A DNA stretch of 64,000 nt. It comes from Camelus dromedarius. Taxonomy: Eukaryota. Both the position numbers and the translations under genes were made by a program. Below, in pieces: positions 1 to 64,000 of this stretch. Location of the stretch: positions 4,960,001 through 5,024,000 of the forward strand of contig NC_087436.1 of assembly GCF_036321535.1 (NCBI RefSeq). The letters run 5' to 3'. The notes beneath the pieces were generated by a model. The model searched no databases. It saw only the letters and a list, made by a program, of their open reading frames with translations, and was not told the origin of the DNA. Positions within the stretch are counted from its first letter, which is position 1, and each line of letters begins with the position of its first letter.

Positions 1-92
1 AGCGGGAGCCGATGTCTCGTCTGCCGCATTTTGTCTCGGGTGTTTCATGCAGTCAGTGCCATGACCTTAAATATCAACAAAAGTTTTCGCAG

Positions 93-134
93 GTTACGTG
101 TTTATCCTCAGCTTCCTTGAGGACCACACGCGCG
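93..134 (+). CDS. Candidate 42-nt internal exon of an unidentified gene ((G)YVFILSFLEDHTR)
   Basis: Acceptor ttttcgcag at 84-92; weak donor CG|gtacac at 135; joins in frame to the candidate exon at 1013. Protein not recognised. Confidence 0.2.
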
Positions 135-288
135 GTACACGGATTGCTCTTTTGCTTGCAGTTTTGGTTTTTGAGATTCTGACTGTGAAAGTGCTTGTTC
201 TGCCAGAACTGATCTGTTGGACACACGGAATGCAGCCCAGTCTCCTTGGGATCGTCACACAGTTTCAATTTTCAGATACAAGAAAGAA

Positions 289-425
289 GGGGAGGGTGGA
301 GCTCAGAGGTAGAGCGCGAACTTGGCATGCAGAGGCTGTGGGTTCGATCACCAGTACCTCCATTAAATTAAAATTAAATGAGTGAACCTAGTTAGCCCCC
401 CCCCCCCAAAAAAATAGAAAGAGAA
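289..425 (+). mobile_element. tRNA-derived SINE (camelid vic-1-like)
   Basis: GGGGAGGGTGGAGCTCAGAGGTAGAGC A-box head, GGTTCGATC B-box, AT-rich linker, C-run, A tail; homologous to four other copies in the window. Confidence 0.9.
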
Positions 426-475
426 ATGATTAACCAAGCCAATGTTTCTCTCAAATGTTCTTCTGTTCAGAGCAC

Positions 476-754
476 TAACTTTTTAAACATACCTTTAAAA
501 AATAAAGGAAGAGACTTAACATGCCTTTGAAAAATAAAGCAGGAAAGAAAAGAGAAAAAAAATCTTCTAAGAAATACACTCAAGTCTTACGGTAAAGCCT
601 CAAAATGAACAATGGAAGAGACCAAATGTCCTTAACTTTTTGAACGTATCTTTAAGAGGTCAAGAAAGAAAAGAGAACAAAAATCTTCCAAGAAATGTGC
701 TCAGGCCCTATGATAAAGTCTCAACACAAATGAGGGAAAAGATACAGTGTCCTT
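476..754. repeat. Diverged local tandem duplication, period about 121 bp
   Basis: 540-633 (caggaaagaaaagagaaaaaaaatcttctaagaaat...tgtcctt) aligns to 661-754 (caagaaagaaaagagaacaaaaatcttccaagaaat...tgtcctt); the taacttttt..aac.ta.cttta motif occurs at both 476 and 633. Confidence 0.8.
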
Positions 755-1012
755 TATTAATATTCTGTAATCTCAAAAACTGTCAAAATGCCTTGATTTT
801 GAAAGTTAAATATTTGCCTTCTCGTATTAAACTTGACCCTGCCCACTTTGCAGTGCCTAAAAGTCCAGGCTCCAGGGCTTGGAGTAATTCTTTTTCCCAT
901 GACTGTAACCTACTGTGCCTTTAAAGTGAAAGTTAAAATCATAGAACTAGTTGAATTAACCCCTTACATTTCATAACTTCACCTTTTCTTTTTTTTAACT
1001 TCTTACATCCAG

Positions 1013-1100
1013 AATTGTGCCCACAGATGTTTGCACTACAGAAAACACCCTACAGTCCACCAGCAACACCCCGATTATGAAGAGAATCATAAACGTGTAG
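1013..1100 (+). CDS. Candidate terminal coding exon of an unidentified gene
   Basis: Strong polypyrimidine tract and acceptor ccttttcttttttttaacttcttacatccag. Frames give ELCPQMFALQKTPYSPPATPRL* (stop 1078-1080) or IVPTDVCTTENTLQSTSNTPIMKRIINV* (stop 1098-1100). AATAAA at 1680-1685. Confidence 0.4.
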
Positions 1101-2647
1101 AGAACAGCAATGCTCAAAAACCTGGACCCTGTGTATCTCCTGCATTTATTTTGTAGAAGATCCACGTTCTTGTTATCACTAAATTCTATTGCCACTGTGT
1201 TTCCTTTTTGAATTACGTTATTGTTTTGGAGTAAGATATTCATTTTTTGATGAAAGTTACATTTAGAAAGAAATCATTAAAAACAGCCTAGTTCCTGTGA
1301 AGCAGTTTTGAGTCCTTTCCAGTGAGCTGAATACTGCCTCCTTAGTCAAGCTTAAGAAATCTGTTAAAGATGAATTTCTCTTGGGCAAAACTGTATGTAG
1401 AAATAGCTTTTATAAGTCATTCCTAATTAATCAAAAAAAATTTATGTCTTCCTGTTGGTTACCAAAACATACCCAGGACAGGAATTAAAGCTTGATTGGA
1501 AATGAGCCATTTTTTTCAGGCTTCAGAAAATTAAAAAATATATATATATATCTAGCTCAATGTCTCAAAACTCTGGGAATGATTTTGGTCTCAAAACTAT
1601 ATTTTATTTTAACCTGAGCCATTTGGCTAAATACCTTAGTTTTCAGCTCCCCATTAGTTATAGAACTCATAATGTCCAAAATAAAATTTTAAGCAATAAC
1701 ATGAATCTATACAAGATTATTCTTAAATACCACATAATCTGTTCAGGCAAAATAAGCAAGAATATAAAAATTTATATTTTTGAGAATGGCCCAGGCATAT
1801 TGGACAAATCGTCTCTGGACAGAGGTAGGAATTTCAAGAGAACTAAGTCTCAACCTTTGAAATATTTCTTCTGCTCAAATTAATATATTCATTTATTGAT
1901 TTATTGTTAAAAATGAACAAAACCAGTATTTGTAGAATGCTTTGCCTCAAGGAAGACTCAATTTTGACACTGCCATGAAAATTCGAGAAAGAAAAGTTAA
2001 AAACTGAAATATCACCAAACTCTTTGCAAAAACTCTTTGACTAGTGAGGTGGATGTCGTAACCAACATTTAAGCAAAATATTGATCAATTGTCTCTGTGG
2101 TCATTACTGGTGATTTTGTTTTTACTTTACTAACAATCTATACATTCTTTTTTTCCCATAAAACATTTGATGTTCACAGTAATATGAGTAAGCTGGGCTT
2201 CTACCTCAATCCTTTGAAACCTGTCTTCTCCTTTTACTTTATTTCTAATAAGAAAATTCCTTGTCTGTATAGGTTTTCCAGTTATCTTCTACTTTTCCAC
2301 GTTCTGCATCCACGTGAGGTCGATGTGCAGAGTTTGTGTCTTTGAACGCCTATAGAAAGTGACGTAGCACCTGCGAAGTCACTGTGTACGCCCTGCCAGG
2401 CATGTCCGAATACTGGTTTTGTTCACTTTCAACAACGACCACACTGTTAGAAGTGGGTGTGTTATTGTCATATGAGGATGATTGACTTCCCACTAGAAGA
2501 ACACATGTCTTGTTTGTCCAGTTGAGCTGATGAGTTTGCAAGTGTGCATGTACTCTGTGTCTTGTCTCTCCTGAGGACCTGTGGCACATGTGTAAGAGTT
2601 AAGCATGGAGTTAGGAGTGAAATACACAGCAATGGCCAGGAGTCAAC

Positions 2648-2733
2648 CTAACCAGCCCACACAGAGAACACACTTTGATCTGGACCTCATTAGCACCACA
2701 CACAGAGCAAGAGAGTTAACCAATCACAGACTG
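2648..2733 (-). mobile_element. Ancient tRNA-headed SINE fragment (MamSINE1-like)
   Basis: Reverse complement tggttaactc...gtggtgctaatgaggtccagatc...tgtgtgggctggttag resembles the tRNA-like MamSINE1 head as recalled. Confidence 0.55.
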
Positions 2734-3629
2734 TTTGGGCCCTGACCACATTAGTTAGCTAGTTTTTTAAGTTTCTCTTAGCTTAGCATCATACACGGGT
2801 AAGTAATTAGTAAATGCTGTCCTATCACAAAGTGTCTAAATGCCATGGTTATTACTAAATATTTGTGATTTTTGTTGTTCCCAAACTTGTATATTTCAAA
2901 TTTTCCATCTGTTAATCATCATGAAATTATTTTAAATATTTAAATATAAGTATTTTCATGGCTGGGAAATTCGTGGATACAAACAGATTTAAAAAGCTTA
3001 CTACGAGTTTTATGGAAAAAAGTAAGAATAAATGACCAATTACCATGGAAAATTGACAAAACAACACCCCTCGTGTTATACCGTTTCCCACTGAAAGTAA
3101 CCTATTTTCAGGACGTGAGTAGTCCCAGAGCAATCCGCCAATATCGCCAGGTAAATCGTCTCATTCTGTGATGAGGAAAGCTAATACCATGCAGCAGGGC
3201 AGACAGTTCACCTTGGGAAGAAGCTGACTTTATGTATGTATGTATGTGTGGATTTATTTTTAGCAAAATAATTAGAATATTCATGAGGTGAGAAATGAGA
3301 AGTCTAAGAGGAATACAGTTCAAAACTTTTAATAAATATGCAAGGGTTCCTGGAACGGAGAGGGGACCTAGCCACTTGGCAAGATGACAGAGCAATGCGA
3401 AAATGGTCAGAGGACTTTTAACAGCAGGACAGTCTAATGTTAAACTTTAAAGAAATTGTTTCTGGTGTGATAGTGTGAGCTCTGATACCATGATCTTAAA
3501 CTCTGGCAGACTGTTTTACAGAGATCCCCTGTGGAGGTTACGTGTGTGGGAGCATCAGTGATGGTGATGGCAATGATGGTATTTGTGTCAATGAGTCATT
3601 ACAATGTGATCAGGTTAAATAATAAGAGT

Positions 3630-3760
3630 AACACCTACTGTTGTTGAGTGTCGGGCATTGTTTTGAATGCATTAAATCATTCAGTTCTCAGCCGTTGAGA
3701 CGGTAGATTATTACATCCATTTTACAGATGAAGAAACTGACACACAAAAAGGTTAAATTA
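3630..3760 (-). mobile_element. MIR SINE fragment
   Basis: MIR core ccattttacagatgaagaaactgacacac...ggttaa. Confidence 0.75.
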
Positions 3761-4289
3761 CATGTCTTTGTTCTGTTTTGTTTTTCCAAGTATCATTTTT
3801 TTTTTAATGTGGAAAATTCACCATCCTGGTCCTCTATAGAGAGCAAAGGTTTACTCCCCATAGGTTTAGGAACTAAAAGGCAACTGAGGTTTAGCACATG
3901 AAGGGGTCCAGCCAGGATGCTGAATCCCCAGCAAGCAGCGCAGACACGGGGCTGCTCAGAACCCCTCGTGGCTACACGTTTGCGGGAACGTCTATTAACC
4001 AGCGGCTCTAATTTCTGTCACATCACTGCCTGCCTTGGTGCCTGAATCTCAAGGGTGTAGAGATACATAGGCTCTGTAAATTGATAGCTATGGGATAAAC
4101 ACATTTTCCGCTTTGGTTATTTAACTCATACAGCTTTGGTAGAAAGAAATGAAAAGCAACAAGGGAGTGCAGAAAAGAGCAATTGTGCAGAAGCAGAAAG
4201 TCAGGGCTGGCTCCTGAACGGGAAGGCTCTGGGAACTCATGGGTATTTCAGGAGGACCAGAGCTGAAGCACCACCTGGGACGACCTAAG

Positions 4290-4396
4290 GCGGCGTGGCC
4301 CTGATGGTGGTTCATGGCCATGGCCACCATGATTGGCTGCATCACACTGTGATATTTCAGCATCACGCCACTTGTTGAACATTTTAAATATCGCTG
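4290..4396 (-). mobile_element. Possible hAT-type MER fragment (MER115-like)
   Basis: Ends in ttgttgaacattttaaatatcgctgctg, resembling the recalled terminal motif of that family. Confidence 0.3.
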
Positions 4397-7139
4397 CTGA
4401 GTAAGCCATTAGATTCTCCGGCAGGTGGATAGAATGGTGGCAAAGCGTCTCTAACCGATACAATGATTCCTTGCGTAAGGCCAGAAACTGGGCTCATTCT
4501 ATAAGAGGCTTTCATCTCAGAAGGAATCAATCAACAGCATCTGTATTTAAAATGAAAATCGTGAAGCAGCACGGATGAGCCTGGCCCCTGGGAGTGACTG
4601 TCAGTAACCACAATTCATGTCTTCACATCTCTAACTCGGTAAGGGTATGTTTCAATCTACCAGACCTTCTCTTAAGAGCTTTGTACCTTGTTCTGTTATT
4701 GTCTGTAGTGTATTTTGTGTGAATTGGACAGAAGGGGCAGGATGCATTTGGGGAATAGTCAGTAACTATCTTCTATCACCCTACCCGAATCCTTGGAAAG
4801 GTGAATGTCCTTGAATTGTTAAAACAACCACAATTAACTATTGGTAGCAGCAGGGAGACTGCAGGGAGGAGGTGTCAGATTAGGTGAAACTGATGGGTCC
4901 TCAGTCTACTCCCTGTGGGTGAGTAAAGAGGATGCTTCCGGGTGGAACCAGTCCCTAAGACTAGAGCAAACTGTGCTTGTGTTCCCTCAGCTCCCAGCTC
5001 GGGAGTTCCTTGAGGACCTGTTTCTCCTGGGCGCAATTATGTGACTGACAGCAGAAAATTGTGTGGTTTTTGCCATAGATTTGTCGGCAAACCTTGTGTT
5101 CTTAGCACCTCAAACACTTCTGCAAAAAGAAAGTGTGTTGTGTCATCTAGAGCTGTTTTTGTGTGTGGAGATCTTTTAATACCCCTTTCAAAATCTGCCT
5201 CCTCCTTCCAGGATAACTTGGAGACCGTTTTATGGGACTGAAACACTGTTGTTTTTCTTTTTCATCTTGAGCTGGATGTTTGTTCTCTGATGATACTTCC
5301 TGGCTCTCAAAGCCTAAGAAAATCACAGGGAATAAAACAGAGCTCTCTTCCTTTGATGTCTGTCTAAGAGCATGGAAAGCCCATCAGTTCTTTCACCTAA
5401 AATTCATTTAAGTTAGTCCCTTGACTGCTAAGAGATGACAATTAAAGCACCCAGGCTCTAAAATGGAACCAAAAGATATAATAAAGAAAACCAAAAGAAG
5501 CATTCTGAGAAATACTTTTGAAGATTTCACCATTTTTACAAATGTAAGATTAAGTTTGTGTCTCAAAAAAAATAGTGTGATAAAGAACAGATATAATTTT
5601 TTTTTTTGATAAGTCAGGCCAAAATACTTTAGCCTGCAGTATATTTTAAGTTTTCTTAAACTTAGTGGATGATTCCTGATTATAGTTTTAATTCTGTGTT
5701 ATAAAGTTAGGCATATTATAATTCTGAACTTGCTTCACGGTATAAATTCCACTTCTTTTGTAAAACAAAGCATTCTTAATTTTCCCATTTAGAGTATTTT
5801 AAATTAAATAATAATCAAAATTATCTGATCCTAGTGCATGCTTGTCTGGTTGAAGAGAGATTATACAGCACGAAATGACAGAAATAAAGTGTGCAAATTA
5901 CACCACCCCCATACGCCCCGCCCCTCCTCTTTCTCCTGCAATGAGCAATTTTCCTTATGGGTAAAAATCATATTTGCAGAATATTATTAATAGCAATCTG
6001 TTACTCTCTTGATCATTGAGTATTTGAGTTAAGTTCGATGTTTCCTTTGAAACATAATAGAGAAATTATATTGAATTTGCAAACTTTGGAGAAATGTGTT
6101 CATCTGTTGGGTGGAATTATAAAATGATGTTCTCTGGTAGCCTCCCCACCGCTGCAGTCTACTTTTATGCTTTCTGTACCTCAGATTCTAGAATCTTTGA
6201 ATAGGAAAGCTCTCTTTCAATCCAAATAGCTATCACAAAGAACAAGTGAAAAACAATGGATGTGAAATTTTGGCTAAGATAGATTCCCCAGGAATAGTGT
6301 TCTGTTTAATTAATTACTATTCCTTAGATTATGAAAATGCAGATGTTACTGATCACAAGTGAATTTTAATAGTCATATTAAACAATATATACATCTTTGT
6401 GCATATTTTTCTTGCCATCCTTGCTGAATACCTTGGGAGTACTCGAGCACCTAAATCGATGGCTCTCAAACGGTGATTCCTAAGCCCCCACCTGAAACAC
6501 ACAGGCTTCCTAGTGTATTAATATACGTGGTTGCAGTCAGGCTCCTGATACCGCGTCTGAGCCGAGGTCTGGAGCTCCACTCTGGCTCTACACGATGTGG
6601 TAAATGCACCATGTGTATTTTTAGAAAACTCCCTCAAAACTCGGAAAATGAGTAAAGCTTGTGAATGCTCATCCTTTGATCTTAATCCATTTAACAACTC
6701 TTTTTTTAAAAGCCCTTTTTACTTAATAACAACCCGACGTGGAGCGTTAAATGTGCCTTTATAGTAATGCCTACTGTGGGGGGCTTACTATAGTCTTCCA
6801 AATTTTTATTTTGCTACACATACGTATATGACTCCACATTTTTGTTAATAATTGCATGAAAACATTTATCTAAACTAAAAATATTTTGATATTAATTTTG
6901 AAAGAATAGGTGCTATAAAATATGCAGCATTATAAGGGAAAATGCTCCATCAGTATAATTACAATTAATGCATAAGCATACTTATAATAATCTTGGTTGT
7001 TTTGGGCTTTGAAAAATCAAGAAAATGTGAAAGTTTTTTTGCTGCTGTTGTTTGTTGTTGTTTATAAGTTATTGATGAATGGAGTAAATCTTTCATAAAG
7101 TAGAATGTTCCTGCTTTAACTTGAATAAAGCACATGACA

Positions 7140-8440
7140 TAGAGGTTCCAACTGCAGCTACGATGGAGTGGGCATATGCCACTGTATCTTTCCTACTGAT
7201 TTCAGCTAAAAGCCCTGAGGAGCAGAACTCATAAAGCCACCATCACAAGACACTGAGAAGCAAATTAGAACAGAACTACTCATAAGAAAACCGAAACTCA
7301 AAGAATGAGAATCAGATTCTCAATAAAAAACAATCAAAATGCTGACCAAGAATTTTAAAATCTATTTTTTTCAGAGTGCTGGATATTAACCAAGTTTTTT
7401 TTGAAATACAGTTAATTACAATGTGTCAGTTTCTGGTGTTCAGCACAATGTCCCAGTCATGCATATACATACATAGATTTGTTTTCATATTTTTTCCATT
7501 AAAGGTTATTACAAGATATTGAACATAGTTCCCTGTGCTATACAGAAGAAACTTAAAAAAAAATCTATTATTATATATAGTGGTTAACATTTGCAAATCT
7601 CAAACTCCCAAATTTACCCCCTCCTACCCCCTTTCCCCAGTAACTATAAGATTGTTTACTAAGTCTGTGAGTCTGTTTTTTAAACAAGTTTTGAAAGAAA
7701 AATGCAAATCAGAGGATCACCTACTGCAGACAAACAACTGAAGCTCAGGACGAACAGCAGAAGTGGTAGCTTTCTCACTGGCTTTTTCCATCCTTCTCTC
7801 CCCAGCTTCACAGCAGCCTTGAGATACAGTGGTCACATCACCATGGTAACTGTTGACATCAGCAGCTTTGCCTCCACTAGAGGTGGGATAATGGGGCTGA
7901 CTCCCCCAAATCCCCTCCCCACTGCAGATCCCTGGAAAAGTCTTGTCTGAGGGGCTTTGTCATGGTTCCACCTGACTTGGAGCTTGCTGAACAGGAAAAG
8001 CCCTATACTTAGGATTTTTCTAAAAAAAATCAGCAGCAATTACTTCATGTAGCATCTGACTGAGGTTTAGAGACAAGCTGGGGCAAACAAGAGTCTGGCC
8101 AAAAATGTGGAAAGAAGACCTGGGAATGAGACATCCATAAAGATGTCTCATTTGAAAGCTCTGATATGTCCCTGGAAACATAGAAAGTCACATGCATATG
8201 CAGGGCTGTGGGCATGCCCAGAAATGCCTAGGAGGGCTGCAAGCTCACCTCTGGGTGACCTGGAGGCCCTGCACAAGTAGGAAGCCAAGGCTAAGGCAGA
8301 GCTGTGAGCAACCTGAGCACTGGGATGCGTGCCCAACACACGTACACACAGGCCCTCAGCAAAGACTGAAAGACTTATTGTCTCAAGGCATTTAAGGAAA
8401 TTCTCTGTGCACTAATTAACTGACCAGAGTAAACTGTGTA
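7140..8440 (+). mobile_element. Old L1M-type 5'-region fragment, interrupted by a younger L1 piece
   Basis: Begins gaggttccaactgcagctacgatggagt and has L1M 5'UTR-like composition; continuous across the TSD-flanked insert at 7399-7680. Confidence 0.4.
7399..7680 (-). mobile_element. 5'-truncated L1 3'UTR (lineage-specific)
   Basis: T-run then ttgaaatacagttaattacaatgtgtcagtttctggtg...ccctgtgctatacag; TSD taaccaagtttt / taaacaagtttt. Confidence 0.85.
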
Positions 8441-8444
8441 GAGA

Positions 8445-9472
8445 TTTCAGAGTCTGCTGATTCTATATGTTTACCCTGTGGGTAATCATCTCTAAAATTG
8501 GACTCATCCAGTGGGAGGATAGGTATTATAAAATGTTGTCTAACTTTAGTCATGGTGCTCAGTGACACTACCTTGGCCCCCAAAGGCCTGTAGATCAGTC
8601 TTCATTCACTGGTCTGGGTTGCTATGAGAAAATCGTCTGAGACTTCTGCCTTACGGTTCTAGGTGGAGGCCACGCAATCACCAGTTCATCTTGCTGTACC
8701 TGAAGTAATGCCTCAGGCGAAGGAAAAGGTGCTCACAGCAACTGAGGGAGCAGGCCTGATGGTTTGTTGGGTTGTTTGGGTCCATGACCTTGGAGGTCAC
8801 CATGACAGGTGGGCCTTATTCTGCTATTTGGAGTCCTGTTGGAGTGCAGGACCTAATTTAATGCTGTGCAGGAAAAATTGAACAAATTTGGCCCCAGACA
8901 CTGTGGGTACAATTAATTAGAGTGGCAGACAGAAGTGTATTCATGGAAAAATTCAGCAGAAACCAAGAAACTTTGGAAACTATGGATGAACTTGGTCTTG
9001 AGATGATTCGTGGTGGGTCTCTCATGTTCCTGTGTGTCTCACAAGGAAAAAGAGTGGTTACCTTTGTCCCAGACTTACTTTTCAAGGATGTTTTTATAAC
9101 AAATAGAGCCTTACAAGATGGAGCTAGTATTTCCCTCTGGAGCAAATGGAAGGTTTTTATACTGTCCAGTGTCACAAAGATAATATCTCCATCTAAGGCC
9201 CTGTTCCGCCAGGGTTCCTGCAAATCTGGGCTCCTCAGCTAAGATGCAAGCTTGTTACATCTGTGTCCCCTGCCAGGGCCACTCTCCATCACTCCTTTGA
9301 GGGAGGGGGACCCAATATAATATTTTTCTCATGGGACTTGCTGGGCATGAGTAATAAAATCCTTTGTATCAAACTCAGAAACCTCCTGTCTTCTCTTAGT
9401 ATCCAGGAAATACAACAAATACATTTTTGATTTGTAAATAAGATGAAGTCTGACTTTTAAAAGTTTTTGGCA
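8445..9472 (+). mobile_element. ERVL-class LTR (LTR40-like, 8993-9472) with probable upstream internal sequence
   Basis: Motifs gggtctctcatgttcctg, ttttcaaggatgttt, ccctctggagcaaa and gagtaataaaatcctttg, with TG...CA ends. The internal assignment of 8445-8992 is weaker. Confidence 0.7.
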
Positions 9473-9916
9473 AACCCAGGAAAATTAGTAAATTATTTTG
9501 AGCAAATATTTAGCAAGTTTTTGAGAACAATATGCATTCATAGCATCCAAATTGAACTCACCTAAATGAAACAAAAAAAGAAACCAAAGCATCTTTACAT
9601 CTGCTAATAGAAAAATATCTGTGGCAGAAGTTACCTGCAACCCAAAATAAGGTGTTTGGGTTCTTATGGCACCTAATCTTCCAATAATAAATATTAAACT
9701 ACATTTTCAACAAAAAGTATAAATATTATTTATCTAGTCTAAACATTAACATAAAATATACTATTACTTTATGAAAATAAACTTTCATCTAAAATTACAA
9801 AATAAATATACAAAAGAAATTACTAAATGGGTAAAATGTACAAAGTAATCTTTACATAATGTAAAAATCAGTCTAATTCTCTTTGACAAAAGCAGTTTAC
9901 AAAAACCTTACTTTTC

Positions 9917-10786
9917 TTCCTTTTAAAAAGACTTTAGAGCAGTTTGGTTTAGTGCAAAACTGAGAGGAAGTTAGAGGGCCCATATACACCCCTGCCCTCA
10001 CACGTGCAGAATCTCTGTCATTATATACATCCCCCAGGGTGGTACCTTTGTTACAAGTGATGACCTACGTGGACACACAGTCCCCCAGAGTCCACAGTTC
10101 GCATCAGACTTCACTTTTGCTGTAGCACACGCTATAGGCTTGGATAAGCACATAATGAATGATACGTATCCATAATTATAGTATCAAAAAGAATAATTTC
10201 ATTGGCCTAAACATTTGTACTCCACCCATTTAGCCCCTGCTCTGCCCTCAACCCCTGGCAACCACTAATCTTTTTACTGTCTCCATAATTTTGCCTTTTA
10301 CAGAATGTCATCCAGTTGGAATTATACAGTTTGTAGCCTTTTAAATATTGGCTTCTTTCACTTGGTAATACGTATTTAAGTTTCATCTATGTTTTTAAAT
10401 GGTTTGATAGCTCATTTCTTTTTAGTGATGAATTATATGTTATTGTCTAGACGTACTACAGTTTATCCATTCACCTACTGCACGGCATCTTGGTTTCTTT
10501 CAAGTTTTGGCAGTTACGAATAAAGCTGCCATAAACACCCATGTGCAAGTTTTTGTGTGGACATATAATTTTCAACTTTTTCAGTAGACACCAAAGAGTA
10601 AATTGCTGGATCATATGGTAAGAGTGTGTTTAGTTTTATAAGAAACTGTCCAACTGTCTTCCACAGTGGCTGCACCATGTTGCATTCCCACCAGCGATGA
10701 GTGAGGGTTCTCCTTGGTCCACAACCTCACCAGCATCCAGTGTAGTCAGTGCTCTGGATTTCAGTTACTCTAGTAGGTGTGTGGTA
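9917..10786 (-). mobile_element. L1MC-type 3' fragment
   Basis: ORF2-end motifs (ccacagtggctgcaccatgttgcattcccaccagc) plus L1MC-like 3'UTR (cccctggcaaccactaatctttttactgtctccata). Confidence 0.85.
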
Positions 10787-11064
10787 ACACAAAGCATTAC
10801 TTTTTAAAAACCTCAGAGCTGTCTATTCTCAATTTCATTTGCCAGCAAGGAATTAGAATGACTGTGTCCTCACACCCTCCTAACTAGTTTCTATTTTATA
10901 TTTTCCATTTTAATTGATAAAATAACAGTCCTAATTTTACAGCTTACTACTGTGGAATTTTAAAAAGTGCACCAGACAAAATGTAACTGTATAACCACAG
11001 CCACGGTCAACATGTGAGATATTGCCAGCACCTGAGAACCTTTCTACTACTCTGTCCCATTCTC

Positions 11065-11385
11065 TTTTTTCCCCCCTTTTTCAGTTTTATTAAGTAGAAT
11101 TATTACAGTTTGCACATATACATTGCATTGCATGTAAATACATATATACAATATACTGCACATTTTTTTAGTTTACATGTATGTACTGATCATTGCTTCT
11201 AAGTACAGTTTAGAGCTTTAGCTTTTTAAACTTACATAGTTATCAAAGGAATAAAGCCAACTACAAAATAAGAATCAACAGAGTGTGGTGATCTGATCAT
11301 AAAGGACAGTCAGATATGCTTATACACATATTCAAGAAATCAGTCATCTAAGTTATAAATAATAAGTAGTTCATTTGTGTCCTTT
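11065..11385 (-). pseudogene. Probable retrocopied mRNA 3'UTR fragment (parent gene not identified)
   Basis: Non-repeat-like AU-rich 320-bp segment interrupting an old L1ME-like fragment; minus-strand AATAAA (11086-11091) about 15-20 nt from an A-run; ttttttcccc on both flanks. Confidence 0.45.
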
Positions 11386-11508
11386 TTTTTTTTGGTTTTT
11401 TCCCCTCAAATAGTCATTTCCTTACTTTTCTTTATACTTTGATCAACTATTTATCTATAAACATTAACATTTCCTAGTCTTTTTAAATTATTATATAAAT
11501 GAAATCTT

Positions 11509-14500
11509 TTTTGTTGTTGTTGTTTTGTTGTTGTTTTTTTAACTTTTTAAATTGAGTAATAGTCATTCCACAACGTTATGTCAAATTCCAGTGTAGAGCA
11601 TAATCTTTCAGTTGTACATGAACATACATATATTCATTGTCACATTCTCTCTTTCACTATGAGCTACTGCAAGATCCTGTACACACTTCCCTGTGGTCCA
11701 CAGTACAATCCCGTTCATCCACTCTGCATTTTAAAATCCCAGTCTGTCCCCTCCCCCCCAACCCCCCCCCAGCAACCACAAGTCTGTACTCCATGTCTAT
11801 GAGTCTGCCTCTGTCTCACATTCATGTTTGTTTTGTTTTGTTTTGTTTCACTTTAGATTCCACATATGAGTGATCTCATATGGTATTTTTCTCTCTTTCT
11901 GGCTTACTTCACTTAGAGTGACATTCTCCAGCAACATCTATGTTGCTGCAAATGCCATTATGTTGTCGTTTTTGTGGCTGAATAGTATTCCACTGTATAA
12001 ATATACCACTTCTTCTTTAACCAGTCATCTGTTGATGGACATTTAGGCTGTTTCCATGTCTTGGCTATTGTAAATAGTGCTGCTATGAACACTGGGGTGC
12101 AGGTGTCATTTTGAGGTAGGGTTCCATCTGGGTATATGCCCAGGAGTGGGATTCCTGGGTCATATGGTAAATCTATTCCTAGTCTTTTGAGGAATCTCCA
12201 TACTGTTTTCCACAGTGGCTTTCCTCACTTCCATCTCCCACTCTTAATGATTTAGATGTCTTCTTTTACAATTTTGTGTTTATTCTTTTTGTAATTCATG
12301 GCAGTTATCTCCTTTCCAGTTATGAGTTTCTCATTTTTGTAGCATCCTGCTTCTTTTCTATTTAGAGTAGACCTGTCAATATTCCCTTTAGCATGGGTTT
12401 AGGGTTGCTAATCTCTTTTAGTTTTTGCTTGTCTGTGAAGTTCTTTATCTCTCCTTCTATTCTAAAGGATAGCCTTGCTGGATAGAATATCCTAGGCTGC
12501 ATCTTTTTTTTCACTCAGGACTTTGAATATATCTTGCCATTCCCTTCTGGCCTGTAGCGTTTGTGTACAGAAATCAGCTGAGAGCCTTATCAGGGTTCCT
12601 TGTAACTCACTCTATGTTTTTCTCTTGCTGCCTTTAGGATCATTTCTTTATCTTTGATTCTGGCCATCTTGATTATAATATGTCTTGGTGTGGGTCTGTT
12701 TGGGTTCTTCCTGTTTGGGACCCTCTGAGCCTCTTATACTTGGATATCTGTTTCCTTCTTTAGGTTTGGGATGTTTTCAGTCTTGATTTCTTCAAATACC
12801 TTTTCAATCCCCTTTGTTCTTTCTTCCCCTTCTGGAACCCCTATTATGCTTAGATTGGCACGCTTTATATTATCCCATAGGTCCCTTATATTGTTTTCGT
12901 TGTTTTTTATTTGTTTATCTTGCAGTTGTTCTGATTGGGTGCTTTCTGTTGTCCTGTCTTCTAGGTCACTTATTCGTTCCTCTGCATTATCTAGCCTGAT
13001 TTGCACAGCCTTTAGGTCAGATCTCATCTCAGCAAGTGAGTTTACTAATTCTACTTGTTCTTTATAGCTTCTATTTCATTTTTGACATATTTTATATCTC
13101 TAAACACTATCTCTTTTAGTTCCTTCAGTACTTTGATCACTCCTTTTTTGAAATCTTGATCTAGCAGGCCATCAACGTCTGTTTCCTTGATCGTGCTTTC
13201 AGGGGACTACTCTTGATCTTTTAACTGGGAATGGTTCCTCTGCTTCTTCATATTGCTCATATCTCTCTGGCACTGTGGCTTAAGGAGTATCAGTTATCTA
13301 GTGCTCCTGGAGACAGTGTGCACTTAGTGATTTTATTGCGAGGTCTTTGTGTCTTCGCCCTGTTTTGCGAACTCAGCTTGCTGTTTCCAGAGGCCTTCTG
13401 TCTGTGCCCTCTGTGCTGCTCCCAGTGGCTGTCAGCTAGCAGATCACGCCCCCTCCCAACACTGGGTCAGGTGCTGAGCTCTTATCTGGTGGATGGGCAG
13501 GTCACTCCCTCTCCTGATGCCACAGTCATATGCTGCCCTCTCCCAGCACCATGCTCAGGTGCTGCATTCTTGCCAGGAAGGCGGGTGGCCGCCTGCCCTC
13601 TCCTGGCACCAGTCGCTCCACTGCTCTGTGCAGCTGCCCACTCTGCCTCAGGTTGGCACTCTGAAGACAGGCTCAGGGAAGACCACGGAACAACCCTGCC
13701 CTGCTCTATGCCAAATCTCAGCTCCTTGTTTGTCTTGGCGACACGAGTTCTCTGAGGGACGAGGGCAGAAAGATCCTTCTGCCTCGGGCTGTAAACAAGT
13801 CTCAGTCCTGCCTAGGAGGTTGTGGAGCCCCCGGGTGCGGATTCAGGGCTCCACCCCATCCCTGCCCAGGCGCTGCGCACAGGATGATATGGTGGCTGTG
13901 GCTGTGCCCCAACTCTCCTCTCACAAGAAGCTCCAGTAATGGCAATGCAGGTCTGAGGAGACAAAGGCTATGACGCCCCTGCCCCTAGGGCACACCAGCC
14001 GTGTTGCTTTGCTTTTTTTTTTGCAATTTATGGGGACCGAGGTTATTCTGCTCCCCTCCTAGTCACATTGCACAGCACCCTGCAGTCCCCCAGGGCTGCC
14101 TCAGTGCAGCCACCCCTGTCTTCCACCCAGCTCGGGTGGCCAGTCCCAGCCCCCAGCTGCCAGCTCGCTTCTTGGGCTGGGTGTTTCGGGGACCCTTTGT
14201 GCCTGTTTAAGTCAGTTCTGTCAGTCAAGGGGTGCTCGGGGCAGATCTGAGCCTCAGAGGCTCCCCCTTTGTCCCACTGGCCTCTGCATTGGAGAGGGGA
14301 GACCCAGCGAACGAGCGCCAGTCCTCCTCCCTTAGGATCAGTCCCACACTGTTTTCCTTTTTCTTCTTTCTTTTTTCCTTTTCTTCTACCAATTTTTGGC
14401 ATCTTTGTCTTTCGAAGAGAGCGATGTTCTGTAGGAGTTTGGCAGGTGCTCTGGTTGGCTGAGTGGGTCCGTAGATGTGAGTTTTGGTGTATTTGTGGGA

Positions 14501-14547
14501 GAGGGTGAGCTACGAGCATCCTTCTACTCCGCCATCTTGCTTCTCTC
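11509..14547 (-). mobile_element. Young-lineage L1 with 5'UTR, ORF1, spacer and 3' end but lacking nearly all of ORF2
   Basis: 5' end gagagaagcaagatggcggag; ORF1 homology (RLDNAEERISDLEDR...IIGVPEGEE); spacer joins the ORF2 tail at 12218-12221; A-rich tail; perfect TSD ATGAAATCTT at 11499-11508 and 14548-14557. Confidence 0.95.
12362..13260 (-). pseudogene. Disrupted L1 ORF1p
   Basis: MSNMKKQRNHSQLKDQE*...MRSDLKAVQIRLDNAEERISDLEDR...RPTPRHIIIKM...YPARLSFRIEGEIKNF...GLL*; contains in-frame stops and frameshifts. Confidence 0.9.
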
Positions 14548-14689
14548 ATGAAATCTTAAAATGTGCATTGTTATGACTTTTTTCCAGCTTTATTAAGGTA
14601 TAACTGACAAAAAATTATAAGATATTTGAAGTATACATTGTAATCACATTTGATACATACATCAAAGCACTCATGTTTTTGCAGTTCAT

Positions 14690-15330
14690 TCATATTTTAA
14701 TTTTGAGTCACTTCCAATGGATTGATTATTCTCTTCATTATTGATCACATTTTTCTGGTTCTTTGCATGTCTTGTAATTTTTTTACTGAATGCCAGATAT
14801 TGTGATATTTACCTTGTTGGATGCTGGATATTCCTTTAAATAGTTGAGCTTTGCTCTGGGACAATGTTAATTTACATGGAAGTAGTTTATTTCAGGCCTT
14901 GCTTTTAAGTCTTGTTAGATAGCAATTTAACAGTTATTATTTTTCCCATCACTGAATTAACACAACAAGCTTCTGAGTATTCTTCTAGTGCTACTTCAGT
15001 GTTTCCTACTGTGACTGCTTGGAACATAAACTGTAGTTGACCCTGGATGAGCCCTGGGAATTGTTCTTCTGTTCCTTTCAGGTGCTTCTTTCCTCAGGCT
15101 CAGGTAGGTTTCCCACACATATATGCATATCAGTAACAAACAAAAAAATCCAGGAGGAGGGCCTCTATAGTTCTCTGGAGTTGCTCAGTATGTAGCTCTC
15201 TCCTCCCTAGAGTTTGTTCTTGTGAGCCCTGGCCTCACTGGGGTCCAGCCTTAAAGCTTTGTCTCCCCACCCCACAGAAGCCATCTGCCTCTGCCTGGGT
15301 TCATCTCCACAGTGTGGTCTTGACATACAC
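14690..15330 (-). mobile_element. Ancient L1M 5'/ORF1-proximal fragment
   Basis: cacatttttctggttctttgcatgtcttgtaattttttactgaatgccagatattgtga, a motif typical of old L1 5' regions. Confidence 0.6.
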
Positions 15331-15429
15331 CCTATGTCTTATAAAAACTGACTCAAACAATCAAAAACCTATTTGTTTAAATTGTTAAATAATTGTTCAT
15401 TGTTTCTTACATAAAACCTATGTAAGAAA

Positions 15430-16980
15430 ACACAGCAGAAAAGCTGGATGACTTTAGTTTGATGGTGAGTTTTTAAAAGGACCTCAAAAGCATGATCCAT
15501 AAAGAAAAAAAAATGAAAGCATTGACTGATTGGATTTCATAAAAATAAAAAGTGTATTTGCTCTTCGTGCAGGACACTATTACAAAAATCAAAGGAAGCC
15601 ACAGAATAGTAGAAAATATATGCAAATCATATATCAGATGTAGAACATGTATCCAGAATACATTAAAACAACACTCAATACACAGAAATAAGACAATAAG
15701 AAACTCAATTAACAGAAGTCAAAAGATATGAACAGAAACGTCCCCAAAGACAATATATGAAAGGCAAATGTTCATGAAATTAATGATGTACATTATTAGT
15801 CATTATAAAATGCAAATTAAAACCACAGTGAGATAACACTTCATACATATTAAAATGGCTAAAAAACAACTACAAATAAAAGAACAATACCAAATTCTAG
15901 GGAGAATGAAGAACAAAAGGAAACTTCATTAATTTGGGGTGGAAATACAAAATGAGACAGCCACTCAGGTTTTTGTAAAGTAACATATATGCTTACCATA
16001 TAGTCCAGGAAGCTCACACTCAACTATTCACCAAGTGAATTAAAGATACATAAAACTAAAAATATATGTTCATGCAAAACCTGTACATAAATGTTTATGG
16101 CAGCTTGATTCATAATTACCAAAAATTGAAGCCATCAAGAGGTACACCAATAGATGAACAGATAAACAGACTGTGGTGTATCTGTGCAATGGAATATACT
16201 CAGCCATGAAAAAGTAAGCTAGTGAGTCACACAATAATACAGATTATTATTAACTGCATTTTTACCAAGGGGAAGAAATCATACACAGAAACTACATATT
16301 GTATGAGCTCTTTAAATGACATTCTGGAAAACACAAGCTATAAGGATGGAGGACAGGTCTGTGTCTGTTGGATTTGACAACAAATGGAGTCACACAAGCA
16401 ATTTTTAGGGTGATAACACGGTTCTCTTTAGGCGGGGAGGGTATAGCTCAGTGGTAGAGTGCATGCTTAGCATACACAAGGTCCTGGATCAGTCTCCAGT
16501 ACCTCCATTAAATAAATAAACCAAATTATCTCCCCCCTCAAAAAAAAAAAAAAGCTGTTCTCTTTATACTGTTGGGGAATGGCTGACTTTGTCAAAACCC
16601 TTAGAATTATATAACAAAAAGGTTAAACTTTATTGTGTGAAAATTTAGCAGTAATCAGGTAGAATGTTGGGGGACCCCTGGATGGGATGGAGATTTCTGA
16701 CAAACAAACATGACTGTATTCCTAACTTTTGGCATCATCTCACTAAAGGGAGTTGGGATAAAAGACTCTGACCCAGGGTCACTGTGAGGACTGGGTGCTC
16801 TAAGGCTGAAGCACCAAAGGAACAGTATGTAAACAATAATTCTGTTTGGTAAATTTATTTCTCACTGTATTATGAGTTAACCATTCTGAAACCACTTTAC
16901 ATACATCTGGGGTCAAGCAATTCTTAAATAAATTGTCGGGAGTGAGAACCATGTTTCTAACAAGAAGTTACAAGTAAGAA
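15430..16980 (+). mobile_element. L1MC/MD-type ORF2 end and 3'UTR
   Basis: aaatgcaaattaaaaccacagtgagata; aaatgtttatggcagcttgattcataat; long 3'UTR; interrupted by a SINE. Confidence 0.85.
16431..16550 (+). mobile_element. tRNA-derived SINE (vic-1-like)
   Basis: ggggagggtatagctcagtggtagagtgcatgcttagc...; poly-A; TSD aacacggttctcttta / aaagctgttctcttta. Confidence 0.95.
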
Positions 16981-17799
16981 TGCATATGTGTTCATCCTTA
17001 CCTACAGGCACAGTTCATGCTGTTAATCCTCCAGGTCAACCTGTACAAAGAAACAAATGATTGGTGTAAGAATTAAATGTAATATAAGCAGACACAAAGC
17101 AATTGCATTTCCTAAAAAGATGATTATGGCAAAGTAAAACCAGCAGAGACATAGAGTTCAAGGGCTTTTACTAGCTAAGTTAAATATGTATGTATGTCAT
17201 GTTGACCCACATCAACATGGAACACTCTTGAAATCTACATCTTTAGTCCAGTGATGTTGAAAAATGATAACTGTCTTTCTGTCTTCAAAGCCTTCCAAAT
17301 ATTGCATTGAAATTTCCCAGTTGTCATTCAGGTTTTCAAAAACACTAACAGACAAAAGACCACTCCATAAAAATGCCTCGGGAAGGTTGGATTGGTCCCA
17401 TGTGACTGAGCCATCAGAAGACATAATTCATGGTCATCAAAGCAACCCACAGCCTGCTGCTCCTCCCGCTTCTACTCTTAGATTTTGAGTGATTGGAGAA
17501 TCTAAATTCAGAGGTAAAATGATATTTTGAATGCTCCACACAAGCCAGGGTTTAAAATTTTTATTCCACATTACCAAATTTCCTGGGTTTTGTCCTGGAT
17601 TTGATTGCTCATTTCTGCCAGGTTCAACATTAGGAGACAGAAATCCTGAAATCATCTTTCCAACCAGTTCCCCCTCCCCGTCTCCTACACCTGCTTCCAA
17701 AACTTTCCAAGAAATATATAGGAAATTAACAGAATTTGGGGGGCTGGAGAAAATGACAGTATTGCTAGATTGATTTATTAGTAAATGAACATGGTGTAG

Positions 17800-18300
17800 A
17801 GAAAGACACTTACACAAGGATGTTTTTATAGTTTGAAATAACAACAAATCTAAAATCTATGCATTCACCGGTGATAAAGTGAAATTGTGTATTTCACAAT
17901 ATTTCTGCTGTGAAATATTATATAGCAGTGAAAATAAACAAACCACAGCTACATGTTTCTAGGGATACACCTCAAAAATGTGATGGTAGAAAAATAAATG
18001 TTGTGGAAGGATACCTACAGCATGACAAATTTTTTAATGACGCTTAAAACCATGGAGATCAAAAGTACATGCCAGTGAAGGGTACTGCATGCAGAGTAAA
18101 GTCATGCTTATATAAATAAGGATGAAATAACCCAAATTCACAATTGTGGATATAGGACAGCAATGCGATGCAGTTGGGAAGAGGTACACACAATATGTTT
18201 GCTCCGTTTATACTTTTTATTTCTTTGGTTAGGTTGGATATATCACTGTTTGTTATGTTACTCTTCATTTGTATGTACTGAAATTTATTTTTTTTTTAAA
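17800..18300 (+). mobile_element. L1ME-type 3' fragment
   Basis: gaaatattatatagcagtgaaaataaacaaaccacagctacatg and following degenerate 3'UTR. Confidence 0.65.
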
Positions 18301-18878
18301 ATAGAAAATATTTAGATAAGTTAAATGGCTGAGAGTTGGCAAACACACCGGGATGTGTCATGAACCTTCTGGGTCTTGGCTAATGATGGAAGTGGACAAA
18401 TGAAGGTTTCCTGGTGTGACAAGTGAATGTGAGCATCTCCAAGCCCAGCCAATATGATGTTTCTACTTTAGTGTTCTTTGAAATAAAATGATTGCCTCCC
18501 TATGTTCCTGCTTTATTGAATTACCCACTGCGTTGGTGAGTCAGCCTCATATACACCAAAAACTATAAAGTAATATATAACATTGTATGCTTTTCACTCA
18601 TGAAAAATAAATGCATTAGCTTCTTGAAGTCACAAAGCTTCACGATCCTTGCAGCACTAAGTTCCCACACCTTGAGGGCGAATTCCTCCTCGTCAGGGTT
18701 CCTGATGAAGCTAAGACACCAATAATGATATTCACACTTTTTCCCCAAAGAAAGAAGAAGAAATGATTTAAGGACATTTTCTGGAGTGTGCAAATGGCAT
18801 TTCCATTTATATCTGTGAGGAAATTTTTGTCACTTGACCACCTACATAGACCTTCAAAGGAGCCTGGAAATTATGCTT

Positions 18879-19252
18879 CTTTTTTTTTTTAAATTGAAGT
18901 AGAGTTGATTTACAATACTGTGTTAGTTTCAGGCATACAGCATAGTGATTTGGTTTGCTGGGTATTTTCCTTACAGATTATATTTCATTATGGGTTATTA
19001 CAAGATACTGGGTATAATTCCCCATGCTACACAGTAAGTTCTTATTGCTTATCTATTTTGTGTTAGTCATTTGTGTCTGTTAATCCCATATGCCTAATTT
19101 GCACCCCCACCCCCGCCTTTAGTAACCATAGATTTGTTTTCTATGCCTGTGTATCTCATTCTGATTTGTATTTAGATTCATTTATTTTTTAGTTTCCACA
19201 TATAAGTGATGTCATACAGTATTTGTCAGAGAGTATTTGTCTTTCTGTGTCT
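18879..19252 (-). mobile_element. 5'-truncated L1 3'UTR
   Basis: T-run, aattgaagtagagttgatttacaatactgtgttagtttcagg...tttccacatataagtgat. Confidence 0.85.
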
Positions 19253-19299
19253 TAAACTGGGCATGAGACTTGTATTTGAGATTCAGATTCTAAAGGTGA

Positions 19300-19840
19300 G
19301 GTGACAGAAAGTTGCAGCCTTAAACACACCCAGCAAAGAGCATTCCTCACACCCATGTGTTCTGGGTACATGTGGCTGCGTACTGAAGCATTCCAAAGCA
19401 ATGATCCTCTCTGTGTTCAGGATCCATGGGTCAGGACTTCAGGCAGGACTCAGCCGAGTGATGCTTCTCCCGGGGTTGACTGGGGTCGCGTGGTGGCATT
19501 CAGCTGGCAGCAGCCAGCCCCTGGTCTGAGAAGGCTTTGTCCACGTGCCCAAGACTCTGGTGGGTGCAATATGAAGGTCGGCTGAGTGGGTGCACTGTCC
19601 CTCTACACGTATTCTCAGGGCTTCTTCGCACAGTCTCCCCGTGTGTAGCTGCTCTCCTACCTGGTGGCTTAGACTCCCAGAGTGGGTGATCCAGGCACAA
19701 GGGGAAGCTGTTGGGCTCTTAGGAATCAGGCTTTGAAACTGGCATGGCAAGTCTTCAAATGCAAGAGAGGAGACACGGGATACAGACGCCCCGTCCTGCT
19801 GGAGGGATGGCCAGACAGCACGTGGCCATCCTAAACCCGC
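19300..19840 (-). mobile_element. MaLR LTR (MLT1-type)
   Basis: catgggtcaggacttcaggcaggactcagc...gttgactggggtc...ggcattcagctggcag motifs. Confidence 0.65.
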
Positions 19841-20631
19841 CCTCCTGGGGGAAGCTCGGCAGGGTCCTTGTGCTCACTCTTATAAAATCTGAATCACATT
19901 GCTCACACTGTAAAAATAAGTAAATGAATTTTTAAAAGCAGGTTGAAGAAATACCCTGGAGAGTTTTCCTAAATACTGATGACTTATAAAGAGCTAAGTT
20001 ATTGGTTGAATCTACTTTGTAGGATTTTTCACAGTTTAAATTTTAGATTCTGGAAATAATTACCAATGTTTAAAAATACAGTGTTCTTTTGAGTACAGAT
20101 GGTCTGTTATCTTCCTCTTGAATTAGTCTGAGTGAAAAAATCTAGGGTCACACCTTCCATAATAAAGTGTGGATACCAAGCAACTGGATGTTTGGGGGGG
20201 GCGTGTGTTTCCGTGTGTTCTAGTTTAGGAAGAGGTTAAAAGGACAGGTAAGTGGTCTCACGTCAGTGTGCTGTTAATTATAAGGAATTTTATATTTTCT
20301 TTCCTTGTGGGGTGGAAATGAAAATTTAAACTTCTAATTTGGTGTTAGATGCAGAAAACAAAATAACCTCAAAATAAACATAGAAGGCTGACCTAGTGTC
20401 ATCCAAGACCATAACGGCTCCAGAGACACCCCATAAACCATATAATCTTCTTTAGTTAAATACACACCAAAAGAGTCCATTCTTTGCTGACTGGACAAGT
20501 CTTTTATTACTTTGTAACTAATAAAATAAGAAAGAGGCCATTTCTGAAAGTTTTATTTGGAGATCCTGAATTTATCTTTAAACATTCGAATTCTTAATTG
20601 GAGATCCCATGTGTTCTCTATTATTCCACTC

Positions 20632-21385
20632 TTTAATTTTACTTTGAAATAACTTCAGACTTTCAAAAGGGTTAAAATATTACAAATATTGTCCATATAT
20701 CCTTTACCCAGCTTCCCCAAAGACTAATGCCTTATAAGGTCATAGTACAGTCATCATTACCCAGGAAATTAATAGTAACAAGACATCACTAACTAATCTA
20801 CAGACCTTATTCAAGTTTCACCGTTTGTTCTATGATTGTCCCTTCTCTGGTCCAGGATCCCATCAGGACACATGCTGGGTTTAGTCATCAGCTGTCCTCA
20901 GTGTCCTCCAACCTGTGACTGTCCCCAGCCCTCCTGTCCTTCATGAACTTGACACTTTGGAAAAGAGAGGCCAGTTATTTTGTCTATTTCCCCTCATTTG
21001 GGTTTGTATGATATTTCCTCAACTTTATGTTAAAATTGATTTTTTTTTTTTTGCAAAAATACCAGAGAAGTGGTTCTGTGCTCTCCTCAGTGCCTTATAT
21101 TGAGGGATATGTGACATCCATGTGTCTCATTATCGGTGGTGTTAAATAAAAACTTGACTAAGGTGGTATCCAGCAGGTTTCTCCACTATAAAATTATACT
21201 TTTTCTATTTATAATTATAAAGTATTTTACGGGGAGACACAAACACATGCAAATATTCTTTTTTTCATTATACTTTTGCCCACAAATTTTAGCATCCATT
21301 TATGTTTTTTTCCTGCAGAAGTTATTACAGTGGTATATGCCCCCAAATGATTTTCTGTTTCCATTATTTTTGTACATGTACACTG
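20632..21385 (-). mobile_element. L1MC4-like 3' fragment
   Basis: ttgaaataacttcagact...cctttacccagcttcccca...ctaatctacagaccttattcaagtttcacc...ccagcaggtttctccactataaa. Confidence 0.8.
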
Positions 21386-22742
21386 GAAATACTACTAATT
21401 ACTTAAATTAATTCCATATTTTATTTTCCACTCTACTGTGGCTTTGTGATAACAATGATTAACATTGATAACCATGATGAAACTTGAAAATAATTTTGAG
21501 TTTTAGGTTTTGTTTCCCCTCTGTTTTGGGGTAGCTATTATTAGCCTTACTTTGATTTATTTGCTATTAAGTCCATTTTCTAGGGACGTAGTAAGGCTGT
21601 TCCATTTTCTGTTTACCTATCTTTTCCTCTTTGCCTCTCAAACTTTTAATTTTTTTAAACTATATTACCTTTTTATTTTCCACTTTTTTCCTTTTTCTGT
21701 ATCATCTCTTTCATGCAGAAGATATTAACCATAATGTCAAGGCTTTGGATGAGATAGCATTTGAAGAGAAATAAATTAATTAACAGAAGAGAAGAAAACA
21801 ATATTTTATTTTGGTTTTATTTTTTTTTGAGCCAGAAAATGGATGCATTAATGAGATGAGAGAAAGCAGCTTGGCATGACCAGAATGATCAATAACTACC
21901 ACAGCCCCTAGAAAACAGGTCGGAGGCAAAATTCAAACAAACCAAGGGGCCAGTAGGAATGTCATTAAGTACCCAAGTTCAAAACAGAATAACTGGTCCC
22001 TGGAGGATTTTTAAAACAGAAGAATTTTAACTGAATCTTGAAATGTTTCTGACATTCTTTGAACAAGAAGAGAAGTAGCCCTCGGGCCACAGAAGGAATG
22101 TTTTGGGGAGACTGGGAGGCGTCCGTCCAGAATCCCACTACCAAGAGCAGAGTGAGGCTGGGGTGCTTGTGAAGACAAGAAGCTGGCTTGACTGAGACTC
22201 AAAGGATGGTGGTGGAAGAATGGTTTTAATTTAAAGAGAAAAAAGACCTGTAAAGTACATTAATTTTCATCTGAAGAAGAGTTAAGGACATGTATCACAT
22301 GACGGTATCACCAGTCAAGCTCATCTCAAGGGAGAAAACAAACCATTTTGAGGAAGCAGTCCTTCTGTGTCATCATTTTATCATGGGTAGATGGTAGGGA
22401 TGATTTATTTTATAATCTTTCTGATAAAGCCAAACAGCCTGTAAGCCGAGTCATAGCTGAACCTTGGCCCCATCCTTCACCTCGACATACTTCTGGTCAT
22501 CCATCTTCACAGTCTAAAATGCAAGTGACTGGCACATGAAAGGGTTCCCATCTGCAAAGGTTTCCTGGCTCTCAGGATAAACTTCAGCCCACATAGAGAT
22601 GGTGGCTGCAGGAAGTCTCAGCTGATGACATCTCCTGCTCCAGTGCGTTCAAACCATGCAGCTCTTTGTGGACCAGTGGGTGGGAGAGACCAGCCAACTC
22701 TGGGAGGAAGAAAGTGGGCTTTGGGTCTTGTTCTCAATCATG

Positions 22743-22822
22743 TTTATTTTATTTTATTTTATTTTATTTTATTTTATTTTATTTTATTTTATTTTATTTT
22801 ATTTTATTTTAATTTTATTTTT
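22743..22822. repeat. (TTTTA)n microsatellite
   Basis: Directly visible. Confidence 0.95.
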
Positions 22823-23199
22823 CATGTAGATTTTACAACCAGTTTTCCAGAACACTGTATCCCACTTCCTAAATATTTCATCCTGCACTAGTTTAACAAA
22901 AATTCCCACATTGTTCCTCCTTGAACATGTTGAGATGTCTTATCCAGAGAGAAGAGTTCTGTGATGAACAGAGTACTTGTGAGCCCAGAGCAAGCCAATT
23001 TACATCCCTGAAAAGACCAAATTTGTGACTTTGGGCATTCAGTCTGACAATAGTTAATGTGAAAGTATTCACTGCTTGCAGCTACTTTTCTGAGCATTTA
23101 TTTTTTCTGTGCAAATGATCTCATGAATTCTTTAAAAAAAAACTTCATAATGTAGGCATAATTGTGATTCCATTTTCACAAGAAATAAAAGTGAGGAAG

Positions 23200-23416
23200 G
23201 AGAGAGTTTGGGATTAACCAATACGAATACTATGTACAGAACAGATTAAAAAAACAAGGTCCTACTGCACAGCACAAGGAGCTATATTAAGTGGCTTGTA
23301 ACCTAGAATGAAAAAAAATGAAAAAGAATATGTAAGTATATGTATCACTGAATCACTATGCTGTACACCTGGAACTAATGCAACATTGTAAATTGACTAT
23401 ACGTCAATTTAAAAAA
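23200..23416 (+). mobile_element. L1 3' end inserted in a MIR remnant
   Basis: aacaaggtcctactgcacagcacaagg...gaatcactatgctgtacacctgg...tcaatttaaaaaa; MIR-like flanks at about 23120-23520. Confidence 0.85.
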
Positions 23417-23535
23417 TGGGGAGAAAAAGACTGAAGCACCAAAGTTAAGCACCTTATCCCTGGTCATAGGGTGAGTCAGTATGGAAGCCAGGATATGGAC
23501 CCAGAGGTATAACATAATCTAATTACCCCAATTTT

Positions 23536-23785
23536 ATTTTTTGTTTGTTTGTTTGTTTATTGTTGAAGTGTAGTTGATTTACAGTGTTAGTTTCAGGTGT
23601 ACAGCAGAGTGATTCAGTTACACATATACATACATATATATTTTCTTTTCAAATTATTTTCCACTGTATGTTACTATCAGAAATTGAATATAGTTCCCTG
23701 TGCTATACAGTAGGTCCTTGTTGTTTATCTCTTTTAGGTGAAGTAATGTGTGTCTGTTAATCCCCAACCCAATTTCCTTTTGATA
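23536..23785 (-). mobile_element. L1 3' end
   Basis: ttgaagtgtagttgatttacagtgttagtttcaggtgtacagc...ccctgtgctatacagtaggtccttg. Confidence 0.85.
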
Positions 23786-24499
23786 TACCTAATTTTTCAT
23801 TTATAAGTTATGTGTATTTCTCTACCACCAATGAGCACCATTTATGGAAGAGGAACACATGTACTCACATATTCACTTTCCCTCAATATTTTGCAACTTG
23901 ATGAATGTATATTCATGAAAAGTACCTTTGTACTTCACCTAATATTGTTTTTGAGTGGAAAAAGTAAGATAGTATTTGATAAGCAGCTGAAGCCGAGGAA
24001 ATCTGGAAGGGGCTGAGTCTGAGTGGGGAGGGAGGGTGGGAGACAGGGGTGGCGGGTGACCCACACCACCAGGAGGGAGCCTGGCGGTGGTGACAGGACA
24101 CAGTTGGAGGAGGGGACAACTACAGTGGCAGTGAGCTGATTATAAACTGTTCTATTTACAAGGTTTCTTCACTCTTGGCTCATGACTTACTCTGCAGTGG
24201 TGTATTATTTTAAAATATATATATTTTATAATTGTATCACTGCTACGTGCTCATGAAAAAGATGACACTTGTGAAATCACTCATAGACACACCCACAAAG
24301 TGTGCCAACTACCACTTCATCACAGAATTCACCTCTGTTAACAGTTTTGCCAACAGGCAGTGAAAACAGTTAATATTCTGACTGTGGTCTGGAACCCAGG
24401 GAATTCTCTGGGACACCAAATCATAGTTGCAAATCTTGTGCTGAAAGCTAATGGCAAAATACAGACAGCCGAAGAAGCAAGACCAAAGACACAGGAATT

Positions 24500-24820
24500 C
24501 AAGGACTGAATAGTCTTACACCAATGATACATTTCCTAACTTGATCATCATACCAATGTTAGGTAAGAACATTGGCCTTGTTCTTACAAAATATCTGTGA
24601 GATCATTTAGTGATAAAAGGGTATAAAGTTCCAAGTTAACTCCTGAATGGGTCAAGAAAAGTAACATGCATACACATAAATATAGAGAGAGATGATGGAA
24701 AAGTAAATGGAACAAAAAGATCAGGAACTGGTAAATCTGAGTGAAGACACACAGGAGTTTGTTTGTACTGTTCTTGCAACTTTTCTATAAATTTGAATTC
24801 TACCAAAATAAAAAGGTTTG
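24500..24820 (+). mobile_element. Old L1 (ME/MC) 3' terminal fragment
   Basis: ggtaaatctgagtgaag...tttgtactgttcttgcaacttttctataaatttgaa...aaaataaaa. Confidence 0.65.
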
Positions 24821-27378
24821 GAAAATGACTGTTTGGATCACCTGACCAGGTAAAGAGGTTTAGATCACTTCACCCGTTGAGACCCTGGCTAAGGCCACAG
24901 TGTGCCTGAAACCCCTCCCAGAGGAGGGAGGTTATAAATACCAATGGCGACCAGGCAACCAGCTCAGAAATGAGGACTCAGGGAGATGTGTGCACACCCT
25001 TGTTACTCTTTAATATGAAACTCTGTACTTTGGATTTTAGTTACAAGGTATCAAAGGGAGATTGTGACTGAAAAATAAACAAAGCATAATCACCCAGAGA
25101 GAGAAAAGCAATATATGGAACTATCTGTAAGTTAAAAAACTTATAGTCACATCTTGTAAAGATTTGTGTGAGATACTGACACATAGAACTGACTTAAATC
25201 ACAAACAATTCAATCAAGTTTTTGAGAAGGTATCACTTTCAAAAGAGTCACTTGAACTACAAGAGGCTGACTGTTCAAGACTTAAAATAGTCTTTTTTGG
25301 TGATCCCCCAAATTCTGTAAACAGGAAGCAGGGTAGAAGTCTACATTTGCCCAAAATAGCATATTCTTCAGTGTTTTTTCATTTGTGGTTGAGGAGAAGA
25401 GTATTTTTCAGAAGATGGAGTCACGAGTCCTGGAGAACCAGGGCTTTAGGAGCCCCTCCCAGGGAGGGGGTGGTACCCACACTCAGGGCAGGGCCGCCAT
25501 GTCTTCCCAGCAGGATTACAGACTTGCTCTGTCCCAGGATGGCCCTCTGCCCCCATTGTTTCTTTCTGAAAGGGAGTGTTCATTATGGTTTTCTGGATTT
25601 GTTCAACTGTTGCTTTTTTCTGTGTGTGAGCAAGGCAGAAAAATTGTCTTTATAGTTAATAGATTTACAGAAAAAGAAGATCCACATAGAGACAGTGTTA
25701 AGATGATCACAAATCCTAGAGCTGGGGCTTTGGGATTAGCTCCTTGGAGAAGGGAGTGAGAGTAGTTCTTGTGCATGGCAAGAAAAGCAAATGTTTTTTA
25801 TCAAGAGGGCAACTATGTTAGATTGTATTACTGTCAAAGTATCCCCTCTCCTAGTAAGTCCATCCTCACAAGACCTCAGGCTGGGCCAAGCAGCAGTTTG
25901 GGGCCAAGAAATACTTGTAGAGATGATGTGTGCTCCTTCTGAGAAAACGTTTTATGAGCTATCAGGTGGTTCTGATGCTACCTGCTTTGTTGTGCCAAGA
26001 GTGTCATAGATATTGGCTACTGGTCTACCCCGGGTCCATAAGTGAAGTGGAGGGACAGGCAGACTTTAGCCAATATTAGACCTATGTCTCTGTATGCCAC
26101 TGAGATTTTGAGACTGTTTATCACTGCAGCACAATGTAAGAAAATCTAACCAATGCATCAAAAATTAGTAAGGGAGATGCCATTTCTACACCACAGGAAA
26201 AAAGACTGGTAGTAGTGGTGATAATCACTGCACATGCAAAGCAGATCTGTGATCTGTCCACTGATTTCGGCCAACACTTAGCTGAAGGTTAACACTTAAC
26301 TGTATTCAGGAACCGCGCTATTGTTGCTATGTTTTCTGATGTCCAGAAATGCACGTGAGCAAGGTTTTCTTGTTGTGAAGTGTTGGAAATTAATGATCTA
26401 AGACTAAAAGAAAAATAGCTTTGCAGGAGATATACTAAAATTATTGTTTTATTGTGGTCAGCATGTGCCACTGTGAACCAAATGTAAAAGGATGCAGAGT
26501 ATTTCAGGTAAGCATCAAGAATCTGTCATTAAATCTGGTAGTTATTTGGAAGGATGTCCCACATAGGCATCCTCAGAACGATCCACAGAAGACCCAGTGA
26601 GAAAGTCTTTTTCTCCTGTGCTTGAGGCTTGTGGGCCCCATGAATATATACAGGTTTAGCAAGTCCCAAGGAAACAGCCATGAATTTCCATAAGCTAAAA
26701 AGCAGTTGGTTGCTGAGAGGAAGTCCAATGGCATCCCTAATTCTTACACTAACATCCTTTTGGAAGAGAAAACAAACAGAGAGGGCCCTAAACTGATGTA
26801 AGACACACAGCATGTATGGAAGTGATGAAGATCAGTGCCCTAATGAGTGTGAGGGCACTGCACCCCAGTGGGGCATTGGTGCCATTGCTGGGAGTGGGGA
26901 GACGGCACACTTAGATGAAATAAATGGACATCATGGCACAGAGATCAGCGAGTCATGACATTTGGTGAAATCCTAAAGCGAGAAATGCTTACATGGCCAA
27001 ACATCAGTATACTTCTATTAGCTCATTTATATAAGAAATTGAATTGAACGACTGAATTAAAAACTCACATAAAGCAACAAAGAGCAACCCCCTTTTTGAT
27101 TTTGTGAAAGGAATTATCAGGAAAATAGAATTTCATTATGTGGATAGTACTAAGGGAACTGTAGACAAAGCCGCTAGGCAAGTTGCAGGGACTTGAACTG
27201 TAGAGAAAGATTTTCTCTAAGGATTGAGGTGAGAATTTGGGGTCTCAGGAAGTGAGAGCTTGTCTAATTGACCTGGAAAAATAAATTGGTGTTCTTTAGG
27301 AGAAACAGACACTCTGAGAGGAATTTCAGAAGTTCCATTATTGTAAACAAAGTAGCATCAAGAAAAAGACAACAGACA

Positions 27379-29673
27379 GGAGGGGATCAAGATGGCAGAG
27401 TGGGAGGACAAGGAGCTCACCTTCTCCTAGACACAACTGAAATATGTCTATGTGTGGAGCAGTTCCCACTGAAAACCAATTGGAGATGGGCAGAAAGACT
27501 CTTTTAGAACCAAGGCTATAGAAAAGGATCCACACAGAGGCAGGTAGGGAGGGAGGGGAAACAATCAGTTTGGGACCCAACTCCCTAGCAAGGGACACAG
27601 AAGAGGAGGGAAATCACAGCCATGGGCATCCTCCCTGGAGAATGAGGGGTCCAACCACATATTATGCGCCCCAGCCCGGGGGTCCAACCCCAGGACACAA
27701 GACCCCTTAGCTGGTTTGAAAACCGGTGGGACTTCCAGGAGGGCTGTAAGAAGCCCAGACTCCGCTCTTGCAGAACAGGTACACACACTTGCTTATTCTC
27801 CAGAACAATCTGCAGAGGAAGTGGATTGAAACTGGCTGGGGCTCCGGCTGGTTTCCTGGAAAGGCCCCCGAATGTGCCCTAACCACACTGGGCATCTACT
27901 CCAGCCCCTCTTGCTCCAGGGCAACTTCCCACTAGGGTTAAGGCTGCTGTTGCCAAGGGGAATGAGCATTTGACGGGGACGGAGCTGGCTGAGACCTTGT
28001 ACTGCATCTAAACCAGACAAGGACGGCCACTGCTGGAGCTCAGAGAGCAGAAGAGCAAGGGCAGCCTGGAACTCTGACTGGTGTGCTGGGACCCAGTGCC
28101 TGCTCCAGCTCCTCTCACTCCACTCCTGCACCCCATGGGGGCAAAGGGGCCATGCTGGGAGTAGGGAGAGTGCACACTTAGATGGAATAGAACCAGCTTG
28201 GGCCCGACCCTTGTGACTTCTGCTCCAGCAACTTCCGACCAGCAAACTGTGACTCCCACTAAGCAGTGGAGAAGCCCTGGCTGAGACCTGACTCTGGCTC
28301 TAGCCCGTCCATCTCCAGCCCCACCTCCTACCAAGGTGATAGCTGCTAACACTCCTGAGGGAAAGATGTGACTCGTGCTTAGTCCAGATCCAGCTGTCCA
28401 CCAAAGCCACTGGTACACAGGCTGCATAGAGAAGCTACCACACAAGAACACTACTTCAGTACCAGGAGAGGTAGCTGTTTCTTCTAATTTCATAAAGAAA
28501 GAGGAAGTTAAACAAAACATGAAGACGGAGAAATTTCTTTCAAACAAAAGAACAAGAATAACTCCCTGTAAGAAACAGCTAAAGAAACAGACAAGTAATT
28601 TACCAGATAAAGAGTTCAAAGCATTAGTAATAGGAATGCTAAATGAACTTGGGAAAAGAATAGATGAAAACAGTGAAAATTTTAACCAGGAACTAGAAAA
28701 TATAAAAAGAACCAGTCAGAGATGAAGAATAAAGTAACTGAAAAAAAAAAAAAAAAAAAAAAAAAAAACCACACCAGAAGGAATTAACAGCAGATGAAGT
28801 CATACAGAAAAATAGAAAAATACTTAGGTGATCTGAAATACTGAATAATGGAAATCACTCAGTCAGAATAGCAAAAAGAAAAACAAATTTTAAAAAATGG
28901 AGGACAGTTTAAGGGACCACTGAGACAACATCAAGTGAACTGACATGTGTGGTACAGGGGTCTCAGAAGGAGAAGAGAGGGAGAAAAGTGTAGAAAATGA
29001 ATTTGATGAAATTATGGCTGAAAACTTCCCAAAGCTGAAGGAAGAAACAAATTTCCAGGTTCAGGAATCTCAGAGAGTCCAAAACAAGATGAACCAAAAG
29101 AGACTCACACCAAGACACATCATGTTTAAATTGGAAAATGTTTAATATAAGTAGAGAATTTTAAAGGCAGCAAGAGAAAAACAAGGAGTCACATAGAGGG
29201 AACTCCCAAAGGTCATCAGCTGATTTTTCTGCAGAAACTTTTCAGGCCTGAGGGGTGTGGCATGTTATATGTAAAGTGCTGAAAGGGAAAAACCACTTAT
29301 GACAAACCCATGACCAACATCATACTCAACAATGGAAAGCCAAAAGCTCTTCATCTACTATCAGGATAAGGATGCCCAATTTCGCCACTACTATTTAACG
29401 TAGTACTGGATGTCCTTGCCAGAGCAGACAAGAGAAAGATATAAAATGTATCCAAATTGGAATGGAAGAAGTATAATTGTCACTATTTGCAGATGACATC
29501 ATATATAGAAAACACTAAAATCAGTCCCCCCCAAATTATTAGAGCTAATAAATGAATTCAGTAAAGTTGTAGGATACAAGATTAATATACAGAAATCTGT
29601 TGCTTTTCTATACACGAATAATAAACTATCAGAAAGAGAAATCAAGAAATCAATCCCATTTAAAGTCACAACA

Positions 29674-29719
<46 letters not shown>

Positions 29720-29965
29720 ACAAATAAAATAAACTTAACCAAGGAAGTAAAAGACCTATACTCTGAAAACTATGAAACATTGATGAAGGAAACTGAAGAT
29801 GATATAAAGAAATGAAAAGATATCCAGTGTTCATGGATTGAAATGGTTAATATTGTTAAAATGTTCACAGTACCCAAAGCAATCTACAGAATTAATGTAA
29901 CCTTTATCAAAATATTCATGACAGTTTTTACAGGAACAGAACATACAGCCCTAAAATTTATATGG

Positions 29966-30022
<57 letters not shown>

Positions 30023-31250
30023 AAAACAACCCAAGAGCCAAAGAAATCTTGAGAAAAAAGAACAAAGCTGGAGGTATCACACTCCCTGACTTCAGACTAT
30101 ACTACAAAGATGCAGTAATCAAAAAAGTTTGGTGCTGGCACAAAAACAGACAAATAGATCAATGGAACAGAATAGAGAGCCCAGAAATAAACTCACACAC
30201 TTGGTCAATTAATCCAAGACAAATAAAGCACGAATATTCACTGGAGAAAAGATAATCTCTTTAATAAATGGTGCTGGGAAACCTAGACAGCTACATGTGA
30301 GTAAAATTAGAACATTTTTCACAGCACATACAATAATAAACTCAAAATGGCTTAAAGACCTAAATATGACTAGAAGCCATAAAACTCCTCAAAAAATAGG
30401 CAGATAATCTTTGACACAAATCAATATATTTTTGGGATCTGTCTCCACAGCAAAGGAAATGAAAGCAAAAATAAGCAAATGAGATCTAATTAAACTTAAA
30501 AGCTTTTGCAAATGGAAGCATTAACAAAACAAAAAGACAACCTACTGAATGGGAGAAAATATTTGCAAATGATAATGATAGATAAAAGGTCAATATCTGA
30601 AATATATAAACAGCTCATATAACTCAATAGCAACATAAACCAAACAACCTAATCAATAAAATGGGTAGAAGATCTGAATGGACATTTTTCCAAAGAAGAC
30701 ACACAGATGGCCAACAGACACACAAAAAGATGCTCAACATGACTCATCATCAGGGAAATGCCAATCAGAACCATAATGAGACACCACCTCACACCTGTCA
30801 GGATGGCTAGAGTCAGCAGACCACAAATACACAAGGGGCTATTTTTCATTTATGAAAAGATTGAAATGTTGTCATGTGCAACAACGTGGATGGACCTGGA
30901 GGCTATACACTTACTGAAATAAGTCAGACAGAGAGTCAAATATTGTATGTGGAGTCACATATATGCGGAATCTAAACAAGAAAGCAAGCAAACTGGTGAA
31001 TATAACAAAATGGAAACAGACTCACAGATATAGAGAACAAAGTCACGGTTATCAGCGGGGGAGGGAAGAGAGAGGGGCATGATAGGGGCAGGAGATAAGA
31101 GACGCAGCTACTAAGGATAAAATAAATAAGATGCAAGGATACACTGTACAAGACAGGAAACATAGCCAAGATTTTATAATAACTTTAGATGGACTATAAT
31201 CTATAAAAGTATTGAATCACTATGTTGCACACCTAAAGCTAGTAGAATCC
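27379..31250 (+). mobile_element. Older L1 with 5'UTR, partial ORF1 fused to the RT half of ORF2, and 3'UTR; two internal deletions
   Basis: 5' ggaggggatcaagatggc; ORF1 remnants (LPDKEFKALVIGMLNELGKR; ENFPKLKEETNFQVQE); jump near 29294 to YDKP..NIILN; ORF2 peptide [18 protein letters not shown]; second gap near 30829. Confidence 0.92.
29680..30018. repeat. Two (CA)n microsatellites (29680-29722, 29968-30018) inside L1 ORF2
   Basis: Directly visible. Confidence 0.95.
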
Positions 31251-32169
31251 TGGTAGATATTTTTAAATGTCAGAGAAGAATACATAAGTTGGTGACTTAC
31301 AAGTGGAGCAAATTGCTGAAATCTTATCAGCCTTTCGCATGAGATATAGGTGGAGAGTGGGCCTTTCAGTATACATTGTTGTTCCACAGCTTTTCATGTC
31401 AGTCTTTTGACAGTAAGTAATTGTACTCATATCTATTCTCAGTCAGCTTTTTATGTATTTATAGGTGGTAAGAACTAAGGAAAGTGTTCTTGCAGTGTGA
31501 GCAGATTCAAAGCTAATAACATAGCCATTGGCCCCAAGTCAAGACTCTGCTTGTGCACAATAATAGAAAGACATGTGGTCTAGTAGGTATCATTTCTGAC
31601 CTCTTCCTTAGACTGTACTTCATCATGAGCTTCTACCCCAAAAATAGTGGGATATAATGAGTGCTCAGCACCAAATGAAAAGGTTATGAAGGTCAGAGAG
31701 CTGTCCTTACCCTCCCCTTTACAATGAACAAATTCATTCAATTTCTGCTTTGAAAAGAGTAAAGATAAACAGCCTAAAGCAATGTATGTCAAAATCATTT
31801 TGGAGACAGCAACATAAAAACACAAGGTCACAAATTTCTTTAAAGGTCACAGGGTTTCTGCATTCCTATTGCTTCATAAGTGTCCTTGATTTCTTGCTTC
31901 ACTCTAAAAAAAAAAACCTGAAAATCATGGTGATGTAGGGTGGGTATAGTTTATGCAAGAAAAATGAAGCAAAAAGGTAAGTCAGAGCCTTTGGCTCTAA
32001 ATCAGAAAAGAGGCAAGTTAATACATTTCAGGTTTATATAAAATTTATAAAATAGGTTATATGTATGTATTTTATGTTTCCCACTTTACCGGGTTTTTCT
32101 AATTAAGCTATGACTTCTCTAGCCTGGTATTGTCAAATAATATGATCCATAAAACTCATCGCTGGCTGA

Positions 32170-32715
32170 CCTGAAGTGAGGCAGGAGCCTCACACACTGG
32201 TGGCAGATTATAAATTGGTCAAAGGTTTTTAGCAAACAAAATGACCTTGTACAAATATTTGTATATTTTGAGCTCTTCTAGGCATATCTCCTAAGGAAAT
32301 AATTCCTTAAAATTTAGGGAAAACGTTTCATGTAAAAATGTTTAAAACTAATCATTTATATACTTCATGACAAATCAGTGGACTAAATTATGGTGGCAGA
32401 AGTCACACACATGCTCACACGTGCACACACACACATATGGTGATATGTCCATATGATCAAATTTTATGCAGCTATTGAAGTAAATGGAGCATTAAACAGC
32501 ATGGAAAAAAAAGTCCTAAAATAATGTTTAGATGATGGACTAGGTTACAAACTTGTGTATTGAAAATTATTCCAGTAAATGTAATAATAATTTTGAGAAA
32601 CACCATCAAAACATATTGTTGAATGCTAAATGGTTTTCTCTTACTTGTCTTTATAAGTGTTTTTATTTTTTCTTAATTTTTCACTGTATAATGTTTTTGA
32701 ATCAGAAAAAAAGTT
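32170..32715 (+). mobile_element. Degenerate L1ME-type fragment
   Basis: cacacactggtggcagattataaattgg...cttctaggcatatctcctaaggaaataat. Confidence 0.55.
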
Positions 32716-35279
32716 TTAAAATGATTTTATAATACAATAGTCTGAAAAAAACAGGTTGATAACTTTATCCAAATGAGTAATTAGGCTTTTTTGTAAACTT
32801 AAAAATTTTCCCCAATCCAAGAACATTTTACATTGAGAAGTTTGGGAGGAGGCAGATTTTCTGAAAAAGTTTTTATCCTCTGTAAGCCTACATAAAATAT
32901 TCTAGAACAGAAAGAATATGTGTCAAAATTTTGTGCCAGGAACAAGTAGTAGAGATTAAGAACAACAACAAAAAAAGTAGAATTAAGAACTCTTCCAAGA
33001 CAGATACACTTTTAATAACGAATAGCTCAGTTTTCTCTTTTGTAAAATGAGGAGTCTTGTGTGATTGAGCCCCATATATTTTCTTTCATTTCCAACAGAG
33101 CATGCTTCTACCATATTATCTCCAAAAACTGTAATTAGTTTCCAAATTTGCCTCTGCACAAATAGTCCCTCTGGAGTTATTGCTGTGGGGGGAGGGTTAA
33201 AGTTCTGGTGCTCTATAAATGCTCTTCATTGCACAACCTTTTCCCCTGCGGTCCACAGTCTCCTTCCAAATTTCTTAACCTCACCTTTCAGAGGTTTTTA
33301 CTTTTACGGGAAGTGGGATTATTTTAAATGAATCATTTGTTTAAACTTCAAGAAATTATCGTTTTGACTTCAAACCACATGATTTTATTCTTGCTGTTTC
33401 ACTTTGCTTTGTCTTCCTTCAGACACGGGAGTGTGTTTCCCTCCTTGTTTCAATTGTTTTGCATGCCGGTCACTAATTGGTGACTGTTGGGGGCTCCACA
33501 TGTGTTTCACATAAAGTTGCCAGCTTCCTCTGGTGTGAAATGACAGCCTTGTTGAAAGTTGAAGACAAGGTGCTTGCACTTTGCCTAGAAAAAAAAAAAA
33601 AAAAAAAGACGTAATTGGACCCAACAGACATTCACAGCAGCCAAGGGTGCATAATCGTGAACTCTGCAGTTGTGGCTGCTGGAACAGTCATGGAGAGCAA
33701 CTTGGAAGTGTGAAACGTGTTAACGTTGGTCACAGGGTGTGAGCACTTACCATGCATACATCTGAGAAGCTTCAGGAGGAGGGGGCAGAAAAGATCAGGA
33801 AACAGAGGCTGATTAAGTATTGCATTGCTCTCAACAGGCAAATCAAACTGAAAATAGTCTTGAAGTGCCGGGTAGAGTGAGTAGAACCACACTCTATAAA
33901 GCAAGAAGGGATTCTGTAGCTGAGAGGGGCTTCTTGAGATTGTGCAAGTTTTATGTGAGGTCCTTGAATCCCCTTTAGACAACTGTTTCCTTCTGGATGG
34001 TTTTCAAGGTCTACTTTTTTTTTTTTTTTCAGTAATCATATGAACTGCAAAGGGTAGGAATCACAGGGACAGTTACAAACAGCAGAGAGGTTTAAAACAG
34101 AATTATGGGCACTTAGAAATGAAGTGCTGCTACCTCCTTTCCTCTATTCTATTAAAAACTGTCTTCAGTGAAGGAGTGAAAGCACGGAGCAGAGAGAGAC
34201 CAGCAGTGAGTGTGGGCAGGAAAGGAGCAATCCAAGATGAGACGGCAGAGCCGGGAGAGGGAAGAATGTGGCAGATAGTGAGAAGGACGCTAAATAATCT
34301 GGGAAATAATAAATGGTCTCTGACTGCACACAGGAATGTTTATCGACTTTTTTCTAATATATTTAAGGGAATATTAGCATAAATATTTATTAAACCACTC
34401 CATCACCTGGTTTGTTCAAGAACTTTTGTCTCCAAATAAGAAACAAAATCACTGAGTTTGGATATAAGACATAATGGATTTTCACAATATATTTCGTGGT
34501 GCCCAGTGATTACTGTTGGTGTGATGAAGATACAGTCCCGCTGGCCCTGAATTGACACGTGCTCCACAGAGGAAGGTTCAACAAGGGTGACTGTGGTTTC
34601 GGGCAAGTAAAGGACAACGGTAGTCTTATGTACGTGTCTGACATTCTGACGGATAGTGCAGGAAACTCTACCTTTTACAGGAATTTGGAAGTTTTGTCTA
34701 TTTTATGGCACTAAGCACTTCAACTCCTGAACTGAGATTTTGGGGAGGACCAAAGATCATGGAAAATTTTATCTTTTGAAAATGACCAGAAAATTAATGG
34801 GATTTACTCTATATTTTATCCAAGGAGAAAGAAAAATTAGAAGCAGTTCAAACAGGTAATGAGAGACAGGAATTAAATTTTCTAATGACATCATACAGGA
34901 TTTTTTTTTGGTCCATGTAACACTTATACTAGAGTAAATTTCAAAGCAGATTACTGCTATCACATTTTGTAAACATTGAGCTGTTGCAACAATGGGCATT
35001 GATAATAAACAAGCCAACAAAAACACTGAAATTAACAAAGGTGCTCCAACTGATGTCAGAAGAATCCTAAAGGCAAGGATGGGAATGGAGGCTTGTGTGG
35101 TTCATGAAACACTCAGAGGGAACTACACGTCCATGACAGTTTCTGGGAAGTGTTTCTACGACAGAATCTGTACCAAGCAGGAAAGGGCACTTCCAGGCAA
35201 AAAGCAAGAATGCAGTTGTAACTGTCTTTCATTTATCTTATGATACATTTTTAATTTCTCCTTTTGGCAAAGAGGAGAA

Positions 35280-35850
35280 GTTGCTGAATTCAAATGTGGC
35301 TACCTCCATCTTTCTCCCCAGAAATCCCCCCAAAACTGATAAATATTCAGGAGAATTTTGGCTGAATCTAAACTTCTTCAATAAAGCCTCCATTATGACA
35401 TGACAGATTTGGAATTTCAGGCAGAATCAATGTCAAAATTCACCATCAGGAAAGCACATACTTCTCACTGCGAGCGCAAGAGAATAGAAAATAACCAGAG
35501 AGGTGAAAAGATACCTTGTGGTGAAAGAACAGTTCCCTTTGAAAGAGAACAATATCGATGGCCAAAAGGAAAAAGAAAACAAAAAAAAGAAGGAGAAAAG
35601 ATTTTGAAAAACATAATCCATTTTCTTCATTTAAGAGCTCAGAGTAGCTTCTAAATCATTATGTAAAGATGTAAAGTCTAAGATTTTGGAGAGACCAAGA
35701 CCATAGAGAGGAGTTGAAAGGCTGATGAATGAAATCTGCAATGGAAACCCGGAGCAGCAAGCTGGCTGTTTTTGCAGAAATTGGCATTAACAAATTAGAG
35801 AATCTGGAAAGGTTCCAACAGGATATACACTGCACCCTTGAATAATTTGA
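35280..35850 (+). mobile_element. Possible ancient L1/HAL1 ORF1 remnant
   Basis: A-rich strand; peptide MKSAMETRSSKLAVFAEIGINKLENLERFQQ loosely resembles the ORF1 coiled coil. Confidence 0.3.
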
Positions 35851-37058
35851 GGAGGGTGTATTTCCCAAAGGACCATTTACCACAGTGTGGCCATAGGCCC
35901 CCAAAGATGGAAGCATTAACCCAGGTTCAGGGGCAGTCACAGAAGGGACAGGGAGGGGCTGGGTGTGTTAACTGGGGTGTGGGTGTTGCACAGTGGACTC
36001 AGGGGTGGTGGTGGTGGTGGGGAGCCGGGCAGTGAGTCACCTGATCTCACTACTCCCCCCCTCACCCCTCCTCCTGAAGCCAGAGAGTGGGGAGCCCAAG
36101 GAAGCTGTCCCTGCAGGTCAGCCTCACCTAGCAGAGCGAGGTAGAGGGCGGCATCTGAGGGGCACCCGGGAAGTATCCCGCCCACAGACAAGGTGAGGAG
36201 ATTCTCTGAGGACCTGGAGGAAAACTAACAAACACATAAATGATGAGATTATGGGAAACATGGTGGTTTTTTAAATCATCTGTTTTTATTGAAATATCCA
36301 AACGCACGTACAACCAAAAGGCTCACTACTTTCTTTGCACCTAAACAGGATACGGACATTTTCACAGACTATTTTTTTTTTTATCGTCTTTAAATAGGGA
36401 AAGCGTGACAAAGAACAATAGTTTTGTTTAATTTTTTGACTTGGTGACAAATATAGATATTTTCTTGGTAGAGAAGATTTGTTTCAAATAGTGTGTCAGT
36501 GTGGGGTATGTGTGTAAATTTGCTTGGCCTTTTTCTTTTTTTTCTTCCTTAAACTCTGTTTTCCATCCTTAATGAGCCAGGAAAGAGTAAATTCCACGTA
36601 GACCAATAACTTTTCTACAGATAGGCTATTTATAAGGTGAGAATTGGAGGCGTTATGTCCATACAGAAATGGATTTCTTCAGGTTGAAATGTTTTGATTT
36701 TTTAAAAAGTATTTTCAAAAAATGTTTACTATGTTTGTGTTTATACTTCAGTAAACAAGGAGAAATATAATTTTCATTTCTGTCTTGTTTTTGTGACAAA
36801 GCATCTTTGCAGATATAGTCTTTTTTACTGCCTTTCTGAGAATTTTGACTTTTGTCACAAGTATCGGAATTTAACATGTAGAATCCAATGTTGCCTTAGA
36901 CACACAAGGTTTGCCACGTGTCTCCCAGTAGGGGCAGAGTTTTATTTTATTCTGCAGTCGCCAACATGAGAATGGCTTAACTGCAAGTTACCAAGCGGTA
37001 AGACTTCTCGTACTGATATGCTGTTTAATTTGGATGTGGAGTATTAGGAAGTAAATTG

Positions 37059-37207
37059 TGGTGAGGGTGTAGCTCAGTGGTAGAGCATGTGCTTTGCACG
37101 TATGAGGTCCTGGGTTCAATCCCCAGTGCCTCCGTTAAATAAAATAATAAATAAATAAATGAACCTAATTACCTCCCCCCACAAAATAAAAACATTTTTT
37201 TAAAAAA
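37059..37207 (+). mobile_element. tRNA-derived SINE (vic-1-like)
   Basis: A and B boxes; TSD gaagtaaattg at 37048-37058 and 37208-37218. Confidence 0.95.
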
Positions 37208-37541
37208 GAAGTAAATTGAAAATGTGGCCAGATGTTGATAAATAAAATTTCCACATTTTTCTTGGGTAACCTATGAAGCTTTCAGAATATTTGATATATA
37301 CTTTTAAGCCACAGGTCACATTTTTGGATAAATCGTCTGCTAATATGGGCAATTAAAATCTCTGGGAACTACATGAAAATCTTCCACAAATCTTTTTTGG
37401 CAACACAAGCTGCCTTATGACAGCTATGTGGCTATCAAAAATGAGAATGTTTCAATTCAAAGAGAAGACAATTTAAAAGTCTGAAAAACTGAGAAAGCAC
37501 ATCAATGCGATTTTCAATCTTGAGTTCCTAGCAAGGGTTTG

Positions 37542-37945
37542 TTTTTTTTTTTAAATTGAAGTAGTCAGTTACCGTGTGTCAATTTCTGGTGCACAGCACA
37601 ATGCCCTAGTCATGCATATACATATGTATATTCGTTTTCATATTCTTTCTCATTAAAGATTATTACAAGGTACTGAATGCAGTTCCCTGTGCTATACAAA
37701 AGAAATTTCGTTTTTTAAAATGCATTTTTATATACAGTAGCTAACATCTGCAAGTCTCAAACTCCCAAATTTATCTCTTCCCACCCCCTCAGCCCTGGTA
37801 ACCATGAAATTGTTTACTATGTTAGCGAGTCTGTTTCTGTTTTGCAGATGAGCTCATTAGTGTCCTTTTATTTTTTTAGATTCCACATATGAGTGATATC
37901 ATGGATATCATGTGGTATTTTTCTATCTCTTTCTGGCTTACTTCC
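37542..37945 (-). mobile_element. 5'-truncated L1 3'UTR
   Basis: Closely homologous to 7399-7680 (gtcatgcatataca, ccctgtgctatac, tctcaaactcccaaattta). Confidence 0.85.
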
Positions 37946-38279
37946 ATAAAACTTCTTGGTTCTTTTCTCCAATTTTAATAATTATATATCAGTCCCATCA
38001 TTTTATCTGTAGTTTGGCAATACTTGTCACTTTTATTTACCATGTTATGCCATTGCAACTTTCATGCCAAGAGATTTTCTGACAAAGTAGAGAAAATGAA
38101 ACATAATGTGGAGTAAAGGTACCAAATTCCTTTGGTAATGAATGAATGAATGAATGAATGAATAATTGAGTGATAAATTGATTCAAAAAGAAATTAGGGA
38201 AGAAAGAAAAAGAAAGAGAAGAAAGAAGAGCTGGAGGTAAAGAGACAGGGAGGACAAAAAAAAAAAAAAAAAAAAGTGG

Positions 38280-38498
38280 TGATGGAGTTTTCCTGAAGAA
38301 AGAGGAATTGTCAAGACTACAACATTATCTATGTTTCCAGCCTGCTGGTTTACCAAACAGATTTTGAATTGCCAGCCCCCACATCACCTGAGCCAATGTC
38401 TTACGAGTCTCTAGATGGATAGATAAATAAACAGCTTGATCGATCTATATCTATCTCCTATATTGGTCCTGTTTCTCTGGAAAACCTGGACCACTACA
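38280..38498 (+). mobile_element. MLT2-like LTR 3' part
   Basis: tttccagcctgctgg...gccagcccccac...ctcctatattggtcctgtttctctggaaaacctggaccactaca. Confidence 0.75.
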
Positions 38499-39398
38499 CA
38501 TTTTACAATTTAAATTAATAACTTAATAATTACCATGGACCTGCATGTTGTGAATTCAAAATTCTTGCACCACAGGGCAGTCCTTACAGGGACTTAAGTC
38601 AATCAAAGTTGTTCCAACCAACTCAGCCTTGGCCACCTGATCCCACCACCAGAAAGTTTTAATTTGAGAGACCTTCAGTATCATTAAACTGTCAGAAATG
38701 GGTGGCATGGTAAAATAACTTAAATCAAGCTGGTGTATGTAGGAAAAAAATCAAAAAAATATAGTTCAATAAAGGAGAATATCCTATTAATACAAGTAAT
38801 CAGATCAGTTTCCTTATTTGTAACTAGTAACCTCGGAAGACATTTGTAAAGAAGGATTTTTTAAAGTAAGAATTTAGCATTTTTCTGCAGTGGTCTTGTT
38901 AAAGAAATCAATCTCTTTTATTAGCCTAATTATATCTACTGGAAAAAGTCTTTTTGTTCCTTAAGATCATTATTTTATTATAATCCTAAAAAGGCATTAG
39001 GAGTCTTAAAATCTTCCATGAATTTTCCACACCAATAATCACAGTTTTATTTCAATAAACACAATGGCAAATTCCGCATCATAAATTTCTTCATGGATTA
39101 GCGAATATATTAGAAAATTATTCTTCTAGTAATGTTCAAAGATTTTTATATCAGAAACACAAAGTAATGGTAACTTGCACATTAAGTGAGACGACTGCAT
39201 GTAGATATTTAAGGTTCCTGGAAACATCACCCTACAAATCATTTAACTCTTCAAAAACCACCAAGCAAGCAATGTTTAACATTTCCAGCTATAATCCTAA
39301 TTTCAGCGCCCCAGGGAAGAGAAAACTAAACAGAACTAAATTCACAAGATATCTATTGTCTGTATGGAAAAGATTTCAAATTTGGAAAATAACATTTT

Positions 39399-39973
39399 TT
39401 TAACATTTTTAATTGATTTGTAATCATTTTACAATGTTGTGTCAAAATTCCAGTGTAGAGCACAATTTTTCAGTTATACATGAACATATATATATTCATT
39501 GTCACATTTTTTTCTCTGTGAGCTACCATAAGATCTTGTGTATATTTCCCTGTGCTATACAGTATAATCTTGTTTAACTATTCTACAATTTTAAAATCCC
39601 GTCTATCCCTTCCCACCTTCCACCCCCTTGGCAACTACAAGCCTACTTCAGGATGACACTTGCACCGCAGTGTTCATAGCAGCACTATATAGCCAAGACA
39701 TGGAAACAGCCTAAATGCCCATCAACAGGTGACTGGATAAAGAAGAGGTGGTATATTTATACAATGGAATACTATTCAGCCATAAAAACCGACAACATAA
39801 CGCCATTTGCAGCAACATGGATGCTCCTGGAGAATGTCATTCTAAGTGAAGTAAGCCAGAAAGAGAAAGAAAAATACCATATGAGATCGCTCATATGTGG
39901 AATCTAAAAAACAAAAACAAAAACAAAGCATAAATACAAAACAGAAATAGACTCATAGACATAGAATACAAAC
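39399..39973 (-). mobile_element. Young L1 with 5' inversion (twin priming)
   Basis: 39399-39641 is the antisense 3' end and 39642-39976 is the sense upstream segment; TSD ttggaaaataacatttt / ttggagaataacatttt followed by aa. Confidence 0.92.
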
Positions 39974-40239
39974 TTGGAGAATAACATTTTAATTAACCCT
40001 GTGACTTTGAGTAAGATGGCTACCGCGCCAAACTTAAGCTTTCTCAACAATAAAAATAAGGAAGGCGTCTATGCTTTGAATATTTCCCACCAGTGATCCT
40101 GGTGCCCAAAATGTGTGAGCCACTAGAATAGAATCAGAAATAGCAGCTCAGAGATACTGCACTGGTCTAAACGAAAAGTCAAGAGCCTGAAATAAGACAA
40201 CTGGCAGTAGGACCCCCCAAAAAGGAGATGGACTTGACA

Positions 40240-40490
40240 TAAAGCTAAGGATTTAGACACTGAAAAGTGTAGATGATTAGATTTGGAGACTGAGGAACGA
40301 GACATCTGGATGACCACACAGAATGTGGTAGAGTTTTAATGAGAATAGGGGAATAGATAGTAGAGAAGGAAACAAGGGAAGAGAATAAATTCAGCTTTTA
40401 TAGCTAATCTAAGTTACTTCTGAAGCACTAGATCAAGATGTCTGTTAGACAGCTAGAAATGTGGGTCAGAATTGCAGAAGAGAGAGCTAA
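40240..40490 (-). mobile_element. L2 fragment
   Basis: agatgtctgttagacagctagaaatgtgggtcagaattgcagaagagag motif. Confidence 0.6.
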
Positions 40491-40664
40491 ACAAGTTGGC
40501 ACAATAAAGAGACTTGAAGAAGAAGAAGAGGAGAAGGAGGAGGTGAAGGAGGGTAGTCAAGGGAGAAGGAGGAAAAAGTCGTAATAAAAGGAACATGCAG
40601 AAAATAATGTAGTATTTTTCTGAATGGGTGTTTGGTTTTTATACAAATGTTATCAGAATAAATG

Positions 40665-41198
40665 TATAATGGAAAAGAACAAATCTGGCTCCATATTAGA
40701 TCTGTTCTTTTGGCTTTAACCCTGTGCCCTGTTTTCTAGGCTTAGTCTTGCTGGCTCTGCACTTCGTGTGAAACAATGTTGCCTTTAGCCTGAAATATAC
40801 AGGAGAGCCCATTCTCAAGGCTCTGACTTTTAAGGATATTAACACTTTTGTACTCCTATAAAGATAACAAGTTGCAGAATAGAAAATAATGTTTGTTTCA
40901 TTGGAGGTTTTACAGGGGCACCATGACCTGACCCATGTGGACAGCTGCAAGAACAAAGTATTCCAAGAATAAAGAATTTTTACACCAAGAAACTTGCAGC
41001 AACCGATTACACCCTTTCTCCTAGTACAAAAGGATCCTGAATGCTGACTTGGGGAAGATGGTTCTCTAGGACATTAGTCTACCATCTTCTCAGTCAGCCA
41101 GCTTTCCAGATAAAGTTGTTATTCCTTGCCCCAATACCTTGTCTCCCAATTTATTGGCCTGTTGTGCAGCGAGCAGAGCGAGTTTGGACTCAGTAATA
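40665..41198 (+). mobile_element. ERV1-class solo LTR (about 534 bp)
   Basis: Homologous end to end with the inverted copy at 50925-51921; U5 end gagtttggactcagtaata; 4-bp TSD aatg/gatg. Confidence 0.85.
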
Positions 41199-44046
41199 GA
41201 TGTACCAGTATGCAATCTTTTTTTTTTTTCACTTAATAAAACACTTTGAAGATCGTTCCTTGTTGGAACATGCAGACTGACATCAACATGAGTAAACATG
41301 TAAATGATAAAGAAATTTCCAGAAGCATACACAAAACTGATAACTGTGATTACCCTTGGGGAAGGGAACAGTCATTAGGATTAGCATTGTAGTCAATGGG
41401 GCATTTAAATACTTACAAAGTTTTGTTTATTTAATATGGAGACTGAATTTATGTATTGCCTATAAAATTACAAATTCATTTTTTAGGTGAGGTTAGACTA
41501 ATTCCTCCAGACTATCTCAGGTGCTCATTATGCCTTGTAAAATTAAATTATGTGCTGACCTCTCCTTGAAATCCAAGAAAATGCCAGTGTTTTCTCATAA
41601 AACAGTAATTTAATAAGATATATTTCTACCGAGTTAATATTGAAACTAATAGTGCACATGTATCAAAATCTTAGCGGTAGTCAATAATGCAGCTGCAAAA
41701 TCTTACATGTATAAATTGTCTACCGTTTGGGTGATTGGTGTTTTCCATCGGTCATTTTGACAAGGCCAGAATAACTCTTTAAAATTGCAAGTCATTTAAA
41801 ATAAGTAAAAGTGCTCCCTTGAAAGTCACCAGCAAACAGTACCCGTGAATCCTTCCAACAAAGGGAAAAAATGAAACAGTTATGGTGCATTTTTCTTCTT
41901 TTCCTAGAGAATGGACTCATTTGTTCTCTATAGGTTTCTTTCGAAAGTATCCAGCCAAATGACTCTTCAACATCTATGCTAATTTCCAAGGTTCAATCTA
42001 AGACCCTCTTTTCTCCTTTTTCTGTAGAACATTCTCAGAGAATTGAGTCATTTCTATGAAATTAATTTTTTCTTCCATATGAGCGCCACTCAGGTGTGAC
42101 ACCGCCAGTCCAAACCTCTCTCCTAAGTGTAGCTGTCCTCTCTCTCTTTCTCTCTCCCACATGACACATGGCAACCTCAGGGAAACAGGACTCAAACAAA
42201 TTTATTATCTCTCCTTCCTCCTTTCACTTTGCAAGGCTGGGTCAGATCCAAAATGAATTCCTTACTTACTGCTAGTGGCTCAAGGTCACTCAAGGTGAGG
42301 ATGTTGGAGAGGAGTGCCAGATTCGGATCTGCCACAGCTGGGCAGGGAACCAGAAGCAGATGGGAGTGACGCTGACCTTTGAGGGGACAACCATATTCAG
42401 GGCAGCAGCCCCTCCTCCACCAGTCTACAGTAGACGTGTGGGTATGGGTACCCACTGCTGCCAAAAATCTTGTATTAAATTCTGGTAATTCTATTTAAAA
42501 CCTAAAGGATACCAATAAGAAAAAATCCACAGCAGCTGACAGTCTTCTGCTGTAGATGATTTCATTTGCTTATCACAACCAACAGTCGGAAACCACACAC
42601 CTGCGTGACATGAACAAGCAAAAGAACAAAAAGCCAGGTCTGTCTAGCTTTGGTCTCTAACACAAAGTTAATCTTGAATATTTCCTGTTGAGTCACTGAC
42701 TCCAAACAGCAAATCACTTTATCACTGATTTTTATGGTACTGCTGTCCAAAAACATGTCAAAGCCTTTGGTATCTGAGATAATCATCTGAGAAATTGCTA
42801 TTTTTCCCACCTAGAATAGAATAATGGTCAGCGCAGTAATCTTGTTAAGTGTGTGTGTGTCTGTGTGTGCGTCTTGTGTATTGTATTATTTATTGTATTT
42901 TTACAACAAACACACTTTATTGTGTGCTGTATTTCTTATTTGGTAACTCAGCACTGCTAACACTCAGACTCCCTTCTAAATGTTCTCTCTGAGTAAACTT
43001 TACTCTTTCCTAAATAGCTTTGTTTCTGATCTAAACCTTAACTCTTAAACCACTATTCATTAACCTAAATTTTGATGATTCTTCCCTCAAATTGTTTCTT
43101 GAACCAGTTACTGTCTTTAATTCCAGCAGCTGCCTCCTACAGCTCAGGCTCTGAGCCTCAATGGTCTGCACACAGTTTCCAGTGAATCCCATTGACTCCT
43201 TCCAACACCGCACATACGCCACCATCTACAATTAAGTTTATTTCCCTAACAAATCTCTTTGCTGGAAGAATCCCTTTCAAAATCCTCAGACTGATATGCA
43301 GAGGGTTCTGAAGGCTGGGATCTCGTTCACTGTATCTTACCGCACAGACTATCTCTTCAAGCCAGATCCCCTTCCATGCATTTTACATAAATTATGATTC
43401 TTGTTTTAGAGAATACATATTGGTATAGGGGAAAGCACGTGGTACACTGTCACATAAAGTGAGTCATTAAACAGTATATTTAGTTGATACAATTTTTGAA
43501 AAATGAAGGAAGATGGGAAGAGAGCAAAAGCGCTGGACCCTGCTTTTAGATTGTGAGGTTCTTGTCGTCAAATCACGTTTTATTCCCTTTGTTTTTGGTA
43601 TTTATGTATTTTGCACCTAATACATGAGTTATTTTTACAATCAGAAAAAAATAAACTTTCAAATATACCATGCAAACTTCAGGACCCACCTCTAATAAAT
43701 ACTTCACTTAGTCATCTCAGAATTCAGCAATCCACAATCTTGGAAATTCTTTACGTATTTCTGTAGGAAACACGGATCGATCTTGTGGATGACCCACCAA
43801 AAACACAGTTCTTCAAGTTTATGGACCACTAATCTCTAATCATCTTCCTCCAATCCCCTTCACTCGGAGCCAGATTTAAAAGTTCTCTACCCAGAAAAGA
43901 CTAATCCATGCATAATTTAAAATGAAAACACTTCACCATAAAACAAGCAAAAAAATAAATAAAATGAGGATTTAAAATTATCTTCTGAAATAAATATTAA
44001 AATATAAAATTACTTCAAATTTATTTGTTGACATATTCCTGCCCAT

Positions 44047-44048
<2 letters not shown>

Positions 44049-44092
<44 letters not shown>
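44049..44092. repeat. (GT)n microsatellite
   Basis: Directly visible. Confidence 0.95.
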
Positions 44093-44095
<3 letters not shown>

Positions 44096-45017
44096 CGCGC
44101 GCACGCACTCACCCACTAAGCATGTTTTTAATCTGCTAACTGGGAAACCTAGTACCAACTTCTACCACCTATTCTTTTGGCAAGATCCACGATATGGTCC
44201 CAACCATGGAATCTCAGAAGTCTCCGTTGCAAGCATTTTTTTCATTGATCATGACTTTAGTTTTTCAATTTAACCATTCTGCCATCCTCTAACCAGCAAT
44301 TCTTCAACCAAATTGAGAAGTCCAAACTGTTATCATTACAGTGTCATTACTGTCCATCACCCACTTCCCTCCTCCTTTTCTTCCTTCACTGGTGTCAATT
44401 CCATAATCAATCACTACAGTTTCTCCCAAGCCAGCACTGTGTATCGCTTGTCTCTTTCACCCTCCAAAAGAATCACCCGGAAAAACCATCATTCAGGTTT
44501 GCACAAATATCCTCCTAACGCCCATCTTCACATGCCCACTGAGTGTTGGTGGAGGAATAAAACAGACCACGTCAACTGAGCTAATGCCTGACTGACAACC
44601 ACAGCTCTCAAGGTTGCTTGGCGAACTCGGTGTGTACACCCAGTAAGACTGCTCGTTAGTTCTCTGTTACAAATATTTCAGGCTGACCATTCAGTCCTCA
44701 AATCTCAAGCATTTCTCCTTCTAAGTTCAATCTACAATACTTTTTATCATATTTCATTAAAAAAAATAGTTGCAGCACACAGAAACTCCCTTATTCTTCC
44801 ACTGTCAAAGCTCCTCTTTTACCAGCACCCATTTCAGTAAGTCCTGGCTAAAATTAAAGGAAAAAAAATTTCAACAAGCCCTGACTCCTATAGCTTCTCA
44901 CCGTATCACCAATTTCCTGTGTGTAACATCTCCTCTGTCTCGCATGCCACAAACTCCCTCCCTAGTGCTTTAGCTGCTCTCACCTTAAGAAAAGGGTCTC
45001 GTTCTGAGCTTATCCCC

Positions 45018-45456
45018 TTAGTGGGTTGAATAGTATTTACCCCAAAATGATATGTCCACAACCTCACCTTTGGAACCTGATTTGGGAAAAGGTCTTTGCT
45101 GATATCATTACATGAACAGTCTCGAGAAAAGAGCATCCTGAATCACCCAGGCAGTCCCTGAATCCAGTGACCAGCACTTTCATGAGAGGCACAGAGGAGA
45201 GAAACACAGAGAAGTCCATGGAGAGGCTGTACAGTCGGGGGCAGAGATGGATTATGCAATTCCCCCAGCCACGGACAGCTGGGAGCCGCCAGAAACTGGG
45301 ACAGCAAGGAAGGGTTTCCCTAGAACTTCAGGAAGGAGAAGAGCAGACAGCTGGATTGCAGACTCTGGCCTCCAGTAGTGTGAAAGAATAAAAGGCTTTT
45401 GTCTCGAGCCACAAAGATGGTGGTCCTTCATTACCGCAGCCCTAGGACATAAGACA
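45018..45456 (+). mobile_element. MaLR LTR (MLT1B-like)
   Basis: gtgggttgaatag...tttgggaaaaggtctttgctgat...ggcctccag...gcagccctaggacataagaca. Confidence 0.85.
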
Positions 45457-45568
45457 GACTCACCCACCCGGCTCCAGGTAACACCACAACCTCACCATCT
45501 CCACTGCTCCCAAGGAATGAAACTTCCCTGTCCCAAAGCCTTGCATTCCCTTTTCCCCTCATTTCAAT

Positions 45569-45699
45569 ATTATTTTTTGTTTTTGGTGGGAAGAGGCAAT
45601 TAGATTTATTTATTTATTTGATGGAGATGCTGGGGATTGAACCCAGGACCTCGTGCATGTTAAGCACACACTCTACCCCTGAGCTATATCCTCCTCCTA
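45569..45699 (-). mobile_element. tRNA-derived SINE (vic-1-like)
   Basis: ggggattgaacccaggacctcgtgcatg...ctgagctata; TSD cttttccc(c)tcatttcaat on both sides. Confidence 0.95.
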
Positions 45700-46099
45700 C
45701 TTTTCCCTCATTTCAATTGGGCTCTTGTTCCCAACTCTAACACTTCCCTCGTAAAGCTCTCCAACAACTTCCATCCCCCCAAACCGGTGGTCACTGACTA
45801 CTTGTCATCTCAGAGTCTCACAGCGCTCAGGTTAAGTCATCCCTGAGGGCCTGGAATCACACACGCCCTGGTCTTCTCCCTCCTCACTGGTGCCCCATCT
45901 GCCTCCCCATCGTGTTCCACCTCCTGTGACTGCCTTCTGTGTATCTGGTGTCCCAGAGTCAGTCACACAACATCTTTACATCTTTTCTGTTTATCCTGTC
46001 CAAGTTCTAATAGCTCCAAATTCATGTCCTATCTCTTCTCTGAGTTACATGGTTACATCATTCTTTATTTTTTGTCCTTTTTTTAAAAAAAAAAAAGCA

Positions 46100-46330
46100 T
46101 AAAGGAAGAGTTTAGTAGAGAAAGGAGGCTGTGGGAGCTGCCTGACAGTGTGCTCCTCCTGGCACCGCACACACTCAGTGTGACCTCGCCAAGTTATTCG
46201 GCACTGTGCTGGCTCCCCGTCTGAACTATGGGGGTATGAATAATATCTGTGTACTGGATTATGGTGGGGAAGACAACTCATCCAGATAAAGGCTCGAAAA
46301 CAGTGTCTGGCTCAACAAGGATAATCATTG
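46100..46330 (+). mobile_element. MIR SINE
   Basis: gtgtgacctcgccaagtta...aacagtgtctggctcaa. Confidence 0.65.
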
Positions 46331-48443
46331 TCATGATGATGATGATGATGATTTGACATCTGTATTTGGATAATGTACATAGACATCAAATCTATATGTC
46401 AAAGATTGTATTCCTGATTCCACTCAGTTCCAATGCCCAGTCCTCTGCTGTGTTCCCTATATTGGTGTTTAGTACTTACCTACTAGGTACTTAGTACTAC
46501 CTAAGTATTTACTTAGTACTGGGCAGTAAGACCCCCAAAAGAGGAATCAACTGATGCCTCTTTCCTCCTCTTGCCCAATATCCAATCCAGCAGCAGATCT
46601 GGATAACTTCACCTCCAGGTAGTGTGAATCTCTTCATCTGTCTTCAATCAGTGGGAAACCTCCCCCTTTAACTTGCACCATCATCCCTGACTGGATTGTG
46701 GCAGGAGTCACCCTTGTCCCTACACCTGTCTCTCCATAACCCATTTTTTCATTAGGAGCTGCAAAGAACTTTTTAGAGTTTCATCAGAACACGCAGCCAC
46801 TCCGTGACTGACGACCATCTAACCGCTTCCAGTTAGTAGTTAGCATCACATTCTGCGCCCTTCCCACCGCACGTCGGGTATATCCACAGGAGTTCATCCT
46901 ATATGGTGCTCCTTCAGCCCTCCTGCTGTAGCCCAAGCTGGCCTCACTGGGGGTTTGCCCCCACCTGGGGCCCATGCCCGCCCTCCTCCCTGCACAGATG
47001 ACCCTCCACCCTGATGTCCCCGGTTCTGGGTCCTTGTCTTCCCTCTCTTCCATCTCAGACCTCCCCCAGTAACACCCACACCACTCCTCGTATCAAGCAG
47101 TATCTTTTCCATCCCCAATAATAGTGATTTTCTATCATTTTTTTTCCTGGCTTATTTTCTGCACAGCATTCCTTGGTGACTATAACTTTTTTCTTTCTTC
47201 GTTTTATTGTTTGTTTGTTTTTCATTGCTTGACTCTGACAATAAAATCAGCTTTGAGAGGTCAAGGATCTCATTTGTCTTGTTCACTCTTGTCTCCCCAG
47301 TGCCAGGAGTGAATGAGAGGAAATAAAATGTTACTGTTTCATATTAGTTTGTCTTGTCTTTTAAGTCTCATGCATGTATGGTTTGTCACTCTAGGGATTT
47401 CTTCTTCTCATTAATGCATTAATTCATTCAACAAATGTTTACTGAGTACATACTTTTGTCCCACATCACTGTTGGATTTTAGTAATTCAAAGGCAATAAA
47501 AACAATTTCTTTGCTCAATGAACTAATAATTTAAACCAACCCAAAGATTCTAAAGGATCTAATAAAGCCCTTTGTACATGGCTACACATTTAGATAAATA
47601 ATATTCAGATTAATTATTCAATTACAGGAGTAAAGAAAATCTTTCACAAGCCTACTGGTAAATAACTTCAGCTTTTTAAATATTAGGATAAAAATTAATA
47701 ATAGATTTAACTGAGAAGGCAAATATTTCTTTTTCTTCTGTTTGCTCGTGTGTGTGTGTGTGTACACATGGGAATAGAATTTGACAACTCACTAAAGGAA
47801 TTCCTAAGTGTGAAAATATTTCTATATAATTGTCAGTAATTTGCCTAAAAGAAAAATAAAATACTTTATTCTTTAATATACTCTGGAATTAGAGTATTCT
47901 GGATAGGTAAATGTCCTTGAGAATTATAATATATGTAGTATTTTTTTTATTATTATGCAAATAAAATTGTCTCAGAAATTGTGTCTTTCAGCCACCTAAG
48001 CTTATTGATGCAGTAAGAAATTTCCTTATCTTTGAAATGAGAGCAAAAATGTCTGACCAGGTGATTGTTAGAACTGAGAAAAATGCATATAAATGATCTG
48101 CCACTTCGAGTAGGTGCTCAATATTGCTTTTCATGAATACCTTTCTAAATGACCAGTAGTATGCATTTACCTTCTCCAAAATAAACTACTAAACATAGTA
48201 ATCATATAGTACCTGGATTGCAAGGAAGGAATTAACTGGTTAAATAAATATGAACGTGAGAGTGAGTGCCATTAATTTACCTGCTGCATCAGCCCAGCCG
48301 TTTCCCTGCTCTGGGACAGACTTCTTCCGTAAATTGCAGAGACTGGGGCAGGTTATTCGTAAGGCCTTTTCCGGCTCTAAGATGCCAGTATTCAAGTATG
48401 TCGATCGTCACTTTGTGATGTGACGCTGTGACGCTTAAGGTTC

Positions 48444-48885
48444 TGTTATGGATTGGGCTGTGTCCTCAGAGAGACATGATGAAGTCCTAATCATCGCTGG
48501 TACCTGTGGATTGAACTTGTTTGGAAATAGGGTCTTTGTAGGTGGAAGCCAGCTAAGATGGGGGCGTTCGGGTGAGCCCTAACTGAAGATGACTGGTGTC
48601 CTTATAGGAAGAAGGAAACAGCGAGCAAAGGGGGGAACGCCCAGTGAGAAGGTCGTGTGATGATGGAGGCAGAGACTAGGGTGATGCCACTACAGGCCAG
48701 GCAGGCTGAGGACCCGTGGCACCTCCAGAAGGCAGAAAGTTTGCGTGCAGAGTCTCAGAGGGAGCCTGGCCCTGCTGGCGCCTTGATTCTGGACTTCTGG
48801 CCTCCAGAACTTAAGAGAATACATTTCCATGGTTTTAGCCCCTCCTCTGTGCTGTTTTCTGATAGCAGCCTAAGAAACTAACCCA
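48444..48885 (+). mobile_element. MaLR LTR (MLT1C-like)
   Basis: tgttatggattg...tttggaaatagggtcttt...ggacttctggcctccagaact...gcagcctaagaaactaa. Confidence 0.88.
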
Positions 48886-49349
48886 GGGCCTCCAAGCTGC
48901 GGGAACCTGCCAGTCCCTCCGCTAAATGGTCCCAGTTCATTCATTTGAGGATTAGAGTGTCTTACTGTGCTACTTTCCCCAAAATTTCTCCTGCTACTTG
49001 ACAGGGGATATATATTTCATTGTCATGAGCCAGGTTTATGACTTTGTCTGATAAGATTCAAAATTAGATTTTCTAAAAAAATTAAGAGAAGTATGTTCCA
49101 GGATTATCTTGTTTATGTGACAATAAATTCATAATGTATTTCTTTATATTCCTTTAATAGATGCGAAATACATTTGACAGTGTTTCATTTTACCTGTCAT
49201 GTTTAAGATATACTAGTGATACCCTGATCTTCCCACTGCCTTACTTTTAATATTTATGTAAAGTCATCTGTGGATGTAGTTTTTACGAAACACTTTCTCA
49301 AGATAAATTCATGTTGCCACTGAATAAACCTGCTAATAGCAACAAATTA

Positions 49350-49630
49350 CCTCTCAGGTTCTCGTGAACACTGTCTTCCTGGCTTGTAGCTGTCTGTTGG
49401 TTCCCTGTGGCCTCGCGTGGCCTTTCCTGTGGTGTGCAGCTGGAGAGAGAGAGTGAGCAGAGAGCTTCCTCTTCATATAAAGACACCAATTCTATTGAGC
49501 CAGGGCCCCGCACTTGGGACCTTGTTCGGCATTAATTACCTCCTTAAACACCCTGCCTCTAGATACAGCCACGTTGAAGGTTGAGGCTTCAACATGTGAA
49601 TTTCTAGGGAACACAACTTAGGGCATAACA
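49350..49630 (-). mobile_element. MaLR LTR (MLT1A-like), partial
   Basis: cttcctggcttgtag...ttaattacctcc...ggcttcaacatgtgaattt...cataaca. Confidence 0.8.
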
Positions 49631-50924
49631 AACTCTATCCTGAATTTTAGTGGGAAATATAGAATGAGACATGAATAATTGAAATAATGTATCTTATTCT
49701 TGTGATAAATCAACTTTGCAAAGATGTCAATTCTCCTCACAACAAGGTGTGGATACTCATAATTCCAATCAAAAGCCCAACTAGATGTGATTTTATAACA
49801 CATCTTCTTCTTTCTTGACAAGTTTTCTGGTAAGACTAAAAACAAAAGCAAACCAAAGTTGATTAATCATTTTCTTAAAATATTTGTGCCTCGTAATTTA
49901 TATAGCACCTTATAATTTGTGAAGTTCTTTTCATAATGATTACCTCACACCATCCTTAAGGCAAGCCTGTCAAAACACTTTCCCAAGGGAAAGAAAGTAC
50001 TCCCCAATGAAATGATGAGAAAAACTGGCTATTAAATGAACTGTCAAGTAATTCCTATGTGATCAATAGTCTAATGAACTCAGGAGAAACTTAATCCATG
50101 TAAAAAACTACAAGCCAATTTACTTTCACAGTAACACCCTTGTCTACTGTATGTGGAAATTTCAGTTGCAAATATTTCCCTTGTCCCATCCTGGTCAGTA
50201 TTAAACACAACAATAATATGTTAAATGAAGTATTACTTTGAGTTTGTAGATAGCATTTACTTGATATGCTCCCTAAATACCTTGCAAGATATGAATAAAT
50301 TGAAAGTAGCACTTTAGTAAAGGAAAAGAAGGGAAAAAAATACAGAGAATAAAAACATTCAAGGCTCATGAGGTCAGGACAGCCCTTCCCTTTGACATGG
50401 AGGAACCAGAAGTTTTACTTCACTATCTCTCTAACTCAGTTGTCCTCCTGACTCCCTCCTACTTCTTACCCAATTAGCATATGTGTAAATCACAGCAGCC
50501 CAACTGATGATCCTGATTCTATTCAAAAGTCCACCAGGAGGAATCCTGGGTCACTGCAGCCTGGACACTGTAAAGTCAAAGATTCTGTGGAGACCCACCA
50601 CCCCATAGCTACACTGAGCACATCAAACCTCCTTTGACTTTGCAAACGTTTCTATTTGAATTCCCACTAACAGTTCTACTAGAAGACCATATTGTCTTGA
50701 ATCCATACCTGTTCCAGTAAAAGAAGGGAAAATATTACAGTTCTAGCTCTTGGTGATGCTTCTGAAGAATGTCACGCATTTATCAGTTGTTGGAATGCTG
50801 TTCAATCTAAGCCAAAATCATCTGTTTTTGAAGTAGCAAGTGGAAAGTCTATGCCAGTGACAGCCTAGTTTGAAGGGACACAGAGAGAATACCAGTACTC
50901 AGGCTCAATAACCAAGGATGCCAG

Positions 50925-51921
50925 AGTTACTGAGTCCAAGCTCATACTACTCGCCCCATGACAGGCCAATAAATCAAGGGACAAGGAACAATGACTTTTT
51001 TGGGAAAGCCATCATACTGAGAGGATGATGGACTAGCATCCCAAAGAACCATCTTCCATGATTCAGAATTTAGGCTTCATTTATACTAAAAAGGGAGGAG
51101 GTGTTGTTGGCTTCTGCAAACTTCTTGGTGCTGGAATCCTTTCTTCTTGCAGCTGTCCACATGGATCAGGTCATGGTGCCCCTGTAAACCTCCAAGAAGA
51201 CAAATGTTATTCTCTGTTCTGCAACTTTTTATCTCTATATGGATGGAAAAATGTTATACTTTTAAAGATTGTCAACCAAAAAAAGAAATACACAATGTGA
51301 GAGTTGTGAGTTAAGTTTTATTTGGGGCCAAATGAAGACTATAGCTTGGGAGACAGCCTCTCAGATAGCTCTGAGGCACTGCTCCAAAGAGGAGCTGCAG
51401 GGGCTAAGGTCAGTGTGTATGTAATCATAGTGAAGGGGGTTACCTGCAGTCAAGCCCACGTGTAAGCAGAGGCCTGCTGCTGGTCATGAGCAGCAGATGT
51501 CACCATTAATGATTTTAGTGCTTTTCTAGATACAAGGAGATGCAAGAAATTGGGCTCATAACACTCCTCCTGAAACGTATCTATCTGAAGGCCTGTTCTG
51601 CCAGTTTTTCCCAGAGCACAGAGTGCCTCATTCTGGATTCTCTGCCCTAAACTCCTTTTAGGATGTGTTGAAGGTTGGTGACTGCAGTGGCTCAGGGCCT
51701 AATCCTTGCAGAGGCAGAGGCAAGCAACAGGGTTTCATCCACAAGGCCAAGGCTGGGAGGCAGAGCCTTGAAGATGGGCTGTCCTGTCTATTTCAGGCTC
51801 TAGGTGACATTCTTTTACAAAATGTGCAGGACCAGCATGGCTGAGCCCAGCAAACAGAGCCCAGGGTTAGAGCCAAAGGAAATGATCCAATATGGAGTCG
51901 GATTTGTTCTTCTCTATTACA
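50925..51921 (-). mobile_element. ERV1-class solo LTR (same family as 40665-41198) carrying a nested LTR
   Basis: gttactgagtccaagctc...ggatttgttcttctctattaca is the reverse complement of copy 1; TSD ccag/ccaa. Confidence 0.85.
51270..51743 (-). mobile_element. Nested ERV1 LTR (MER41-related type)
   Basis: TG...CA ends; minus-strand AATAAA (ttttatt); cagcctctcagatagctctgag motif; absent from the sister LTR. Confidence 0.75.
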
Positions 51922-53477
51922 CCAAGTTCCACTGTGACATTCTTCTAATATCTAACTATTTCTAACTACAAACCATTTTCCAGGTCATTTTAAATGACAG
52001 CAAATTATTTTGTCAAACTGATTATAAATTCTCTTTCACTGCAAATGATATAGTGGATGGGAGAGAAAGCAAAATAAACTTTTTGAGTCAAATTATATGG
52101 TGAATGTAGAAAATATAGTATGTAAATACATTCAAAAAGGACAGAGGAGATTTTAGAGACACGTTAAAAGTAAGAGACATGGTTACTAAAAATAGAACAG
52201 AGATTTCTACAAGGTTTCAATTTAGAAGCCAACTCATCCAAACGTTCTTTTAACCAGACCTGCCCCTTTCTTTCTCCTTCCTTCTCTAAAAGATTTGGCT
52301 CAGATATCTTCTCTTCCAGGAAGTTTTTCTGAGGTTTTTCCACTCCCTCCTATAGCGGCAAAATAAATTGTGTTCACTTGTGTGTTCCCTTACGCTCTGG
52401 GATTTTGTGTCTCACCTAGGCTCTCAACCTTCTCGAATCACTTTCTATGGTCAGGCTTAGTGGAAGATGCACGAGGAAATGTTCTAACTCCCATTCAGAT
52501 TTTTAGTATAGTGGGAGGACTGTCACATAATAAAACTAATTTGATTACTGCTATGATGTGCAGCGGCTGGAAGCTGAGGGAACGCTCGCCTTCCTCCCTG
52601 ACTCCGGAAAGATGAGCAAAAGCCAATGAATGGAGATTCCATCTGAGTAGAGTTTCAAAGGATGAGTCAGAAAAGGTCTCATGGAGAATGATGGTGAAGA
52701 GCATTTCAGAGACCTGGAAGAGGGTGTGTGAACTGAACGGCAGTGAGAGAAAATGCAGACATCAGGCACTGGGTGTGTCTTGACCATCTACTTTACTCAA
52801 GGGTGGTGTGTTTGACCTGACTTGATTGTGAGGTATTTGCATTCACAGTTATTTCTGCCTTTATCCCTATACTTAGCCCAATGTTCTCCAGCCAAGAATG
52901 TTCAACTGGTTTTGTTTGAATGAGTAAATCAATAGTAGAAGTAATTGCAGTAATGATTAAAGACGAGACATGTCAATATAGTTAATAAAGAACAGTTTGG
53001 TTTAGCTTGTATGGTATTATGCACAAACCAGGCATATTCAAATCTTCCTAAACGAAGACAGGGCTCCATGGGCAAAAAAATCCAAACCTGCAAGAAATTT
53101 CACTGAATGTCAAGTCAGTTTTGATGAACTATGTTGAAAAAGTGGAAAATGTTCCAGTGGAAAAAACTGTATTTCTCTTTGTTGGACCAGTTAATAAGGT
53201 CACTCTAGCACTCAATAAAGTCATTCTAAGATTAATCACTTTATGATAGATGCATATTGAATACCAAGGCTGTAAGATATTCAAGGACATTGCACTTATA
53301 GTTAAAATGAAATGTGACTCAAAAAAAGACTTTTTCAAAACTGGATTGCTTATAAACATTTCTCAGGGATCAAGTACAGTGAATCTTTTTGTTCTCATCT
53401 TCACAGAAGATTTATATTTTACACTTTAATGTCTTTATTTTTCTTTCCTGAAAGTCTGCATGGGCTGCTTCTGTTTG

Positions 53478-53881
53478 TATTGAGGTAAAATTGGTATATA
53501 ACATTATGTTAGTTTCAGGCATACAGTGTAAATTCATATCTGTGTAACCACAAAGTGATCCCCACAACAAGTGTAGTCGCCATCCGTCACCATAACACAA
53601 CGGACCCCTTCATCTATTCCTCCTCCCCCCAACCTCCCTCTCCTCTGGTCACCACCAGTCTGTTCTCTGCATCTCTGAGTTTTGTTTGGACAACAGTATG
53701 GTGGTTGGTCCAAAACTAAAAAATAGAACTACCACTTGATTCAGTAATTCCCAATTCTGGATATTTACCAAAATAATTGAAATTAGCATCTTGAAAAGAT
53801 ATTTGTACTCCCATGTTCATTGCAGCATTACTCACAATAGCCAAGTGTCCAATGATGGATGAGTGTATAAAGAAAATGTGT

Positions 53882-53912
<31 letters not shown>

Positions 53913-53945
53913 ATGTGTGTGTGTGTGTGTGTATATATTCAGCCT
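53478..53945. mobile_element. Older L1 3' piece with internal orientation switch, plus (TA)/(GT)n
   Basis: 53478-53688 is an antisense 3'UTR; 53689-53945 is a sense ORF2 end (aacagtatgg...aaaatagaactaccac...atgttcattgcagcatta). Confidence 0.8.
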
Positions 53946-54257
53946 GCCATTCAAGTATGTAAAATTTCCTGCAGTATAACTGAAAGCCAGTGGGGAAGAA
54001 TTATACAGAGAAAAATAAATGTTTGTCTTTCTCTTCATAAGTGTGGGGAAAGGCTGGTTAGGAAATGGGTCTACAGAGGAAAAAGACTTATGCTGGTCAG
54101 TTCTTTCTGATCACTGGGGTCTACCCAATAATCCATCTCTGCCAGACCTTGCCAAAAGAACAAAGTATTGACATGTAAACAAACAGACCATAGAGGGCCT
54201 GAGGTTTTCCATCTATATTCAGTAATTTTAATTGCTCTCGTTATTACCTGAAAGTAT

Positions 54258-54788
54258 TGTTGTGCGTTCAAGGGCATTCTCAGCTGATCCAGGAAACAAA
54301 ATATGACCACGAGGTGACACCAGGGTGCACTCTCTATTTGGGATGTACTTTGATAGGTTTGCATAAGGGGATGTCCTCCGTAGCATGAGACCGCCCAGAG
54401 GTCATCACTCAGGAGGGACGAGGGGGAGGGACGAGAGGGTGACCAGAAAGAGGACTTGCATGTCTACTGACGTCACTCAGTAGCAAGATGGGGCGTCGGG
54501 GTCAGAGAGCTCCAAAGGGCAGCAGGGCTGGGGTCTCCAAGCTCAGGGTTGTCTCATCTACAGCTAGCAGATGTGGGATGTGGTTTTGTGGGGTGGCACA
54601 GGCGGCCCCAGGTGGCTAAAATTCTCTGTATTGGGGCTATGTGTAACCCAACTGAATGAGTAGAAGTTTGAGTTTGGCACCAGCGAGTTTTGAGCTAATG
54701 GGTCCCAGCCTGCAGTCAAGCCAACAACCCAGGACAATAATATTCCAGTGGCCAGCCTTTGGCCCCTCTGTATATCTAATATGTCACA
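54258..54788 (-). mobile_element. ERVL-class LTR (MER74-like)
   Basis: tgttgtgcgttcaaggg...gctgatccagg...atatgaccacgaggtg terminus; ends ...tgtcaca. Confidence 0.7.
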
Positions 54789-55954
54789 GGGTCCACTTCC
54801 TCAGTCACAGAGGACAGGGGCATAAGGCAGCACCTTAGGAAAATAACTCTCCCCAAGCGTTCGTAAATGAAGCCATGTTATTTTCAAAGGAAGAAAATAT
54901 GTTATTTGGTCAACGTTGGGAAATCTAAAAATATTTTGGTGACCTCATGCTTATGATAATGTGAGCAGTCTGTCTTTATGGCCTCTGGGTTTGTTTGGTT
55001 GCCTTGACTGTGTTGAAGTCAAGTATTTTTTATCATCATTTTGAGATGGCTGAAAACCTTTTAGAACTTTCAGAAAAAACTTTTAGAACTTTTTGAGCAC
55101 AAGTCTGTGGTTTTCTGAAAGTTTGATTTTAGTTGCAAAATCAGCATTTGAATTAACTCATTCTTTAAGGTTTCTTAAATAAGACTATTTGTAAATAAGA
55201 TTAGTCTGTTATGAAATCAAAACACTCCTGGTTTTTAACGTGTGATTTAATATATATGTGAATCTATATTTAAAGACCAACTCAATATGCTTTAAATATA
55301 TACTGTGTCTGTTTTACGTAATGAAGTAATTTTTATTAAGTAGCTTATTACTTTTACTTCTATTTACTTTTTTACTCTTCACTGAACTCAGCTCAATTCA
55401 AATAATTATGAACTACAAATGTGTATTTGCTCCTAGATATTAACTTTATTATGTGTTGTGATAGTGAAAAAAAAAAAACAAGTGTGCTTGTCTGTACTAC
55501 AGTTATGAATATTTAAGACATTTATTATATAATGACATTTGAGAGCTCTATTAAAATACTACTGTGGTGGAGTCTTTTTTAATAAGTATAGTGCCATCCT
55601 CTCTGGGCTGTTCATCAAAACGCAGAAGAAGGCAGCAGGTCACATTCCATAACTGATATTATTATCGTTTCCAAAAAAGCTGGAAAAGGAACCGTGCTGC
55701 CTTTACACCAGCACAGATACACACGGGAAACAAAAGGAAGGGTTTCGGATGTAAGTTCAAGAAATCCCACAGGACCAGACGCTGGGAAGGATGGTCCCAT
55801 GTACTGAAATGCCTTGAGAACTTCCTGAGTCACGCTGAACACAGACTGTCATTTCTAGTAAGTATTTAGCGCCTTGAATCACGGAGACAGCTGAAATGAG
55901 AGAATTCTGAAACCTGCAGCAAAAGCACTTAACCCCGGTCAGGTCTCAGGGGTT

Positions 55955-56400
55955 GAACCCGTGGCTGGCAGTCGCCCTACGTTACAGATGAGGAGGCCAC
56001 AGCCAATTAAACGTGGTGGCTGACGACGCCGCTTTCCCCGCGGTTGGGAGGCCTGTTTTCCTACCTGATTTTACCCCTCGGCGTGCGGCTATCCCCACGC
56101 CGGCCACTGGGCCACTGTTGGGAGCCATAAAATGAGTTTCAAAGGCAGTTGGGAGTGGGGGCCGTGTACACTTCAGCCATTCCGAGTGAAATTCCAAAAC
56201 TAACTGGGCCCTCGCCGTCGCCAGCAGCGTCCGCGGTCAAGTTGAAGCCCCTCATCGGCCGCCTCCGCCCGCGGGGACCGGTCCACGCCCAGCCCCCGCT
56301 GCGGCCCTCTCCCGACAGCCTTCGGTCTCACCTTGACACTTCAGAAGGTCACCCGTTCCACTGCTAGGCTTCGCATTGGGAAAACCTGAAAAAACGGATT
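55955..56400. promoter_or_regulatory. Small CpG island / candidate promoter
   Basis: The only non-repeat stretch with dense CpG and high GC (ccgcctccgcccgcggggaccgg); GC box CCGCCC near 56265; CpG stays elevated to about 56760. Confidence 0.7.
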
Positions 56401-57260
56401 ACGAGGCCACCTTGCATGTCGTCAGGTTATGTGTGTAAAGTTTAGCTGATGGGGAAGACCTCGATGAGCAGATGGAAACCCTGAATTCTGCGCATCACTG
56501 AATAGGGCTGAATTTATGTTTCCAGTTTCATCATGGCCTGCCTTACGACATTTTTCACTTTCGGAAACTCTCACAAGAGAGCAAAATGCTCAGAGAAAAC
56601 ACGAGCGCTCACTGGGGTCGCAGTATAACGTACACATCATTATCTTCTTTCTTTACGATGATTTTTTTTTTGTTGTTGATGGTGGTTCTATCATCGTTTC
56701 AAAAGCCTTATCAGCCCTCTGGACAGGGTATATCCGTTGTAAAAATTAACGTTTAACCACCTATGAGGTCAGTCTGGTTAAGGAAACCTTTCAGACTGAC
56801 ACTTTGTGTTCAAAGTGTGATTTTAAAACAAATACATGAGGAACTTTTCAAGGTCCCTGACAGCTGGATAATATAACCCAGTGATTGGGTTTAAAATGTT
56901 TGCTTTAGAGGGGAAAGCGTGAAGTTCTAGCTTTGAATGTGGAGGGTCTCAGGAGAACGAAGAAGACAGAGCTTGCCTGGTGTGTAAGTTTCAGGGGCTT
57001 ACAACCCCCACCCCTCTGCCCTCCCCTGTCCCTCTGGAATGGGCTCTCTCATCCCTGGATGCCTCTCAGCTCAACAACCTTGAGGCAGTAGCAGATTCAA
57101 GGACAGCAGGGCAGAGAAAATATATAGACTTACTTCTGTAAGAATCTGGTTCACCCGACCCAAAGGAAGCACTCAGGATTCATGAAAAAACAAAGTAAAT
57201 ATGGATTTTTGTACATCCACATTTAAAAAAAAATCCAATGATAGAAAGCACAAAACAATA

Positions 57261-57400
57261 GGGGAGAGTCTAGCTCAGTGATAGAGCACGTCCTTAGCAA
57301 GCACGAGGTCCTGGGTTCAATCCCCAGTCCCTCCATTATAAAAAGAATTAAATAAATAAACCAAATTACCCTCTCCCAAAAAACTAAAAAAAAAAAAAAA
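57261..57400 (+). mobile_element. tRNA-derived SINE (vic-1-like)
   Basis: A and B boxes, poly-A; TSD aaagcacaaaacaata / aaagcatgaaacaata. Confidence 0.95.
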
Positions 57401-60279
57401 AAAGCATGAAACAATAAAGAATGATTTTAATGGTATTTTCTGCTTTCTAGTTTAATATACTAAAAATACATTTAATTCCACTGTGTTCTTTTTGTAACAT
57501 GCATAAAATGTGGGTAAAATACACTGAATGCATTTGTAACAGGCTAGAAACGCACATAGGTCTTACCCTGCTTTGTATAAAATAACTACCTTTAAGTGAT
57601 AAGGATACTGTGTACTCAGAATCAACAATATCTATTTTAAATATGTAAATATTAAATATGAGAGCATCCATGGACAGCTGGATTGCAAGGATTTCAGTCC
57701 TCCTCTCTGGATAATTTAGGATCAAATGAATAAAACACCTGCTATGCACAGATGGTGGTTTTGAGCCCAGTATAGACTAGGAAAAACTAGCGATATGGTT
57801 CTCATTCTCCGGGTGTTCACCTGGAAGGCAGACAGGTGAGAATCTAAATGACAGGAAATATTTAAGCAGGTTCAGGAAAAACGTGCTGTTGCTTGACATC
57901 ACAATGATTCCCTGGCAATTCAACAAGTGGTCAGTAGGTCCGAGGTTCACAGAGGTTTGCAATGAATGAAGGTACAGGGGAGGCAGTGTTGACTGGTCCT
58001 GAAAGTCGGGAAGATTTATAGACACAGGCAGGAGGGAGAAAAAATACTAGAAAAGGCAGTAAGCCATCTCTCTAGCAGCAGAACATTTTGTTCTGTTTTA
58101 AATAAAAAAAAGAAATTTCAGATGACCACATCTCCAAAGCCTAAATGTGTAATTCTGAGTTGATTTCATTACAGCAGAGTTCCTGAGAAAAAGAATGTAT
58201 TTTAAATCCAAAAGGCATCCGTGCTGAGTGGATTGCTAGCATTTTACTAGCCAGAGGACGTGGAAAATTTTCAGCCCTTGCTGAAGTTCAGTTTGGATCA
58301 TCATAAAAGAGAGATACTAACAGGACTGCCCCGGTGCCTCAGGCTGTCCTGAGGCTCCGGGAAACTCAGAGGCCAGCATGCCCCTGAGTGATGAACAGAG
58401 TGAAATCCTACGAAGTATCTTCAGGGGAGCCACCCCCACCCACTTGTGCAATGGGTTGTTCCTGGGTGTCACGATCTACCAAGATTAAGCCACAAATATT
58501 GAAATCCTTTCCTTTATTCTTGCTAACAGCGTTCAATCCATTTTGAGACGGAGAGTGATTTTGTCTGTCAGTGGTTCATAAATCTAATTTTATGAAGACC
58601 ATTCTTTTCACAGAGACGGAGGGGGGCGTGGCGAGGGAGCATGTGCTGTTGGTGTGTCTAGCCACAGGGTGTCATTCTAGTCGTGCAGACTGGTCTGTCT
58701 GGAAGCAACACTCTGGCAGCAGGGACCAAACCTCCTATCACATTCAGTTTATTCAATAAACAAACCGTCAAAACTCTTACCCAATTTAAAACGTAATTGT
58801 TATACTCTGCAAAGTACATTAGATCTTTTCCTAGATCTGTTCTGTAACCTTAAGTTATTTTACCTTTAGAATGAAATGTGAGGACCCTGAACTAAAATTT
58901 CTGCAGTTGACTCAAGTGTAGAATTAATTAAGTTAAATGTCATCGCTTGCCTTGGGAATGCAGTGAGAGAAATACACATTCAGAGGCAGTTACCGGGAAA
59001 AGCAAGAAAGTTTATAAAAACATCTTTCTCCTTTAAAACTCTGTTTCCATTTATTTCGTCAAACTCAGACTTTGGCACACCGATTCATGATTCAGGTAAA
59101 ATCCATGTTTGATGGATGCAGCTAACTCAGGCTGAGTCTGCAAACCCTTTCAACGCAGAGTTAACACAGACCCTGAAACTGCAGTCCTGCCCAAATCCGC
59201 TTAAAGTTAGCACCAAGTCGCCCACTTGGCATCTCCTTTATTTGGTGCAACTCATTAATCTGAAACAGGATCGCTTTAACCATTGTGGGGAGACAGGATA
59301 AACATGGCTTAGGAACATCCCTGCGGTCATTAAAGCAGCGACAGGTTGGGGTTAGTAAGAGGGAAGGGAACATCAATCTGATACCTTGTGTATCTCCCAT
59401 CTTTGGGAGTCTTGGGGAGACTTATTTAAGTCTCTATCAGGAGTTTGAGAGGTGAACTCCCTGGTGCCTACTTGTGTTGTTCACCCAGCCGGTGACCACG
59501 TGCAGAAAGTAGACCCCTACTTTGTTCACTCGTTCCAATAGTGTTTTTGAGATCCTTTGCCACAACGGAGAGAAAACCAGACTTGTTCCTTTCAACTGTC
59601 CTGTTAGTCTTTATTGGAATCCAGTAACCACAAGAGATACAATGTCCCAACGTGGTCAGTGCAGAGGAGGTCGGTGCAACATGTAGGGCAGGCAGCCTAC
59701 AAGAGCTCCTGTCGTTAGGGGCTTCACCTGCTCACGAAGATGGGAGAGTGCATCCCAGGTGGGCCAAGGCGCAGCTCAGGAGGGACCAGTGAGTCGTGGT
59801 CCCCAGGTGAGGGGGGAGACGGCATGGTGACTCCAGGAAGTGGGGAAGTGGGGCCTCAGTGCAGAAAACCCGATGCAAGAAGGCGGGGGTGGAATCAGGG
59901 AGCCCTAGAGAGGACTTGGTCTCCATCTCTGGTCTTCCTCCCAAGAACACGGGGAACTCGGTGGAAAGGACTAAGTCAGAGCAAGGATGGGGCATGGGGA
60001 AGAGGCAGCTCTTCCAGGATCAGATGTGCACTTTGAGAAAGATCATTCCATTCTGACGTCAGGATGCAGATGTGGTTCTGGGGAGACTAGGAGGAGCTCT
60101 GTGTTGGGGGCTGGGATTAGGGAAATAAAAATAAAAGATCCAAAGAAGAGCGTGGACTTGAGACATGCAGAAAGAAATCCCTTTTCTATCTAGAGATTCC
60201 ACAGATCTTTCATTTATCTCCTTAATGGCCAGTGACACTCCATCGAAGAAAAAAAGTTAGCTAAAAGCTTAAACATTTC

Positions 60280-60789
60280 TTTCCTTTTTTTTTGTCTTTC
60301 TCTGTCTGATTTATTTCACTTAGCATAATATCCTCTAGGTCCCTGCATGTTGTTACAAATGACAAATTTTCATTCTTTTTTATGGTTGAGTAATATTCCA
60401 TTGTGTATGTACATATATACCACATCTTCTTTCTTTATCTATCTATAGACACTTAGGTTGTGTCCTTATCTTGACTGCTGCAAATAATACTGCAGTGAAA
60501 AGCACTCCTTGAGTACATAAATCTTTTTGAATTGGTGTTTTTGTTTTCTTCAGAAAAACACCCTGGAGTGGAATTACTAGATTGTGTAGTAGTTCTATTT
60601 TTAATTTTTTGAGGAACTTCCATACTGTTCTCCATAGTGGCTGCACCAATTTACATTCCTACCAACTGTCTACAAGGGTTCCCTTTTCTCCACTTATTTG
60701 TTGGCTTTTTATAATAGCATCCTAACAGGTGTGAGGTGATAACCTAATTGTGATTTTGATTTGCATTTCCCTGATGATTAGTGATGTTG
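60280..60789 (-). mobile_element. L1 ORF2-end fragment, truncated at both ends, with TSD
   Basis: Peptide [22 protein letters not shown] aaagcttaaacatttc / aaggcttaaaactttc. Confidence 0.88.
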
Positions 60790-61353
60790 AAGGCTTAAAA
60801 CTTTCAATCACCACCCCAAGGAAAGCAAAGGAGTTTTCCTGGCATTATGAGGCCTATTTAAATGGTTCATGCATATGTTTACATAAATATCCCCACATCC
60901 TCCTCTAAATTATTGTTCTACCAGTTTAGACCTTCACAGAAAGTGTGTAGGAGTCCCAATTTCCCCCCCATTCTTGATAACTTGGAGCACTGTCAATATT
61001 TTTTAACTTTGCACATAAAACTTCGTTTCAGCAGTCTCATTGGGTCGACATTTCTTCAACTGTGAAAACAATTTGACATGATTTCACATTTATTGGCTGT
61101 TTCTATGATGTGTCTAATCATGTCTTTCACCCAGGACTCCTGCAGTGTCGGTCTTTTCTTGGAAGGTTTCTCAAGGCTCTTGTCTTGAGCTCTTTGCAAT
61201 TCATCTCCCTGTTTGCTTAGTGAGAACAAAGTCAGGACCACCATTTACCCTGAAATTGTACTCTGTCTTACAGCTTCTGCTCCCTTAAAATTTGCAATTT
61301 CCTTGTCACTTTACCTGGTTCACGGCCACTTAAGAACCTTTAACATCTCTCTG

Positions 61354-61547
61354 TAGGACTGCCAGGTCTAGCAAATAAAACTATAGGACACCCAATTAAA
61401 TCTGAATTTCACATAAGCAACATGTAATTTTTTAGTGTGAGTGTGTCCCGTGCAATATTCAGGACACACAATACTAAAAAATGATGCATTATTTTTCTGA
61501 AATTCGAATTTAGTTGACTATCTTATTTTTTTTTTCTGGCAAACTTA
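61354..61547. mobile_element. MER53-like palindromic hAT MITE
   Basis: TIRs taggactgccag / ctggcaaactta; internal inverted aattaaatctgaatttca / tgaaattcgaatttagtt; about 194 bp. Confidence 0.85.
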
Positions 61548-61999
61548 TCTCTGTTTTGATTTCACAGTGTCATTGCAAGCTGCTGGACTCACTCCGTATT
61601 TACCCACACAAATTCTAAAGAGCAAAAATAATTGTATCCTAGACCATCTCCATTTGGACAGAGAACTTTTGGAAGCTTGGCTTGTAAGCCACGGTCCTGC
61701 TAATGGATTGATTGTCTTTGGGTGAATTGCCCATGACGGCTCTGAGGCTGAGGGAATCACTCCAATCAATCAAATGGAAAGTTTCTCTCAGAAAAGAATG
61801 GAAAACTTACAAGTGTCATGATTATTAAGTTAAAAAAAAAAATCCTCCCATGTGGAGTCTTTATCTAAATCTGTAAGAGTAGTTTCAAAATATCAGTCAT
61901 ATTTGTTTTGATGTTTTGAGCTTTGAAATGCAATCATATTATTTGATAAAGGCCCTAGTTTTTCACATATTCAGGTATTTTCAGAAAAATCGAGCATAG

Positions 62000-62512
62000 T
62001 AGTGGTAAGCTGAATAATGTCCCCTAAATTCTCAGACGCCTCCTAATTCTTAGAACCTGTGACTGTGTTACTGTGGGTGGCAGAAGGGACTTTGCAGATG
62101 TGATTAAGTGAAAGACCGTGAGATGGGGGAGTTATTCTGGATACCCAGTAGGCCCGTGTCCTCACAAGGAGACCCATGAGAAGGAGGCAGCAGAATTAGA
62201 ACAAGAGAAGGTGATATGATAAGGAAGTAGAATCGGGGGTAAATGGCAGGATGCTGTGTTTCTGGCTTTGATTGTGGAGGACGGGGCCCTGAGCCAAGGA
62301 GCGTGGGCAGCCCTGGAAACTGAGAGGGCCTGGAGCTTGTTCTTCTCCCTAGAACCACCAGAAGAATGCAGCCCTCCTAACACCATGATTTCTGCCCCTA
62401 GGGCCCATTTCTGGTCTCTGCCCTCCAGAACTGTAAAAACCCACAAGTGTGCATTGCTTTCAGCCCCGAGACCTGTGGTCACTTGTTACATCAGTGATGG
62501 ACAACTATCACA
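62000..62512 (+). mobile_element. MaLR LTR (MLT1D-like)
   Basis: gctgaataatgtcccc...gggactttgcagatgtgattaag...cctccagaactgtaa. Confidence 0.88.
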
Positions 62513-63846
62513 ATGGCCAGGCTCAGAATATTCTCCAGGTTTTCTTGGGTATCAGTGCATTTGATTCAATAGAAAGAAAAGCAAAATAGAAAGAAATGTT
62601 CATGTTATTCGTCCAGTTATTTATTTTATTAATGATAGTGTCTGTGCCTCTGTAAAGGTAACCAATGCATGAAAACAGAATTACTACAGCAGAACAGCTC
62701 CTCATGCCTCGTGCTCTCCCGTTTATATATCAACTGAAATTCGGCAAACCGATAGATCTTTGCTTTAAAGGTGCACTTTTTCACTTTTGGTTTTCACCTT
62801 TAAACATTATCCAAGGGTAAATGGCCTTGTATTATGAAATATGAAATTTGGATTGTATTTCTAAATATGTACCATACATTTAAAAAAAGTGTTCATGTTC
62901 CTCTTCTAAAGATTGCTGCATATAGAATAAAGTTTAGTTAGTGTGAACATATATAAGACTGAAAATCAAGAAGGGAAATATTGACATGCTCTGTTTTGAA
63001 AAGAAAGTGTTCGTTTCTGATGTACGAAGACACTGACATATGAATATTTTATTTTAGAAAATTGTTGGATCTTTCCTTCTGTTTTGTATTCAGTTTAAAA
63101 ACAGTTTCAGAGGAAAAAAAATTGTGTGACTTACTGTTGTGTTCCTAATAAAACAGAAAAATAACAGGTTATGAAGAGCCATAATTACAGGGAGTTTCAG
63201 AAGATACATTTGCAAAGGTTGGATGGATTAGTCTTCAAAATGGTCCAGCTGCTGCGCCATTTGCCTTTAATGCTGGGCTGGATGTATTACCAAGCACAAC
63301 ACATTTGGTTACCAAGCATATCGTATTTGATCTAAATTATTCCATGTTTCCAATATTGTATACTTTGGAACTCTGGAATTTAAAATTTTCTTAACAGCAA
63401 CCTCTTCCTTCAGATTGAAATTTATCATACTAAGTTTTAAGAACTGCATATATGATACAATTTTTTTTCACTCAAGGATGTGTTTTCATTGTAAAAACTG
63501 ATGGGTTTCTTGGGTGTTTATTTGGTTAGTGAGTTAGTAAAATTTTTGAATAGTATTGATTAATTTCCTCTATAATAGACACTATGATAATACATATTAA
63601 TTCTTGCAATGACCTTATGGAACATGTTCATTATATACAGAAGAAAAATGAGCCTGACAGAACTTAACTTGTTCCAAATGCTGTGATTTTAGCAAGTATA
63701 CATTTTTATCTCAGCTCTCAATAATATTCTGAGTTAAAAATTGTGAGTATAGTTTAACTGTGGTCTTTAAGCTGTTATAATGATTATTATATACAGTTTT
63801 TAAGTTTTTTATTTCACAGAGTATTATCCACCTTAAATAATATGTC

Positions 63847-64000
63847 TGTATCAGTCAGGTAATGATAGATGATGTGGTGTAACAAATAATACCCCAAGTC
63901 TCAGTGGGATTGTTTGTTGCTGATTCATGTACCGTCAACTTTGGATTGTAGATTTCCTCAGGGCAACGGTCTTACATTTGTTCAGCATTCCAGCCTGCTG
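63847..64000 (-). mobile_element. MaLR LTR (old MLT1), cut by window end
   Basis: tgtatcagtcagg...tgtaacaaataataccccaagtctcagtgg. Confidence 0.6.

Follow-up and report, generated by a model that had tools for sequence, protein, structure and literature searches.

The window analysed here, 64,000 nucleotides of the Camelus dromedarius genome (contig NC_087436.1, positions 4,960,001 to 5,024,000 of the forward strand), contains on its minus strand a camelid L1 of 3,039 nt, running from 14547 to 11509 in the window letters, which has both ends and a full-length ORF1 and from which most of ORF2 is missing. We favour, with moderate confidence, the interpretation that it is a copy of a non-autonomous, ORF1-only half-L1 (HAL1)-type deletion derivative that was copied in trans.

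Anatomy of the element

The two copies of the target-site duplication (TSD), at 14548..14557 (5' end) and 11499..11508 (3' end), are exact 10-nt repeats and constitute the longest exact repeat between the element ends. With position pairs drawn at random, an abutting 10-mer match arose in 2 of 20,000 trials; a loose one was seen in 13 of 2,000 random boxes. On the plus strand, the nick site reads 5'-TCTT/AA-3' (14554-14559), which we take to be a variant of the L1-endonuclease-type site. The duplication, the A-rich tail and the nick site show that the element was inserted by target-primed reverse transcription.

The 5'UTR (13261..14547, 1,287 nt) has 56% GC and a CpG observed/expected ratio of 0.30, and carries CAAGATGGCGG 8 nt inside the 5' end, at the same placement as in the consensus starts of pig L1B1 and L1A7. 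These results bear out an earlier note on this DNA, which described a TSD-flanked L1 of about 3.04 kb with both ends present, an intact 5' end followed by a 5'UTR of about 1.3 kb, and an endonuclease-type insertion site. ORF1 (12362..13260, 899 nt) is full length but dead, with two stops and three frameshifts relative to P0002. It is 77-88% identical to P0001-P0003, and three of its four pieces match L1 ORF1 Pfam domains; no Pfam domain was matched by the ORF2 tail or by two frames of the 5'UTR. The inter-ORF spacer follows at 12219..12361, with a donor-like GAA|GTGAGG still present at 12228, and at the junction (12218..12220, overlap of 1-2 nt, A or AG) it is joined to ORF2 at codon ~1152. 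The decayed remainder of ORF2 (11856..12218, 363 nt, the last ~121 codons) has a frameshift near 11970 and a stop further on, and is followed by the 3'UTR and A-rich tail (11509..11855).

Among named matches, the ORF2 tail is closest to L1 ORF2 models of Camelus dromedarius (80-89% identity), which identifies the element as a camelid L1. Since the ORF2 piece aligns only from residue 1151/1152 of the 1275 residues of human ORF2p, the endonuclease and reverse transcriptase are gone, in agreement with the earlier description of ORF2 as mostly missing, and the pair of intact ORF1 and ORF2 that defines an autonomous L1 is absent from the 3,039 nt. The missing part comprises ORF2 codons 1-1151 (~3.45 kb) and the remainder of the spacer. 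The same description gave both ORF1 and the spacer as whole; this is correct for the decayed ORF1, but of the spacer only the first 143 nt are present. Pig L1 spacers are mostly 390-529 nt long in the available part of PMC6501411 and run past the matching point, which places the cut within the spacer; with these lengths as a guide, the total loss is ~3.7-3.9 kb. The anatomy, the duplication, the nick site, the loss of ORF2 and the decay are all read directly from the letters of the window.

Other L1 sequences are present in the window. An older, near-full-length copy of ~3.8 kb lies on the plus strand at 27380-31210, with an ORF1 that is 54% identical to P0002. The end of this ORF1 jumps to mid-ORF2 near 29296, and a second gap is found near 30830; the copy also contains an A28 stretch and, at two places, (AC)n expansions, and has no convincing TSD (the best candidate is an 8-mer). 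At 39395-39976, a copy that belongs to the camelid L1 family of the element (79-87% identical) and is truncated at its 5' end consists of two pieces in opposite orientation that meet near 39640, a pattern that we take to be twin priming. Older L1 3'-end fragments occur at 10460-10790, 53684-53880 and 60299-60800, and two of these served as proxies for native ORF2.

A probable second locus with the same junction

The search with the ORF2-tail protein found a dromedary gene model, KAB1270384.1 (P0131), in which the 5'UTR of the element recurs: residues 427-663 align to it with an E value of 1e-39, after which the protein continues NSKLRKPLWKTVW. Following the 5'UTR part, the model reads R-K-PLWK, where native camel ORF2 has LVQ-PLWK. 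If the window GT after 13373 is spliced to the AG before 12223, the P0131 peptide is obtained exactly. With the window junction, no changes are needed to produce this peptide, and three are needed with each of the two older native proxies, the cost being the lowest among the 13 exon ends tried. The 7-nt pattern that the peptide requires is found at 1 of 1,042 positions in ORF1 and spacer. Among 407 fetched proteins, 189 motif matches have as the residue preceding PLW a Q in 180 cases, K in five, H in two and E in two. Of the five K cases, three retain the native V before the K (a Q-to-K change with V kept is thus seen in 3 of 189), one has unrelated upstream sequence, and the last is P0131. 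A direct 5'UTR-to-ORF2 deletion combined with one point change would yield the same peptide. From the predicted protein sequence, we consider it probable that the KAB1270384.1 locus carries the same junction as the window element.

P0131 was considered as the ortholog of the window locus and rejected. Outside the L1 segments, the protein finds nothing similar in the window, the best E value being 0.94. Over 59 residues, the window copy differs from the majority of camel-type rows at four positions and P0131 at eight, and the single variant that they have in common is also carried by other copies. The majority was taken from 18 camel-type rows out of 21 chosen; of the three dropped, one lacked the motif, another was empty and the third contained an insertion. 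The 5'UTRs of the window element and P0131 differ by indels, a point against the HAL1-type reading. In the 5'UTR, short direct repeats 60-88 nt apart are found at window positions 13467-13611, a region that is ~33 nt shorter than in P0131.

P0131 is the only one of the 407 proteins with a 5'UTR match. No further 5'UTR-bearing protein model was found among 3,625 candidates (proteins of 30-516 aa), and all 150 matches listed in a profile search of representatives fall at profile positions 619-761, that is, in ORF2 tails. As to several insertions, there is accordingly one further candidate locus, probably a second insertion and known from the predicted protein P0131.

This second candidate bears on two alternative explanations. 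An assembly collapse across a full-length L1 is very improbable, because the two sides of the junction have only 1-2 nt in common, too little for collapse, and because a separately made dromedary annotation agrees with this junction. A one-off internal deletion during or after insertion, guided by 1-2 nt of microhomology, is a more serious candidate, although we regard it as fairly unlikely. In that case the second copy would be an old segmental duplicate or a conversion, or the P0131 match a coincidence, and the two loci could indeed stem from an old segmental duplication. An AG overlap is cheap, as AG makes up 11-12% of the dinucleotides of the element, and a single other candidate locus came up among the 407 proteins and the 3,625 candidates. 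The older L1 at 27380-31210, with its two internal gaps, adds to this side, since its jump from ORF1 to mid-ORF2 indicates that internal deletions are not rare; we count this jump, and the dead ORF1 of the window copy, against the HAL1-type reading. A one-off event is at odds with the zero-cost fit of P0131 and the scarcity of the required 7-nt pattern, and the flanks of P0131 are absent from the window. Nor is homeology upstream of the junction out of the ordinary: a GTGGGA similarity found there was rejected as not significant, because 74-173 of ~2,300 positions score equally at 25-30 nt. The deletion after insertion that the earlier note had offered as its alternative is the less likely course.

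Deletion or splicing at the junction

The same note had also proposed that the RNA was either spliced or already deleted, and then mobilised in trans. The zero-change fit of P0131 favours an RNA already deleted and mobilised in trans, and the splicing branch of the proposal fares less well. In a splice in the manner of the human SpIREs, spliced L1 integrants, full-length L1 RNA would use a spacer donor and, as acceptor, the CAG that precedes ORF2 codon 1152, and the product would then be retrotransposed, possibly several times independently. We consider such a spliced integrant rather unlikely, and are equally doubtful that camelid L1 RNA is recurrently spliced at this junction, with ORF2 removed and the promoter and ORF1 spared.

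Several features do resemble a splice. The left side of the junction ends in AAG, like the end of an exon, and the claim that native ORF2 ends in AG before the junction is confirmed by a CAG at this place in two older window copies and many pig consensuses; camel ORF2 models have a Q codon directly before the junction position. Recurrent splicing would also account for identical junctions in copies with differing 5'UTRs. SpIREs make up ~2% of full-length L1PA1-6 copies in human, according to the available part of PMC5860796, where they are termed dead ends.

On the donor side, the evidence is unfavourable for splicing. The donor-like GTGAG located 10 nt upstream of the cut was retained in the element rather than used. 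Motif matching in the set of ~53 pig L1 consensuses given as supplement 1 of PMC6501411 yielded 26 matches, 17 of them copies of the spacer. Each of these 17 carries GTAAG at the corresponding site, and in no case does GT follow the tenth base, the position equivalent to the cut; as pig is an outgroup, the camel sequence could be different. A segment removed by splicing would begin with GT and end with AG: the AG end is present in the two older window copies, and for the GT start the pig spacers, standing in for camel, give 0 of 17. The acceptor side is purine-rich, with 6 pyrimidines in the 18 nt upstream in both older proxy copies, and pig L1A has CAA at the acceptor position. Furthermore, the known SpIREs described in the accessible sections of PMC5860796 all splice from a donor in the 5'UTR and leave ORF2 in place. 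The kept donor-like motif, the lack of GT in the 17 pig spacers and the purine-rich acceptor make it likelier that the junction arose by deletion across an overlap of 1-2 nt than by splicing. Six pig spacers read GTAAGGAAAT where camel reads GTGAGGAAAG, which suggests that the last G of the junction may derive from the ORF2 side, leaving a single-A overlap.

For the HAL1-type derivative that we prefer, the following course of events can be envisaged. An L1 in a camelid ancestor would have lost ~3.7-3.9 kb, namely the remainder of the spacer and ORF2 codons 1-1151, at the 1-2 nt overlap, either by deletion in DNA or by a jump of the reverse transcriptase. The loss would thus have preceded insertion, and the source element would have had an intact ORF1. 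The derivative would have retained the promoter, ORF1, the 3'UTR and polyadenylation, and could have been transcribed; intact L1s would then have supplied the ORF2p that inserted its RNA at two or more sites. After its insertion, the window copy would have decayed.

Relation to known half-L1 elements and implications

HAL1 elements encode ORF1p only, have a poly(A) tail and TSDs, and originated on several occasions among mammals (PMC5753468, PMC5322556, PMC2241872, PMC5786205, PMC13756887, all in their available parts); the families include human HAL1 and rat RNHAL1 (PMC5753468, PMC5322556) and pig HAL1_SSc (PMC6501411). Like these, the window element has an L1 5'UTR and a full-length ORF1, lacks a functional ORF2 with its endonuclease and reverse transcriptase, and ends in a poly(A) tail between TSDs. 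HAL1s depend on L1 ORF2p, and by analogy the same dependence can be assumed for the window element. It differs in its camelid lineage and in having its own junction, and it keeps ~121 ORF2 codons and the L1 3'UTR. There are two candidate loci in camel, versus about 2,100 HAL1 copies in human and 7,500 in rat, as far as the sources consulted give them. With SpIREs the element has in common both L1 ends, a TSD and one clean internal junction ending at AG, and SpIREs can recur at identical coordinates (PMC5860796, available part). In SpIREs, sequence of the promoter or of ORF1 is lost and ORF2 remains, whereas the window element represents the opposite situation, with promoter and ORF1 kept and ORF2 lost.

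The window element is ~3.7-3.9 kb shorter than camelid L1, the camelid families being compared by name only. One of their Repbase names is L1-1_Vpa. Another, L1-2_Vpa, appears in PMC6726744, as far as that source is available. In the literature searched, with Repbase and Dfam outside its scope, no camelid half-L1 was found, including in the available parts of PMC8605555, PMC6726744 and PMC5203782; the supplements of PMC8605555 may hold relevant consensuses. The element would work in the manner of a HAL1 type, its membership resting on one predicted second copy. The source study for the HAL1 families is reportedly that of Bao and Jurka from 2010, which we know through the papers citing it and which may list a camelid half-L1 family.

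Two further observations concern L1 sequences in other records. In Camelus bactrianus, the RefSeq model P0129 (XP_074234302.1), annotated as GTF2F2 isoform X1, runs after ~100 residues into the last ~280 residues of L1 ORF2, possibly by L1 exonisation or mis-annotation. No camelid L1 DNA was found in viral contigs or phages; metagenome contigs gave one locus only, a bacterial false match, and plasmids one chance match of 61 nt. There was none in genome contigs either, where the sole locus is an L1 piece of 1,046 nt with 45% identity, an ORF1 fragment that fills positions 1-1046 of a 1,046-nt contig in a Pelagibacterium lacus assembly and is probably mammalian contamination.

If the junction should prove unique to this locus, the element would be an ordinary broken L1. 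If it were instead a recurrent splice, its integrants could be transcribed and mobilised again, unlike human SpIREs, and splicing would then lead directly to half-L1 families being born repeatedly in camelids. The element is young, as judged from 4 of 59 residues differing from the majority, and its junction is sharp, so that the birth of a half-L1 by deletion or splice can be read from it; it is also suited to testing whether ORF1 stayed under selection. The probable second copy with the same junction suggests a small family that took its enzyme from intact elements, a kind already described for other mammals. If confirmed, a missing family would be added to camelid repeat libraries, and, should copy counts bear this out, camelids would join the mammals whose L1 spawned an ORF1-only parasite.
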